DNA from: Naegleria gruberi
Lineage: Eukaryota
NCBI GenBank assembly: GCA_000004985.1
Contig: GG738847.1
Reading direction: 5' to 3' (one strand)
DNA length: 64,000 nt
Shown: in pieces, positions 1 through 64,000 of the stretch
Layout of the letters: the number at the start of each line of letters is the position of its first letter
How positions within the stretch are numbered: position 1 is the first letter of the stretch
Position numbers and translations under genes: made by a program
Notes under the pieces: generated by a model
Database searches by the model: none
What the model was told of the DNA's origin: nothing
Seen by the model: the letters and a program-made list of their open reading frames with translations, nothing else

Positions 1-2943
1 TTGATTGAGAACATCAAAGAGACCATTGATGCTGTCTTGTCACCAGTTATTGGCAGAAATATTATTCAAAGCGGTTCTTCGAAACTTATCAAACTGGGAA
101 ATAACGAAATAGACTATCACGAAAATTTTAAACTTATTCTCCATACAAAACTTAATAACCCTCACTACAATCCAGAAATTCAAGCAGAAACAACCCTCAT
201 CAACTTCTCTGTCACAGAAGAAGGCTTAGAGGAACAATTACTTGCCCTTGTTGTCCAAAAAGAAAGATCTGACCTCGAAGAGAAGAAATCAGAACTCAAC
301 ACCAAGAAGAATGAATTCAAGATTAAACTGAAAGAATTGGAAGATAACTTGCTAGAAAATCTTAAGTACAAAGGTGATTTGCTTGGAAATGTTGAACTAA
401 TTACAGGTTTAGAAAACACAAAGAAAACAAGTGAAGAAATCAAGATTCAAGTTTTAGAATCTATTGAAACAGAAAAGGATATCAATGCTGCAAGAGAAAA
501 TTACAGAAAAGTTGCTAAGAGAGGAGCTATTCTTTATTTCCTTTTGGACCAACTTCAACTTGTAGAACATATGTACAAATATTCTTTAGCAGCTTTCAAT
601 GTTGTTTTCAACAGAGCAATTACTAAAACAGAAAAAGTTGAAAATGAGGACCTATTTGTGAGAATTGGCAAACTCATTGACTCTATTACTTATGCTTGCT
701 ATGAATACACTGAACGTGGTTTGTTTGAAAGACACAAACTCATTTTCATGACCAACCTTTGCTTCACTATCCATAGAGACATATTTAAACCAGAGCATTT
801 GAATTTCCTCATTAATTGTCCAGCAGATCCAAACACTCCAAAGGAAAATCCATTTGCTGACTGGCTTTCTGAATCTTGTTTCAAGGCAATTTACAAATTA
901 AGTCAATTAGAAGGTTTTGAAAAGTTATATGACGATATCTACAACTCAGGTAAGCGTTGGAAGCAATGGTCAATGCTTGAAGCCCCTGAAAAAGAAGGTT
1001 TACCACAAGATTGGAAGAAGAAGACAAACTTTGAGAAGTTGTTAATTATTAGAGCTTTAAGACCAGACAGAATTACACAGGCATTGAAGGAATTTGTTGG
1101 TGAGATTATGGGTGATAAGTTTGTTCAGTCCATTCCATTCTCTCTTGATAAGATATTTGCCGAGTCGAGACCTAACACTCCTCTCTTCTTCATTCTCTTC
1201 CCTGGTGCTGATCCAATCAAGAATATTGAAGCTTTGGGTAAAAGACTTGGTTTCTCTGAAGAAAATGACAAGTTTGTAAACATTTCTATGGGTAAAGGTC
1301 AAGAAGAACATGCAGAAAAGACATTACGTAAATCCTATGAAATTGGTGGATGGGTGGTGTTGCAAAACATTCACTTGATGCAGAAATGGTTGCCAACTCT
1401 TGAACGTACTCTTGAAAAGCTTTCTGAAGGCTCTCACAAAGACTTTAGAGTGTTCCTAACAGCTGAACCAACTCTTAATCCAGTTATTCCACAAAGTATT
1501 CTTCAAAACTCTATTAAGATCACAAACGAACCACCTCAAGATCTCTCAGCAAATCTCCACAGAGCCCTTTCGAACTTTTCTCAAGAATTCTTTGAGTCCT
1601 CAATCAAGCAAAGCGAATTCAAGACTATATTATTTGCTCTCTGTTTCTTCCATGCAGTTGTATTGGGTAGAAGAAAGTTCGGCTCTCAAGGATGGAGTAG
1701 AAACTATAGTTTTAACAATGGAGATTTGACAATCAGTGCAGACGTCTTGTATAACTACTTGGAAACCAATGATGCCATTCCATGGGAAGATATCAGATAT
1801 ATCTTTGGTGAAATTATGTATGGTGGTCATATTACTGATCACTGGGATAGAAGAACATGTACAACCTATCTCAAATGTTTACTTAAAGAACAATTATTCG
1901 ATGAAACAGAGTTAGCCCCTGGATTTAATGCTCCACCTTCAATGAACACTCTTGATGAATACCATGAATTTATCAATGAAAAACTTCCAGCAGAATCCCC
2001 ATTGCTGTTTGGCCTGCATCCAAATGCTGAAATTGACTTTTTGACAAACCAATCTGAAAGTTTATTCAAAGCCATAATCAAGATTAGAGGTGAAAGTAGT
2101 AATACATTTGTTAGTGATCATGTTGAAGATACACTTGCTCTCCAAATCGATGAATTATACAATACCCTCCCTGAAAACTTTGATTTGGATGAAATCTCTG
2201 GAAAGGCTGATAAGAAGATACCATTCGTTGCTGTCTGTTTGCAAGAATGTGAAAGAATGAACATCTTACTCAGTGAGATTAAGAATTCATTGACAGAATT
2301 GAAGATGGGTCTGAATGGTGAATTGACAATGTCAGAGCAAATGGATAAGTTGAAAAAGAGCTTGTCTTATGACCAAGTTCCAGCTCGTTGGGAGAAGGTT
2401 GCATATCCATCTGTTAAACCATTATCCCTTTGGTTTGAAGATCTTATTAAGAGAGTGAGACAATTAGAAGAATGGAGTTCAGAGCTGACTCTCCCAAAGG
2501 TACTTTGGTTATCAGGTCTTTTCAATCCGATGGCTTTCTTGACAGCCATTATGCAAACATCTGCCCGTAAGAATGGTTTCCCTCTTGATAGAATGTGTAT
2601 TCAAACAGAAGTCTTGAAAAAGACCAGATCTGAAATTCAACCTGTACCTCCAAGAGATGGTTGTTATGTTGATGGTTTTATTTTAGAAGGTGCAGGATGG
2701 GATATCAAGAGCAATGTTCTCAAAGATAGTGACCTTAAAGTTCTTCATTCACCAATGCCAGTCATTCACATCAAAGCTGTTCCAATTGATAAGAGAGACA
2801 CAAAGAATATTTATGAATGCCCTGTCTATGTTACTCCTCAAAGAGGTCCAACCTATATCTTTACTGCCCAATTAAAGACCAAACACGATGTATCCAAATG
2901 GGTATTAGCAGGAGCTTGTTTACTCCTACAAACATACAAATAA
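1..2943 (+). CDS. Dynein heavy chain, C-terminal ~980 aa (5'-truncated by window edge). One uninterrupted ORF ending TAA at 2941-2943.
   Basis: ORF track 1..2943. The translation has a typical dynein heavy-chain distal AAA region and C-terminal domain (e.g. LFFILFPGADP, GGWVVLQNIHLM, dynein-type terminal sequence). No introns in the ~2.9 kb present. Confidence 0.85.
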   Translation: MIENIKETIDAVLSPVIGRNIIQSGSSKLIKLGNNEIDYHENFKLILHTKLNNPHYNPEIQAETTLINFSVTEEGLEEQLLALVVQKERSDLEEKKSELNTKKNEFKIKLKELEDNLLENLKYKGDLLGNVELITGLENTKKTSEEIKIQVLESIETEKDINAARENYRKVAKRGAILYFLLDQLQLVEHMYKYSLAAFNVVFNRAITKTEKVENEDLFVRIGKLIDSITYACYEYTERGLFERHKLIFMTNLCFTIHRDIFKPEHLNFLINCPADPNTPKENPFADWLSESCFKAIYKLSQLEGFEKLYDDIYNSGKRWKQWSMLEAPEKEGLPQDWKKKTNFEKLLIIRALRPDRITQALKEFVGEIMGDKFVQSIPFSLDKIFAESRPNTPLFFILFPGADPIKNIEALGKRLGFSEENDKFVNISMGKGQEEHAEKTLRKSYEIGGWVVLQNIHLMQKWLPTLERTLEKLSEGSHKDFRVFLTAEPTLNPVIPQSILQNSIKITNEPPQDLSANLHRALSNFSQEFFESSIKQSEFKTILFALCFFHAVVLGRRKFGSQGWSRNYSFNNGDLTISADVLYNYLETNDAIPWEDIRYIFGEIMYGGHITDHWDRRTCTTYLKCLLKEQLFDETELAPGFNAPPSMNTLDEYHEFINEKLPAESPLLFGLHPNAEIDFLTNQSESLFKAIIKIRGESSNTFVSDHVEDTLALQIDELYNTLPENFDLDEISGKADKKIPFVAVCLQECERMNILLSEIKNSLTELKMGLNGELTMSEQMDKLKKSLSYDQVPARWEKVAYPSVKPLSLWFEDLIKRVRQLEEWSSELTLPKVLWLSGLFNPMAFLTAIMQTSARKNGFPLDRMCIQTEVLKKTRSEIQPVPPRDGCYVDGFILEGAGWDIKSNVLKDSDLKVLHSPMPVIHIKAVPIDKRDTKNIYECPVYVTPQRGPTYIFTAQLKTKHDVSKWVLAGACLLLQTYK

Positions 2944-2995
2944 ATGAATAATGTTAATGAATAAAAAAGTTGTAAGATATCTTTTGAAATCTAAT

Positions 2996-5014
2996 TTATT
3001 CCTGTTTTCTTTTCTTTTTTTCCTTCTTTTCCTTTTTATGCTTCTTTCTCTTCTTCCTTTCCTCATCATCTGAGGATGAGTCCAACATTTTGCGAATATC
3101 TGAAATTCTTGACTCTAATTGAGCAATATAACTTGTTGTCGAATCTCTTTTCATTGGATAAACATTAAAATCCAATTTCTTTTTCTCCTCTTTCTTTTCT
3201 ACAACTTCTACCTCTTTCTTTTCTTTCTTTTCCTTTGACTTCATGCTCTCTAGCACAGCCTTTCTCTTCTCAATTAGAGAATGAGACGACACCTCTCCTT
3301 TAGATTCCTTCATTTCTTTTACTATATCCTTGAGGGAATTTACGCTATCAAAAGAGAGAATATCTTCAGACTTTTCATTACTCTTTGTTTGTTGAGGCGT
3401 GTGAATTCTATTAGAAGGTACCACTTCGTCATCGTGTTCTATAATATTCCTCACTTTGGTCTCAAATACTTGTTTGAATAAATCAATAGAAGGTCTAGCT
3501 CCATCTTCCATCTTGTCTTGATTTTTCACAGATTGATCTGGATTTTGCTCCACAATGAAATCTTTTGCCAATACATGCGATTGCTTTTGTGTTGTTTCAG
3601 TTGTGGTATTTACAGGAATAGATATTGGATTACATCCAAAACGTTTGGAGAGTAATGGTTCTGGTCTCCAATCTGAGATAGTTCTAGACTTTTCTCGATT
3701 CACTCGAGTAGTACTACTTTTTGATGCCTCAGTACTACCATTGTCAGATGAGGAAACAAATCTATTAGACATAGATTTGGCTAAATGTTGTTGCATTTCT
3801 TTGGATTTCTCGCTTTGTCTTGAAGATTCTACCGACTTTTGATTGAGATTTGTAGATTCAAAAAGCTTCTTTCGTCTCTCTTCTGCAGCCATCAAGTGCA
3901 ATTGAATTTTGTGGTCTAATTTTTTGTATTCCTTCTTGATAGCTTCTGTATTAAAAATGTGATTTGGTACAAAATCCTCAGGAACCTTTGGAGGCAAGTA
4001 TTTGGTTTGATTGAGGAAAGGTTGTTTTGATTTAATGAAAATCAACTTCTCATCCCACGTATTTTCCTCACTCTCTTGGGTTGTTCTCAGATCTATATCA
4101 TAATTACTCATATCATCTTCTTGGTAATACTCTTCTTCTGTGGTATTCTTCTTATTATTATGTACAGGTTTTTGAATATTTAATATATCATTAAGGGTTG
4201 AATGTTTGTATCCAATACCACATTTATCTTCCTTAATAATAACAGTCGATAATTTAGAATCTGTGTGCAATTCCACAGAATCTGTCTTGCTATATGATTT
4301 GACTCCAATACCTTTCGAAGGAATCCATCCCATTTTCTTCAATAAGGAATATCCTATATTTGTTTCATTTGAATCATAACTCCTATCATTCAAACTAATC
4401 AATTTTTCAGAACTGCCGAATAATGCTTCCAAATGTCTTTGATCTGAAGAATTAATCTTTCCTCCAAATAAATCAGAAATTGGATCAGCAATTACCTTGT
4501 TTGTCACTTTCATAAATTTATCTGTTGCTTGAACCTGTTTCGAACCACTCAATCCAAAAATCTCTTTCATATCCTCTTCATCCATAAAATCAGTAATCTT
4601 CCTCTCTAATCTAAAATCATTAGATGGATTCCAACCCTCCTTTGATCCAACAGTGTTGAAATAACCAGCAGAATAACCACCTGTAAAGGCTCCATGAAAT
4701 CTTCTTCTTCCCTTTTCATCGGTTGCATATTGTTGATGTTCGGAAGTGTATCTTTCTTGATTATGGGCTTTTAATTCTCTTTCATTCTCTTCATCACCAT
4801 CAAAGATTGGTGTTCCGAATAGAGTTTGATTATTTCTTCTTCTATTATGTGATGAAGAAGAATTGATTTGAGAATGTCCTAACCCTGCCCTTGATTCATG
4901 ATGAGAAGAAAACCCACCATGATGATTATTACTACTGGTTCCTTGTTGATGTGCTCGATTATTCCGCTGCTGATATTGTTGATGATTATTGTGCTTACTA
5001 TGATGATTAAACAT
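2996..5014 (-). CDS. GPATCH1-like protein (DUF1604 N-domain plus G-patch), 672 aa with a K/E-rich tail.
   Basis: ATG at 5012-5014 (minus). The N-terminal motif FHGAFTGGYSAGYFNTVGSKEGW is the GPATCH1/DUF1604 signature. The G-patch is GYSLLKKMGWIPSKGIGVK. His/Asn/Gln-rich N-terminus and Lys/Glu-rich C-terminus. Convergent with the dynein gene, 52 bp between stops. Confidence 0.6.
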   Translation of the reverse strand: MFNHHSKHNNHQQYQQRNNRAHQQGTSSNNHHGGFSSHHESRAGLGHSQINSSSSHNRRRNNQTLFGTPIFDGDEENERELKAHNQERYTSEHQQYATDEKGRRRFHGAFTGGYSAGYFNTVGSKEGWNPSNDFRLERKITDFMDEEDMKEIFGLSGSKQVQATDKFMKVTNKVIADPISDLFGGKINSSDQRHLEALFGSSEKLISLNDRSYDSNETNIGYSLLKKMGWIPSKGIGVKSYSKTDSVELHTDSKLSTVIIKEDKCGIGYKHSTLNDILNIQKPVHNNKKNTTEEEYYQEDDMSNYDIDLRTTQESEENTWDEKLIFIKSKQPFLNQTKYLPPKVPEDFVPNHIFNTEAIKKEYKKLDHKIQLHLMAAEERRKKLFESTNLNQKSVESSRQSEKSKEMQQHLAKSMSNRFVSSSDNGSTEASKSSTTRVNREKSRTISDWRPEPLLSKRFGCNPISIPVNTTTETTQKQSHVLAKDFIVEQNPDQSVKNQDKMEDGARPSIDLFKQVFETKVRNIIEHDDEVVPSNRIHTPQQTKSNEKSEDILSFDSVNSLKDIVKEMKESKGEVSSHSLIEKRKAVLESMKSKEKKEKKEVEVVEKKEEKKKLDFNVYPMKRDSTTSYIAQLESRISDIRKMLDSSSDDEERKKRKKHKKEKKEKKKRKQE

Positions 5015-5301
5015 TTTTTTGTAATTTACCTATTTTTATCATCTAATTTAAATAAAAAAATAAACAAAGTGTTTGTTAAAGGCTACTATTTCTTCTTGTT
5101 CAACAGTTTTGTTTTCTCGTGAAATGTACATTAATGTTAGAATTTATTGTTGTTGTTGGGTTGCTTTGGAAGAGAAATTCTTCATCATGAAAGGAAAGCG
5201 CCAAACTCGAAAAATATTAAAAAAAAATTGGAAACTAAAAAAACCGTTTCCTTGTTTTTTTGCCCATCACATCATCATCATTTGTTTTATTTATTGTTAT
5301 C

Positions 5302-7011
5302 ATGTCTGATTCATCATTATCTTTCTTTCAGAAGGAGACGATTCAAGTGATCGCTCAATCTGTGGGCATTACTAAATTAAAAGATGAAATTGCTCAAGCT
5401 TTGGCTCTTGATGTTGAATATAGAGTGAGAGAAATAATACAAGATGCTTCAAAGTGTATGAAACATGCTAAGAGAGGAGTTTTAACTACAGATGATATTA
5501 GTAATGCCTTGGCAATGAAGAATATCGAGGTAGGTAACTTTGTATATTATTTGATGATCATGAATGTTGTTTTAGCCACTTTACGGATTCAAAGGACAAT
5601 CATCACAACCAAATAGATTTAGGAGAGTTAAACAAACGAAAGATTTATACTTTTTGGAGGATGTAGAACTTGATTTGAAGGATTGTTTGGAAAAACCTCT
5701 TCCAAAGATACCAATAGGACCATCAATATTTACACACTGGTTGGCCATTCAAGGTATTCAACCAAAGATTCCTCAAAATCCTACTATTGAAGAAACAGAA
5801 TCGGAAAGAAAGAAGGAATCAAAAGATAAGGATCAATCCAAGAAAGTTTCATCATCACACGATCCTAATGTAGAATTTAAACCACTTGTCAAACATATAT
5901 TATCGGAAGAACTCCAAATGTACTTTGAAAAAGTTACAGAAGCTATCAAAGATACTACAAACCAAAAGAAAGAACTAAGAAAAGCTGTCATTGAAAGCTT
6001 GGCAACTGATTCTGGTATTAATCAACTCGTCCCTTATTTTACTCAATTTATTGCTAGTGAAGTCACAAATAATATGAGAAATTTGACTCTTCTTTATAGA
6101 TTGATGGAAATGACAAAAGCACTTCTTGTCAACCCAAATATTCATATTGAACTTTATGTATGTACTGCTTTGAATCATTTTAAATCTTATCATAGTATTA
6201 GCTTCATCAAATAATGCCTTCAATTCTGACTTGTATTGTTGGTAAAACTTTATGTGAAAATCCATATGAAAACCATTGGGGACTTCGAGACTTTTCAGCA
6301 AATACTATTGCCTATATTTGTCGCAAGTAAGTTTCTATTATATTTTTGAAACAGTATTCATCAAATATTTAAAGATTTGGCTCCTCATATCATACCCTCC
6401 AACCCAGAATTACTAAAACATTGCTTCATGCATTTTTAGATCCAAAAAGGTCAAGGGCAACTCATTATGGTGCTATTGTAGGAATTACAGCTCTAGGATC
6501 ACATGTAACACAACTCTTGCTCTTGGAACCTCCTAAGAATTCTAACCTTAAAATATTTTGCAATTTACTCCTTCCTGAACTTGTTTCCTCTGACATGAAC
6601 ACTAAACACCAGGCCTTTATGTGTTACAAAGCATTATTAACAGCCCCTGGAAACTTTTTCACTCAACTTGCTAGGTTTTTCAAACTTGAACAACAGGAAC
6701 GTGTGAGAGATCTTGGAGAAAATTCAAATGTTATTGAAGAGGATGATAATTATTACGAATCTCCTCAACTTGATTCATCAAAGAAGAGAGATTCCAACAA
6801 ATCAGAGGAGGTTCTAAAGATTGAACAATTGACCAGAGAAATGAGAGAAAGAATGAATTCATCCAATATTCCAGAAGATGTTTCTGAAAGATATTCAGAA
6901 TTCTTTGATTTGTTTGGTGAATCAGTATTTTCCTTCATTGACTATGATGTTTATAACAAGAAACCTGACAACTCTCCTGATGCATTCCTGCTTCGTGACT
7001 TGATTTTGTAA
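5302..7011 (+). CDS. TAF6: TFIID subunit TAF6 homolog, 4 exons: ~5302-5529, 5576-6157, 6202-6326, 6408-7011. Introns ~46, 44 and 81 nt.
   Basis: Exon 1 MSDSSLSFFQKETIQVIAQSVGITKL...TTDDISNALAMKNIE joins PLYGF... after a GTAGGT...TTTTAG intron. This matches the TAF6 histone-fold N-terminus (ESIKVIAESVGI...DVEYR...KRxxLTTxDIDxAL...NVEPLYGF). Downstream exons give LHQIMPSILTCIVGKTLCENPYENHWGLRDFSANTIAYICRK and ITKTLLHAFLDPKRSRATHYGAIVGI, the TAF6 middle domain. Junctions are GTATGT...TATTAG and GTAAGT...CCCAG. Confidence 0.75.
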
Positions 7012-7275
7012 TTAAACTTTTTAATGTACATTTCAACATAACTGGTCTGGATGACATTGTTGGTTCAAATGAGCAAACAGACAATTATTCTACCTCAACC
7101 ACAGTAAAAAAACAAAATTTCATTCCACAATTTCATCTTACAAAGAATGGAATTAAGGATGTTAATTTAAAATCAGTATCGTGATCGAGCTAGATCACAG
7201 TTTTGTGTTCAATTGTAAACTCTCGGTTTTTCATATTCAGAATGCAATTGTTTTATTTATAGAAAAACAAAAAAA

Positions 7276-8373
7276 ATGCAAACAAGAAACATACTCGTGT
7301 CCGGACTGGGTGGTGGTCTCGATATTCAAAATGCTCTTTTATTATTTAAACTTTTAAAGAATACACAAAAACACTCGAGTGAGCTTTCTGATGATTTTCA
7401 ATTTAATATTGCTAATGTATACCTTGGTTCAGTGAGACCTTGTCGCCAAGAAAATATCAATGATCCGATTGATACAACAATTTCACCATTTGTAACTGTG
7501 ATCGGAGCAAATAGTACAATTTCTATCAAGGGAAGATATTTTGAACCAACAATTGCAAAAGAATTAAATGAAAATGTAATCATGATGACAGGTTCAGTGG
7601 ACAAGACACCTACTGTTGACACTTTGGCAATTGACAATTTGAAAGAAGGATTGAAAGCACTTACAGAAAAGTATCAATTGACTGATTTGATATTTGTTGA
7701 TGGTGGTGGAGACTCTTTGATACTAGACAGTAATGACACAATTGATAAGGTAGGTCTATAATTGGAGTAATATTGATTCAATTTACAAAAAAAGATTCAT
7801 AACAATGTATTTATTGGTGGAGATGCTGTATGCTTAGCTGCTCTCCATAAATTGTCTTTGGAATTACCAAATATCAATATAATTCAAGGAATTATTGCTG
7901 TTGGATTGGATGTTAACAGGAAAGCATTCAAAAAGAATGTTAAAGAAATTGGAGAACGTGGAGGATATTACGGAAGAGTAAATTTTTCAACAGGAAAATC
8001 AGTTGACACAAGAAATCATACCAATGTTTTTGTAAACTCTCTCACACGTTACATATTTGAAAATCAAATTGTAAGAGAGGCAACTTTACAGGAATTCTTT
8101 GAAGTTGCAGAAAAATATCTTGTCCTCACACCAGAGCACTGTAAAATCAAAGACGATCCAAAAGCAACAGAGAAGAGATTTATGAGTCATACTGCAGTTG
8201 TGACCTATCATGCTTTGAAGAATAATTTTGGACTTCAAAGGACATTTGTTCCTTGGGAACCAAAATTGAAGGAAGGAAAGGGAGTAGTTGTAGATGTTGA
8301 CCATCAGTGGCTCTACCTACTCAATCCAGCCACTGCTGAGCAAATTAAAATTGACAAATTTAACACTGAATAA
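7276..8373 (+). CDS. Conserved hypothetical protein (~350 aa), 2 exons: 7276-7749 and 7795-8373, with a 45-nt GTAGGT...AAAAAG intron.
   Basis: ORFs 7276..7761 and 7852..8373 join in phase 0 (...SNDTIDK|IHNNVFIGGDAVC...). Gly-rich motifs LVSGLGGGLD and IFVDGGGDSL; no family recognised. Confidence 0.4.
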
Positions 8374-8419
8374 AAACTTTCCCGCCAAATAAATTGTTCA
8401 ATTTTTAAATTTAAAAAAA

Positions 8420-11400
8420 ATGAAAAGAAAACAAAAAGAAGCTCAAATCATTTCATCATCGGATGAAGCAGATGATGAAGTTGTTGTTGTGATTAATTCG
8501 AGTGATGAATCGGAAGAGGATGATAACGATTATGGTTATTCACTAGTAAAGGGTAGTGGCCAATATAAGTCTCTTTATGATTTTACTATTGTGTCAAATC
8601 CTGATTATTTGGAGAATGGAGATAAACCAAGGTTCTTTTCTATTGAAGGATTGACTTCGGTTGGAAAGGAATTATTTGCTTGTGGAATGTGCTTTAGTCA
8701 TGACAAGAAAACTGACAGCAAAGTTGGCTCACGTTCAGTATTTGGACCTATTAAAGAATGGGCAATAGAATATAGATTCTTGCCTGTTGTTAGTATTTTG
8801 GTTGAAACTTCGTCAAAGGATACCGAGTGGATTGAACTTATTTCTCCAACAAAAGAATATTTTCACATATTCAATTCTACATATCAGACGATTGCTGTGT
8901 GCCATGCTTTGATTAATCTTGTTCAGAGACATCCAAAAGAGTCGTACGAATCTATTATAGAAATGGTAGGTTTATTGGAATTATTCAGTCTTTAACATTT
9001 AAATAGCTCAAAAAAGCACAATTGGCTTTTATTTACCACCCAACCATAAGAAATACTAAACCCATTGTAAGCGAGGATTACATTCTTGAAAAATCAAAAT
9101 TTATTTCAGAACAATTCAATAGTTTACAAGAGACGAGGGTTTTAAACTCTTCATTCTTTTCACAACTAGTAAGTGTCTTCTTAAATTAATTCTAACGCAT
9201 TTATAGGAGGACATAATGATGAGAGGGGGAGTTCTTGCTGAACTTATTACTTCATCTGAGGAGGAAGAGGATGACACTCAATCAACAAGCTCAGAAGAAG
9301 AGTTTGTTCCAAAGGGTGCTCACTCTGATCCAAGTGATGAATCCATGTCAGAAGTTGTCTCAGAATCATCAGATTCTTCTGACTCTTTTTATAAACCAAA
9401 ATCTGTGAAAACTAAAAAGCAAACAAAATCTAAGAAAACCCTCTCTACTGTATCAACTAAAAAGGAAAATTTAATTAATGACGATTATTCGAGTGGCTCT
9501 GAGGAAGAAACTAAGACTAAGAAAACTAAAGCAAAATCCTTGAAGAAAACAACAGTCAAAAAAGAAAAGAAGGAGAAGGAAATTGTAAATAAGAATTTAG
9601 AACAAATTAAAGCCCATGACCTTGAAGATATCAAATGGGGAAAGCCAATCAGTAAGAAAATTGACGAATCAGGTCGAAAATATTTCAAGTCTTGTAAAAT
9701 TTCAAAAGAGGAATATAATATTGGCGATTTTATCTACTTGAAAACTCCATATCTCAATCATGAAATGCCATACTATATTTGTATGGTTGATTCATTCTTT
9801 GAAAATTGGAAAGGTCAGCGTCAGATGCGAGTGAGATGGCTTAGAAGATATCAAGATATTAAGATACTTACTACAGGAGAATATCATAATGTACTTTGTT
9901 ATGATCACCAGGAGTTGTACTTGACAGACGAATATGATGATGTGAGTATACTTACTTTAATTAATTACAAACATAATATTTTAGAACTTTATCAAGAACA
10001 TTAAGGGAAGATGTGCTGTATTTTTTGTAAGAAAGACTGAAGATTTTGAAAAAATTGAAGGATCACGAGATAAGAAGGATATTTTCTATTGTAAAAGCAA
10101 GATTGTAATTGTTGGAGAACAGATTTCTCTGTTAGAGTTAAGTCCACAAGAAATTGAACTCACATTCAAATGTATGGAAAATAACTTGAATGCCATTAAG
10201 GACCAATTCATTCCAAAAGAAAAAATTACAGCTCTTGACATATTTTCTGGTTGCGGTGGGTTGAGCCTAGGGTTGGAAAGAGCAGGTATCCATGTTAAAT
10301 ACAGCATCGAATTTTGGAAACCAGCAGCTGATACTCATCACTATTATTTCAAAGATTGCCACACCTTTTGTAAGAATGCCGAAGAGTTCCTCAAGCACAT
10401 TAAGGTGGCTAATGAATTGAAAAAAAGGTTTGGTCTTTTAGATAAAAAGTGTCAAATCAAAGGTTCACCTGGTAAGAGAAGAGTGATCCACATCAAAAAT
10501 GCCAAAAGAAAGAAGGATGGATCTCTTTGGTTAATGGTTGAGAAACAGGGTCAAGATTTGTGGATGGATGTTGAAAAAATGGATAGTTATAGAGCAGAAA
10601 TTGTACATTTTCTATCAACAAAATATGCAAACATACCAGCACCTGACGAAATTGATTTAATTGCTGGAGGACCTCCTTGTCAAGGATTCAGTTTACTGAA
10701 TAGATTCAAAGAAACAGATTCATCAAAGTTCTTATCACACGATAAGAATCGTTTAGTTTTAGTGTTTTTGGATTATGTGAAATACTTTAAGCCTAAATAT
10801 GTACTGATTGAAAATGTGACAGGTATTCTTAACACGACAGTATTTGATGTACCATCAGCAATCATTGAAAAGTTGGATGCAAGAGGTTATGAAGCCAAAT
10901 TCTCAACAGTTAACGCACAACACTTTGGAGTAAGTTTTTAATATATTTCAATAACGTAATTTATCGTTAAAGTTACCACAAACAAGAACAAGAGTAATTT
11001 TCTTTGGTGCAAGAAAGGATGAAAACCTTAAAGTTCCAGATTTCCCAAAGAATACTCATGCTTCCCATAAAGTTAGTGCTGTTCTTGACAATGCCAGTCA
11101 GGTAAAACTTGTAGCAAATGTAAGAAAGATTGTTGCAGGACCTCTTCCTCCTGTTTCACTCAGAGATGTTATTAGTGATCTGATTCCTTTTGAGGATTCA
11201 TCAGAATCAACTGCTGAATATCTACCTCCAAAGACAGTCTATCAAAAGCTCTATAGAAAGGATAGCGATACTTGCATTGATCACATTTCACAATCATATG
11301 GAGAGGTAACCTCAGCACTTATCAAATGTTTACCTAGATATCCTGGTTGTAATTTTAGAGATTTGGCAGAAAGTGCAAGACCACTTTTAAAAGAGGGTTA

Positions 11401-12193
11401 TTTGACCTATAGAGACTTTTCCAAGAATATTCTAGCTAGATTGCAGTGGAGTAAGAGTTGCCCAACACTTGTCACTCACTTGAACCCATATAGTATGAAG
11501 GTAATTCATCCCAATCAACATCGAGTTATTTCTGTAAGGGAGGCTGCTAGATGTCAGGGCTTCCCTGACGATTTTATATTTACTGGAAGCATTCACGATA
11601 AGTACAAACAAATTGGTAATGCTGTTCCTGTGAATATGGCCAAGGCGTTGGGAGGTGAAATTATTAAGGCCTATACAAATCATCTTTTAGACAAGAATGG
11701 AAATAGAAGAGAGGTTGAAGCAACAACAACGAAGAAATTGAGAGAAAATATGTACAAATGGTTTTCAGATCTGAAGTCATGGGCCAGTAAGGACTATGAA
11801 CCAAAACCTTTACTCAAGGAACTCATAGATATTCTAAAACCAATTGACAAATCTCTATGTGATGGATATCTAGTTCCACCGACAGACGAGGATATTCAAT
11901 TCTTGAAAAAAGAAATACCGAGACTGGTTCAGAAACATGCCAGTGATACAGAAGAGGTTATTACCCAAGAAGTCAAGGTCATTTATAATGATTCGTCAGA
12001 TGACGATGAAGCTGATGCAGAATGCTCAAATTCAGAAGAATCTGACAATCAAGACGAAGAAACTGAAATTCAAAAAGCTGCTTCTCAAAGAAAATCAAAG
12101 AAAGCTCCAGCCAAAAAGAAACCTGTTCTATCTGAAAGCTCTTCTGAAGAAGAAGAAGCTATCATTAGTATTTCTGATTCTGATTCTGATTAA
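8420..12193 (+). CDS. DNMT1-like maintenance-type C5 cytosine DNA methyltransferase (RFD - acidic/Ser-rich linker - BAH - MTase), ~1200 aa in 5 exons. Exons ~8420-8965, 9007-9168, 9207-9941, 9985-10929, 10973-12193; introns 41, 38, 43, 43 nt.
   Basis: Exon 1 has a replication-foci-domain-like region (…FGPIKEWAIEYRFLPVVSILVETSSKDTEWIELISPTKEYFHIFN…). Exon 3 has a BAH domain (YFKSCKISKEEYNIGDFIYLKTP…RVRWLRRYQDI…CYDHQELYLTDEYDD, continued by IKGRCAVFFV…DIFYCKSK). MTase motif I is DIFSGCGGLSLGLERAG, IV is GGPPCQGFS, VI is LIENV, VIII is AQHFG|LPQTRTRVIFFGA (across an intron), IX-X is RVISVREAARCQGFPDDF…GNAVPV. Junctions are GTAGGT, GTAAGT, GTGAGT and GTAAGT donors with YAG acceptors. Acidic SDSDSD C-terminus. 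Confidence 0.8.
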
Positions 12194-12392
12194 AACATTT
12201 TTATTTCAGATAAATATCACATAACTTTAGTTTTCTTGTCATTTATCTATTAAGGCAGCGAAATTGAATTGGTTTATCATTCAACATATATAGCTTCCTC
12301 AAAGAGTGTTATATCGAAAGCTTATCAAACTGTCAAACGTTTGATGAATTTAACATTTAATATTTAAACACATTTTACAATAATTAAAAAAA

Positions 12393-12650
12393 ATGGAACA
12401 AGACAAATTACAACCACTCTCACCAGGTACACTCACTCAATTTACCTTGAACATGATTGAAGATTGTTTTGATGTTTGCAACAAGAAACAAACTACAAGT
12501 AATAATTCATCATCATCATCACTCCACAAGGAATGTATCGGAAATTGTTATCAACTCTATCAACAAGGCTTTATCTATTTATTAAATCATTATCAAAATA
12601 ATAACAATCAATCTAATTCTATCAATAATAATAATAATAATATTAATTAA
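12393..12650 (+). CDS. Small Tim-like (twin CX3C) protein, 85 aa with a poly-Asn C-terminal tail.
   Basis: Two C-x3-C motifs, CFDVC and CIGNC, spaced as in Tim8/9/10/13 family members. The tail is encoded by an (AAT)n microsatellite. Confidence 0.4.
   Translation: MEQDKLQPLSPGTLTQFTLNMIEDCFDVCNKKQTTSNNSSSSSLHKECIGNCYQLYQQGFIYLLNHYQNNNNQSNSINNNNNNIN
12611..12650. repeat. (AAT/AAC)n microsatellite encoding a poly-Asn tail.
   Basis: aataataataataataatattaattaataat at the 3' end of the Tim-like ORF. Confidence 0.6.
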
Positions 12651-12677
12651 TAATTATTACAACAATAATTTCAACAA

Positions 12678-13310
12678 TTAAAGGCTAAAAACAAGAGTGA
12701 AATTATTAGCTGGCATACTCACTCTCTCAATTAATTTCAATCCGAATTGATTGGCTTCCTTTTCTACTTGTTCTACATCTCTAATGCCCCACAATGGATT
12801 TCTCAATTTTAAATTCTCATCAAAGTTTCTATTGCCTTCACTTGTAAATTCACCATTAACATTGAAAGGACCATACAAGAATAGATAACCATTGCCAGTA
12901 GCAGCAGATGATGATGATGATTTTAAAATCTCACTCGCATGCTTCATCAACATGGTACAACACTTGAACGGCGAAATGTGTACAAGATTAATGGCAATAA
13001 TGGCTTTAAATTTGCATTCAAAGGGCAATGATTCCTCTCTGGAAATATCAATAATGGTGGGTGTTAAAACATTGGATAGTGATGAGGTTCTTTCCTTGAT
13101 AATTGCAAAATTCTCATCAGTCATTTCGGAAGGATGAAAAATCAGGTTTTGGAACTCTTTGGCAAAGTGTGAAACATGTTGACCATAACCTGAGGCAATT
13201 TCCAAGATTTGCTCTCCAGAATCTTTTTCATTGGAGAGGTATTTGAGGAGAACTTGCAAGATTGGTTCCTTGTTTCTTTCAGCTGCTTCACTATAGTTTG
13301 GCAAGGACAT
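12678..13310 (-). CDS. Class I SAM-dependent methyltransferase of the DUF938/METTL26-like family, 210 aa.
   Basis: EIASGYGQHVSHFAKEF…IINLVHISPF…GYLFLYGPF pattern. Convergent with the Tim-like gene, only ~27 bp between stops. Confidence 0.45.
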   Translation of the reverse strand: MSLPNYSEAAERNKEPILQVLLKYLSNEKDSGEQILEIASGYGQHVSHFAKEFQNLIFHPSEMTDENFAIIKERTSSLSNVLTPTIIDISREESLPFECKFKAIIAINLVHISPFKCCTMLMKHASEILKSSSSSAATGNGYLFLYGPFNVNGEFTSEGNRNFDENLKLRNPLWGIRDVEQVEKEANQFGLKLIERVSMPANNFTLVFSL

Positions 13311-13372
13311 TTGTAATGTGTGTATTTTTTTTATTGTAAACTTGAATTGGGAATCGAATCTTTCCAGTTGAC

Positions 13373-14233
13373 TTATGGTAAGGCATGGATGGATGAAGGT
13401 GGATTCTTCATTTTCTTACAAACTCTTCTTCTTGCATTAATGAAATAATTATTAACTTGAGCAACTGTGATGTTTGCTAATTTAGATAAATATTGTTTGT
13501 CGCTTTGATCTGGATATGGATTGTGCCAATTATCATACAACCACTGTTTTAGAATTAAATTTGCTGTTTCTGAAAGATATCTGGTTGACTTTTGTTTACA
13601 TATTTTCTTATTTCCGAAAGTGGTAATTCCCTTATTGTCAAAATGGTTGGTGTTGTAACGAGTATTTGTATTTTCAACCCTAATAGAGTTTGAAATTCTG
13701 TGATGTGTTGTAATTTGATTAGTAGTTGATTCGTTTCTCTCTCTTTGGTTTTCGTTGTGAATAGTTTGATCGTTGATGGAGAGTGATGTTATTTTATCTG
13801 GTATTGTATTGTCAACATTGATACTCTCTTCTTTACGAACAGTAACTTCAATCTCTCGCAATAATTCTTTAATTGAAGGAAGTTTCGATTGGTTAATATT
13901 TGGTAGATGTTGGTAGTGTTGTATTGAAGAAGGTTGGTTAATTATTTGTTGCTCGTGAGGAGGAGTGGAAAATTGTGTAGAATGAGCTGTCGAGTAAGAA
14001 TTAAAGGTTTGAAAGTTATCATGGTTGAGTAGTCTATTGTTTCCTTCAAAATATGTTTGATTACTGCCATATCCTGTATTCAAAGTGTAGGTGGGGTATT
14101 GTTTACTGTTTGAAGGAACACTTCTTGCTGAGATGGGAGTAGCATTGAGTTGACTAATATGCCAAGCTTTTGAAAATGTAGTATGGTCAAAGCATGCAGT
14201 TGAAAAGTTAGTGTTTTGATGTTGAGGTTTCAT
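13373..14233 (-). CDS. TALE-class homeobox transcription factor, 286 aa.
   Basis: C-terminal homeodomain with the three-residue loop insertion and YFINARRR recognition helix (LKQWLYDNWHNPYPDQSDKQYLSKLANITVAQVNNYFINARRR). The N-terminal two thirds is low-complexity and Asn/Gln/Thr-rich. Confidence 0.75.
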   Translation of the reverse strand: MKPQHQNTNFSTACFDHTTFSKAWHISQLNATPISARSVPSNSKQYPTYTLNTGYGSNQTYFEGNNRLLNHDNFQTFNSYSTAHSTQFSTPPHEQQIINQPSSIQHYQHLPNINQSKLPSIKELLREIEVTVRKEESINVDNTIPDKITSLSINDQTIHNENQRERNESTTNQITTHHRISNSIRVENTNTRYNTNHFDNKGITTFGNKKICKQKSTRYLSETANLILKQWLYDNWHNPYPDQSDKQYLSKLANITVAQVNNYFINARRRVCKKMKNPPSSIHALP

Positions 14234-14483
14234 GTTGTTTTTTTGTCTTTTGATTTAGAATGATGGTTCTTCATATCGCAATTTATCAAAACCCTTTTAG
14301 AATTATTCCTGCTCAATTCCCAAAGGAGCTTAATTTGTATTTTGACAAGTGCTATGAAATTAAAATTGGAGGGAATCAGATTAAAGACGGAACGATACAT
14401 GATCCCATTTCCAAACTTGAGCTATCAATAAAGACATGAAAAGTTCATAAATTTAAACATTTAAAAGTTTACAATCAGTTTAT

Positions 14484-15840
14484 TTAGAAGAAGAAACAAA
14501 CAATAGCAACAACAGCCATTAAAGCAAATGAAACAGTTGAAGTAACAGCAGAAGAGGTCTTGACATAAATGCTGTTAACAACAAATCCAGTTTCAGAAAG
14601 GAGAGACTTCCATGAGTTAGCATTAGCATCATAGAACTTTAAGAAGTTTTGGCCACCAACAGCTACTGATCCAGACTTGCAACCAGTAATTGTGTATTGA
14701 CTGAAAAGACCACAAATATCCATACCGAGAACAGTTTCTTTAGGATAGTTAGTACCAATGACAGCATAATCGCCAGTACCATCACGTCTCTTAACAGAGG
14801 ATTCACTGTTTGATACTTGACATTACCACCAGCAAAGATAGAACCAACATTTGAGGCAGACAATCCCTTAATGTATCTAATCTTGTTAACTGCACCAGTG
14901 GTAACTGAACCAGCATCAGCAGACCAAGCAGCAGACTTGTGATTATAGTTACAGACACCCTTACATTCAGTCTTAGCGAAAGAAGTAGCAGCAACGAAAA
15001 TGTTATCAGTGCTGAAAATATTTGGATTATAATAGATATCAGTAACACCAGTGGCTCCATCAACAAGAGTCCAAACACCAGGGGAATTAGTAGTGTCATA
15101 GATGGCAAGACCAAATTCCTTACCATTAGCATCGTAGAATTTACCACCATAATAAACCTTATTGTATGTGATTAATTGGTATTCATTTTTGGCAACAACT
15201 GTTACAGAAGTAGCATTCACAGCAGTTTGTGTTTCCCACTTCTTATTCTTGTTGTGATAATACAAGAAGTTTGTGGCAGTACTACCGGAGACAGAGGCCT
15301 TGAAATTACCACCAACAAAAATGTCACAAGGGAAAAGACCAGAGATAGACATTGAGTCAGGAAGGGATGTACAATCGGTATCAATAGCAGTAACAACAGA
15401 TCCAGCAACGAAATCTGATGAAGAAAGACCAGTATCAATCCAAGCAGCAGTGTAAATGTTCCAGATAGCAACTGGACCAGTCTTCTTAGTTCCGACTTGA
15501 GTGAAAGCACCACCAATATAAACGTTTCCGTATACATCAACATTGACAACCTTAACTTCACCATCAGTACCATTTTCCATGGCCTTCAAAGCAGATTCCT
15601 TCAAATCATAGTAAGCAATATTGTTGTATTTAGTACCGTTCAAGGTATTGAAAGAACCACCTGCGTACAATAATGATACAAAGATGATGATATTGAAAAA
15701 ATAAATAAATTTCATCACGTGTTATCTTTCTACATACCAAGATAAATTCTTGTGGTCAAAGGAGTTGCTGGAAGAGTAATGGCAGTAACCATGCAAGCGA
15801 AGAACAAAACGCAAGCAGCAGATAACAATGTCTTATACAT
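14484..15840 (-). CDS. Secreted, probably GPI-anchored Kelch-like beta-propeller surface protein with repeated GGxF motifs. The gene is frame-disrupted near 14663-14823.
   Basis: Likely 5' exon 15738-15840 (MYKTLLSAACVLFFACMVTAITLPATPLTTRIYLG) spliced by GTATGT…TACGCAG (77 nt) to the 351-aa ORF body starting ~15660. Repeated IGGAFT, VGGNFK, YGGKFY, AGGN motifs. The C-terminal part continues in another frame (ORF 14484..14723: …VAVGGQNFLKFYDANANSWKS… then hydrophobic tail SFALMAVVAIVCFFF, a GPI/TM signal). The ORF track shows two different reading frames overlapping at 14663-14723 with no GT-AG intron to join them. Confidence 0.5.
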
Positions 15841-16558
15841 CTTGTGTTTTTGTTTTTTTTTGATCTGAGTTGGGAGAGAGTTAGGCAGCCCACAATTTAA
15901 CGAGTGTATGAACAAGCACACCAATACAACCAACGTGAAGCTATCTGTTGGGCGGGAAAGAAATTACAAAATAAAGTTCAAAGTTGAGGAATTTGTTAGC
16001 CAATAACCATACAAAATCGACATATTCAACGTTCAACACCTCTTAAGGAATATTCAACACCTTGTGAGGCTGGAGAGAACTTTTAATCCCTTATTTCTCA
16101 GCTTGTTTTAAAAAATCTCTAATTCGTTGAAGGAGGAAGAGAAGAATGAACTTTTTCATCCTAATTGAATTGAAACAAGGTGATGTTTATGATACTGTGT
16201 TTAAATACATCATTTATTAAATATTCGGTGGTGAGATGTGGTGACTCAGTGCATGACTGACTGCTAGTTAGAAAGAGTCCCCTTTGCTTGTGTGTTGAAA
16301 TCGAAACAAAAGGAAGAATAAATTTTTTAGGGCAATCGTTTACCTGGCGCAAATTTCACTTCCTAAAATGTAGCTTGAGTAAGACATTAAATCATTACAA
16401 TATGTATATTATTAAACACAACTACGGTTCGGGTGGTGGTACTCGTGCAAGTTTTGTGGTGATTTTGGGACACAATAACTCCAACAAAAAAAAGAGGCAA
16501 AATTGTCAACTTGTTATTAAATTGCTGTGTTAACTTTATTGAAGAAAATATTCATGAT

Positions 16559-16975
16559 TTACAATAAGGCATACTCCTTACTGATCATTCTTTGATACAA
16601 GTAGTAACCATTCATCATGTGAACTGTCATGTCAAAGATAGTGAGGAAGAAATCAATAGTTACGTGTTTTTCTTTACGATATTCAACAGAACTCCAATCA
16701 CGAATTCTCTTTGCATAATAACCATCTGTCCAAGTGATGACATAAAACAAATGACCAATTAAATGGAGTACAACAATGATAGAGTAAAAGCTTCCCATCA
16801 AATCACTCAATATAAAAAGAATAGAGAAACCACTCAATCCGTCATAGAGAAACCACTTTCCCATTCCTTTTAACTTGGCATTGGACGGTTGATAAACTCT
16901 GGTAAGAACCAAACCATGTGTGAGAAATAGGTAGATTTCAGAGAGGAAAAGAATTGGGTAGAGGATTTCAATCAT
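16559..16975 (-). CDS. Small polytopic membrane protein (~138 aa), family not recognised.
   Basis: ORF 16559..17062 with the first ATG at 16973-16975. About 4 hydrophobic helices and a His-rich segment, HLIGHLFYVITW. Confidence 0.3.
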   Translation of the reverse strand: MIEILYPILFLSEIYLFLTHGLVLTRVYQPSNAKLKGMGKWFLYDGLSGFSILFILSDLMGSFYSIIVVLHLIGHLFYVITWTDGYYAKRIRDWSSVEYRKEKHVTIDFFLTIFDMTVHMMNGYYLYQRMISKEYALL

Positions 16976-17419
16976 GTTGTTTTTTTGTGAGGTGTTTATA
17001 AATTGTTGGAGGGGATTTGAATTGAATAGAAATGGCTTGGTTTTGATTCTTGTTGGTGACAATTATGTAGTGTGCATGGATGATCTATGAACTAATTCTA
17101 TTTGCCATCACCTTGTTTAAATACCCTCCAACATGTTTAAACACCCTCTGAAAGGGAAAACTGAAGAAAATGAGATTTTAAAAGATTGGGTTGACTGGTT
17201 TTTTCAACACGTTTACAATGAGACGATTTTTCAACCAACTCAAACTGTAACATGAAATTGTTGAGGACTTAGACCTCAATTTGTAAACTATCTATCACAT
17301 AAAAAACCTTCAGGTAGGACGACACAACAAATCTCCGTACAAATTTCCATTGCTAATTCGCGCCAATGTTGGTTGCGCTTTTCCTCCAAATAATTTTAAA
17401 TCAAGGAAAATAAAAAAAA

Positions 17420-18187
17420 ATGTCTACGACTGCAAGCTCTCCTTATAAATCTGCCATCAATTTTATCAACCAATTCCAAACATTGACCAACTCTGGTCTT
17501 GGTAGAGACAAGGCAACAAAAATTATTCAATATGGATGTAAAATTATTGAGGAAATTTTAGAAAAATCAGCTTCTCCAGCCAATGATTATAAAGATTTGA
17601 TTGTCCGTGTTCAAAGAACAAGTGCCGGATTAGCAACTGCTCGTAGAGTGATGCGTTTCTGGAAACCATTCCAAGGATATGTTGCACTCCTTCAATTTAT
17701 TGAAAGTTTGATCAATGGAAAGAAACAAACAGTGATTGGTATTTTCGAACTTGTATCTAAATTATGTATGGCACACTACTTTTTGATGGATCACTTGACA
17801 TGGTTATCTAAAGAAAAGATTTTATCGGAATTGCCTTTAGAATTAGCAGAAAAGAGTCAATCATTTATTGCAACTACTTTCAACAACAATAAGAATGCTG
17901 ATTACTCTCGTAGCAGTTCTAATTTCTGGTTTTATGGAGTAGTCTTTGCTTTGGTTGCTCACGTTTTGAAATATTCCGAATATTTGACAAAGGAAAAGAA
18001 AGAATTTGATATTACTAGAGACGTCAATCAACAAAAGATGTTTAGAACATTTATTGCTCTCGTTTGTGATTTGGGAACAGCAGCCATTCTTGCCAAGAAG
18101 ATTAGCTACCAAAATAAGGCTGCACTTGGTGTTTTCGGTGTTGCTTCTTCATTAATCTCAATTTATGACAATTGGCCATCTCAATAA
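17420..18187 (+). CDS. PEX11: Peroxisomal membrane protein PEX11 homolog, 255 aa.
   Basis: N-terminal amphipathic region with GRDKATKIIQYGCK (PEX11 signature GRDK…QY), size ~250 aa, C-terminal hydrophobic helices. Confidence 0.55.
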   Translation: MSTTASSPYKSAINFINQFQTLTNSGLGRDKATKIIQYGCKIIEEILEKSASPANDYKDLIVRVQRTSAGLATARRVMRFWKPFQGYVALLQFIESLINGKKQTVIGIFELVSKLCMAHYFLMDHLTWLSKEKILSELPLELAEKSQSFIATTFNNNKNADYSRSSSNFWFYGVVFALVAHVLKYSEYLTKEKKEFDITRDVNQQKMFRTFIALVCDLGTAAILAKKISYQNKAALGVFGVASSLISIYDNWPSQ

Positions 18188-18577
18188 TTATTTTTAACTG
18201 TAAATTAAATGTATATTTTAACTGTAAATGATTCGTTAGTAATATAGGAAACTATGTTAAATTAAGCTGAATTAATTTATTACGAAATAAGAATGTCCTT
18301 AGCTATAGAAACGAAACAGTATCGTATTGATACCACATTTTCAAAATCTCACCATATGGTAATCTCTGAAATATATTGTATTGACACCAAAAAGTAATTT
18401 ATCAAATATTTGTTATTTAAAAACTTATCTGAAAAATCATTAAATGTGATTTTAGAGATAAAGATAATGAAAATATTGGATAATTTATAAGATAAAATAT
18501 TAATTCTTCAAAAGTTTATTGAATTTTGAAATTTAGATTAAGACCTTAACAAAGAAATATATAAAAATCTTCATACG

Positions 18578-19012
18578 TTAGTAATGGTTCCGTGTGGTGA
18601 TTGTTTGGGTGGAAATGTTTCTCTCTTTAATTTTGTACACTGTTTTCATGTAACACTCTTGGAAAGTTAAATGAGGTTTTGTCTGATTACTAACAGAAAA
18701 TTTCTCTTGGATGGCCAGCAGCTTCTTCTTCATGGATTGGGAAACGTGTGGTTCATTCAATAAAAACGAAACAACGCTGCAAATATCTAATCGCACCAAC
18801 AAATCTACTAATGTCTTGTTTTCAACTACACTAGGATCATAAAATTTTGTGAGCAGTGATGGTAACCATTTGATTGGATCTGAATATTCAGCTTTTTGTA
18901 AATTACACAATAAAGAACTTGTACTGAGAGTTTGTTCTTCATACCTGACGGGAAAGGAACGGAATTCATAGGCAAAAATTAAAACCAATAGTACAATACT
19001 GTGTTTGGACAT
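18578..19012 (-). CDS. Small secreted protein (144 aa) with an N-terminal signal peptide.
   Basis: MSKHSIVLLVLIFAYEF hydrophobic leader; no recognisable domain. Confidence 0.3.
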   Translation of the reverse strand: MSKHSIVLLVLIFAYEFRSFPVRYEEQTLSTSSLLCNLQKAEYSDPIKWLPSLLTKFYDPSVVENKTLVDLLVRLDICSVVSFLLNEPHVSQSMKKKLLAIQEKFSVSNQTKPHLTFQECYMKTVYKIKERNISTQTITTRNHY

Positions 19013-19373
19013 TTTTTTCTGTTGGATTTTATTCCATTATTAGGTTCCATTTGTAAACTTTTAATGCTAGTTCAAGATGATAAAACACAAATTCAATAAC
19101 AATGTAATAAGAGAATGGTGGGTTTCAAAACATTACCTTGAACACATAGACTTTTTCAAAATGGTTTTGCAGGACCATGGTATAGATTTGGATAGGAAGA
19201 ATAGAAACGTTGCACTGACCCCAATATTTTGAAGGATTGCAAAGAAGAGCTTAATGACTTTTGGTGGTACAATTTGATTGTTGTGATGAAATTAATCATA
19301 CCTATGATATGGGTGGTGAGAAAAGAGTCAAAAAAACAAGATAATATTTGTGGTGTCTACTAAAGTTATTTAT

Positions 19374-20342
19374 TTATATGAAATAAGAATTTTCCTGTTC
19401 TTGAGCTTTCTTTTGGTTAAGAAGATCAACTATGACTTTTTGTAGATCGCCATTATATTTCCTTAAATACTTTAAATTTTCATTCTTGTCCACGAACCCC
19501 ATATCAATCAGAATTGCTAGTTCCTTCTCGTATGTAGTAGCAAGGGTATTTACATCACTAGCAGAGGTAGTAGGAGTGTTAGAGTTGAGTGTTGAGAGGC
19601 TCTTTTCAAATGATTGACTGAGCAATTGTAAATTTACATTTTCATCATTTGCATCTGGAACTTTTGGTAGTATATGAGGATTGAATGTGTGATGGCCTCC
19701 ATAATGTTGATCTCTAATATCAGAATTATTATAACATTCCTCACAAAGGTCAAAATTTTCACAATCAGCACACTTGTATCTTTTTCCAACAAAATCTCTA
19801 ATCTGACAACCATCACAAACAGTTCCATAATGTGGTCCATTTTCACTATCTGGTATTACTAGAGAATCCTGTTGTTGTTGCAAATTTGGTAAAAATCGAT
19901 TCATTAATCCAAGTATTTCAGGAATAACTTGATGAGCATTACTAGGTGTAATATCTCTTCTAACAGTTGTATATGGTGAATATCTATTATTTGAGGTGGC
20001 ATCTCTTCTCTTTGATTCTATTGTTTTTTTAATCAATTGAATTTTGAGAAGAGCCATCTGATTCGTGTGACACATATGTAAAGCTGTAACCCATTCTAAC
20101 TCACTACTAAAATCAATCCAATCTTTTTCATCATCCTGATATCTAAATACATAAGTATCCAATGAAACACTTTCTTTGAAACTTGTATTAAAATCTGAAA
20201 TAAATTTATCCAACGATAATAAACCATAGGGAATCAACATTCTTCTCACTTGTGTTGGTGAACACTCAACTCCATTATTATGAATAAACACTTTGCTGTT
20301 GATATTTCTAATCAGCTTGCTTTCCGAATTATCAGTCTCCAT
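19374..20342 (-). CDS. p62/SQSTM1-NBR1-like selective-autophagy receptor (PB1 - ZZ zinc finger - UBA), 322 aa.
   Basis: The N-terminal PB1-like fold ends …YVFRYQDDEKDWIDFSSELEW. ZZ finger is CDGCQIRDFVGKRYKCADCENFDLCEECY. C-terminal UBA is ELAILIDMGFVDKNENLKYLRKYNGDLQKVIVDLL. ATG at 20340-20342 (minus). Confidence 0.7.
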   Translation of the reverse strand: METDNSESKLIRNINSKVFIHNNGVECSPTQVRRMLIPYGLLSLDKFISDFNTSFKESVSLDTYVFRYQDDEKDWIDFSSELEWVTALHMCHTNQMALLKIQLIKKTIESKRRDATSNNRYSPYTTVRRDITPSNAHQVIPEILGLMNRFLPNLQQQQDSLVIPDSENGPHYGTVCDGCQIRDFVGKRYKCADCENFDLCEECYNNSDIRDQHYGGHHTFNPHILPKVPDANDENVNLQLLSQSFEKSLSTLNSNTPTTSASDVNTLATTYEKELAILIDMGFVDKNENLKYLRKYNGDLQKVIVDLLNQKKAQEQENSYFI

Positions 20343-20598
20343 GATCGTCCTATTAATGCAATGGTTAGTATCTTGTTGAATTGTTTTTTTTAAATTCTAT
20401 TTTTTGTCTGGCTTCCTTTTTATCCTCTTTGGTGGAACAATTTCATTTTATTGCTTGTACCACAATGATGAGCATGGAAAAACTGAAAGGCATTCAACCA
20501 GGATGAAAGTGCGCCTCTTCAACAATCAAATTGCAGCATACCGCTGATCACTTTGTTTTTAACGTTTTATTTTTAATTAAATTTGCAATTCATAAAAA

Positions 20599-23500
20599 AT
20601 GAGCATACAACCCAGCCAAAATGTTACACTAGAAGAGAAGGTCCACGAGAGGGTTGTGCAGCACGTGCATCTTCCTAAACGTATTTCTCAAATTAAATTT
20701 AGTGTTTTTACTCCGGAAGATATTAGAAGAATGTCTACTGTACAAATTTATAATCAACATTATTATACACCTGATAAGAGAGGTTTTCCTCATGGTCCTC
20801 TTGATCCTAGGTTAGGTACCGGAACAAAAAAGGATATTTGTGAGACTTGTGGATTAGGTGTTGCTGATTGTATTGGACACTATGGATATGTAAAGTTAGA
20901 ATTACCTGTTTTTCATATTGGTTTTATTTCTAATGTTGTGGAAGTTTTACAAAGAATTTGCAAGGATTGTTCTCGTGTTTTACTATCAGACTCTGAAATT
21001 CAATCATTCAGAAACAAATTCAAGAGGCCGATGGACAACCAACAAAAGAAAGCTTTATATAAGAAAGTTGGTGAATTATGTAAAAAATGTTCTCAATGTC
21101 CTCATTGTGGATCATTGAATGGAAAAGTAACCAAATTGAATGCAATTAAAATAGTACACGAAAAGTACAAAGTTGCCTCAACAAGAAAAGGAAAGGATGA
21201 CATTGATCAACAATCAAGAGAATTCCAAAGTGAATTTGGATTGGCTGTTCAATTAAACCCTGAAATCGAGCCATTTTTAGGAGAGGCACAGGATGACATT
21301 AATCCAATTAGATGTCTTAGATTATTTAAAAATATTTCTGATACAGATGTGGAAGTTTTGAACATGAATCCTAAGGTTGTAAGGCCTGAAAACTTTATTC
21401 TTACACACATTCTTGTTCCACCACTTGTTATTAGACCAACTGTTAATACTGACGGTGGTACTAATGAAGACGATCTGACAGCACAAATGAAGAAGATTAT
21501 TGAAACAAATATTATTTTGAGAGAAAGTGTTGAACAAGGTGCAATTGTTCAAAATTTTATGGAAAAATGGGATACTTTGCAACTTGAAACAGCACTTTAT
21601 ATTAACAGTGATACAAGAAATATTCCATCATTTGTAACAAAGAAGAAGGTTAGTAAGACTCTCTGCCAAAGACTTAAGGGTAAGCATGGTAGATTCAGAG
21701 GTAATTTGAGTGGTAAAAGAGCCAACTTTACTGGTCGTACTGTCATTTCACCTGATCCAAACTTGGAAATTAATCAAGTTGCCATTCCAGAGTTGGTTGC
21801 TAAGGTACTTACTTATCCTGAAGTTGTGAACAGAACAAATAAGAAATTATTACAGTCATTAATTTTGAACGGCCCAGAGGTTCACCCTGGTGCAAACTTT
21901 GTTATTAAGAGTGATGGTATTAGAAAGAACCTTGCTTTTGCCAAAGATAAGATGGAAGTTGCTAAAAATTTAAAGTTTGGTGATATTGTCGAACGTCACG
22001 TAATGAATGGAGACTATGCTCTTTTCAACAGACAACCTTCATTGCACAGACTCAGTATTATGTGTCACCGTGTTAAGGTTTTACCTTACAGAACATTCAG
22101 ATTTAACGTTTGCGACTGTGCTCCATATAACGCTGACTTTGATGGTGATGAAATGAACGTTCACATTCCACAAACAGAAGAAGCAAAGGCTGAAGCTGGT
22201 ATGCTTATGGATATTCTTAAAAATCTTATTACTCCAAAGAACGGTGACCCAGTCATTTCTTGTAACCAAGACTTTTTGACTGCTGCCTGGAAAATGACAA
22301 GAAAAAATACTTTCTTTGATAGAGCAGAATTTTGTATGCTTTGTTCTTATATGGGTATTGAGGATAAGAAGATTGATCTTCCTCCTCCAACTATTTTGAA
22401 ACCAATTGAGTTATGGACAGGAAAACAACTTTTCTCACTTTTAGTTAAACCAAACAATAATACTAATGTATTTGTCAACTTTGAAACAAAGGCTAAAAAC
22501 TACCTTAAAGATGAAACAATGTGTCCTAATGATGGTTATGTTTGCTTTAGAAACAGTTATTTGATTTGTGGTAACTTGGATAAGAAAATTCTTGGTGACG
22601 GCAGTAAGAGTTCATTGTTTTATGTTTTAATTAGAACTGTAGGTCCTGCTTATGCTGCAGCTTGTATGGCCAGAGTAGCTAGAGTTGCATCTAGATGGTT
22701 GATGAATTATGGTTTCTCAATTGGTATTGACGATGTCATGCCATCTGCACAACTTACAGAAAAGAAGAAGATGATTTTATCTGAAGGTTATGCTGTTTGT
22801 GACGAATATATCAAACTCTATAAGGATGGTAAATTAGAACCTCAACCAGGTTGCAATATGGAACAAACTCTTGAAGCAAAACTTAACAGAGAACTTTCAG
22901 AAATCAGAGGTAGAGCTGGTAGTATGTGTTTGGATGAGTTGCATTGGCTTAATGCTCCACTTACCATGTCTGTCTGCGGTTCTAAGGGTTCCGTTATTAA
23001 CATTTCACAAATGATTGCTTGTGTAGGTCAGCAAACTGTCGGTGGTACTCGTATTGCTAACGGTTTTATGAACAGAACACTTCCTCACTTCCCAATGTTT
23101 GCCAGAGATCCAGCTGCTAAGGGATTCGTTTCAAACAGTTTCTTTACTGGTCTTACTCCAACTGAATTCTTCTTCCACACTATGGGTGGTAGAGAAGGTA
23201 TCGTCGATACAGCTGTCAAGACAGCCGAAACTGGTTATATGCAAAGAAGATTGATGAAGGCTTTAGAAGATTTGTTTGTTGCATATGATGGTTCTGTAAG
23301 ATCAGCTGACAATACTGTTATTCAATTCAAATATGGTGACGACGGAATGGACCCTCATAGAATGGAAAGTGAAGAGAGTGGTAGACCTCTCAATTTCACA
23401 TTTGTTATGATGCATGAGAAGAATATAAATCTTCCAACCAAGGATGAAAAAGCTCTTACACCTGATGAAATTAGACAAAAGCTTGATTCCTTCCTCAAAG

Positions 23501-24879
23501 AAAAGGAATCTAATATATTTTCTGATAAGTTCATTGATGAATTGAGTACCTTCACAAACAATTATATTTTCAAGTTGGAAAATTTATTGAAGGGTGTTGC
23601 AGCAGCCAATAGTATTAGAGATGAAAATGAAAATAATGCATGGGAAAAGGTTGTTCACTATATTGAAAAGATTACAGATAGACAACTTACTTCATTCTTC
23701 CGTGCTTGTAGAAGCAAGTATTTCCGAGCTCTTGCTGAACCTGGTGAACCTGTAGGCGGTATTGCTGGCCAATCTATTGGTGAACCAACCACACAAATGA
23801 CATTGAAAACTTTCCACTTTGCTGGTGTTGCCAGTATGAACGTTACTTTGGGTGTTCCTCGTATTAAGGAAATTATCGATGCTACCAAGAATATCAGTAC
23901 TCCTATTATTACTGCTTACTTGGATACTCCACTTACAGCAACTAAGAAACAAAAAGAAATGGCTGCTCGTGTTGTTAAGGGTAGAATTGAAAAGACCACT
24001 CTTGGTCAAGTTGTCAACTACATTCGTGAAGTTTACAATTTGGGAATTTGCTACATTGAGATTGATTTGGATGTGAAACAAATTTCTGCACTTCAACTTG
24101 ATATTACACCTGAAACTGTCAAGAATAGTATATTGTACTCTCCTTTAATGAAATTTGAAAAGGGTAAAGAAAAATCAAAGGATAAGACCAAACTTTCTGA
24201 TGAACCAAATCTCGTACAGATTCAAAAGGGTAAAGTAAGAGTTTATCCACCATCTGTAGATAGAGATCGCATGTACTTCAATATTCAAAAATTGAAGAGA
24301 TACTTACCTGAAGTTATTGTTGCTGGTATTCCAACTACCAACAGAGCTGTCATTAACGAAGAAAAAGGAAATGTTTATCTTTTGGTTGAAGGTACTGACT
24401 TGTTGGCTGTTATGGGCACCCCAGGTGTTCTAGCCAAGACAACCAAGACCAACAATATTATTGAAATTTCACAAACTCTAGGAATTGAATCAGCAAGACA
24501 ACTTATCATGGATGAAATCAAGTACACAACTGGTAGTTATGGTATGAATATCGATACCAGACACATTAAGCTCTTGGCTGACATTATGACATTTAAGGGT
24601 GATATTTTCGGTATTCAAAGACACGGTATCATTAAGATCAGAGACAGTGTATTGAAGATGGCCTCTTTCGAACAAACTACAGACCATCTCTTTGAAGCTG
24701 CTTCTCATACTCGTGTTGATGATGTCAATGGTGTTTCTGAATGTATTATCATGGGTGTTCCAATTCCAATTGGTACAGGTTTATTCAGATTATTACAAGA
24801 TGCTCATGTTGATAAGAAACGTTCATTACCAATCAATAGAAAGAAGCCTATTTTTTCAACTAAATCATTACTTTCATAA
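20599..24879 (+). CDS. RPC1: DNA-directed RNA polymerase III largest subunit (RPC1/C160), 1426 aa in a single exon.
   Basis: Universal YNADFDGDEMN metal-binding motif, clamp, zinc ribbon CETCG…C…HCG, trigger loop and bridge helix. No heptad CTD and a size of ~1400 aa favour Pol III over Pol II or Pol I. Confidence 0.85.
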   Translation: MSIQPSQNVTLEEKVHERVVQHVHLPKRISQIKFSVFTPEDIRRMSTVQIYNQHYYTPDKRGFPHGPLDPRLGTGTKKDICETCGLGVADCIGHYGYVKLELPVFHIGFISNVVEVLQRICKDCSRVLLSDSEIQSFRNKFKRPMDNQQKKALYKKVGELCKKCSQCPHCGSLNGKVTKLNAIKIVHEKYKVASTRKGKDDIDQQSREFQSEFGLAVQLNPEIEPFLGEAQDDINPIRCLRLFKNISDTDVEVLNMNPKVVRPENFILTHILVPPLVIRPTVNTDGGTNEDDLTAQMKKIIETNIILRESVEQGAIVQNFMEKWDTLQLETALYINSDTRNIPSFVTKKKVSKTLCQRLKGKHGRFRGNLSGKRANFTGRTVISPDPNLEINQVAIPELVAKVLTYPEVVNRTNKKLLQSLILNGPEVHPGANFVIKSDGIRKNLAFAKDKMEVAKNLKFGDIVERHVMNGDYALFNRQPSLHRLSIMCHRVKVLPYRTFRFNVCDCAPYNADFDGDEMNVHIPQTEEAKAEAGMLMDILKNLITPKNGDPVISCNQDFLTAAWKMTRKNTFFDRAEFCMLCSYMGIEDKKIDLPPPTILKPIELWTGKQLFSLLVKPNNNTNVFVNFETKAKNYLKDETMCPNDGYVCFRNSYLICGNLDKKILGDGSKSSLFYVLIRTVGPAYAAACMARVARVASRWLMNYGFSIGIDDVMPSAQLTEKKKMILSEGYAVCDEYIKLYKDGKLEPQPGCNMEQTLEAKLNRELSEIRGRAGSMCLDELHWLNAPLTMSVCGSKGSVINISQMIACVGQQTVGGTRIANGFMNRTLPHFPMFARDPAAKGFVSNSFFTGLTPTEFFFHTMGGREGIVDTAVKTAETGYMQRRLMKALEDLFVAYDGSVRSADNTVIQFKYGDDGMDPHRMESEESGRPLNFTFVMMHEKNINLPTKDEKALTPDEIRQKLDSFLKEKESNIFSDKFIDELSTFTNNYIFKLENLLKGVAAANSIRDENENNAWEKVVHYIEKITDRQLTSFFRACRSKYFRALAEPGEPVGGIAGQSIGEPTTQMTLKTFHFAGVASMNVTLGVPRIKEIIDATKNISTPIITAYLDTPLTATKKQKEMAARVVKGRIEKTTLGQVVNYIREVYNLGICYIEIDLDVKQISALQLDITPETVKNSILYSPLMKFEKGKEKSKDKTKLSDEPNLVQIQKGKVRVYPPSVDRDRMYFNIQKLKRYLPEVIVAGIPTTNRAVINEEKGNVYLLVEGTDLLAVMGTPGVLAKTTKTNNIIEISQTLGIESARQLIMDEIKYTTGSYGMNIDTRHIKLLADIMTFKGDIFGIQRHGIIKIRDSVLKMASFEQTTDHLFEAASHTRVDDVNGVSECIIMGVPIPIGTGLFRLLQDAHVDKKRSLPINRKKPIFSTKSLLS

Positions 24880-24933
24880 TTTATTAAAGATTAAATAATT
24901 TTTAAATAATGTTAATTTTTTTTAATAAATAAA

Positions 24934-25233
24934 ATGCAAACAAGTGATCAGCAAGAAACAACACCATCATCGGAGGAGCAATCAAACATTGCCGATCAAA
25001 ACACTTCTGATAATAATAATACCACAACAACAACAACAACAACAAATACAAGCACTTCGGAAGATGTACAACAAGCCAATCAAGAATTATCAAAAGAATT
25101 AAAGTTGGCAATTTCCGAATTGTCCTTTGGATTTCAATCGATATTTAAACCAGAATTTGATTCTATTTGTTCCCATTTACAAGAGTTGAGGTTGGTTTTT
25201 AAAATTAATGGTGATGAATTTAAAACAATTTAA
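24934..25233 (+). CDS. Hypothetical small protein (99 aa) with poly-Thr/Asn-rich N-terminus and a helical C-terminus. A short downstream 2-exon ORF (MQEIEQV|LSLMPQYINKLHHLKSEMNAVQEKTTKIKVRSDKLLK) may be the same gene or a neighbour.
   Basis: ORF track. The (ACA)n tract is at ~25020-25045. A GTAAGT…TGTTAG junction lies at ~25351/25398 downstream. Confidence 0.25.
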   Translation: MQTSDQQETTPSSEEQSNIADQNTSDNNNTTTTTTTTNTSTSEDVQQANQELSKELKLAISELSFGFQSIFKPEFDSICSHLQELRLVFKINGDEFKTI

Positions 25234-25520
25234 TAATTGGAATGTCAAAGACAATCACAACAAATAATACACGATATTGTCAAGGAAAGAAATCAGGATC
25301 TTTCTTCAGTTCCTCACATGCAAGAAATTGAACAAGTTGTAAGTAATTATCAGGAATTGGGATTGTATTAATTTTTTGATGTTAGTTATCACTCATGCCA
25401 CAATATATCAACAAATTACATCATTTGAAGAGTGAAATGAATGCTGTGCAAGAAAAGACAACCAAGATAAAAGTTAGATCAGATAAATTATTGAAATAAA
25501 GTCAATATTGAGTGACTAAT

Positions 25521-27896
25521 TTATTTATTTAATTGATCTCTGATCCAATTTAAAGCAGAACCAGCTCTGAACCATTCAATTTGAGCATTATTCATTGTGT
25601 GTTGAAGTGGAATTTGAATTTCTGGCTTTCCTTTTACAGTTAAAGTGAGTGGAGAATTTGGCTTTAAGTTTTCAACACCAATAACTGAAATTAAATCAGT
25701 TTCTGGATTAATCAAATCATAATCATTTGGATTGACAAAAGTTAATGGCAAAATACCTTGCTTTTTAAGATTAGTTTCATGGATACGAGCGAAACTTCTT
25801 GTAATGACAGCAACACATCCCAAGAAACGTGGTTGTAAGGCAGCATGTTCACGAGCACTTCCTTCACCATAGTTTGAATCACCAATAGCAATCCATGATT
25901 TCTTATATTCTCTTTGATAACTCTTGGCAACTTCTGGAACTGTATCTTCCTTTCCATTGAAAACATTCTTAACCTTATTAATCTTTCCATTCATGGCATT
26001 AACAGCACCAATTAGAGTACAATTACTGATATTTTCCAAGTGACCCTTATAATTAAGCCATTTACCTGCTGGTGAGATGTGATCAGTTGTACATTTACCT
26101 GCAACCTTAATTAAAACAGGAAGTTCAATAAAGTCCTTTCCATCCCATGCATTCCAAGGTTCCAAAATTTGTAAACGATTACTCTTTGGATCAACGTTAA
26201 CATCAATCTTTTTTGCTTGTTCAATATTAGTGAGAGGTTCCAAATATCCACCATCAACCTTTTCATAACCCTTAGCTGGCAATTCATCACTTTGTGGAGG
26301 TTGGAATTTGAATTCCTTTCCATCTGATCCAACCAAAGAATCAGTAATTGGATTAAAATCAATTCTACCAGCAAATGCCATAGCCATTACAAGCATTGGT
26401 GATGTTAAAAAGTGACTAGTCAGTAAATTACCATCATTTCTTCCACTAAAGTTTCTATTAAATGATGAAACAATTGAATTCTTTTCACCTTGCTTATCAG
26501 TTCTATTCCATTGTCCAATACATGGTCCACAAGCATTGGCCAAAACCTTTCCTCCAACTTGTTCAAAAATATCTAACAAACCATCTCTCTTCATGGTTGC
26601 AAAGATTTGTTCTGAACCAGGTGAAATGAATAAATCAGATTTACATTTCAATCCATGTGCAATTGCTTGTTTAGCAATAGATGCAGCACATGTATAATCT
26701 TGATAACTTGAATTTGTACAAGAACCAATCAATGCAGCACTCAATTCAGGTGCCCAATCATTTTCCTTAATACTCTTAGAAAATTCAGAAATTGCATGAC
26801 TTCTGTCAGGTGTTGCTGGACCATTAAGCATTGGTTGCAATTCATTCAAATTAATTTCAATAATTTCATCATACTTTGCACCTTCATCAGCTTTCAAAAC
26901 TTGAGCATAACGATCAGCGTTTTCAGCAATTTTACCACGATTAGTGGCACGTAAATATCTTGACATGGCTTGAGTGTAAGGGAAAATACTGCAAGTTGCA
27001 CCAACTTCAGCACCCATATTACAAATAGTTGCCATACCAGTACAAGATAAAGATTCAACACCTTCTCCAAAATATTCAATAATATAACCAGTACCTCCCT
27101 TGACAGTTAATTTACCTGCCAATTTCAAAATGACATCTTTAGCACTTGCCCATTCATTCAATTTTCCAGTTAATTTAACACCCAAAATCTTTGGTCTTTT
27201 CAGTTCCCAAGGAATTCCACTCATAACATCAACTGCATCAGCACCACCAACACCAATTGCAACCATTCCCAAACCACCTCCATTTGGAGTGTGTGAATCA
27301 CAACCAATCATCATACCACCTGGGAATGCATAATTTTCCAATACAATTTGGTGAATAATGCCACTTCCTGGTTTCCAAAATCCAATTCCATATCTCTGAG
27401 AGGAAGATTCTAAAAAGTTAAAAACTTCACCACTTTCTTGGAATGCTTTTTCAACATCTCTTTTAGCAAGTGTTGGTTTATCACTTTTAATATCGAGAGA
27501 TCCCTCACCAACAATTAAATGGTCACAATGGACACTTGTAGGAACAGCTGTTTTATCCATTCCAGTAATCATAAATTGGAGAATTGCTGTTTGTGCTGAA
27601 GCATCTTGTAAAGCAACACGATCTGGTTTAAAATTCAAATAACTTTCCTTTACACTTTGCAGTGTTTCACTTTCATTGAAGAGGTGAGATTGAAGAATTT
27701 TCTGAGCATAGGTCAATTTATCTTTACCTGATTTCATTCTTTCATAAATTTTAGCTTGTTGTTGAGTTGTATATTCAATGTCACTTTGTGGTGGTAAACT
27801 GGTAAATTTACGACAAGTTTGACTTGTTACAAAACACTTGTTGACCTTTTTCAAATTTCCAACAAGTTTTCTACTATTAGTTTTGTTCATTAACAT
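25521..27896 (-). CDS. ACO: Mitochondrial aconitate hydratase (aconitase), ~791 aa from the ATG at 27894-27896.
   Basis: Full-length aconitase family match including the Fe-S ligands and substrate-binding region (…GGMMIGCDSHTPNGGGLG…, …ANACGPCIGQWNR…, swivel domain …GDSNYGEGSAREHAAL…). The N-terminal presequence is MLMNKTNSRKLVGNLKK…. Confidence 0.9.
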   Translation of the reverse strand: MLMNKTNSRKLVGNLKKVNKCFVTSQTCRKFTSLPPQSDIEYTTQQQAKIYERMKSGKDKLTYAQKILQSHLFNESETLQSVKESYLNFKPDRVALQDASAQTAILQFMITGMDKTAVPTSVHCDHLIVGEGSLDIKSDKPTLAKRDVEKAFQESGEVFNFLESSSQRYGIGFWKPGSGIIHQIVLENYAFPGGMMIGCDSHTPNGGGLGMVAIGVGGADAVDVMSGIPWELKRPKILGVKLTGKLNEWASAKDVILKLAGKLTVKGGTGYIIEYFGEGVESLSCTGMATICNMGAEVGATCSIFPYTQAMSRYLRATNRGKIAENADRYAQVLKADEGAKYDEIIEINLNELQPMLNGPATPDRSHAISEFSKSIKENDWAPELSAALIGSCTNSSYQDYTCAASIAKQAIAHGLKCKSDLFISPGSEQIFATMKRDGLLDIFEQVGGKVLANACGPCIGQWNRTDKQGEKNSIVSSFNRNFSGRNDGNLLTSHFLTSPMLVMAMAFAGRIDFNPITDSLVGSDGKEFKFQPPQSDELPAKGYEKVDGGYLEPLTNIEQAKKIDVNVDPKSNRLQILEPWNAWDGKDFIELPVLIKVAGKCTTDHISPAGKWLNYKGHLENISNCTLIGAVNAMNGKINKVKNVFNGKEDTVPEVAKSYQREYKKSWIAIGDSNYGEGSAREHAALQPRFLGCVAVITRSFARIHETNLKKQGILPLTFVNPNDYDLINPETDLISVIGVENLKPNSPLTLTVKGKPEIQIPLQHTMNNAQIEWFRAGSALNWIRDQLNK

Positions 27897-28155
27897 TTTT
27901 CTAATTTTACAAAGGTTATTATTTCCAGAGTTTTTAGTGAAACAAAAAAGAATCAATTATTGAATTGTTTAAAGTGTGGTGTGGAAGGAGTAACACAATT
28001 CGCTTATTTTTTTTCGTGTGCTAGTTACAAGTTTGTTGCTTGTTGTGAATCATCTGCTTCCGGAGAATTATAAAGCGAAATGAATATGGGAGATGTTACG
28101 AAAATGGAAAGAATGCTGATTTGAGGACAATTTTACAGTAGATTTGTTGTAAACT

Positions 28156-31100
28156 TTATTTACTTTGTGTGGCAGCAAATGTCTCATTGGACTTGACATT
28201 GTCTACTTTTGGTGTTGGAAGAGGTAATTTGATATTGTTTCTATGTAAAACGTATTGAATTAAATCCTTTCCTTCATCAATATCTTCATCAACAAGGAGG
28301 TCACTAACTGTTTGGACAATTTCATTCAATTTACCATTATTGACAGCAACTTGTAAAATGCAAGAGCATGCAGCAATAAATACCTTTGAATTGTACTTGT
28401 CAATCTTGGTGGCGAATTTATAAACCTTATCATCATTGAATTCCTTATCAAATGCTGCAATAGTTTCCAAGAGTCTCAACAACCAGACCAATACAGATTC
28501 GTCCATTGAACATTCGGTAACCTTTTCAATAATGGTATTAATCAAGTCTTCATATTCACCATTCAATGCCTTATTCTTGCTCAACAATTGAGACAAAACA
28601 AATGCGTACTTGGTAATGTTTTCGTCTTCTTCATCTTGAATGCTGTTATTCAATGAGTCAATAAGGGCATCTTCTTCAACATCACCATTATTAATGGTAT
28701 TAATAATAAGGTTTTCATTATAGTATGGGCTGGTGATGTTATCGCAAATGTCAGCTCCATTATTGTTAACTCCACCTCCAATGGACATGACATTATCCAA
28801 AATAAATAACTTGGCATCTTCACTATCATTTTCTACTGGAACTTCCATATCTTCAAGTGATTCCATCAAGTCATCTACTTGCAATTTTGGTACAGTTGGG
28901 TTCAATTCATAGAAATTGTGTTGAGAGCCAAACAATGATGCCAAATATGATACATGCTTAACATTGGCTTCAGTTTGTTTGTACAATCCCAAAATGGTTT
29001 TGATTGCATTAAAGTAATCAATCAGCTCTGGTTCAACATTCAAAATAATGTCAACAATAACCTTGCAACGTTGGGCATTAATCTTGGATGAAGAAAGCTT
29101 GCCTGGGTATTTCAATTCCAAATCTTCCTTTTCATCTTCACTATCTTCTTCGCTTTCATCTTCTTCATCAAAATCAACTTCATAATCAAATGACTTCTTG
29201 TTTGCCAGCAAGTTAATCAACAATAACATAATATGATTGGTATGTTTGAAAGTCTTGAATTGCATATTCTTTGACAATTCTCTCAATAACAACAAGCAGT
29301 TGGCTTGGATAACCTTACTTTCTCTGTTATCTTCGAGTAATAAACCCTTAGCAACAATTGTGAACAACTTCTTCAAAACATCACCACTTAAAGATGTTAA
29401 ATGAGCTGGGTGAGAAGCCAAGAACTTCAAGACCATACTTGAAGCAATTCTCTTATCTTCATCAACATCGTCGTTCAAAATTTCAGCAGAGAGAGATTTA
29501 CAAATGTTAACAATCTTTTCAGTATTAACAGATCCAATCATACTAGTTCTCAATGGCAAGGCATTGTACTTGATTTCATCATCTTGATCATAAGACAAGC
29601 ACAAAACACTTCCATACAAGCTGGTCATATCTACATTATAATTTTCGTTATTGTACCATAAATCAATTACTCTTGCAAGCTTGATACTAGAAATGACAAT
29701 GATCATTTCTTCTTCACCAATAATGGTGTTCAACAATTTGATGATGAGCTTCAATTGGTTCTTGATAATGAACTTATCAATTTCTTGGCTGTACTTGTTG
29801 ATATAAACCAAGTAGCTTGATAAAGCATTAATACAAGCACTTCTTGGATAATCAGAATTTGAGCCACATGACTTGTCGGTACAGTTCTTAATCAATACGT
29901 CAAAGATGATATTCATGAGTTCCAAATTAGTGATTGGTTCCAAAGACTTGGTCTTTGTGAATAAATCTTCCATTGCCTTGAAAACTGATTCCTTAACTTC
30001 ATAATTGTTGGTATGCTTAGATTCTTCCACAAGCACGTTAACAATATTGGCAGTTAAAACAGTAATCAAATCTTGAGTATCAGCCAATTTCATACATTCA
30101 ACTGCTCTACTCAATGAAAGCATAGCACCAGACTTGATTGGATAAGAAGCGTGGAAGGTATTCTTGTAGACCAAGGACAACAAGTTGTTCAATTGAGTAT
30201 TGTTGGCAGTAGTGGTAGAATTATAGAACTTGGTAATTAATTGAATAACGCTATAGTTACCAGCATCCAACAACAATGGATCGTCACTCTTTAACATGTG
30301 AATGATCATGTCTTGGACATATTGTAATTGATCCACAATATTGTACTTGATAGATTGTAACATGAAGAAATTGCAAATACTTTTGGCTGCAATAGCGTTA
30401 CCATTACTTCCAGCCTTATCTTGTTCCTTCTTCTTCATTTGTTGTTCCAAAACTGGGTACAATTGTTTAACAATTTCAACAATATTGATGGTGTGATTGG
30501 TGGCAGTAGAGTCATTGTTAAAGATTTGGGTGTTCAATGACATGGCTTCAAAAGCAAGACAAACACCGTGTCTTTGTTGCCATTGAATATTATCTTGATT
30601 CAAGGTTTGAATCAAGTCACTGATGACTGATTCAACAGAAATAGAGTCAACAACACCTCCAACTTGAATCAAAGTCATTAAGAATTTGATAAATAATTGA
30701 CCATTAGCTCTTCTTACATCAATATCTTGATCTTTGAAAGTAGTGAAAATAGATTCCGTATATCTATTCAACAATTGTGTTGATCCTAAAATAATTGGTG
30801 ATTCTAATGATTTAGTCAAACTTCTAACAGCATATCTTCTAACATAGGAAGAATAAGAACCGAATTGAGAATCAGTAGCATGATTGAACAAAATATCAGT
30901 CATGAAAGTAAATTGTTCGTGTGTAATGATAGAGCAATTTCTCAAAATATATCCTAAAGTATTCATCATACCTTCAACGGATTTGTATGGTTCCTCAGGT
31001 TGTTTCTTCTTTGGATTATTCAAAATATCCAAAATAAAGTCTTGCTTTAAAAAGTCAGCACCAATAACTTTAGATAAACCTCCTAATGATTGTGATGTAG

Positions 31101-31532
31101 CATCTCTGACTTCTCTCTTTGAATCAGTAATGTTTTCCAAAATTAAATTCAACAAATCCTCGTTTTCATTAATTAACAATTTAATCAATTCTTGTTTTTC
31201 GAAAATAAAGTAGAAATGTACAAGAGCAAAAGCAATTGATTGTTTGAAGGACCAATCATCAAAATGAGACAATAAATCCTTGAATAAATTAAAAACTTCT
31301 TGGGCGTTTTGCAAAAGTGATGAACCACTGTGGTTATATTCTCCCGATTTAATTTCATCAAAAACTCTATCAAGAGCATTGATTAAATTTTGTTTCTTTT
31401 CTCTGTTTGGCCTATAAATATAGTTATCAATATTTAGAGTGATTGAAGAAAAACTTACTTATCAGCCTTGGAAACTTCAATAGTTTCCCTGAGGTTATCA
31501 AGAAGTGGTCGCCAACAGTCGTGTGTAGCCAT
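28156..31532 (-). CDS. Large HEAT/ARM-repeat protein (~1075 aa), family unassigned. 2 exons: 31459-31532 (MATHDCWRPLLDNLRETIEVSKADK) and 28156-31411, with a 47-nt GTAAGT…TATAG intron.
   Basis: A 1052-aa ORF of all-helical HEAT-like repeats (e.g. …TDSKREVRDATSQSLGGLSKVIG…). The upstream exon begins with an ATG at 31530-31532 and joins in phase. Confidence 0.55.
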
Positions 31533-31952
31533 TTTTTCAATTCCGAAATTTGATGATTCCTCTCCCAATTATTCAATTTATTTATCTTTATTGAAAGAAT
31601 TCTTTGAGAAGGAATTCAACGATGCTACAAGTAAATTTTGTTTCTTTTCAAGCACACTGGGATGAAAAACATGAGATATTCACTCTCTGATTTATTCGGT
31701 AAATTATCATCAATATACTTATTATTTCCCTGAATAAAATAATAACCTAATAACCAACATCAGTGCTCTTTGATATCTCTGTTTGAATGTCTCCCGCCCT
31801 CACAAACTGTAAACAAAAAAGAAAAAAAATGAAATTGTTGATGATTGTATTTTAAAAAAGTCGAAGAGGAAAAACATCATTCAACATTAAATTTTCATCA
31901 TCAATTCAAATTTTTGTTTGTATTAATAATCAAGTATTATTGAGAGAGGAAA

Positions 31953-34900
31953 ATGTTGTTAAACTCCTCACCTAAAAAGATGAGGAAGAAAAAAGTAAAG
32001 GAGAAAAAGTCAAGTGGAGGTGAGACAAAAACGAAAAAGAAATCCATACCTGTTTCTTCCTCTCTTGAAAAATTAAGCATCACAAGTAATGCAAAAGAAA
32101 ATGTAAATAATTCAACATCTAAAAAAACACAAAATGTGGATCCAATCACTATTCCAATCACTCCTCCGAAAAAAAGAATAGTAAGCTCAACAAACTTTCA
32201 ATAGTATTGACAAATCTTCATTGATTTCTCCAAGAAATTCAGGAAGATCTTCTTCAACTGGAAAACGAGTACCTACTACTGCTGTAATTAAGAGAGAGGA
32301 GCAACCTCAACCTCCAATTGCTAGAGCCATTAGACCTTCTACATCTCAATCCTTATCAAAAAGTCCATTCGCTAAGCAAGCCAGTATGAGCGGATTAAAG
32401 TTTCCAAGACAATCGGAGGAATCTTTTGCCACAAGCTCTTCTCGAAAAAGCTCATCAGATGAAAGCTCTTCCGAAGTGGAATCAGAAATGGAAAAACAAC
32501 CAGAAAAACTAATAGAAAAACCAGTGGAGAAACCTATTGAAAAACCTCCAACACCAATTGTACAGGAAAATTATGTTTCATTGTTCCAAAATACTGAAGC
32601 GCTTAATCGTGTCTTTGCAAAGAGCAAGGAAGTCTCACAAATTCCTGATTTTTGGTTTTACACACCAACCTTTATACCGATGACTCAGTGGGAACAGCCT
32701 AACACTTCAAAGTTCAATTGTCCAAATTATGGGACTTTGGACACTTTGAGCTTTAATACTTTAACTAGTAGCTATAATTCAATAAGGCAAAATTGCCCTT
32801 TAGTGGTTTTGGAAAAGAAGAAATTTTGTAATCCTGTACCATTTATTGATTCATTTAACAAATATTATGGAGAAAAATATAAGACCATGTTGGCCGAAAA
32901 CATGAGACAAGAAGTTAGACAGCGAGAGTTTGAGGTTGATAAAGTGCTCAACTATTTGAAGCACAAACGAGAAAAGGAAGGTTCAAGAACATCCAATAAT
33001 GAGGGGAAACACAAATCTAAAACATCTAAGGCCTTTTCCCTTGTAACACATGGAAAACCATCATCTGATACATCCAAGAAAGCAAAAATTAAGGTGGATC
33101 CAAAAAAGAAACTTAAACCAAAAGCAAAACCTGAAGTTGAAAAGAAGCAACCTACCCTTTTCGAAACAGTTAAACCTTCATCTAAATCCGAAAAGAAACC
33201 ATTTGATGTGGAACAGATTCCAACCTCTGACAAGCTGAAGAGCTCGTCTGATTTAAACAATGCTCCTGCTATTACATCTCGTTCATCTTCAAAGAGATCA
33301 ATTTCAAGAGCAGATTCCCCTATCACTACTACCAATTCCAGACCTGTTTCTCGAACTGGACAACTTAATGATGCTCCAAAGAGAGAAACGCCTGATCCAA
33401 GAGTGAACAAGTCTCGATCTCTTACCTCTTCCCCTGTATTTCAATTCGAACCAAGTTATGTTATGGATGTTAAGAAACCAGTTGATGTGAAAATATCAGA
33501 ATCCAGAACAGCCATAATATCCCTACTTGCAGACAGCTCTAACACCGACTTTGTAAAAACAATGAATCATCTAGGACCACTGCTGGAAGAAACAGTACAA
33601 AAGAAGGAAGAAGAATTAGAAAATATTTCCGCCCTCTACGCTTTGATGAAATCTATGGAAAAAAAGAATGTGGAACAATATAGAAGTATATGTCAGGCTA
33701 TTCTATCCAACAATATTTTCTTGGACTATTTAAAAGCAACAATAACCAATATTTCTTTGAACTTTCCAGAAGTATTCCAATTTATAATGAAAATTGTAAG
33801 AAAGCTTTGTGAATATTCGTTCCAAATTTTGGGGCAATCATCAGTAACTGGAATTCACCATCTCTTGAAATTCATCAAGATTTCTGTCATTAATAATAGA
33901 TTGCAAGAATTGGGATTTTCTGACTGTATCATTGAAAAAATGGATGCCCTTAATGATCACCTCAAACAATTGCAGGATGACTCAAGCCCTGTCCAACCAA
34001 ACGAAAACTCTTCCTCTCCAGACCATGTTCCTGAAAAAGCTATATATAATATTATGAGGGATATGTTCCATTCTGTGACATGTATATCCTTCTGTAGCAC
34101 AGAGGTGAGGACGAAGCTCCTCATGAATACTCCATTTTTTGGAATTACCTCAAGTATTTTCAAGATGAAAAGAGCTCCAATTTTGAAAACAAATGTCTTA
34201 CTGTGTTTGGAAAAAATAATTTTATCGGGTACCAGATGCAATGATAATGAGGAATATCATGACGATAGCACAACAAGTATTCTTTTGGATATGGGATTAA
34301 TGAGCCTAATTATTGCAGATTACAACTCTTTGACCATCAAGGTGAGAAAAAGCTCAAACCAAAAGAAAAAGAAGCAAGCTATCAGTTTAAAACAGGCGTT
34401 ATATCAGTTGATCAGAGCCCTCTCGTTTCATGAAAAAGCGAGAGAAGAAATGTACAAAACAGGTTTTTTCCATAATTTACTATCTGTTATGAAAGAGCTA
34501 GGAGCCAATGGAGAGGAATTTGTTGAGGAAGATGTCAATACCCTAAAGGGGTTGATTCTTGAAGCCATTTCAAATTTTGTTCCCTCTTCAAGTATTCACA
34601 GGGATAGTTTAATTCTGAAATATATTTTCGATACTGTTGTTGAAATGTTCATTTCAGTGCCTGTAACTGCAACCACTAACCTTTTACTCGAGACAAGAAC
34701 ACTACACATTCTTTCACAACTTAGCGACTATACAAGAACCCACCAAATTATTTATGAAGCTAGAGTAGTAGAGCATGCTTTTAATCTCCTTCAAAGGGAT
34801 CTCAATCAACAGCAGGTCCCTCCAGATCAGGGAGCCTTTGTTTTTTCAATGACTTCCTCAACATTCCTTAGCATGCTTCTAATGAGCAACCTCAGTAAAT

Positions 34901-35748
34901 ACAAGGAAGGACAGCGGCATATTTATGATAACGGTCTCAATCCAATAATACGATTACTTAAACTGTCTTCCTCCATATCAGAGTACAAGTCAAAATTAGA
35001 GGCTGCCAAAACAGAAATGAATATTATATTTACTCCTTTTGCTATGAGTTTTGATGAATATGAGCTTTTACCTAAAGTAATTAGCAGAACATTGGCAAAT
35101 ATAAGCACACTTCCAGAAAGTCATTTTACTTTTTTCAAAGAAATATTTCTGGATTCATTGGCATCAATGATTTTATGCATGAATGGTGAGAGGACTGTAA
35201 TATGGAACTGTCTTTGTACACTCTCTAACCTTTGTGAAGCTGATACTATGCTCCAACGAAAGCTTATTTCAAAGAGTGCAATAAGAGACTGTTTGTTAAA
35301 ATATTTATTAGAGAATGATCACAAACTTCAAAGTAGATCCATTCGGTGTATATCAAAGCTGGCTAGAAATGAATCAATTTTGACTCAGATTCATGACACG
35401 TTCAAGATTTCAAATATTGTTCGGGCTATGGAAACCAATTCGATGGATGAATGTAAATTGGATGGTTTAAGGATTTTATTCCATTTTTCTCAATTTGAAC
35501 AGTTTCATCCATCTTTCCTCAAGTCTGGAGCAATTGAATTTATGGTCAAAATAACTCATTCATCAGTAGAAAGTATTGTTGTTGAAAGTTTGAAGAATTT
35601 ATTGAATCTAATATTTGCTAATGACAAGAGCATTAAGGATACTTTGATACAGGCAGGCACAGTAGATCGCCTTTGGGAATTAAAGAAATGTGAGAAAAGC
35701 TCTGAAAAGGTGAGAAGATTATGTCTAAGTGCATTGAAAGCAATGTAA
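31953..35748 (+). CDS. Lys/Ser-rich low-complexity N-terminal region plus a C-terminal ARM-like helical repeat domain (~1250 aa). The two ORFs (31953-32204 and 32221-35748) are in different frames with no phase-compatible GT-AG intron.
   Basis: ORF A ends at TAG 32202-32204. ORF B is open from ~32189 and has no ATG for ~55 codons. Both parts are S/K/P-rich. A GTAAGC donor sits at 32181 but no in-phase acceptor follows. Confidence 0.45.
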
Positions 35749-35894
35749 TATGTAATAAATTGAGTATTCACTTTCATTGGTAATCATTTTCCGAATCAAC
35801 TTGTACAATAAAAGTTGGCGCCTAAAATTATTCAAATAAAACAACATTAAAAAAAACCTTAGCTTACCGAGTATAGATTACTTATCATCATCAA

Positions 35895-38800
35895 ATGTTA
35901 TCGGGATTTAAAACCTCAATAATTCATATCAACATTGTAACATTGTGTTTGTGTAGTATTACTCTTCTCTTCATATCAACTATATCGGGTGTGAGTTGTT
36001 CGTTATCAGAAGAGTTTGTTCCTGCACTAAAAAACCACAATTCAACTTCAATCCTTTATCAAAGCAAGTATGGCCACCTATCGGATAGATGCTACAATCA
36101 GTTCATCAAGAATTTCATATTCAATCAGACGATTCTTTCCTTTGATAGAAGGACTATGATACTTGGATGTTTCTCAGGAACTTTTGCAGAAATGAAATCA
36201 TGCCACGATAGAATGGAAACACAATTCAGAAAGAGTACTTTCAAAGAGTGCTCATATTCAGATCAGTGCTTACTATTTGGTGACAATCCTTCATTGGTTT
36301 TCAAAATGTATTCAGAACGGGCAAGAAGAAGTGGAAAAGATGAATACGCCACCTTACTTGGAACATTTCCTTCAAAATGCTCGCAAACCATTGTTGAATC
36401 ACTAATTGGAAGAGAGGCAATTATATTCTTCTTTAAACAATCAAATGTGAGCGTTGAACTCACAAAAGAGCTTGTAAGGGGGTTCTTTAAGGAAAACCTC
36501 CAAAATCAATGCGGAAATTACACTGAAAATGCTTTAGAAGCATTAAGAATATTTGTACAGGAGATGCCAAAAGGAATGTTCAATTTTCTTTCCTTTTTAG
36601 AGTTTCAAGAAAGGGTCGAAAAGGATACAGTTTCCTTTCGGTTATTGTTTGATTTATCGATACTCATATCTCTTATCATTAGCACTCTTGTCGTAATAAG
36701 CAGAAAATCTAACAATACCAATCCTGTCTCAAACTCCCAGCCACAATCACAGAAAATGTTCCAACTTGTGAAAAATATATTCTTAAAACTGGACAATCAT
36801 AATCAGAACATTTTGCAAGCAGAATCTTTGATTAAAGCTAGAATAGAAAAAAGTGAAAAGCTTAAATTAGCCATCAATGATCAAGAGAATAGAATATCTG
36901 AATTGACCAATAACTTCAATAGGATGCTAAATGGCTCAAAAGCAAAAGATAATACAATCGCTAAAACAATGGAATTACTGAATGAAATCAAAGATGCAAT
37001 TCAATCCGAAAAAGGTAGAGAACCATTAGATGTATTTAATATGCCCTATTATTTGAAGCAATTGTTTAAAGAGAAATCCGAATCTGAAACTGCTTGTAAG
37101 GAGAAGAATGTTAAGGTTCTCGCAGAGAAAAAACAGCTTGAAGCGTTGAACAAGGAACTAAAGGATAGAATTGAGTTTATTGTTTCAGACAATGAGGATT
37201 TAGGATTAAAAGTAGGTCTACTTGAAGAATCATTGGGCAATCAGAAGTCAATTACTCATTCATTGGAAGACTCTGTGCTAAGCCAGTCTGAACAAATAAG
37301 CAAACTTCTTCACTCTTTGAAGATGAAAGAGGATCAGGAACAAAAAGTGGGAACAGAATTGGAAATTTCAAGAAATGACGTGAAGTTATTGGAGAAACAT
37401 CTGAATCAAACCTACTCTTATTTTGGGATTTTAGAAGAGAAGAATCCTGAATCAATACGTTCATTTGTTGAAAGTCTGAGAAATGAATCAGAAATTAAAA
37501 CAAGAGAAATTGAGAAACTCCAGGAACAAATAGCTAACATTGAAGAGATCTCAGACGAAAAAATTGCCAAGATACTAGAAATCGAGTCAAGAGTTACATC
37601 CTTGCAAGATGAAAATAACTCCCTGAGGTCTCAATTGCATATCGCAACAAAGAAGATCGAGTCAAAATATGAGAAAGCTTCCGATAATCATGAAATTCTT
37701 CTAAAAGATCTAGAAACTGTTAAAAGAGACCTCGAGAAAACGAAATTGGAGCTTGCTTAAAAATCAGATTTGCACAATTCTCTCCAGCTGGAAATTCAAC
37801 AAGCAAAAGAACAACAGAGCAGATATCAACAAAAAATTGCAGAAATAACTGAAATATCCGAAAATCATTTAAAAAAGATAGAATCAATTACGGATCAAAA
37901 TGATTTTATGGCAAAAACCATCGAATTGTTAAAAGAAGAATCCAAAGTGGAAGCAATTGGAAACAAGTGTGAACAATTGGAAAAAGACAATGCCCAAACA
38001 CTTATTGATCTGGCAAAAACAAGGTCAGAACTTTCTGCATTTAAACTAAAATATGAAGAGAGATGTAAAGTTTTAAGCAATGAAAGATCAATCATGGAAG
38101 AAAAGGTTAGAGATATTTCCCAAAAATATGAGAAACTGTGTGCAACAGTTTTAGAACGAAAGAAAGTTTTTGAGGAAGCAAAATCAATCATTGAGGAAAA
38201 ATCAAAGAGGGTGGAAGAGCTTTCTGTTATTGTTGAAACATTAAACGAGAGTATGGAGCAGAAGAATTGTGAACTTGTTTTGAAAGAAAAGAATATTGAG
38301 GAGCTAGTAGATATTGTAAACCAAATCAAGTCATGTTTCTCATCTGCACAGATTGAAGGTGACAATTCAATTACTTCTATTGTTAAAGAAATGATGGAAA
38401 AGCAACGAGAAACTGTAAATTGTTTGGAAGTGGAGGTAGAAGGGTTGAGAGGAACTCTGAGTAGTAAATCACAGATATTTGTTGATTATCAATACAAGAT
38501 TGATGAAATAACAGAAATATTAGAAGTTAGGTCAAAGAGAATAGATGAGTTAGATATTGAACTACAATTTCTTAAGAAGGAAAAAAGTAATTTAGAAAAT
38601 GAAATTATTGAGCTAAAGAAATTAATGGAAGAAAAGGAGGTAAAGTTGAAGGAACTAGCAGTTAGTTTGAAAAAGCTCGCTTTAGAAAAGCTTAGCAGTG
38701 AAACTTGTCTGAATGATGAAATAGAGAGTCTTTCTAATGAAAACCTATTGATGAAAGAGAAAATAGATAAGATGAATGAAGCCCTGTCAAAGAAAGTTAA

Positions 38801-39080
38801 CAAAATTGATGATGCCTATAACTATATTGAAGTTCTCAACTCTGAAAGTGAGAACCTGTGTTCTTTGAATAAGGCAATGGAAGATAAATATCTGAAAGTT
38901 CTATTTGAAAAGAAACAATTCAATGAACAAAAGGACAAGTATGAAAGAATTATCGAAGCATTAAAATCACAAAACGAAAAATTACTTGATGAATTGAACA
39001 ATCAACAAATGATCCTACTCAAAATGGAAAAATCAAATAAGAATGCATTCGAAAAGGAATCCAAAAACCAAACAAAATAA
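35895..39080 (+). CDS. Membrane-anchored long coiled-coil protein (signal/TM - Cys-containing lumenal domain - TM - ~800 aa coiled coil). The reading frame is interrupted by an in-frame TAA at 37758-37760.
   Basis: ORFs 35895..37760 and 37770..39080 are in the same frame and separated only by TAA plus 3 sense codons (…TKLELA*KSDLHNSLQLEIQQAKEQ…). Heptad-rich K/E/L composition runs throughout both parts. No convincing intron spans the stop; the only GT upstream is a weak GTTAAA. Confidence 0.5.
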
Positions 39081-39180
39081 ATTAATACTGTTGTGACAGC
39101 AGTTCAACAAAATGAAAATGCAATTAAATATTGAAAAATGATAAAGAAAATGTATTGTATGCGAAAAAGATTTAAGTAAA

Positions 39181-41260
39181 TTAATAATAATCATGATAAT
39201 CTCTAATTTGACCATTCCAAAAAGAGCACAAATCTCTAAAATCCTCTTGAGTGGCAAACATCTGAGCTCCCCTAAATCCCTCGTTCGAATCAGTAGAATG
39301 AACAATAGTTACATTCGGTAAAATTTTAGAAACTTCTTCAGCCCATCCATTTTCTGATCCTACCAATATTACATTTTTTACCTGTTCAATAACATCCATC
39401 CTCTTGGCCCTCAATACTTCTTTTAATCCTTTTTTGAACTCCTTTTCTATTGTCCTGTTTGAATCCACTTCATAAATGTCTCCAGCAAATGAGAAGAAAT
39501 TCAAAACCACACTGATGGTAATTGTGTTTACATCCTTCTCTATTACTATACAATGACTAATACTGTGATAGTATGCTATCATAGTATGTCTTGAAAGTAA
39601 ACAAACTGCAGGAACTTGCGTTTTCAATACCAAATCAATAAAATTGCTCAATTTTTTCATTTTCAGATATTTTGGAGGGATTGAGATTAATAATGGATGG
39701 CTTGGTGTGAAATTAATTTCTTCACAAACTTTGGAGAAAAATGTTCCAATGTTCATGGCTGTTACACGATAATCTTCTGCAGTTAAATAATCAAATACAT
39801 TTCTCTGGTCAGAACCCCTTCTACCAAGCATGGCATCTGAATAGCTGTAAAAGTTAAAGCTATTAAGGTATTGAGATATTGAGAAATTTCAACTCGTATA
39901 ATACTTACTGGCCTCCTGTATATCTACCCACATAGGGCTCAGTCGTTTTTGGAGTTTCATCACTGAAAAATCCAAAAGTTGCAACCTCACTGGTTATATC
40001 AATACAGATAGGTTTAAAATTGCGTTCAGTGAAATTTCTAACTCTAGCAGCATGATACCAATCTGTGAGTGGTTCTTTTTCACATAATTTAAGATAGGTA
40101 TTTCCATTCCAATATTTCTTGTACACTGCTTTCCATAAAATGGGCGATCTTGCAAGATGATTCAAATATCTACTCAATTGCAAACCAACAGAACATATTT
40201 CACTCTCTGAAAGAAAAGTGAATATGTTTAAAATAATCTCCTCTGGTAGAACTGTCAGATTATCATTCTTGTCGTTTTCAACTGGACCTTCCAATATACA
40301 GTATTGCCTATTTAACAAATATTCAAAGGTTTTACCACTCTTCACAAGCAGCCTCTGCCCAGCAAAATACTTTTCTGAAGATCCATAAACATCCCCACTC
40401 TTTTCAAGAGTTTCACTTTCCTTAAAAGCTTGCCCAATTTGTTGGTAAGTTTCTGATTGTTCAAAATTGTTATCTCTTGGAATTGAATTATTATCCACTC
40501 TGAGATACATAATTTCAGTTCTTAAAATATACTTGATTCCACTAATTACAGAACATCCTTCATGATAAAAATCTTGATTAAATAGAGCCAATTTACCAAC
40601 TGAAGGTTTCAAAGTATGATGAAGGTTGAAAGTATCGTCGTTTGGATCAGAGAAGAATTTGGTTTCTCCACCATTGAAATCCTGATTCAAATAGATCAGT
40701 AATGTGTAAATACTTCTCTCATTTTCACTTCTTCTAAACTGACCGTCGGTATGAATTTTGAAATATTCTCCCTTTTCATACTTGCTAAATCTCATACATT
40801 CATTAACTCCACAAGCTACCCATCTTCCTCTGCTGTCCAACCCATACGGGGCAATTGATTTTCCAATCTGATCTAGATCAATCTTGTTCTTTAGTCTATT
40901 AAATATCAAATCGGCCAACTTGTTATCTGTAACCAGTTCTCTCATGGCATTTCTGTGTTCCTTTGGATATTCATCTTCAAGAGATTGAAAATTGGAACAC
41001 TTTTTAATCAAATCTCTGCATTCATCATCGGAAAAGAAATTCGGAATGACCATCAATCTATTCAATGAATCTTCATAGAAAGGACCGGAAATCTCTAAAG
41101 GCTTCAATTCAAATGACTGTCTATCGTAGGAAAACATTTGCCTGACTTTAATAGAATCATCCGGTTCAATCACTGAATATTTAGATTTAATTCGTTGTTG
41201 TTGGAGATGGTCATTGTTATCATTTCTGGAAGAACTTGAAGCACTGTGTTTATTACCCAT
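39181..41260 (-). CDS. Multidomain protein of ~673 aa: N-terminal MGNKHS (myristoylation consensus) - 2OG-Fe(II) prolyl-4-hydroxylase-like domain - F-box - uncharacterised C-terminal domain. 2 exons: 39909-41260 and 39181-39844, with a 64-nt GTAAGT…TTTTACAG intron.
   Basis: P4H-type motifs are HTDGQF…RSIYTLLIYLNQDFNGGETKFF…FYHEG (HxD…H facial triad). The F-box is LPEEIILNIFTFLSESEICSVGLQLSRYLNHLARSPILWK. The junction …GRYTGG(H)|YSDAMLGRRG… is in phase, with the split codon CA|C. Confidence 0.6.
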
Positions 41261-41660
41261 TCTTCCCTTTCTTTACAATGATGGTGGCAACAGTGTTATT
41301 TTTTTTGAATGGAAATATTGTAAAAATTGTAAAGTGAACTTGGAGTTCATGATGAAAGCTTTGATTTGGTGTGCCTTGTGATGTGGATAGTTAATGTGCG
41401 CTGTTATGCAATTATAATAACTGTTGGTAATAATAATTTGTAATTGTTTTTTAATAGTTCACAATATGAAGTTTCTCTTCAATATAATGATCTGTAAAGC
41501 AATTAGTGAAAGTGGAGTTTAAAGAATTAAAGGAATTAGCGGAAAGGTGGAATACTGATTCTAAAAAAAAGGAAGCCAAAAGATTATCACCAAAGTGTCA
41601 ATATCCAAAAAGAAAACCAAACAGAATCTCCATTAATAATTAATTATTAAAATTCTAATA

Positions 41661-41984
41661 TTATTTAAGATAATCTTCAAAAATAGAATTGAAAATCTCA
41701 TCCTCATTATGAATTGTTTCCGTGACTGAATATTTTACAGGTGATGATGAAAGATCAATTATTGGTGTAATAGTATTACTACTTGATTGATTAGAAGCCA
41801 ATTCTTTTGGATGATGACCACTCTCCAATTCTTCTTTATTTTCCTCCATCAAATATTCTGTAAAATTTGTTGTATGAAAAGGAAAAACACAATTTTCATT
41901 CGGACACATCAGGAATGAGTGTGTCGAGTCGAGATCATATCTAAATTTTCTAAGAGGTTGACCACATTCTCCACAAATTAGCAT
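41661..41984 (-). CDS. Small C4 zinc-ribbon protein (107 aa) with an acidic tail and a SIM-like hydrophobic patch (IIDLSS).
   Basis: CGECG…17 aa…CPNENC arrangement. ATG at 41982-41984. Confidence 0.3.
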   Translation of the reverse strand: MLICGECGQPLRKFRYDLDSTHSFLMCPNENCVFPFHTTNFTEYLMEENKEELESGHHPKELASNQSSSNTITPIIDLSSSPVKYSVTETIHNEDEIFNSIFEDYLK

Positions 41985-42346
41985 TTTTTTTTGTGTGTTT
42001 TTTGAACCTGCAGATTATAAATAGGCTCTTAATAAATGTGTTGTTGTAAAAAGTAAATAATTTGGTCTGACCTCTATTTGAATCGATTTTGTAAAGAACT
42101 CCATCTACACTTTATGTGCTCTTTTCTCAAACTCAATGAGTGAAAGGAATAATCTGTAAACTCTGTTTTGGTGTGCTTTTTTTTTCGCGTTATTGTTTTT
42201 ATTGGTTCTTCTTTTCTTCTTGCTTGACCATCAACAGAAGGCTTTTGGCAAAAGAAATTTTTGCGAATTAAAAAAATAGCGAAATATTTTCCATTCACAC
42301 CCCTTGCTGCACGTGCATGAAAAGAAAAGCTGAACAACCACAAGAA

Positions 42347-43298
42347 ATGAGCGAACAAAAGACTGTTAAATTCTCTGAAGACACCAAGGATAACACTGAA
42401 GTTACTCCTAGTGTTGCTTTCCCTCACATGATCATTCACGCGTAGGTTTTGCAAATAATTGAAAAAATATATTTAATAATAATATTGGTGATGATTAAAT
42501 ATTAATTTGATGAAAATAGTTGGCATGATCTTGATGTCGGTTCATCAGAGCTCTTTAACGCCCTTATTGGTAGGTATTATTATATTTTGAATAATTAGTG
42601 GTAGAAGATAAATTTGTTTATAATTCCGTTATTGTTAGAAATTCCAAAAGGATGTAAAATCAAGTATCAATATGATACCAAGTACGGTCTCTTGAAGGTT
42701 AGCCACATTCTTAGCAGCTCGTAAGTAGAAATAGAAATATTCACAATTTATGAATTTGGATAGTTTGCTTTATCCAGCAAATTATGGTTTCATTCCACAA
42801 ACCTTGGGTGAAGATAATGATCCAATTGACGTTTTGGTTTTGATGCAAGCCCCTTGCCATCCAATGAGTATTCTTCGTTGCCACCCTATTGGTGTTATGC
42901 CATTGATTGACAATGGTGAACTCGAATATAAGATTATTGGTATGTAGAAGGAATTTAATAATTGTGGCTAAAACATGTCACTAATAGCTGTTCACGCTGA
43001 TGACCCAGAATACAGAGGAATTAACGAATTGACCGATCTTAGACCACACATTTTGAACGAAATTAAGATTTTCTATGAAGATTATAAGAAATTGAATAAG
43101 GATAGTGTTTCTGTTGTTGTGAAGGATATGTTACCAAGGGTTGATGCTTTGAAGATTCTTGAAGAAGGTATTGAACGTTATAAGGATTACGTTAGACAAC
43201 AAAAGAAGTCATTGACTTGTACAAGATATGGTTCTTATCAAAACTTGTTCAGAGGTGGTGCTGATTTGAGCAGTTTTGTTGATGAAGATGATGAATAA
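42347..43298 (+). CDS. Soluble inorganic pyrophosphatase, family I (plant/bacterial-like type), 5 exons: ~42347-42441, 42520-42569, 42639-42720, 42774-42939, 42988-43298. Introns 78, 69, 53 and 48 nt.
   Basis: The spliced product reads …[142 protein letters not shown]…. All catalytic Asp/Lys/Tyr positions of family I PPases are present. Donors are GTAGGT, GTAGGT, GTAAGT and GTATGT. Confidence 0.9.
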
Positions 43299-43363
43299 AT
43301 CCTCTCTCTCCGATAATTATTAGAATTAAATTAACAATTTCACTTTGAAAAAAAGAAACAAAA

Positions 43364-44142
43364 ATGAAAGTTCTCTTCATGGCGTAGGTAAATGATTGTC
43401 TTTAACATATCAATGACTCACTCTAAAAAGAATCAATATAGCATGTCAAGTGCTGACATGTTGTTTTACATTAGGATTTGCTATAGGAACTTTTGTTATT
43501 TACATGGAAAATTATTCAACATCAGAGAATATTGCCTTCTGCTCGGAAAGAACATTATTAACTTTACTTGTTGCTTGGTCGGGATTGGATTTCCTCTCTG
43601 TTTTATTTAGCTTATGTATTATAGTGAGTGCATTCTTTGAAAATTGTTTGCAACAACCAAAACGTCGGAGGAGAAGATTGGATGATAATATTAATCAATT
43701 TACATCAATTACTTTTCTCGGATTGAAAATATTAACATTTATTGGTTCATTGGGGATATTATGTTATTTAACTTGGTTATTATTTGTAGAAGATTGTGAA
43801 AGTATTAATAATTCACTCTTTGTTTCCATCACCATTATTGTAGTTTGTCAATGGTTTTGCATTACAGTAATGGCTTGTTGTTTATTCTGTTCATTGACTG
43901 GATTATTAGGATATTTAATTTTCATTGGATTGACGGCAACTCAATTAGATAATACTAGATATTTCTCAAATGACGACTCTAAAACTTTAGGAGCCTCCAT
44001 TATGGAAGATCACAATAGACATGAAGAGGAAAAGAAACTTCTCAAAAAAGAAAAGGACTATAAGGACAAAATTAGGAAAATATATGACCCCTATCAGAGA
44101 CATTACATTCCTGGTACAAACATTCCAGATCCCAAATATTAA
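43364..44142 (+). CDS. Four-helix membrane protein (~244 aa), family not recognised. Probable short first exon 43364-43383 (MKVLFMA) and second exon 43431-44142, with a 47-nt intron.
   Basis: ORF 43450..44142 has four hydrophobic segments and a basic RRRRR loop. The upstream ATG exon joins via GTAGGT…CTAAAAAG in phase. Exon 1 assignment is tentative. Confidence 0.4.
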
Positions 44143-44522
44143 TATTAATTGGACATCTGACTCACAAGTTGACTTCCAACTATTATAATTTTGTAACACC
44201 ATTGTACATTACACTATTACAACAACCATCGATTGGGGAATTAATGATTACACTTTCCTTAATGAAAGGACTTCCAACTGCTCCTCTCTATCTAATCTCG
44301 TATTGTTCATTTTCAATGAGAGAACAATGCACTTGAGGAAGGAGGTGGACTGTCTAAGGCTCTACGACAACAAATGAGATGATTATTTTTGAAAGAAGAA
44401 CGAAAAGGAGTTTGCAAGTTCGAATTGGAAATTAGAGAAAATCATCGAACCAGGTTTGTGTTCGCACAAATCAAACTCTCTTATGAATAAAAGGTGATGA
44501 AAACAAGCCACAATACAAAAAA

Positions 44523-47505
44523 ATGAGCAGTGGTGGTGGACATGTTTCATTCTCTAACCAGCAGCAACCAGCAAATAATCAACATCAGCAACAATATCTT
44601 GCCAACTCCTTTTCGTCAACAATAACACCAAATAATAACAATAACTATGGCAATCAAGGAAATAGAACCATGTTCGGAAATGGATTGAGTGGTGCTGTAT
44701 CAACTTCATCACCAAATGCGTCCAAACCACTTCCTACTCTTCCTCTTTCCCAACAACAACAACAACACACAACAACACATTCCAAATAATAGAGCAAGCA
44801 TGTCCTTCTTCAATCCGCAACCTACCCCTCCTTTTAATCAACAATCAAATATTTTAGATAGTAGTGGTGGTTCTCAATTTCCTCCACCTCTTAAACAACA
44901 ATCATCCCTCAATAACTTAATGTATCAACAACCTGCAAATACTCAGCAACAACAATGGAATAATCAAAATTCTGAAATGTTTTATAGTAATTCTCTAAAT
45001 TCAATGATTAATAATAATTTGAATGATCAACAGTTTGTTCCAGTAACTGCCATGCCTAATTCATCAAATAATTTCAATAACAAAAATGTTCCGAGTGTAG
45101 CCCAAAGTTTTGATTTTTCAGTGGAGAAAAAGAGATCAAAGAGTGTCAGTTTTGGACGATCAAGTCCACTATTATCGGATGAAGAACCAATAGTCAACAC
45201 AAATGAAACACAAACAGCCAAGCCAATTCCTCAAGTAGTTGAACATACCAAAACTGTTTCATTCTTCGAGTCACCTATTTATTCCACTATGGCAGAGGAT
45301 GATATGAGAGACGATGCATTTCCTGCTATTACTTTTGATATTCCTGTACGTTCTGGAGAAACGAGAGATTTTTCAAATGTTTTTGAAAGATGGCAAAATA
45401 TGGGATTGGGAAGTAATGATATGCGTCATTCGTTTGTTGCCACAACATCGAGCCACAACTTTGGATTTGAGGATGATTTTGGTACATCCAACAAACCAAC
45501 TGAATCAATCCTTAACAAGGGTACTGCCAATACTACTGTAATATATCCAAATCCAAATGCACCAACACCATCAGAGCTACAAAGTGATACCAGATCAGAA
45601 TTGTACAATCCAAATGCCATACCAACTCCAATAAGTGCTAATGATGATCAAGATGATGAGGATGAGTCAGAGGAAAACCAACAGGAATCATTTGATATGA
45701 TACAATTAGGACTATTGGATCCAAAAGAGTTAAAAATTCTATGTGAAAATATTTCTTCCATGCTCAACATTCTGTACAAGTATCTGGGAACAATACCAAC
45801 TGAATGTTCACTGGTTTTACTTGAAAAACATTGTGAATCAAACCTTAAAGATTTGAGCAAAATAACAAACAAGCATTCTGTTGAGACCTTGATATCACTA
45901 CTCATTTCCAGGTTAGATCTTCACAAAAATAAGGGATCCCTTTCAAAGTTGACATCTGTAGATTTTCTTGAACAACAAGTTAGAGAAATTGCTAGGACAA
46001 GTTTAATCAATCTCAGAGAAGATATGGAAGGATTTCAGAGAAGCAAAAGATCATCAACACCAAACGATTCAAGTGATGAGGTTAGTGTTGCTTCTAATAA
46101 CGAGCCAGAACTTCCAAATATACCAAGAAAAATGGTGGAGAAGAAGAAATTAATAGACAAGTTACTGAAACAAATCAGCAGTATTAACACACCACTCAAT
46201 GATAATGGAGATACTATCGTACATGCATGTTGTTGGTATGGATTGAAATCTGTTCTGGAATATGCACACAAGGTTAAAGGAGCCCTTTTATCTATCAGAA
46301 ACAAGGATGGAAAACTTCCATTAGAATACGCCATCAATCAACACAGAATTTCATCTACAGTCTACTTGATTGGTAATTCTATTGGCCATTCACTCCATTT
46401 ATTTGCAGATGGAAGACTGAGAGAAACCTTTAACAGAGATTTAATTTTGGAAGGAAAGAAAAAGAACCTTACAAAAGCTCTTCGCCAATGCATTTCTTCA
46501 TCCTCAAGGGTTAAACCAAATGTAAAGGATGAGTATGGTATGACACCTCTTCATTACTCTGTTCTACTGAGGTATGATTCAACTATCAAAAAACTATTAC
46601 AAATGTCCAATATACGAGTGAATGAAAGAGATAAGCTCAAGAGAACATGTCTTCATCTTGCTGCTATTTCCAATAATACTGAGGTGATAGATATGCTTTG
46701 TAAACGTGTTGATATTGATAGATTGGCCAGAGATGATATCGGAGATTCATTCCTTCATACATACATTAGATATATCTATGCTGAAGAAAATGGACCAAAA
46801 TATGAAAATCCAATTTTAGTAATGAACAAAATTCAATCCCAATTCAAGTGGTTCAGAAGCCCTATTGTTGATTGTGGGTTAATTCTTGCTCATGCCGGTT
46901 GTTTAGAAAAACTCAATCATTATCACGACTTTGTGATTTCATGTTGGAATCAAATTGTAAAATATGGATTATCAGATAGTTATATTATTGTAGAAAACAG
47001 TTTATTGGAGGGAATTGTTGACCCAGAAGTTGTAAAAACAGCAATTATTACATCATTTAAACAATTCATCATTCCACCAAAGAGAAATGACAAACGTCCG
47101 CTCAGACTTCAACTTGTGAATGTTGTCCATCAACAAGAGAAACAAAAGAAAGGATTATTCAGCTTTGGAAGAGAAACCAAATCATTATTGGGAATGAAAA
47201 ATAAGGAACAACCACCTGTCAACACACAACCACCACAAAATACTCCTCCTCAAGTCACTCAACAAATTATTGATGTTATGAGCAAAAAGATTTATAATTT
47301 CTCCATGATTGACTTTAAGGATTTACAATATCTTTTCACAGACAATCAAACTCACCCACAAGATTCTTACATTTCATGGATGGTCAACAATCAAAAACAA
47401 ACTCCACTATCATTGGCAATAGTATTAATTAGAGCTCTTGTTAAGGAAAAGAAAGTTCAAGCCAAATCAATTGTTACATTACCAATCAGAGCTTTTAAAA
47501 TTTAA
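44523..47505 (+). CDS. Prion-like Gln/Asn-rich protein with C-terminal ankyrin repeats (~1000 aa). The N-terminal ORF (44523-44789) and the main ORF (44689-47505) are in different frames overlapping across a (CAA)n tract.
   Basis: The 88-aa ORF (…LPLSQQQQQHTTTHSK*) ends at AAA-TAA 44784-44789. The 938-aa ORF continues in the +1 frame (…NNRASMSFFNPQ…). Ankyrin repeats follow (…GDTIVHACCWYGLKSVLEYA…, …GMTPLHYSVLLRYDSTIKKLL…, …RTCLHLAAISNNTEVIDML…). No GT-AG intron in the overlap. Alternatively the gene starts at the ATG at ~44800 and the upstream ORF is a uORF. Confidence 0.5.
44750..44768. repeat. (CAA)n trinucleotide repeat inside the Q/N-rich coding region.
   Basis: caacaacaacaacaacaac at the frame-transition point of the ankyrin gene. 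Confidence 0.6.
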
Positions 47506-47760
47506 TTCTATTTTATAAATTATCAACCACTAAACTCATTCTCTTATCAACACAACTTTATTCTCTTTGGGGACGAAACAGTATGGATTACGAAACTAGA
47601 AACAATGTTGGCATGCTTTCTCAATTACTATCCTCTTACCAATTATTATTAGTTCGATGAGAATCTTATAATTGTCCTCACTGTTCTTAGTTAAATTATC
47701 CATAAAACGAAATTTAAATAAATTTAAAAAAAATACAGAAAATCCAATCATCGGACCAAA

Positions 47761-48841
47761 CATGTTGGCAACACTTGAAAATTCACCATCTGAAGTAGCT
47801 TCCCCCCACAAGGATTTTGCAATTGTTTTTGATATTGATGGAGTTTTAATTCATGATGGTACAGTGATAGAAGGAGTACCTGAAATGTTAAAATCACTTC
47901 ATGAGCATCATATTCCCTTTGTTTTTGTTACTAATGGAGGAGGTGAAACTGAAGAATCACGTGCTGAAAGGCTTTCTAAATTATTCGGACTTGAAATTGA
48001 TAATTCTAAAGTTTTAATGTGTCATACTCCATTAAATAGAAAATCAAAATTCTCATCACTCACTCAAGCCTATGAAAAGAGAGTTTTATATATTGGAAGA
48101 AATGATTCAAGTTGTGATAAAATTATGGAAAATTATGGATATGATAATAGAATTTCATTGAGACAATTTGCTGAAAAGTATCCATTTCTGTTACCTTACT
48201 CTATGAAAGATCATGAAAATTATTACAAATTTAGTCATGAAGAACAGTTGAAATTATCTGAAAATGATGAACCTATTGATAGTATTGTATTTTTGGATAC
48301 TCCAGTTGATTGGTGTGAAACTTTACAAGTTTGTTGTGATTTGGTTTTAAGTAATGGAAAGGTTGGACATAATTTGGATTTTTCAAAAGAAACTCAACAT
48401 GTTAAAGTGAATGTTTGTAATCCTGATTTGGTTTATCAAGGTGTTTCAAAACATCCAAGATTTACAATGGGTGCTTTCTTAGAAGCTTTGGATACTTTAT
48501 TTTTCATTTCAAATGGAAAGAGACAACATTTACAATATGAATTATTTGGAAAACCACACAAAGTCACCTATGATTATGCAAAGAAAGTTTTAATTGACCA
48601 ATTGAGATCCTCACATGCTGGTCATGAAGATAGAGATAATGTCGATGATATGACTATTTATGCAATTGGTGACAATCCATTGAGTGATATCAAAGGTGCA
48701 AATGGTGCTGGATTTGTTTCCATGTTATTGAGAACTGGAGTTTGGCAATCAAGTGAAGAAAATGATTCACAAAATCCTGCAACTCACGTATTTCCATCTG
48801 TTAGGGAAGCATTTAAATTTATTTGTGATAAACATTTATAA
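47761..48841 (+). CDS. HAD-superfamily hydrolase of the CECR5/YKR070W-like (HAD-IIA) type, ~360 aa.
   Basis: Motif I is FDIDGVL, followed by …PFVFVTNGGGETEESRAERL… and C-terminal …AIGDNPLSDIKGANGAGF…. The ORF track starts at TTG 47672; the first ATG is at 47761. Confidence 0.6.
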
Positions 48842-49236
48842 TCGAATTATTTTACAACAATATTTACAAAATTGGAAAGGCTATACATATTCAGTGATCA
48901 ATTCTCTTGGCATTCAGTCTGCAAAATAATCTTTCGCTTTTTGTTTTGGATAACTTTGATCTGATCCATTCTGTTTTCACTGTTGACAGATATTCGTGTA
49001 AATCAGTTGTGGTTGACTTTATGTGTGAGTTTTGCAAAGTGATGAGTCTGGCAGGCATTTTGTTGTGTGTTTCTTGTTGAGGTATTTTATTTTGAATTAA
49101 TTGTAAATTGCATGTGGGATCTATTTAAAGATTTTTTACCTGTTCCAATATTTTATGTAATTCCAAAAAACAATGGAATTTTTTAATACACGGACGCAAC
49201 GCTAAGAAGAGAGCAGGTCGTAGATATGTATGACAC

Positions 49237-49452
49237 ATGGGAGGAGCTGTGCCTCAATTCCAACATATGGGACAAGGTGCTCAACAAGTTCCTCAAATTC
49301 ATAACCAATACTATAACCAACAATCTCAAGCTCAACAAGGTAGGATAAACCAACTAGCCAACTCAAATAATGGCATGGGTCATTTTCAAGTTCCAATGAA
49401 CAATCAATCACAAACCCAAGGAGGTGGTCATCAACCTCACTATAACTTCTAA
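49237..49452 (+). CDS. Speculative small Gln-rich ORF (71 aa).
   Basis: ORF track only. An overlapping alternative frame, MYDTWEELCLNSNIWDKVLNKF…, is equally plausible. There is no homology anchor. Confidence 0.12.
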   Translation: MGGAVPQFQHMGQGAQQVPQIHNQYYNQQSQAQQGRINQLANSNNGMGHFQVPMNNQSQTQGGGHQPHYNF

Positions 49453-49615
49453 GCTAGATTCCATATGTGTATACTAAATTATTAAATAACAAATAAATAA
49501 CAAATAAATTATTATTCCTCTTCGTGTAACAACTCATTCATTGTCATTGGTTATTTTAAGGCAATGAAATATATATTATAGGAAATGTTTATGTTTATTG
49601 TTACGTAATCTAATT

Positions 49616-52600
49616 CTAAAGGAGTAAGAAATTACAAATCATCACAACCATGACGAATACTGATGCAACAATCTTACCAGAACCATTAACATCAGTACTA
49701 TGTATTGGAACAGTACCATTGTTATTATTGTTATTGTTATTATTATTGTTATTGTTTGTAGGAGAACCTGAGCTAGTAGCAACAATCACTTGTTTTGATT
49801 CGTCCACAACAACCAAATCTGTTGTAGCAGCAACAGATGAAGTTGAGAACAATGAAGCAGTTGGTGTGAAAGTAAATGAAGTCTTAACCACTGCTGCACT
49901 ATCTTTCTTCACCAAATTAATTTGGAGCAATTGATCAATGGTTGAAACAGTACATGCACTAACAGTGTACAATGTCGTCAAATCAGTTGACCCACTCTTA
50001 ATCATATCAAAGATCTTACTTGGATTTGCATTAATATCAGCAATTCCCTTCACATCAAATGGATGGTCAGGATTACTATTGTAAACCATAAATTCGGTAT
50101 TTCCAGCTGTTGCTTGATTAATCCAAACCATGTCGACAGTTGTTGGTTTCAAATCTTCCAAAGTCAATTTCAAAGCACATTTTGAAAGTAAATTGAATTG
50201 AACTAAGGTACCAGTTGTCTTGGAGAAGGCAATTGGCAATCTCTTAACTGTTGAAGTATAGGAATAACTTGAAGTGGCAATTGAGTTGACATCAGTAATT
50301 GATGGAGTTGCCTTTACAGTATTGGAATTGACAGACATGTCATAGACACATGTGGCATCGGTACTTTCAGCAATGAGAACAAGACCAATTTTGTTGGCAG
50401 TTTTGGCATTGTTCAAGTCAGCTGCCAAATCCAAATAAAAGTTTCCATTGATGGCTGGATCCATTGTAATGGAAGTTGCGTCAATTTCTCTTCTTGCAAT
50501 GGTCAAAGTTCTAGGAAATACTTGCTTCCAAAAAGATGGAAACTGAACTTGTCTTCTTGTTGGTGACCTTAATTTGAATAAACCTTTCGGCTGTTCCAGT
50601 ACAAACATTCGAAATGTCAATACTAAACAGTGCAACCTCACCTACCTTTTCAGCAACCAAATTATTGATTGATTTGGTATCTCTACTCATTTCTTTAGAA
50701 TCAACAACAATATTAGAATCATAACTCATTACAACACCTGTTGCACTATTCACAATTCTCAAATATAAAGTCTTGGCATTGATATCTGTCATCCTGACAG
50801 CTGAACACTTCATACCATAATAGCTAAAATCAGAATTTGGACCAATAACCTTAGTTTCAGATGGAACACCACTATTAAGAATATCATTGTAAACAAATTG
50901 AAGATTAATTTGATTGGTTGACATCATTGACACATCACCCTTATTCAAATATTCATCAGCAATTGGAAAAATTGTTTCACCAACTCCATAATTAACCATG
51001 AATGAACTACCATCATTGAGAATATTGGTATAGAAATCATTTGCAAATTTGAGTTTACCAGCACCTTCCAAAGAAGTCATTGACAAATATGGATAAGTAT
51101 ATCTATTCAAATTAATGATTAATCTTCCAGAACGGAATGGATTTACAATCTTGGAATTGAAATCCATGATATTGTAAGGAGCCATACCAATTTGCTTAAT
51201 TGTGAAACTTTCATCAAGTGGAATGACAGTTGCCAATAAAATCTTATCAGTATTTCCAATATTCATATTTTCCAAAGTCAAGTGGAAAGTATATTCAGTT
51301 TCCTTATCAATATAATTGAACTTGGCACCATTTGACATCTTGTACATGTTTCCAGATGTCCATGCTTCTGACAAGGTCAAACTAAATTTACCCCAAGCTT
51401 GCATTGAGAAGGCATAACGTGGATAATTAGCAGCAGTATCCAAAATCTTCATAAAGATAATTGGGTTTCCAACCTTTTAGTAAGTATATGAGAACCAACC
51501 ACCATAAGTTGTTGTGCTTAATTCAAAATCAGTTGTCACTATTTTTTGATCTGTGAGAATTGACATGAAAACAACATCACTTTCACGTGGGGCATCATAT
51601 CTGAGAATAAAATCGACTTCACCTTCAATGATATTTTCCTTAGTTGGATCAGGAGTTGAAGTAAAGATGAAAATTGGAGTTTGAGCTGTTTTGTAAACAA
51701 CCTTAATAAAAGTGCCATCCTCCATGACTGTTCCATCATTGACAGTTTGAGTGACATCATAATCACCTTGAGTAATAAGAACGTCATTTTGAGCAGTATT
51801 GGTATTCAACATATTCTTATAAACTTCAAATTTAAAATATTTCTTTGTAGTTCCTCCATTTGGAATACTAATTGTGGCCAAAGTGACTCCTTGGACAGAT
51901 TTAGAAACAGTGAAAGGTAATAGCATCTCCTTTGGCAGCTACATAACCATACTTGACATAGTAAAAGTTATTATTGGCATTCTTAATATTAAATTCATAG
52001 AATGCTGGAGTTGACTTGAACTCTGGTTGAACAACGACTGGAACTGGAACAGGATCTGAGGCTGGATCTGCTTTACCAACATAGTTATTGGCTCCTGGAA
52101 CTAAGTTACCATTACTATCTGTAGTAGATTCAGCATACTTTGGTTTTGGTGGACTCATGGTCTTGAATTTACCACTCATTGAGGCAATTTCAGTTTTACC
52201 AACTAATTCTAATTCCTTACTACCACCAAATTTCTCAGATTCATAATAGAAAATTAAATTGTAATAGGCGCTCAATTTACAATAAGCTGAAACTGAATCA
52301 CCTTCAATCAATCCTTCGCCAATCAATTCAATTCTGAAACGAGGAGCAATACCAACATAAACAGAGGCCAATTCCTTAACACCCAAAATCTTAACATTGA
52401 CTTCAACACCTGGAATCAATCCAAAGTAAACATTGGTCACAGCATTTACTTCAATCTTTGGTGGATCAGATGAGAAAGTAATTCCATCTCCTTCCTTTAC
52501 AGTACTATAAGTTCCATCATTGTACTCATAACCCAATGTCTTTTGGATGAGTAATTCAAAGTTTCTACGATAGGAAATTGTACCAGTGGCTTCGATTTTA

Positions 52601-53849
52601 CCTTTGAATTTAAGACTTGGAAGTACGGAGACAGTTAATACTGGAACAGCACTAATCATGATTGGAATGGTAACAGCTGGAGCTTTGAGTAAGAGTTTTT
52701 CAATATCCTTTTCGTATTTTGCTGTGACTGCCAGTCTGACATAACCAGATGTCTTCCAACTACCACCAACTGTTGCACGCAAGGTCTTTAAAGTGATCAA
52801 TTTGATATTGACCTTCAATGAGAATTCCATAAAGATTCTAGAGATACAATCTTCACAGGCAACTTCAAGAGATTCAGCCTTATAAATTGGAATGTTATTA
52901 TTAATTGGTGTTCCAGAACTATCACAATTAATATTTAACATTGGAGTGGTGTAACTTGCGGATCCTTCATAAGTTGGATCTGGAAGAGCAGCCTTGACAG
53001 TTTGATAGGCATTGTTGACAGCACCACCAACAGCAGCACCTGCCTTCTTGACTGAATTCCAAGCATCACTCAATCCCCAGAGAACTTTTCTAGAGATTGG
53101 TGTAACTCCTCTTGAGTTAACTCCAATTTCTGCCTCCATGAACAATTCAGCAGGAGACATGGAACGAGTTTGGAAACGAACTCTCATCATATTTCCTTCA
53201 TGAGCTATGATTTCACGCGTGAGGACAACATTGGTTGTGGCAGGATTCTCAGCACGATCTTCTTGACCTCTGAAACAATTCCACTTTTCACTAATGATGA
53301 ATCTTGTACCAGGAATGAAACGAGAGGCAGTACGCGCGTGATCTGAAAAGTCAATGGTGATGGAGTCATCAGTTGGATCACACTTGACGTCCCATACATT
53401 GAGTTCTCTATCAAGATTAACAATACCAGAGAGAGCTGTACCTTCAACTGAATAAATCTTCATGGTGTTACCTTCTACTCGACCAACATTATGTCTAATT
53501 GGAGCATAGTCGACATTTCTCTTCAATTTATTGATACTTCTCTTGTTGGTTCTCAATTCAATTTCAGAAGCACCCAAAGTATAGGTATTTCTCAAGTGGA
53601 ATGGATCTCTTCTCAAAGCTTGAAACAATTCCTCACCGGAAATGAAAGGACTGATGGTAGCGGAAGTTGTGGAAAGTCGATACCTTCAAAATTCATCTCA
53701 AGGAAGGATGAGGAGTGAAGGGATCTTTTGGCTTGTCCCTTCAATCCAAACATTCTCTTGGAGGGAAAGACAGTCATCTTGGATGTTGGTGTGTTTGCCA
53801 TGGCTAACACACTCATCACCACCAACAAGACGAAACTTGTGAATAGCAC
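49616..53849 (-). CDS. Giant secreted, GPI-anchored surface (adhesin-like) protein of ~1400 aa, assembled from 5 ORF segments. The gene is disrupted: two unresolved frame changes and one in-frame TAA.
   Basis: Segments on the minus strand are a signal-peptide ORF 53613-53849 (…FVLLVVMSVLAMANTP…), 51901-53628 (575 aa), 51477-51926 (149 aa), 50511-51452 (313 aa) and 49616-50641 (341 aa). The last ends in N13 (PTNNNNNNNNNNNNNGT) and a hydrophobic GPI-type tail IVASVFVMVVMICNFLLL. A clean 55-nt GTAGGT…GGAACAG intron (50591-50645) joins the 313- and 341-aa parts in phase (…NLVAEK|PKGLFKLRSP…). The 149- and 313-aa parts are in the same frame, separated only by TAA 51477-51479. The signal->575 and 575->149 transitions change frame with no usable intron. 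A further upstream ATG micro-exon (~53940) is possible. Confidence 0.5.
49728..49757. repeat. (AAC/AAT)n microsatellite (minus-strand sense) encoding the poly-Asn13 stalk.
   Basis: gttattattgttattgttattattattgtt on the plus strand. Confidence 0.6.
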
Positions 53850-54425
53850 GAGTTTAAGTGATTTTAATTAGCCAATTTCATTACCCTTATTAGGACTTTT
53901 TGTGATTGCGAAACAAGAGTTCGTTTCACAAATTTGAATATTTTCAGTTCCTACCTTACTTTAAACAAACTTTGAACATTCAAGTGGATGAACTATTTCA
54001 ATGCATGCGTGATTGATTCAACTATATTTCTGTAGGACTTTAAACAGCACTACAACATTCCAAGCGAAAAAAGTGACTTCGCTATTATCGTAGAAATAAA
54101 GTTTGTTTGTGAGCATTCTCTGAGTGGGAGATTCATCTAATAGTAAATAACAGTAAAACCATGCCTTAATTGAAATTGCCTTATTTCTTTTCCTCTTTTC
54201 TTCTTCTTCCCCGATATAGTGGAACTTACACTCAATTTGTAAAGAAAGAAAGTCGACTTATCATTGAAACAATGCAGTGGACCTTCTCAAGTTTATGACA
54301 AAAAACATAATAAGCAACTCGAACAAATATCTGAGTAAAGACTTTACTAAACATTGATAATATTCTTCTTCCGTAGTGAAGGTGAATTTTAAATTGCCTT
54401 CTTCTTCATTCGGAATAAAATCACA

Positions 54426-54905
54426 ATGGGTAGAATCAATATTCAACAAAAAATAATTTCGATTGTAGATGAAACCCAACGAGTAAAGGAAAAGATTAAG
54501 AAGCAAAATTTCCTGTCAACAACAATGAAAAGTAGAAGGTTGAGGAAAGCCTTGCAAAATGATAAATTATTGATGAATTATTTTCAATGGAATGAAACCT
54601 CTGTATCAGCAGACTTAACTGTGTATAAATTGGAGCAAACTAATTCTGAGGTATTTTGTGAAAAGTGTCCAATTTTGAATTCTAATAATGAAATATGTTG
54701 TTCAAATAGAAAACAACCAGAATTGACAAATCCAAGCAATGTTACTTTCATATCAAGCAAAAAGGTTAAGGTAAATACACCTAATTGTACTCCAAAGAAA
54801 ACACTATTATCGGATAATTCTACAAATGGTGGACGTCCACCCCTGGTCCCGAACGAAACATTACTATTACTGCTGCTTCAAGCATGCACTTCCCAACAAT
54901 ACTAA
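54426..54905 (+). CDS. Hypothetical ORF (159 aa), Cys/Asn-rich with a hydrophobic LLLLLL C-terminus.
   Basis: ORF track only; no signal peptide or recognised domain. Confidence 0.2.
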   Translation: MGRINIQQKIISIVDETQRVKEKIKKQNFLSTTMKSRRLRKALQNDKLLMNYFQWNETSVSADLTVYKLEQTNSEVFCEKCPILNSNNEICCSNRKQPELTNPSNVTFISSKKVKVNTPNCTPKKTLLSDNSTNGGRPPLVPNETLLLLLLQACTSQQY

Positions 54906-54954
54906 TTATTCTTTTATGTACAATAAATCAAACAATATTACTGACACTTGTTTC

Positions 54955-55758
54955 CTATTGTTCTTGCCATCTCTTGAAGACATCAAAGAGAAGGTTTTGA
55001 ATCACAACGTTTTCCAGCTCGTCAAACAAGTCAATTTCACCCAATAATCGTTGAATATTGAATGAATGAACTTGTAGCTCTTCCTTTGACATGTTCAATT
55101 GTTTGTTACTACCATTCTTAATAAACTGTGAATAAATCTCAGTTTGAAGCTTGACTCTGTCTTGAATCTTTTTCAAGCTCTTATAATAACTGACATCTTC
55201 AAGGAAAAGTATCCATTCGTTCATTTCTTTGGCACAGAAATCTTTAAAGTTGTTTCTCTTGTCAATGTTGTGGAAAATTTCTTTGAAGTTGATTTTGTCT
55301 TGCAACTTGTAATACATGACTTCCTTTTCTTTAAGTTCTTTAAGCATATTCTTAATTGTAAGATGATGAATCAGAATGACAATAACAGTAGACATTTCAG
55401 ATTCAGCTTTTACAACAGACGTAAGGTCATACGTACACTTGCTGAATGACATTGAAATTCTAACTTTCATTTCTTGACCGAGTTTGTTGATAGCATTTAT
55501 CTCTCTTCCAGTGATACAAGTGTCATCATGGAGAAGCACAGCTGAACCTCTAGAGTCAGCCAATTCCTTTTGAATATCCAAAGTAGGAAGAATGGATGTA
55601 ATGTCAACCATTCCACCTCTATGCGTCAGTATCGTTGAAACCAAAAGTCTTTTGGAAGGCATAGTTTGAAGAATCAACATAGATAGGTTACAATTTGCGA
55701 AGTCTATAACAGCAATTAATTTCTTTACTAACTGGAATACAGCCATGATTGAAGCCAT
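54955..55758 (-). CDS. RGS (regulator of G-protein signalling) domain protein, ~267 aa.
   Basis: C-terminal RGS box: …FKDFCAKEMNEWILFLEDVSYYK…IYSQFIKNGSNKQLNMSKEE…LFDELENVVIQNLLFDVFKRWQ, matching RGS consensus positions (EFsxENLxFW…IYxxFI…xxVNxd…LFxxAQxxIyxLMxxDsyxRF). ATG at 55756-55758. Confidence 0.6.
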   Translation of the reverse strand: MASIMAVFQLVKKLIAVIDFANCNLSMLILQTMPSKRLLVSTILTHRGGMVDITSILPTLDIQKELADSRGSAVLLHDDTCITGREINAINKLGQEMKVRISMSFSKCTYDLTSVVKAESEMSTVIVILIHHLTIKNMLKELKEKEVMYYKLQDKINFKEIFHNIDKRNNFKDFCAKEMNEWILFLEDVSYYKSLKKIQDRVKLQTEIYSQFIKNGSNKQLNMSKEELQVHSFNIQRLLGEIDLFDELENVVIQNLLFDVFKRWQEQ

Positions 55759-55830
55759 CACTGTTCTTTCTAATTTGAGTGAAGATTCTTACCATGTATA
55801 TTGTTGATTATTGTAACTATATGTTTATTG

Positions 55831-56430
55831 ATGATATCAGGTCAAAAAAGAGCCATTGGAAGTGCTGCTTACGCTGCCCATACAATGTCCTATGAAGTTC
55901 TTTTACAATTTTTGCAATCACAAGCAAGAGCATCATATAATTATGATATATTATTCAATCATCTTTTTGGTATACCAAAAACTAATGATTTGAAAATGAG
56001 ATTTTCATTGTATCTTGAAAAGAAGCACATTTCCATGATTTGTGTGAAATTGGAAGGTCTTGAACATATTATTTCAACGACACCTCCCAATGAAGTTGTG
56101 GAGATTTTGCAAGACTTCTTTGAGAGAGTTGAATTTGTATCAAAATCTACTAGTAGTTTAATGGAACCTTCAGACAATTTCACAATTTCAATTGCATTCA
56201 ATGCATCCAAAGAACAATCAATGCATGAGGAAAGAGCAGTCAAAGCTTGTGTAGATTTGAGCTCAAGGTTGGCAGACTTACAAAAAAACAAATGGAATCA
56301 GATGGCCAATAGTCACTCTTTGAATACTTGTCAGTTTAGGTTAGCTATTTATGTTCAACAATGTTTGTGTGGAAATGTGGGGACTAATGATAAAAGATTG
56401 TTCAAAATTTTAGAAAATCTAAATATATAA
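55831..56430 (+). CDS. Degenerate adenylyl/guanylyl-cyclase-homology-domain (pseudo-cyclase-like) protein, ~199 aa.
   Basis: The pattern aligns to the class III cyclase catalytic core: MICVKLEGLEHIIS…PNEVVEILQDFFERVEFVS…HEERAVKACVDLSSRLA…FRLAIYVQQCLCGNVGTNDKRLF matches FADIVGFTxLxS…AxELVxLLNELFxxFDELA…HAxxxVExGLDM…xRVGLHTGxVxxGVxG. The metal-binding Asp positions are replaced (K/E). Head-to-head with the RGS gene, ~72 bp between the two ATGs. Confidence 0.35.
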   Translation: MISGQKRAIGSAAYAAHTMSYEVLLQFLQSQARASYNYDILFNHLFGIPKTNDLKMRFSLYLEKKHISMICVKLEGLEHIISTTPPNEVVEILQDFFERVEFVSKSTSSLMEPSDNFTISIAFNASKEQSMHEERAVKACVDLSSRLADLQKNKWNQMANSHSLNTCQFRLAIYVQQCLCGNVGTNDKRLFKILENLNI

Positions 56431-56604
56431 CAGATTACGCAAGAAAATTCCAAATAGGAGTGGTTTGTGATCTAATATTTTGCTAGTAAGGTTGCTCGAT
56501 TCTCTTTCCATACAAGATTTGTTTCATTTATTAATCTTCAAAATGATAATAATACTGTGAAAAATAGAAAAGTGTTTGAAATAGGAGCAAAAATTAAAGT
56601 GTCT

Positions 56605-57460
56605 CTATGAATTAGCAAATAAATCAATTAGATTGTGGAATGGCTTTACAATTTTAAATGAAGAGAATACACCAAGAAGAACTCCCATCACAACAATAAC
56701 AATAGATGATGCCAGAGCTGCAATGATAGCAATAATCATGGTTCCTAGATAGTTCCATTGAGGAACTGAAAATACAAATAACCTGTCAAGAAGCAGTGTC
56801 ATTGGGAAAATAAGGAATCATCATACTTACCAATTTACATTAGCAGAATTACATAACCTGTACATTAAAAAATCTGTCCCCGAAAGATAAAAACTTGAAT
56901 GAATCGCAGCTAAGTGAGTCCAACTTGCTTTGATACCTCGTATATATAAAGTTACCAACAGTTTCTACTTCTAAAACACCAAAATTTGTTGCCTTCTTAC
57001 GCTCTTGATTTCCCTTATCATCCCACTTGGCTACAGGAACTTCAGGATAACTAGAGGCCACGATAAACTCAGTTTCAATTTCAATGACAAAGGCAAGTGA
57101 ACCAGTTATTTAACTTGTGATTTCCTTCAGATAGCTACTAATTGTAGCCACAGAAATATCAAAACCAAAATACCAATCAAAGTTGAATCCTGTGGCCGTT
57201 TGATTTCTAGATGGTCTTGAATTGACCAAACTCATAAAGGTAATGGAAGGAAGTGTTGGGTCAGTGTAGGAGAGCGTAAAAGTTGGTTTGTTCACTTGGT
57301 CCGATGCCACTCCTAGAATGTAACTCATATCAAATGGTGGTAACTGTACATCTGGTTCCCTAGATTGTGTATGACAATATTCATACAATGTCATATTATC
57401 ACAATAGGTCCAAAACTGACCTGTTGAATTCACAAACAATATGCTTGGAATTCTCACCAT
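56605..57460 (-). CDS. Predicted single-pass membrane protein assembled from 3 ORF segments (57110-57460, 56849-57061, 56605-56802). It is interrupted by an in-frame TAA at 57110-57112 and has an unresolved 3' junction.
   Basis: The 116-aa and 70-aa ORFs are in the same frame with 16 open codons between (…KEITS*ITGSLAFVIEIETEFIVASSYPEV…). The last segment encodes a TM helix GTMIIAIIAALASSIVIVVMGVLLGVF plus a short tail. GTGAGA and GTAAGT candidate donors are nearby, but no phase-consistent splice model is found. Confidence 0.35.
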
Positions 57461-58170
57461 TCATCATCTTTCCCTTATTTCCTTCGTATGGATCTCCAAC
57501 ATACGAATCTATCATTAAAGTGGAGAGGAATTGGTATTAAGATTTGAAAATCTTGTAGGTGATCAGGTTAATCCAATCAGTGTTCGCATAATCCAAGTCC
57601 CACTAAAAGTTTACATCCTTTTAAATCATACTTGGGTTTTCGGGAGATTTTACCAACATTCAATATAAAATAAAAAATAAATACAGACACTTAGATTTGA
57701 GAATCCAAATTATATATTTTATCTTGAGATAATCTCTTATTTGTTATTCCAAGAGATGATCCTCGCCAAAAACTACACATTAATATTGCGAGTCCCAAAG
57801 CATGACATTTGACAGTTGCTGAGGGATGTGTTTGACTTGTATACGTGAACATCATTCTATATTACCTTATAATATCGTTGGTTCATGTATTGCTCTCTTT
57901 ATCACTAAATAAAAAGTTGAATGATGTATAGACAACTTTCGTGTAAAAACTTGTTCTCCAGACATGCTCATCTCCTAAATGAAAAGATAAAAATCTTTGA
58001 ACAAAGTGCGCCAGGTTTCGAGATGAAAAAGTTGTCAATATTTCATTATTCTGTTATCTCTAATGATGGCAGGTTTTGGGATAACAATTTCAAGGATTAG
58101 GAAATTGAGTGTGTTTGCATAGAATCACAATACATCAACAAGCAAAGTTCTTTTAGTTGCAGCAAACATT

Positions 58171-60288
58171 TTAATTCAATTTTCTTACAATTAAGGGCCA
58201 ACCAACTTGTATCACTGCATACTTATGAATGCTTTTTGATTTGTCAGCATCATTTTCATATTGAGCATATTGTTTGACTTGAGAAATTGCAGAATTCAAA
58301 ATTGATCTGGCTACAACTTTCTCTTTGGCATGAGTAAGTACTTCCATTTCTAATAATTCTTCATCAGTTTGTTTAGATAAATCTTTAAATATATTTTTAA
58401 AAATTTGCGGATTCCAATATTCAATATTGGAATATTTTGTTAAAGAATTTGGTCTAATACGTTTGAATTCAATTATTAATACTTTTTTAGAAGTTCTTAT
58501 CACAAGATCAGCACGTTTGATGTATTCCTTATTGTTAGAATTCTTTACATGATATTCCTTTTCAGCTTGAATTTTCAATTCTTTGTTTCTAAATAAACAA
58601 TATGCTCTTAATGCAGATTCAATACTTGCTTGTAAACCTCCTTCAGACATTGAATTGTCATAAATAGTTTCTTGTTTTTCTAAAATATTATTGAGTAACA
58701 TTCTCAAATTATCTTGGGTAGGTTCATTAATAAAAGTTGATACATCATTTTCATGTAGAGATATAAGTCTACGTAACTGCTCTAAATATTGGACTTTTGC
58801 AATTTCATTTGGAATTAACAATTGTTTTGGGTTCATCTGTTTTGATGATTCTTTTGTGAAGGTAACCATACCGTGATAATACATGAATGATAAAGCATTA
58901 TCACGAATCTTTTGTATATCTTCTTCATTGGATGGTGGATCAATAATCTCTCTTAATTTCAGTGAAGGATAAATTGACTCTGTTACTTCTACATAATCTT
59001 TTGAAAGTAATTGTTGAATAATATCATTCGATACAACTGATGATGCCAAAGTTGCAAAAACGTTCTCACTGATCATTGTGTTGGTATCTGTTAATATTGA
59101 TAATGGAATTTCTTGTTTTTGTAGAACAGCATTTCTGAAAGGTTCATCTTTTACAAGTTTGTTCAAAAAGAACATTGAAAGAGTTGTGTTGAATAGAGCA
59201 TGTTTTGAACCAGGAAAATGATAACCTTTATAATACTTTTTCATGGTTGAAATGGTAATATCTTGATCATTTCCAATAATATCAATGTTATTTAATGCCA
59301 TTCTCAGATCATTTTCTGTAAAACCAACCAAACCACCAAATATCTTATCAAAGGAAATATTACTGGAAACATTATATCCAGATGCATCTGCAAGAGCAAT
59401 AGGAGTGATACCAGTGATGATACTACGAAAATCTTGTAAACCAACACCGGAAGACTCTTTCAATCTTTCAAAGAAAGAACGAATTGGTGAAGATGTTGGA
59501 TCTCCTCTCTTTCCTTCAACTATTAATTGATATTTTTCAGGATTTTCAAACATTAATTTGTTTGCAAATCTATCATATTCATCAATTAATATCATTAATT
59601 TGGCTCCTTTTTCTATTAATATAGCCACCAGAGTTGCTAAAGTATCGAACGAATTTTTGTGATTAATATCCATCTCTTTAGTTAATTCATAGTAACGTAA
59701 AAAACCATAAATGGATGTGTTTACTTTCTCATGAAGCCGTTGATTAATATCTTCCGTTGTACCATCAACTTGAATAGAAAAATCTAACTTTAAAACATGA
59801 TATTGATTCTTTCCAGGTGTCCAATTATTTTCATCACCAATCCATAAACCAGAAAATAATTCATCAAATTCATCTTTCTTGTTAATATCATAATATGATG
59901 AAAGCATTGATAATAATAGTGATTTTCCCCATCTCGGAGGACGAACAAAAAATAATTGTTTTCCACTTTCTTCTAATAGAGGAATTAAATTAGTTTTATC
60001 AACATAAAATTGTTTACTTCTTCTGATGGAAGCAAAATCTGATTCACCATATGGAAAATATGGCACCAACAAATTTCCGTCACCAATATTTTTAAATTTA
60101 ATATTTTCAACATTATTTGTTGTTGGTTTTAATGTATTTGAATAGTTTTTAGTTTGATTCACTCTATTAATTGTAAACTTGTTAATATCATTAGTTAAAT
60201 TATTAATTTTTAATATTGATCTATTGATTTTGGGTGATGCAGTAAATAACTGCAATCTATTGATTTTACGAAGGAAGGTATGTTTCAT
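58171..60288 (-). CDS. Predicted AAA-ATPase-like (PF09820-type N-domain) plus PD-(D/E)XK nuclease-like (PDDEXK_9-type C-domain) protein, 705 aa in a single exon.
   Basis: The N-domain signature is FYVDKTNLIPLLEESGKQLFFVRPPRWGKSLLLSMLSSYYD…HVLKLDFS… (consensus …RPRRFGKSL…). The C-terminal …NKEYIKRADLVIRTSKKVLIIEFKRIR… is the PD-(D/E)XK core (D…(I/V)EFK). It is preceded by an ~100-aa Asn/Lys-rich low-complexity leader. It is flanked by the two largest ORF-free intervals in the window (~57.5-58.2 kb and 60.3-61.6 kb). Confidence 0.75.
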   Translation of the reverse strand: MKHTFLRKINRLQLFTASPKINRSILKINNLTNDINKFTINRVNQTKNYSNTLKPTTNNVENIKFKNIGDGNLLVPYFPYGESDFASIRRSKQFYVDKTNLIPLLEESGKQLFFVRPPRWGKSLLLSMLSSYYDINKKDEFDELFSGLWIGDENNWTPGKNQYHVLKLDFSIQVDGTTEDINQRLHEKVNTSIYGFLRYYELTKEMDINHKNSFDTLATLVAILIEKGAKLMILIDEYDRFANKLMFENPEKYQLIVEGKRGDPTSSPIRSFFERLKESSGVGLQDFRSIITGITPIALADASGYNVSSNISFDKIFGGLVGFTENDLRMALNNIDIIGNDQDITISTMKKYYKGYHFPGSKHALFNTTLSMFFLNKLVKDEPFRNAVLQKQEIPLSILTDTNTMISENVFATLASSVVSNDIIQQLLSKDYVEVTESIYPSLKLREIIDPPSNEEDIQKIRDNALSFMYYHGMVTFTKESSKQMNPKQLLIPNEIAKVQYLEQLRRLISLHENDVSTFINEPTQDNLRMLLNNILEKQETIYDNSMSEGGLQASIESALRAYCLFRNKELKIQAEKEYHVKNSNNKEYIKRADLVIRTSKKVLIIEFKRIRPNSLTKYSNIEYWNPQIFKNIFKDLSKQTDEELLEMEVLTHAKEKVVARSILNSAISQVKQYAQYENDADKSKSIHKYAVIQVGWPLIVRKLN

Positions 60289-61631
60289 ATTTTTGATGAT
60301 TTTTTTTTTAAGCTATTTGATGGCACCGTTGTGATGATTGATGATTGTGATGGTGTGGAAGAGGAAATCCTACAAAGTTACATTGTTGGTTGGGTTCTAA
60401 TGTTTTGCTTGTGATTCTGAAATTGTCTCATTGCCGGTTTTGAGATGAGTAATGTTTGGTAACGTAATTGTGTTTGGACTTCAAGAAGATAAACAACCAG
60501 GTATGAAAGTAAACTTATCTCTGTAAATTTAAGGTAACAAATGATCATTTGATAATGTGAACTTGGACATCTTCATTTCTTAAATCAAGAATGTAGTTTT
60601 AAAGTATGACAACCACAGAAAACTAATTTTTGCTCTAGTGCCATATTGTTATTGGTTACCATAAACAACCACTCATGGTTTCATGCTTGTTTGTTTAGTT
60701 AGTTGGAAGTTCATGCAGTGATTGAACATTAATGGCATGGTGAGGGTTGTTAACCACACTTTTATGTATAGTTCCCAAAACTTCCATCATATTGACATTA
60801 TCCAATGGACCAATGTGTAATAGGAGGAAGCTTGCTAGTTAATTCAAATGGTTTATTTAAATTTAAGACTTGAAATAAATCTATCCCTCACATAACTTCG
60901 GCAGAAATCTTGTCTGACTCATCAGAACATCCTAATTCAGGAACTTCGCTTACATCCTCATCAAAAGACGTATCCATGATGTCAAAATCCTGAAGTGAAA
61001 TAAATCTCAATGAATCTAGATTTTTCAAAAATTAATGGGAGACGCAACTCAAGACGCAGTCTGACTAGGCTCCAGCGTGTTGTTTTATTAAAGTCCTACA
61101 GATATTAAATCAACAATGGAATCTCTCAAGTTATTCTCAGAACTTGTAAATAGAAATGCTTTGGGATCCCATTCTTTTTGATCTTCACACTAAAAAATTA
61201 GTAATGGAAGAGAAACTCAAATTGTATGAGATTCAAATATCTACCAAATGCCAGTGCAAAGAAAATAATTGAGGAAATATAAATCACCACTACATTTCGC
61301 AAAATTAGTAAAATTGAAAAGAATGTTGTTTTATCAAATATTAAAGATTGTTCATGTAAAATTTACATTCATATCATTGTCCATTCACAATCGCCATGGA
61401 AACAATGTGGACAACTATCATTTTTGACACAAGAGACTTCAGTCCATCCTTCTTCACACATGCAAGTCGATTGTTCCGTTAAAACAAGTTTCTTTCATTG
61501 TTCAACATGATAACAGTTCTTGTTGTACAGTCAAAAACAAGATACTCAACCATAATTTGATGTCAATTAACATTGACCTTGCAAGGCCAATTGAAAAGTC
61601 TTGATATGGAAAACATCAAGTGAATCCTACT

Positions 61632-62729
61632 CTACCACCATTTTTTCTTTCTCTGTTTCTTGATCAATGCCTTGGTTGACTTTGAATCTAGCTCCACAAC
61701 TTGATGTAATAATTTCAAATCGTTTTCATTTGAAAATCGTACCATTCGCTCACTTTCTTCAAATAATAAATTAACACATTCTCCACTTTTTGCACTCGTT
61801 ACAATAATTTTAGTATTTAACAAATGATAGGCCTCAATTAGTGACTCAATCACCTTTCTAAATTCTTCAATTTTCCTCATTCTTTCCTTGTAATCTTGCA
61901 ATAAATCAACCTTATTGAGTACAAATATTATTGGTATGTCATTGATTGATTGATAATTGGAACCAATTGAGTTCAAGAAAGATACACATTCTTCTACTGT
62001 TTTTATATTTTCTAAAGAGGAAACCAAAATGAAGCAATCAGTATTTCTATGATGATACTGACCTCTCAGTGGTCTGAATTCTTCCTGTCCAGCTGTCAAT
62101 TGTCGTGAAATATTTCTTTTTTTGAATTAATTGCTTACCTGTATCGAGAATATCAAATAAAATTGGAATTCCATCAACATTATATTGTTTAGAATAATTA
62201 TCTTCTATCGTTGGATCATTATTCTCAAATGCATAATTATTTGTCACAAATCGAAGTGTCAAAGATGATTTTCCTTCATTATTTTGTAAAATTTCAAACA
62301 CAGAAATATTTCATACTCACCAACATACTCCAATCCATTCAATGTCACATTCAAAGTTTTAATTTCCTTCTTATTTTTTGGAATTATTGAGATTCGGTTC
62401 AAATATCTGATTAATAAAATCTTTCGTTTCAATTCATTCTTTTCAATCATTTTAATTTTTAATTCATCAAATTGATTCAAATAAATTTGGCGAATATTAA
62501 ATTCAGTGATGAATAATTTCCAATAATAATTGTTGAAATAATTTTTCATTTCTTCCATTTCGTTTAATTTGTTAGAAAGTGAGTTGAATTTGCAAATATT
62601 GTACAGAGATAGCTTTCTAATATTCGAATCTAAACTATCCAAATGATCGGAATCAACAACCAAGAATGATAAGATGAGAAAAAGCAACTCTTGTGGAAGT
62701 TGTGAAAACTTGGTTTTGTGTGGGCGCAT
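61632..62729 (-). CDS. Ras-family small GTPase with an ~140-aa F-box-like N-terminal extension, ~331 aa in 3 exons: 62331-62729, 62139-62274, 61632-62092. Introns are 56 and 46 nt.
   Basis: Exon junctions are GTGAGT…AATGAAG and GTAAGC…TGACAG, in phase. The G-domain has a P-loop NGLEYVG|GKSSL (G-x5-GKS, one residue longer than canonical), switch I DPTIEDNY, G3 DTAGQEEF (split across an intron), G4 NKVD and G5 SAK. The C-terminus is polybasic KKQRKKKWW without CAAX. The N-terminus is LPQELLFLILSFLVVDSDHL (F-box-like). Confidence 0.7.
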
Positions 62730-62802
62730 TTTTTATTGTAAAAAATTACATAAGTTAAATTAAAATCAAAAAGGAAATATTTTGAGTTTAAAGAGGTTAA
62801 GG

Positions 62803-62806
62803 AAAA
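62803..62806 (-). terminator. RNA polymerase III terminator T-run (TTTT), 4 nt downstream of the tRNA-Val 3' end.
   Basis: The minus-strand sequence after discriminator A73 is ACC-TTTT-CC. Confidence 0.5.
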
Positions 62807-62809
62807 GGT

Positions 62810-62883
62810 TACAGCGAGCGGGGCTTGAACCCGCGACCTTAAGCGTGTTAGGCTTACGATCTAACCAACTGATCTATCGCTGC
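62810..62883 (-). tRNA. tRNA-Val (anticodon AAC), 74 nt, no intron, CCA not encoded.
   Basis: Reverse complement GCAGCGATAGATCAGTTGGTTAGATCGTAAGCCTAACACGCTTAAGGTCGCGGGTTCAAGCCCCGCTCGCTGTA folds as a canonical cloverleaf. The 7-bp acceptor stem has G1·U72. D-stem is GATC/GATC, anticodon stem TAAGC/GCTTA, loop CUAACAC (U33, AAC, A37), T-stem GCGGG/CCCGC, T-loop TTCAAGC, discriminator A. Confidence 0.9.
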
Positions 62884-62995
62884 TTGCATTAACTGTTAAA
62901 CGCGTGTTTATTTTAATTTTTGTTGGTACCAATAAACAGCTTAGAGTCAACCAAAATATGAATAAGAGTTCATTACTTGATCAACCAAAAAAAAA

Positions 62996-64000
62996 ATGCC
63001 ACAAACAATTTATTATAGAGGCAACACGCAACTCATGGAGATCATGACGAAGGCTCTATCCTCCGAAGATAAACAAATCATAGAGAAATCACCAAACAAA
63101 TCTTCAAAAAAGAAGAGAAAACTTGAAAAGACAATCAAGACAAATGTTCCTTTTCGTTCCGATCAATTCTACAAAATTCCATTATGTATTCAGGGAAGTT
63201 TTTCCAAGAAATTGGGAATTTTAAATACGGAATTGCAATTGATGAGATCGTGTAAGGATAGCATTATTTTCTTATTGTGGAATGATGATATTTATTTTCC
63301 AAGTCAGACGTTGGTAATTGTTGGATCATTGGCAAGATCAATTCAATCGAAAACAAAGGATCCGATGAGTAGAGATGGGTTTTGTGTTTTGGAGTTAACA
63401 GAAGAGGGATTATTGGACGGATTTGTAATTAATATTGAAATGGGAGACGGATTTTTACTGATTCAAACTCGTGAGCATTCATTATATGGATTGGGAGATA
63501 ATACTGTCTGTCAGCTGGGAATAGTTTCAAAAAATCAGAATTTCTATCATGAAATTACTGATATACCCTTTGAACATGGACAATTGGATTTTATCAAATG
63601 TGGACTAACATATAGTATTGCATTTACTAAATCTAAAGAAATTTATATTACTGGAGAGTATGAATATGTTGGTCGCCACTCTCCTTGGACTCCGTTTTTA
63701 GAATTTGCTAATATTGGAGACAAATCTTGTACAATTACCGATTGCCAACCAGGGCATCTCTCAATGTATTGTCTAGTCAAACCAATAAGTGATGTTTATG
63801 TTCATAATTCATATGTCTTTGATTGGTATTTGGGATCCATTAGAAGATCTGGTTATTTTCAAAAGCTGAAAGACATGCTCCAACAAGGATTAACAATTCA
63901 ACGAATAGAATCATGTAGTGAATCATTTGTATTGCAATTTGATGACAATGAATGGTACTGGGCGCATTTCTATTTGACAGTACACGGCTCTTATCGAGAA
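62996..64000 (+). CDS. RCC1-like repeat protein, N-terminal 335 aa (3'-truncated by the window edge).
   Basis: Open from ATG 62996 to the window end. RCC1-type blade motifs such as HSLYGLGDNTVCQLGI and …ITGEYEYVGRHSPW…. It is not in the ORF track because no stop is reached. Confidence 0.45.
   Translation, partial: MPQTIYYRGNTQLMEIMTKALSSEDKQIIEKSPNKSSKKKRKLEKTIKTNVPFRSDQFYKIPLCIQGSFSKKLGILNTELQLMRSCKDSIIFLLWNDDIYFPSQTLVIVGSLARSIQSKTKDPMSRDGFCVLELTEEGLLDGFVINIEMGDGFLLIQTREHSLYGLGDNTVCQLGIVSKNQNFYHEITDIPFEHGQLDFIKCGLTYSIAFTKSKEIYITGEYEYVGRHSPWTPFLEFANIGDKSCTITDCQPGHLSMYCLVKPISDVYVHNSYVFDWYLGSIRRSGYFQKLKDMLQQGLTIQRIESCSESFVLQFDDNEWYWAHFYLTVHGSYRE

What the first reader, a model, noticed from the sequence alone, without database searches (positions are those of the whole stretch)
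58171..60288. Prokaryote-type AAA-ATPase-like / PD-(D/E)XK nuclease gene embedded in a eukaryotic locus
Almost all known members of this two-domain family are bacterial or archaeal, with eukaryotic representatives confined to a few lineages where they are massively expanded. It combines an N-terminal predicted AAA-ATPase-like domain (RPPRWGKSL Walker-A-like block) with a C-terminal PD-(D/E)XK restriction-endonuclease fold. Here it is intron-less, has its own Asn/Lys-rich leader, and sits between the two largest gene-free intervals of the window. That layout fits either a horizontally acquired selfish element or an expanded lineage-specific family. The function of this family is unknown in any eukaryote.
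Basis: partly seen in the sequence, partly recalled or inferred. Interest (0 to 1): 0.65.

Follow-up and report, generated by a model that had tools for sequence, protein, structure and literature searches.

The report
Organelle-type bacterial ATPase-nuclease gene in Naegleria
This is a real, intact Naegleria gruberi gene for a bacterial-type ATP-binding DNA-cutting protein; it belongs to an old branch of that family found in several amoebae and carries an added front end that looks like a mitochondrial import signal, which is a moderately interesting lead, not a recent foreign insertion.

The parts
58171..60288 (-). Complete intronless CDS (705 aa plus stop) = NAEGRDRAFT_78045
60055..60288 (-). 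N-terminal extension, aa 1-78: no acidic residue in the first 33 aa, which hold 7 K/R; Asn/Lys/Thr-rich; disordered in AF2 with short helices at 2-12 and 32-44. Putative mitochondrial presequence. K-N-Y-S at aa 47-50 aligns with R-x-F-S of the orthologs.
59386..60054 (-). AAA+ ATPase core (PF09820), aa 79-301
   Evidence: Foldseek hits to Orc1/Cdc6 and RFC
59920..59943 (-). Deviant Walker A RPPRWGKS (aa 116-123); R116, R119, G121 and K122 are invariant in 86 homologs
59584..59796 (-). Paralog-variable block, aa 165-235 (strand beta2, helices 178-199 and 213-226, up to the Walker B strand). About 29 of the 36 differences from paralog 62226 fall here. Over codons 161-240, dS is 0.68 against about 0.01 in the flanks. 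It lies where the initiator-specific motif sits in Orc1/Cdc6 (inferred from topology).
59572..59592 (-). Walker B ILIDEYD (aa 233-239); D236 and D239 invariant, E237 at least 90% conserved
58645..59385 (-). Lid and helical linker region (aa 302-548), including the conserved YYHG.LT...L.IPN motif. Foldseek alignments to Orc1/Cdc6 span 438-496 columns for targets of 366-396 residues.
58174..58644 (-). PD-(D/E)XK nuclease domain (aa 549-705) with motif I E549, motif II D594, motif III E607-F-K609 and motif IV Q670
58312..58455 (-). Insertion specific to the eukaryotic clade, between the E-x-K strand and the motif-IV helix (aa 612-659)
   Evidence: eukaryote-type median 63 residues, bacterial median 20, no overlap
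60313..61634 (.). Upstream ORF-free interval (1322 bp): unique sequence, GC 0.33. Similarity to the paralogous or strain locus L001 ends near 60607.
57461..58173 (.). Downstream ORF-free interval (713 bp), 97-99% identical to L001
55932..60607 (.). Segment shared at 90-99% identity with metagenomic contig L001, which carries the 95%-identical protein P0002. This is the minimum extent of the duplicated or strain-shared unit.

Best explanation
This is a resident nuclear gene of Naegleria gruberi, one of at least four near-identical paralogs. It encodes a eukaryote-adapted member of the bacterial DUF1703 family (PF09820 ATPase plus PDDEXK_9 nuclease). SHOWN: the protein consists of (i) a 78-residue basic extension with no acidic residue in its first 33 positions, (ii) an Orc1/Cdc6-like AAA+ module with the family's deviant Walker A (RPPRWGKS) and Walker B (DEYD), (iii) a helical linker, and (iv) a PD-(D/E)XK domain with all catalytic residues intact plus a clade-specific insertion. 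It belongs to a monophyletic eukaryote-type clade that is patchily present in amoeboid protists, an aphelid and a red alga. The N. gruberi copies evolve by segmental duplication and gene conversion that leaves old sequence cassettes in place. INFERRED: an ancestral bacterial gene entered eukaryotes long ago and acquired an organelle-targeting presequence. The protein is imported into the mitochondrion, where the ATP-bound AAA+ module binds DNA (probably mtDNA) and gates cleavage by the C-terminal nuclease. The paralog-variable helix-loop-helix between strand beta2 and Walker B, and the variable nuclease domain of paralog 62270, would tune substrate preference.
Against: Localisation rests on sequence features alone; no dedicated predictor could be run. 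None of the four copies appears in the held part of the N. gruberi mitochondrial proteome table, but that file is truncated. The N. gruberi leader has Lys, not Arg, at the putative -3 position, and Asn-rich low complexity is common in AT-rich genomes. Nine of 33 clade members have acidic N-termini; most are metagenomic gene calls. No member of the family has been assayed biochemically or solved, so ATP hydrolysis, DNA binding and cleavage are all inferred. Published analysis says the canonical sensor 1 and sensor 2 residues are missing. The nuclease signature is degenerate in 20 of 43 eukaryote-type proteins, so cleavage may not be the conserved function.
Confidence: 0.55

Rival explanations
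1. It is a cytosolic or nuclear innate-immunity nuclease of amoebae. On this view it is a stand-alone ATPase-nuclease that restricts DNA from giant viruses or intracellular bacteria, and the N-terminal extension is not an organelle signal.
Against: There is no PADLOC hit for this protein or for three bacterial relatives. Bacterial homologs sit among housekeeping genes, not in defence islands. dN/dS in the variable block is about 0.4, not above 1. The presequence-like extensions are shared across distant lineages. The fold matches are generic for the PD-(D/E)XK superfamily.
Confidence: 0.2
2. It is an organelle-targeted ATPase and DNA-binding protein whose nuclease activity is dispensable or lost, for example a nucleoid or replication-initiator-like factor. 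The PD-(D/E)XK domain would serve only for DNA binding or oligomerisation.
For: In the eukaryote-type clade the ATPase residues are intact in 42 of 43 sequences, but the full nuclease signature survives in only 23 of 43; in bacteria it survives in 42 of 43. The fold resembles the Orc1/Cdc6 initiators.
Against: All sequenced N. gruberi copies, including the divergent C-terminus of paralog 62270, keep E, D, E-x-K and Q. So do N. fowleri, Balamuthia, Clydonella and Pyropia.
Confidence: 0.15
3. It is a recently acquired selfish or mobile bacterial element, or bacterial contamination of the assembly.
For: The family is prokaryotic in origin and is known to transfer repeatedly into eukaryotes, namely whiteflies, psyllids and mealybugs. 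The gene is intronless, multi-copy and flanked by unusually long ORF-free intervals.
Against: The best bacterial identity is only about 32-34%. GC3 (0.18) and codon usage are native. No TIR or LTR flanks the gene and no transposase is nearby. It lies on a 941-kb scaffold between Ras and RGS genes. Orthologs exist throughout Heterolobosea, and the eukaryotic clade is monophyletic.
Confidence: 0.05
4. It is a decaying duplicate or pseudogene with no function.
For: There are several near-identical copies and one truncated gene model, P0155.
Against: The ORF is full length with every conserved motif intact. dN is below dS in all regions compared with L001. Orthologs are conserved at 58-60% identity in Willaertia and N. 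fowleri.
Confidence: 0.03

Closest known systems
Bacterial/archaeal DUF1703 proteins (Pfam PF09820 AAA-ATPase_like + PF08011 PDDEXK_9; Knizewski et al. 2007, PMC1913061)
   Same: The same four-part architecture, the same deviant Walker A (RPxRxGKS) and DEYD Walker B, and the same nuclease motifs I-IV. Full-length homology reaches E about 1e-51 to 1e-64. The family tends to be multi-copy with intragenic recombination among paralogs.
   Different: This protein is a eukaryotic nuclear gene. It adds a 78-residue N-terminal extension that bacteria lack, carries an insertion of about 40 residues inside the nuclease domain, and fails the PF08011 threshold. It forms a separate clade with 98% bootstrap support, in which the nuclease site is often degenerate.
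AAA-ATPase-like domain genes transferred from bacteria into Hemiptera (Bemisia, Trialeurodes, psyllids, mealybugs; PMC11800479, PMC11776215)
   Same: The same Pfam family, found in a eukaryotic nuclear genome and multi-copy.
   Different: The insect genes are described as several independent, relatively recent transfers linked to endosymbionts. None appears among the 120 best hits of the Naegleria protein or of its clade profile, so the amoebal clade is a separate and older acquisition. No organelle-type extension has been reported for the insect genes.
Orc1/Cdc6 replication initiators and RFC clamp-loader subunits (AAA+)
   Same: They are the best structural matches of the N-terminal ~420 residues: 1w5s_B at E 1e-4, followed by 2v1u_A, 2qby and 7tji_D. 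There is a helical insertion between beta2 and Walker B, where the initiator-specific motif lies (inferred from the topology).
   Different: There is no sequence-level membership: Pfam reports only PF09820 and sequence identity is 8-11%. The Walker A is non-canonical, and Orc1/Cdc6 proteins lack the C-terminal nuclease.
PD-(D/E)XK nucleases: Wolbachia CinB, Cas4, BpuSI; mitochondrial MGME1, DNA2 and EXO5
   Different: Sequence identity is only 10-21%, and the domain partners differ. There are no Cas4-type Fe-S cysteines or RecB-type helicase partners.

Membership tests
DUF1703 (PF09820 + PF08011) | PF09820 AAA-ATPase_like HMM score above the gathering threshold | tested here: met
   142 bits against a cut-off of 26.1, E 2.4e-41, aa 79-301
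DUF1703 (PF09820 + PF08011) | PF08011 PDDEXK_9 HMM score above the gathering threshold | tested here: not met
   16 bits against 25.5, E 0.012, partial match only. The cause is a clade-specific insertion: 56-98 residues against 10-37 in bacteria.
DUF1703 (PF09820 + PF08011) | C-terminal restriction-endonuclease-like fold with motifs I (E), II (D), III (E-x-K) and IV (Q) | tested here: met
   [not shown]
DUF1703 (PF09820 + PF08011) | Deviant Walker A RPxRxGKS and Walker B DEYD | tested here: met
   RPPRWGKS at aa 116-123 and DEYD at aa 236-239, as defined in PMC1913061
DUF1703 (PF09820 + PF08011) | Full-length homology and common ancestry with the bacterial members | tested here: met
   Bacterial proteins with both domains align over 41-66% of the query at E 1e-16 to 1e-51. 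tblastn hits in over 578 bacterial loci reach aa 701 in some. A single tree gives a eukaryote/bacteria split of 98/100.
Orc1/Cdc6 initiator AAA+ family | Sequence-profile membership (Cdc6/ORC Pfam models) and a canonical GxxGxGK[ST] Walker A | tested here: not met
   The Pfam scan at E up to 1 lists only PF09820 and PF08011, and the Walker A is RPPRWGKS. The resemblance is structural only.
Orc1/Cdc6 initiator AAA+ family | Sensor 1, sensor 2 and arginine-finger residues | not tested
   Literature on the bacterial family reports them missing or relocated. They were not examined in the model here.
Mitochondrial presequence-bearing proteins | N-terminal extension relative to prokaryotic homologs, with positive charge and no acidic residues | tested here: met
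   The extension is 78 aa against 0-12 in bacteria. The first 33 residues are acid-free with 7 K/R, chance probability 0.009. The same pattern holds in 24 of 33 complete clade members.
Mitochondrial presequence-bearing proteins | Amphipathic helix and an R-2/R-3 processing motif | tested here: inconclusive
   AF2 predicts helices at 2-12 and 32-44 at low confidence, and the maximum hydrophobic moment is 0.74. N. gruberi has K-N-Y-S where the orthologs have R-x-F-S.
Mitochondrial presequence-bearing proteins | Experimental localisation in mitochondria | tested here: inconclusive
   The four accessions and two peptide strings are absent from the held supplements of PMC8134430, but the proteome table was cut when stored.
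Known prokaryotic anti-phage defence systems (PADLOC) | Match to a PADLOC model | tested here: not met
   No hits at E up to 0.1 for this protein or for three bacterial relatives
Mobile element / recent HGT island | Terminal repeats, a transposase or integrase, or anomalous composition | tested here: not met
   Only short, imperfect chance-level repeats were found. The neighbours are Ras and RGS genes. GC3 and codon distance are within the window's range.

The most novel reading that the evidence does not exclude
A bacterial-derived, Orc1/Cdc6-like ATPase fused to a restriction-type nuclease is imported into the mitochondria of heteroloboseans, several amoebozoans, an aphelid and possibly a red alga. 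There it acts on mitochondrial DNA as a previously unrecognised genome-maintenance or genome-policing factor. Exchangeable sequence cassettes in the putative DNA-contacting element, maintained by gene conversion among paralogs, would set its targets. It would be another patchily retained mitochondrial system, as the mitochondrial type II secretion system is in Naegleria and some other protists.
Probability: 0.3. Interest if true: 0.7.

Novelty: new variant of a known kind. Interest (0 to 1): 0.45.

Why it matters
DUF1703 is a large family (over 578 confirmed bacterial loci in one scan) with no assayed member and no solved structure. Its presence in eukaryotes has been discussed only for sap-feeding insects. 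If the amoebal clade is truly imported into mitochondria, it would add a new nuclease/ATPase to the organelle DNA toolkit of protists, including the relatives of the pathogens Naegleria fowleri and Balamuthia. It would also give the family its first tractable functional context. The contrast between an invariant ATPase site and a frequently degenerate nuclease site in eukaryotes, and the cassette-like mosaicism among N. gruberi copies, are specific and testable clues to function. If the extension is not a targeting signal, the finding reduces to an old, domesticated bacterial gene of unknown role, which is common in amoebae.

Tried and rejected
(1) NCBIfam, PADLOC and PDB sequence searches gave nothing useful. 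The NDUFB10 and Csm2 hits are non-significant (E > 0.01) and were ignored. (2) The mitochondrial proteome look-up in PMC8134430 found no hit, but the table is truncated, so I treated it as inconclusive, not negative. (3) look-up of encoding contigs could not retrieve the N. gruberi scaffold or the other three copies. The extent of the duplication and the dS analysis therefore rest on one metagenomic contig, L001, whose status as a paralog or a strain variant is not settled. (4) Synteny with Willaertia and N. lovaniensis is absent; only noise-level HSPs were found. My first impression that the downstream ORF 55801-56430 is a cyclase was not supported by Pfam and I dropped it. (5) A giant-virus vector is not supported: the only viral match is a distant Sylvanvirus protein at 11% identity. 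(7) Bacterial genomic context shows no conserved partner genes, so there is no guilt-by-association clue. (8) No repeats or RNA genes lie in the flanking ORF-free intervals, apart from a tRNA-Val further upstream. (9) The tree is neighbour-joining on 539 columns, because no maximum-likelihood software was available. Relationships within the clade are not reliable (for example, support for the clade minus the aphelids is only 55/100).

Full report
OBSERVATION. The window holds a 705-codon ATG-to-stop ORF at exactly 58171-60288 on the minus strand. An in-frame stop lies 8 codons upstream of the ATG, and the next Met is inside the ATPase domain, so M1 is the only workable start. [quoted passage not shown] Pfam gives PF09820 at E 2.4e-41 (aa 79-301). 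PF08011 reaches only 16 bits against a cut-off of 25.5.

THE ATPASE MODULE. R116, R119, G121, K122, D236 and D239 are invariant and E237 is at least 90% conserved. The motifs RPPRWGKS and DEYD are the family's published deviant Walker A and classical Walker B. The full-length AF2 model is confident (pLDDT 86.7, pTM 0.83), with aa 1-71 disordered. Its best PDB matches are archaeal Orc1/Cdc6 (1w5s_B at E 1e-4; also 2v1u_A and 2qby), yeast Orc4 and RFC subunits, with alignments spanning whole three-domain initiators. No solved structure is related by sequence.

A EUKARYOTE-TYPE CLADE. Homologs fall into two groups. The first comprises proteins of about 600-800 aa that score only on PF09820. Its named members are N. 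fowleri, N. lovaniensis (three proteins), Willaertia magna, Balamuthia mandrillaris, Clydonella, Flabellula, Amoeboaphelidium and Pyropia. The second comprises proteins of about 520-650 aa, nearly all scoring on both PF09820 and PF08011 and taken as bacterial; the named ones are Treponema and Clostridia MAGs. A neighbour-joining tree (86 sequences, 539 columns) separates the two groups with 98/100 bootstrap support, and Heterolobosea with 100/100. Context confirms nuclear eukaryotic residence. The Balamuthia gene spans 2676 bp for 709 aa, so it has introns, and it lies next to a copine gene. P0026 lies next to an LTR-retrotransposon pol gene and ankyrin genes. In bacteria the family is very widespread: at least 578 loci across many phyla, with a best identity of about 32-34%. 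It sits alone among unrelated housekeeping genes, as the 2012 survey noted. It matches no PADLOC model.

THE LEADER. Bacterial proteins begin 0-12 residues before the conserved FPYG motif. Eukaryote-type proteins carry extensions of 25-110 residues. In 24 of 33 complete extensions, at least the first 20 residues lack D/E and are rich in R/K/S/T. The per-sequence chance probability of such acid-free stretches is 0.0002-0.02. Examples are MFPVFFRRVALSSAALRRFAATRATPLF (P0026), MLSVRRGAVVPRFARGAGFPRLMSTT (P0031) and the ...IR[RKS]FST... motif of N. fowleri and N. lovaniensis. The last of these aligns with K-N-Y-S-N-T of N. gruberi. The extensions resemble the N-termini of experimentally assigned N. 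gruberi mitochondrial proteins such as HslU, MGM101 and Twinkle. The sequence is not conserved but its character is, as expected for presequences. This is inference: no predictor was available, and the truncated proteome table neither confirms nor refutes it. A subclade of metagenomic sequences has acidic N-termini.

PARALOGS AND MOSAICISM. The 90%-identity cluster contains four N. gruberi proteins. Three are on the same 941,567-bp scaffold: 78045, 62226 and 62270. A partial fourth is on a 7.6-kb contig. A fifth, P0155, is 36% identical and belongs to an older subfamily. Only one copy lies in the window. Paralog 62226 differs from the window protein at 36 positions, about 29 of them in aa 165-235. 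Paralog 62270 additionally has a diverged C-terminal third that still keeps all catalytic residues. I compared the window with the metagenomic contig L001, which carries the 95%-identical protein P0002. dS is 0.011 for codons 1-160, 0.68 for codons 161-240 and 0.014 for codons 241-705. dN/dS in the block is about 0.4. So an old, selectively maintained cassette sits in copies that are otherwise homogenised, which is the signature of gene conversion or recombination. The same behaviour has been reported for bacterial DUF1703 paralogs. The block spans strand beta2, two helices (178-199 and 213-226) and the Walker B strand. In Orc1/Cdc6 and DnaA this position holds the DNA-contacting initiator-specific motif; that is my inference from topology and general knowledge.

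GENOMIC SETTING. GC3 is 0.18, within the window range of 0.165-0.368. The codon-usage distance is 0.091, within the range 0.054-0.109. With open frames of at least 80 aa counted, the flanking ORF-free intervals (1322 and 713 bp) are the two largest in the window. They are unique sequence with ordinary GC and contain no Rfam hit. No convincing terminal repeats are present. The neighbours are a Ras-family GTPase and an RGS protein. L001 matches the window at 90-99% from 55932 to 60607 and then diverges. The shared unit is therefore a segment of at least 4.7 kb, not a compact element. There is no synteny with Willaertia, which has a tandem pair, or with N. lovaniensis.

MECHANISM. Shown: the domain composition, intact ATP-binding and nuclease residues, the Orc1/Cdc6-like and PD-(D/E)XK folds, clade membership, the presequence-like extension, and paralog mosaicism. 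Inferred: import into mitochondria, ATP-dependent DNA binding by the AAA+ and linker module, cleavage by the C-terminal domain, and tuning of specificity by the variable cassettes. A notable caveat is that only 23 of 43 eukaryote-type proteins keep the full E-D-E-K-Q signature, against 42 of 43 bacterial ones, while the ATPase residues are intact in 42 of 43. The conserved role in eukaryotes may therefore depend on the ATPase and DNA-binding part. The N. gruberi copies themselves look catalytically competent.

COMPARISON AND NOVELTY. The protein is a member of the DUF1703 lineage by every structural and motif criterion, but it fails the PF08011 threshold and differs by three clade-specific features: the extension, the insertion and relaxed conservation of the nuclease site. 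It works like an Orc1/Cdc6-type switch fused to a restriction-type nuclease, but it is not a member of those families. Transfer of this Pfam family into eukaryotes is documented for whiteflies, psyllids and mealybugs. Those genes do not appear among the best hits here, so the amoebal clade is a separate, older event. No paper in the searchable library mentions these locus tags, or eukaryotic protist or mitochondrial members. I rate it a new variant of a known but functionally uncharacterised kind, of moderate interest.

Noticed in passing
window 62810-62883 (-): A tRNA-Val gene (anticodon AAC; Rfam 66.9 bits). It is the only tRNA ARAGORN finds in the 64-kb window and lies just upstream of the F-box-like ORF at 62259-62729.
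   Followed up: partly
window 39905-41260 (-) and L001:2-1114 (-): A gene combining 2OG-Fe(II) oxygenase and F-box-like domains. A roughly 76%-identical paralog lies immediately upstream of the ATPase-nuclease copy on contig L001. The two gene families are therefore neighbours at another locus or in another strain, although they are 17 kb apart here.
   Followed up: partly
window 57290-57379: A 90-bp stretch, a multiple of three, is present in the window but absent from the otherwise 97-99% identical contig L001. It falls inside the 116-aa ORF at 57110-57460 (-), which has no Pfam hit. It could be a short unannotated exon or gene, or simply an indel.
   Followed up: no
L002:7853-9868 and L002:10001-12046 (Willaertia magna): Two family members lie in head-to-tail tandem, 132 bp apart. 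The P0003 copy has lost the motif II Asp (Arg instead) and the Walker B Glu (Gly instead).
   Followed up: partly
P0155 (N. gruberi, 693,645-bp scaffold; not in the window): A 376-aa gene model equals only the C-terminal half (aa 372-705 equivalent) of a divergent paralog related to N. lovaniensis P0006. Either the gene model is truncated or this is an ATPase-less nuclease-only derivative.
   Followed up: partly
[not shown]
   Followed up: no
BFVD entry A0A3G5AHI5 (Sylvanvirus sp.): A 513-aa uncharacterised giant-virus protein aligns over 620 columns with the full-length model (E 1.4e-5, 11% identity). It may be a distant ATPase-nuclease of the same architecture in a virus of protists.
   Followed up: no
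window 55801-56430 (+): A 209-aa ORF is 99% conserved in L001 but has no Pfam match. It lies in the segment shared with the paralogous or strain locus and is probably an exon of an unannotated gene.
   Followed up: no

What the first reader, a model, noticed from the sequence alone, without database searches (positions are those of the whole stretch)
61632..62729. Ras-like GTPase with an F-box-like N-terminal extension, an elongated Walker-A motif and no CAAX
The G-domain motifs are otherwise classical Ras/Rap (DPTIEDNY, DTAGQEEF, NKVD, SAK). The P-loop reads GLEYVGGKS, with five residues instead of four between the glycines, and is split by an intron. The C-terminus is polybasic KKQRKKKWW with no prenylation box. 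About 140 residues beginning LPQELLFLILSFLVVDSDHL precede the G-domain. This could be a regulatory pseudo-GTPase or an SCF-coupled GTPase.
Basis: partly seen in the sequence, partly recalled or inferred. Interest (0 to 1): 0.5.

Follow-up and report, generated by a model that had tools for sequence, protein, structure and literature searches.

The report
Unannotated Naegleria Ras with F-box-like head
This is an intact, apparently unannotated three-exon gene of the amoeba Naegleria gruberi for a Ras-type GTPase that carries a divergent F-box-like N-terminal extension; it belongs to a large amoeba-specific Ras subfamily, and the reported "elongated" nucleotide-binding loop is a splice-junction counting error.

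Summary
The gene is real. It lies on the minus strand with exons 62729-62321, 62273-62139 and 62092-61632, and encodes 334 aa. The window is Naegleria gruberi.

The headline oddity is not real. The only GT-AG splice that keeps the P-loop gives GLEYVGKS, which has canonical GxxxxGKS spacing. What is unusual is the content of the loop: Ras positions G12 and G13 are Glu and Tyr.

All other G motifs are intact, and no CaaX box is reachable by any splice.

The 125-residue N-terminal extension belongs to the same gene. It is colinear with at least 20 N. gruberi and Willaertia magna Ras paralogues, and both intron positions are shared.

Its first helix (LPQELLFLILSFL) matches F-box profiles (hhalign 93-95%). 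One homologue passes Pfam's F-box-like cut-off, but the window protein does not, and structure prediction was uninformative.

F-box-GTPase fusions are already published for Naegleria Rab, Rho, Ran and Galpha. The Ras clade was not labelled that way, and this paralogue appears unannotated.

Verdict: a new member of a known kind, of modest interest. SCF coupling and GTP-locking are inferred, not shown.

The parts
62321..62729 (-). Exon 1 (409 nt). It runs from ATG at 62729 and encodes residues 1-136 plus the first base of the Gly137 codon. This covers the N-terminal extension, strand beta-1 and the first half of the P-loop (GLEYV-G|).
   Evidence: The start is supported by alignment from residue 1 with N. 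gruberi XP_002669123.1.
62274..62320 (-). Intron 1, 47 nt, GTGAGT...GAAG, phase 1 inside the codon of P-loop Gly137 (Ras G15).
   Evidence: Several family fragments end at or read through this position (GQGGVG, GDEAVG, GEGGVGELILF...), which indicates a conserved intron position.
62139..62273 (-). Exon 2 (135 nt). It encodes GKSSLTLRFV...DPTIEDNY...DILDT and the first base of Ala182: the rest of the P-loop, switch I and strands beta-2/beta-3.
62093..62138 (-). Intron 2, 46 nt, GTAAGC...GACAG, phase 1 inside the Ala182 codon of DTAGQ.
   Evidence: Family fragment P0137 reads through at the same point (DILDTGKFLK...).
61632..62092 (-). Exon 3 (461 nt including stop TAG at 61632-61634). It encodes switch II, NKVD, SAK, a family-specific C-terminal helical extension and the polybasic tail.
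62514..62708 (-). F-box-like region, residues 8-72. Helix 1 is FSQLPQELLFLILSFL (residues 8-23). A roughly 10-residue insertion follows, then ...LSLYNICKFNSLSNKL...NYYWKLF.
   Evidence: hhalign of the family against F-box alignments gave probability 95.5% (E 1.5e-8) and 93% (E 3e-7) over helix 1; a reversed control gave 0.2%. Pfam F-box-like is sub-threshold here but above threshold in homologue P0139. The family profile hits the F-box domains of plant FBD/LRR proteins.
62361..62513 (-). Conserved helical linker, residues 73-123 (...QFDELKIKMIEKNELKRKILLIRYL...), between the F-box-like region and the G domain.
   Evidence: AF2 model of the N-terminus alone: pLDDT 81-91 for residues 51-110, all helical. 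The region is conserved in the family consensus MIxKxELKRKxLL.
62266..62336 (-). P-loop G1 motif G132-L-E-Y-V-G-K-S139, interrupted by intron 1. Spacing is canonical. Ras G12 is Glu134 and G13 is Tyr135.
62076..62145 (-). G3/switch II motif D180-T-A-G-Q-E-E-F187, interrupted by intron 2. The catalytic Gln (Ras Q61, here Q184) is retained.
61905..61916 (-). G4 motif N241-K-V-D244.
61788..61796 (-). G5 motif S281-A-K283.
61635..61661 (-). C-terminal tail K326-KQRKKKWW334, polybasic plus two Trp, with no Cys. It takes the place of the CaaX box (CSVM, CSIM, CIIM, CIVM, CSLM...) found in almost all full-length relatives.

Best explanation
Shown:
- The locus is an intact three-exon gene of Naegleria gruberi encoding a 334-aa protein.
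- It is a divergent paralogue (at most 41% identity to any relative) of a Ras subfamily seen so far only in the heteroloboseans Naegleria and Willaertia.
- All members share one layout: an N-terminal F-box-like helix motif (LPxEIxxHILSF), a conserved helical linker, a Ras G domain, a helical C-terminal extension and, usually, a farnesylation-type CaaX box.
- The P-loop has normal spacing.

Inferred mechanism:
- The G domain still binds guanine nucleotide, because G1-G5 are intact.
- Glu and Tyr at Ras positions 12 and 13 should block intrinsic and GAP-assisted hydrolysis. The protein would then sit mostly in the GTP form, like Rnd or RhoH-type atypical GTPases.
- The N-terminal F-box-like module would dock onto Skp1 and so onto Cul1-Rbx1. 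The GTP-state Ras domain would then either present its effector-like partners for ubiquitination or be turned over itself. Control would be by abundance rather than by a GTP/GDP cycle.
- This paralogue has lost the lipid anchor. The KKQRKKKWW tail could give weaker, electrostatic and aromatic membrane association.
For: Gene model:
- One stop-free 1005-nt CDS with canonical GT-AG introns.

Taxon:
- A neighbouring 451-aa ORF is 100% identical to an N. gruberi protein.

Same-gene status of the N-terminus:
- BLASTP of residues 1-126 against the N-terminus of XP_002669123.1 gives 65 bits, E 2e-19, colinear from residue 1.
- An exhaustive profile search of 1.84 billion proteins gave 17 hits. Of these, 14 are family members with the same order of parts.
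- Both intron positions recur in family fragments.

F-box likeness:
- hhalign gives 95.5% and 93% against two independent F-box alignments, and 0.2% for a reversed control.
- The only well-annotated non-family hits of the profile are F-box domains of multi-F-box plant proteins.
- F-box-clan models are the top weak Pfam hit in 7 of 10 family N-termini. Willaertia P0139 passes the curated cut-off with 25.4 against 24.3 bits, covering profile positions 3-36 of 47.

GTPase state:
- GxxxxGK[ST] and NKxD (one TKSD) are kept in all 16 family members aligned. Positions 12, 13 and 61 are replaced in every N. gruberi paralogue examined.
- The AF2 G domain has pLDDT above 90, including the P-loop.

Precedent:
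- F-box fusions to Rab, Rho, Ran and Galpha domains are reported as frequent in Naegleria and read as 'GTPase-dependent ubiquitination' (PMC8296547 Supplementary Material 4).
- TbFRP is a FYVE-F-box-GTPase protein in Euglenozoa (PMC3593210).
Against: - The window protein scores only 12.6-14.8 bits on Pfam F-box-like against a cut-off of 24.3, and only over profile positions 1-16.
- The hhalign score comes almost entirely from helix 1. Extending the alignment to the rest of the F-box adds nothing.
- A family profile search of PDB sequences gave no significant hit.
- The authors who curated Naegleria GTPases did not label any member of this Ras clade as F-box.
- There is no transcript evidence, no Skp1-binding evidence and no nucleotide-binding or hydrolysis data.
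- The gene is absent from public protein sets. Several relatives are flagged as putative pseudogenes, so this copy may not be expressed.
Confidence: 0.55

Rival explanations
1. This is an ordinary, if divergent, lineage-specific Ras paralogue. Its N-terminal extension is a family-specific helical domain that only keeps, or converged on, an LPxEI-type helix and does not bind Skp1. Under this reading there is no SCF link. The extension could serve dimerisation, localisation or autoinhibition.
For: - Only helix 1 scores against F-box profiles.
- The window protein is below Pfam threshold.
- A variable insertion of 10-25 residues separates helix 1 from the rest.
- Structural searches found no F-box fold.
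- Curators left the clade unlabelled.
Against: - The motif is the hallmark first helix of the F-box, and its proline is invariant in all 13 aligned family N-termini.
- Homologue P0139 matches Pfam F-box-like through helices 1-3 above the curated threshold.
- The family profile finds true F-box domains among 1.84 billion proteins.
- Naegleria demonstrably fuses F-boxes to four other GTPase families.
Confidence: 0.28
2. This is a decaying or silent gene copy. It would be a recently disabled member of a birth-and-death family that has lost its CaaX anchor and acquired disruptive P-loop residues, and that is no longer expressed or functional.
For: - It is not in the NCBI, UniRef or EukProt protein sets, nor in the re-annotation table.
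- Relatives are flagged as putative pseudogenes, and the literature notes dynamic birth-and-death of divergent Naegleria GTPases.
- It is the only full-length member seen with no Cys near the C-terminus.
- Codon-usage contrast between frames is weak.
Against: - All 334 codons are open across three exons in DNA of 29% G+C. By my own estimate, chance stop-free length this great has probability of about 3e-13.
- Both introns keep consensus GT-AG ends.
- All five G motifs are intact.
- G12, G13 and Q61 replacements are the rule in annotated, intact paralogues too.
Confidence: 0.12
3. One reading: a pseudo-GTPase with a five-residue P-loop spacer (GLEYVGGKS) that cannot bind nucleotide normally.
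Against: No GT-AG splice produces that peptide. The only splice that keeps the P-loop gives GLEYVGKS. Relatives have the same intron position and canonical spacing.
Confidence: 0.02
4. These are two separate genes: an N-terminal F-box-like ORF and a downstream Ras gene.
For: Read without splicing, exon 1 forms a free-standing 156-aa ORF.
Against: - Exon 1 itself contains strand beta-1 and half of the P-loop.
- There is no Met or start upstream of the G domain in exon 2.
- The same fusion is annotated as one protein in N. gruberi (XP_002669123.1, XP_002668509.1 and others) and in Willaertia magna.
Confidence: 0.02

Closest known systems
N. gruberi 'ras family small GTPase' paralogues XP_002669123.1, XP_002669149.1, XP_002668509.1, XP_002677816.1, XP_002673059.1 and others, and Willaertia magna KAL9647512, KAL9647557 and KAL9647516
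   Same: - Same colinear layout: LPxEI N-terminus, FWWK/ELKRK helical linker, Ras G domain and helical C-terminal extension.
- Same two intron positions.
- Same tendency to replace catalytic residues.
   Different: - At most 41% identical to any of them.
- Unique P-loop content (Glu134, Tyr135) while Q61 is retained.
- No CaaX; the tail is KKKWW instead.
- Not present in public protein sets or in Table S8 of PMC8296547.
Naegleria F-box-GTPase fusions (Rab-like, Rac/Rho, Ran, Galpha) described by Herman et al. 2021, BMC Biol 19:142, Supplementary Material 4 and Table S8
   Same: - An N-terminal F-box-type helix sits upstream of a Ras-superfamily G domain in the same organism.
- The family N-terminus aligns to their F-box helix 1 with hhalign probability 93%.
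- The proposed logic, GTPase-dependent ubiquitination, is the same.
   Different: - The G domain here is Ras family, which that paper does not list among F-box partners, and no Ras row carries the F-box label.
- The F-box here is more divergent, with an insertion after helix 1, and is sub-threshold in Pfam.
TbFRP (FYVE-F-box-GTPase) of Euglenozoa, PMC3593210
   Same: It is a Discoba protein that combines an F-box with a C-terminal small GTPase domain. Rapid turnover or a link to SCF was proposed for it.
   Different: [quoted passage not shown]
- Its authors found no Naegleria orthologue.
- No FYVE hit was found here.
- It is not an orthologue of the window gene.
RhoBTB (Cul3-linked) and Rab40 (SOCS box, Cul5-linked) atypical GTPases. 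This comparison rests on my own knowledge and was not tested here.
   Same: A small-GTPase domain is fused to a cullin-RING adaptor module. RhoBTB also has a hydrolysis-deficient G domain.
   Different: The adaptor module differs (BTB or SOCS box rather than F-box), as do its position and the GTPase family. There is no homology outside the G domain.
Rnd and RhoH-type constitutively GTP-bound GTPases, and Rit/Rin (CaaX-less, polybasic plus Trp tail). This comparison rests on my own knowledge.
   Same: They carry substitutions at the Ras G12 position while nucleotide-binding motifs stay intact. Rit and Rin bind membranes without prenylation through a basic and aromatic tail.
   Different: They are different subfamilies. 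The resemblance is functional analogy only, and nothing about it was measured here.

Membership tests
Ras family small GTPase (Pfam PF00071) | Profile score above the curated cut-off | tested here: met
   94 bits against a cut-off of 21.6, residues 131-297. Best PDB sequence hits are K-Ras and H-Ras, E about 1e-21.
Ras family small GTPase (Pfam PF00071) | G1 P-loop GxxxxGK[ST] with four residues between the glycines | tested here: met
   GLEYVGKS after splicing. No alternative GT-AG splice gives a longer loop.
Ras family small GTPase (Pfam PF00071) | G2 Thr35, G3 DxxG(Q), G4 NKxD and G5 SAK | tested here: met
   DPT158IED, D180TAGQ184, N241KVD and S281AK283, aligned to H-Ras.
Ras family small GTPase (Pfam PF00071) | Catalytically competent Gly12 and Gly13 | tested here: not met
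   These positions are Glu134 and Tyr135. The consequence for hydrolysis is inferred from Ras biochemistry and was not measured.
Ras family small GTPase (Pfam PF00071) | C-terminal CaaX prenylation box (typical of the family, not strictly defining) | tested here: not met
   The protein ends ...KKQRKKKWW followed by a stop. No Cys is present, and no spliced alternative ends in CaaX.
F-box domain (Pfam clan: PF00646 F-box, PF12937 F-box-like) | Profile score above the curated cut-off | tested here: not met
   The window protein scores 12.6 bits as the whole protein and 14.8 bits as the N-terminus alone, against 24.3, and only over profile positions 1-16. Homologue P0139 scores 25.4 bits over positions 3-36.
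F-box domain (Pfam clan: PF00646 F-box, PF12937 F-box-like) | Helix-1 signature L-P-x-E-[IL]-x-x-x-I-[LF]-x-x-L | tested here: met
   L11-P-Q-E-L-L-F-L-I-L-S-F-L23. Pro is invariant in 13 family N-termini. hhalign gives 95.5% and 93% against two F-box alignments, and 0.2% for the reversed control.
F-box domain (Pfam clan: PF00646 F-box, PF12937 F-box-like) | Three-helix F-box fold | tested here: inconclusive
F-box domain (Pfam clan: PF00646 F-box, PF12937 F-box-like) | Binding to Skp1 and assembly into SCF | not testable with these tools
   This needs a complex prediction with N. gruberi Skp1 or a binding assay.
Heterolobosean N-extended Ras clade (XP_002669123.1-like) | Colinear homology of the whole N-terminal extension as well as the G domain | tested here: met
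   N-terminus alone: 65 bits, E 2e-19, 37% identity over 116 residues. The family profile recovers 14 members.
Heterolobosean N-extended Ras clade (XP_002669123.1-like) | Shared intron positions (phase 1 in P-loop Gly15 and phase 1 in Ala59 of DTAG) | tested here: met
   This is inferred from family fragments that stop at or read through exactly these points: P0131, P0133, P0135, P0138, P0140 and P0137. Genomic DNA of the paralogues could not be fetched.
Published Naegleria F-box-GTPase set (PMC8296547 Table S8) | Listed in the curated table with 'F-box' as an additional domain | tested here: not met
   Peptides of this protein are absent from all supplementary files. No Ras row carries the F-box label.
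TbFRP family (Euglenozoa) | N-terminal FYVE domain and a Rab-like G domain | tested here: not met
   There is no FYVE hit, and the G domain is Ras-like. The TbFRP authors report no Naegleria orthologue.
Nucleotide-binding but hydrolysis-deficient 'pseudoGTPase' class (Rnd/RhoH-like) | Intact binding motifs with substituted catalytic residues; measured lack of GTPase activity | tested here: inconclusive
   The sequence criterion is met (Glu134 and Tyr135 with G1-G5 intact). The activity criterion cannot be tested here.

The most novel reading that the evidence does not exclude
The whole N-extended Ras clade of Naegleria and Willaertia (at least 20 genes in N. gruberi, this one included) would be a family of SCF substrate receptors. 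In them, a GTP-locked Ras domain replaces the usual WD40 or LRR module as the substrate-recognition unit. Ras-effector-type binding would then be converted directly into ubiquitination. This would add Ras as a fifth GTPase family to the F-box fusions already noted in Naegleria.
Probability: 0.25. Interest if true: 0.6.

Novelty: new member of a known kind. Interest (0 to 1): 0.33.

Why it matters
The main result is corrective. The feature that made this finding look exceptional, a Walker A loop with an extra residue, is an artefact of counting a glycine codon that an intron splits.

What remains is of moderate value:
- It appears to be an unannotated, intact gene in a reference protist genome.
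- There is evidence that a large Naegleria/Willaertia Ras clade, catalogued so far as plain 'Ras', carries a divergent F-box-like head. That would extend the known F-box-GTPase theme in Naegleria from Rab, Rho, Ran and Galpha to Ras.
- The clade conserves nucleotide-binding motifs while freely replacing the oncogenic-hotspot positions 12, 13 and 61. It is therefore a natural collection of putatively GTP-locked Ras domains.

If Skp1 binding were shown, these proteins would be a simple system for studying ubiquitin ligases gated by GTPase state.

Tried and rejected
- Exact-sequence look-ups of the window ORFs and of the N. gruberi and Willaertia homologues, to obtain genomic context or transcripts, found nothing on record. 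Paralogue gene structures and expression could therefore not be inspected directly.
- A word-indexed search with the N-terminus alone found nothing. The exhaustive profile search was needed instead.
- Profile searches of PDB sequences with 4-sequence and 13-sequence N-terminal alignments gave no significant hits. Three of the nine weak hits (E 0.7-1.7) were the F-box regions of AnkB, TIR1 and FBXO42.
- A search for a hidden CaaX through alternative 3' splicing or frameshift remnants found none.
- A codon-adaptation test for coding strand and frame discriminated poorly in this AT-rich gene.
- Rejected: two separate genes, an elongated P-loop, and orthology to TbFRP. Reasons are given in the rival explanations and the membership tests.
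Full report
**1. What is in the sequence**

Read on the minus strand, 61632-62729 holds a gene of three exons: 62729-62321, 62273-62139 and 62092-61632. The two introns are short and AT-rich, 47 nt (GTGAGT...AG) and 46 nt (GTAAGC...AG). Splicing gives a 1005-nt stop-free CDS of 334 codons.

The ATG at 62729 is the first start codon after an in-frame stop. A tRNA-Val(AAC) gene at 62810-62883 on the same strand leaves only about 80 nt upstream. The closest paralogue also aligns from residue 1. The start is therefore well placed.

**2. The Walker A claim**

Exon 1 ends ...GTT G and exon 2 begins GA AAA TCA. The intron thus splits the glycine codon G|GA, and the loop reads G132-L-E-Y-V-G-K-S139. 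That is exactly GxxxxGK[ST].

I enumerated every GT...AG pair around the junction that keeps the frame and introduces no stop. There are six. Five delete the Lys-Ser and helix alpha-1, and none gives GLEYVGGKS.

Intron 2 is exactly as stated.

**3. The G domain**

Pfam Ras scores 94 bits against a cut-off of 21.6. The best solved-structure sequence matches are K-Ras and H-Ras (E about 1e-21, about 37-40% identity).

Aligned to H-Ras, the following are all present:
- Thr35 (T158)
- DTAGQ (D180 to Q184)
- NKVD (241-244)
- SAK (281-283)

AF2 models the domain at pLDDT above 90, including the P-loop.

The real peculiarity is content, not length: Ras Gly12 and Gly13 are Glu134 and Tyr135. From established Ras biochemistry (my own knowledge), any side chain at position 12 other than Pro impairs intrinsic and GAP-stimulated hydrolysis. 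The inference, not a measurement, is a nucleotide-binding but slowly hydrolysing protein that is largely GTP-bound.

**4. The C-terminus**

The protein ends KKQRKKKWW. No GT-AG splice from the last 70 nt ends in C-x-x-x, and the three downstream frames hold no CaaX remnant. 'No CaaX' is confirmed.

**5. Where the window comes from**

A neighbouring 451-aa ORF (39905-41260, minus strand) is 100% identical over its full length to an N. gruberi protein on a 941,567-bp contig. Orthologues in N. fowleri, N. lovaniensis and Willaertia are about 28-41% identical. The rest of the window holds ordinary eukaryotic genes: dynein heavy chain, an RNA polymerase largest subunit, aconitase and PEX11. The window is Naegleria gruberi.

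**6. Is the gene known?**

A search of 5.8 billion protein clusters, which include the NCBI, UniRef and EukProt N. gruberi proteomes, found nothing better than 38% identity. Exact look-ups of the 334-aa product, of the exon-1 ORF and of an internal-Met model all failed.

Peptide strings from the protein occur nowhere in the supplementary files of the manual re-annotation of Naegleria Ras-superfamily genes (Herman et al. 2021, PMC8296547). As far as these sources go, the gene is unannotated.

**7. The family**

The best hits are N. gruberi XP_002669149.1 and its cluster mate XP_002669123.1 (343 aa), and Willaertia magna proteins.

The N-terminal 126 residues alone align colinearly to XP_002669123.1 at 65 bits (E 2e-19). 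A profile of three N-termini was searched exhaustively against 1.84 billion representatives and returned 17 proteins at E below 1e-3. Fourteen of these are family members from N. gruberi, W. magna and unnamed environmental or Logan contigs. Table S8 of PMC8296547 contains many more N. gruberi 'Ras' rows with the same LPxEI...FWWK...ELKRK head, so the clade has at least 20 members in this species.

Many database fragments stop at, or read through...GxGGVG, and one does so at ...DILDTG. These are the two intron positions of the window gene. This supports both the gene model and common descent. It also rules out the two-gene reading, as does the fact that exon 1 itself encodes strand beta-1 and half of the P-loop.

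**8. Is the head an F-box?**

For:
- A 13-sequence alignment of family N-termini, compared by hhalign with an F-box alignment, gives probability 95.5% and E 1.5e-8. The other three I wrote from memory.
- Against an independent alignment of 13 Naegleria Rab and Rac F-boxes labelled by Herman et al., it gives 93% and E 3e-7. The reversed-sequence control gives 0.2%.
- Two of the three non-family hits of the exhaustive profile search are plant FBD/LRR proteins. They are hit four times each, and Pfam confirms that each holds four F-box domains. In one, our match at 816-874 starts where Pfam F-box-like matches at 816-849.
- F-box-clan models (F-box-like, F-box, PRANC, F-box_4, F-box-like_2) are the top weak hit in 7 of 10 family N-termini.
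- The Willaertia member P0139 exceeds Pfam's curated threshold with 25.4 against 24.3 bits, covering profile positions 3-36 of 47.

Against:
- The window protein scores only 12.6-14.8 bits, over profile positions 1-16.
- The hhalign score comes essentially from helix 1. Forcing a global alignment adds nothing.
- A variable insertion follows helix 1.
- PDB profile searches are not significant, although 3 of 9 weak hits are the F-box regions of AnkB, TIR1 and FBXO42.

My reading is that this is a divergent F-box-like module, with probability about 0.65-0.7. Homology is supported transitively, but function is untested.

Residues 51-110 form a confidently predicted helical region (pLDDT 81-91) conserved across the family. 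By position it resembles the helical linkers that hold the substrate-binding domain in Fbxw7- and beta-TrCP-type F-box proteins. That comparison rests on my own knowledge and is an analogy only.

**9. A family-level pattern**

I aligned 16 members to H-Ras.
- GxxxxGK[ST] is kept in all of them, and NKxD in all but one, which has TKSD.
- Positions 12, 13 and 61 are free to vary. Examples are GKGGVGKS with DSA-EHE, DTAGPEE (Q61P) in several members, GSERVGKS, GDEAVGKS, GYKKVGKS and the window's GLEYVGKS.
- Only two Willaertia proteins keep G12, G13 and Q61 together.
- Almost all full-length members end in CaaX with X = M, L, C, N or H. The window gene does not.

This pattern suggests a clade that binds nucleotide but has largely given up regulated hydrolysis. 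The window gene would be a variant that has also dropped the lipid anchor.

**10. Mechanism proposed**

Shown: the gene structure, the motifs, family membership and the helix-1 similarity to the F-box.

Inferred:
- The F-box-like head docks Skp1 and hence Cul1-Rbx1.
- The GTP-state Ras domain, whose switch I is Ras-like (DPTIEDNY), recruits effector-type partners for ubiquitination, or else is itself turned over. Activity would then be set by abundance.
- The basic and Trp-containing tail provides weak, reversible membrane binding.

The authors of PMC8296547 drew the same general conclusion, 'GTPase-dependent ubiquitination', for F-box fusions to Rab, Rho, Ran and Galpha. TbFRP in Euglenozoa is a further F-box-GTPase precedent but not an orthologue.

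**11. Novelty and score**

F-box-GTPase fusions in Naegleria are published, and this Ras clade is catalogued, though as plain 'Ras'. The new items are an apparently unannotated paralogue and evidence that the clade's head is F-box-like. The feature that drove the original interest is an artefact.

I rate it a new member of a known kind, interest about 0.33. The boldest reading still open is that the clade consists of SCF receptors with a GTP-locked Ras domain as the recognition module. I give that a probability of about 0.25.

Noticed in passing
window 39905-41260 (-): A 451-aa ORF fuses a 2OG-Fe(II) oxygenase (prolyl-4-hydroxylase-like, PF13640) to a C-terminal, Pfam-significant F-box-like domain (residues 337-381, E 4.9e-9). 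It is 100% identical to N. gruberi 'P4Hc domain-containing protein'. Relatives in N. fowleri, N. lovaniensis and Willaertia are 705-744 aa with extra C-terminal sequence; the N. lovaniensis one has an actin-family Pfam hit. This hydroxylase-F-box fusion is intriguing because Skp1 prolyl hydroxylation is known in other protists (my own knowledge).
   Followed up: partly
window 62810-62883 (-): A tRNA-Val(AAC) gene lies on the same strand only about 80 nt upstream of the GTPase start codon (ARAGORN; Rfam 66.9 bits). The promoter region of the GTPase gene must therefore overlap or abut the tRNA gene.
   Followed up: partly
window 60289-61631: About 1.3 kb between the GTPase stop codon and the next long ORF has no ORF above about 55 aa in any frame, which is unusual for this gene-dense window. 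It includes a short Cys-rich, EGF-like ORF at 61369-61461 (-). It could be a small multi-exon gene, a decayed gene or a spacer.
   Followed up: partly
window 58171-60288 (-): A 705-aa ORF carries a 'Predicted AAA-ATPase' domain (PF09820, E 2.4e-41). By my own recollection, which I did not check, this family is mostly seen in prokaryotes. No exact copy is on record in the contig index.
   Followed up: no
window 54955-55761 (-): An ORF with an RGS domain (PF00615, E 2e-10) lies a few kb from the Ras gene. This fits the very large G-protein signalling repertoire of Naegleria.
   Followed up: no
Family proteins P0131, P0133, P0135, P0138, P0140 and P0137 (database fragments): Many database 'proteins' of this family are exon-1-only calls that end or run on at the P-loop intron, or at the DTAG intron. 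The family is therefore systematically mis-modelled in automated gene calls. Table S8 of PMC8296547 likewise needed manual correction for most members.
   Followed up: partly
Willaertia magna contig of 422,509 bp (KAL9647512/13, KAL9647516, KAL9647557): At least three family members (locus tags ABK040_006872, _006875 and _006913) lie on one contig, which suggests local tandem expansion. Two of them are the only members seen with fully canonical G12, G13 and Q61.
   Followed up: no
window 13373-14233 (-) and 2996-5014 (-): A TALE-class homeobox (Homeobox_KN) ORF and a DUF1604 plus G-patch ORF. These are ordinary nuclear genes, noted only as context.
   Followed up: no
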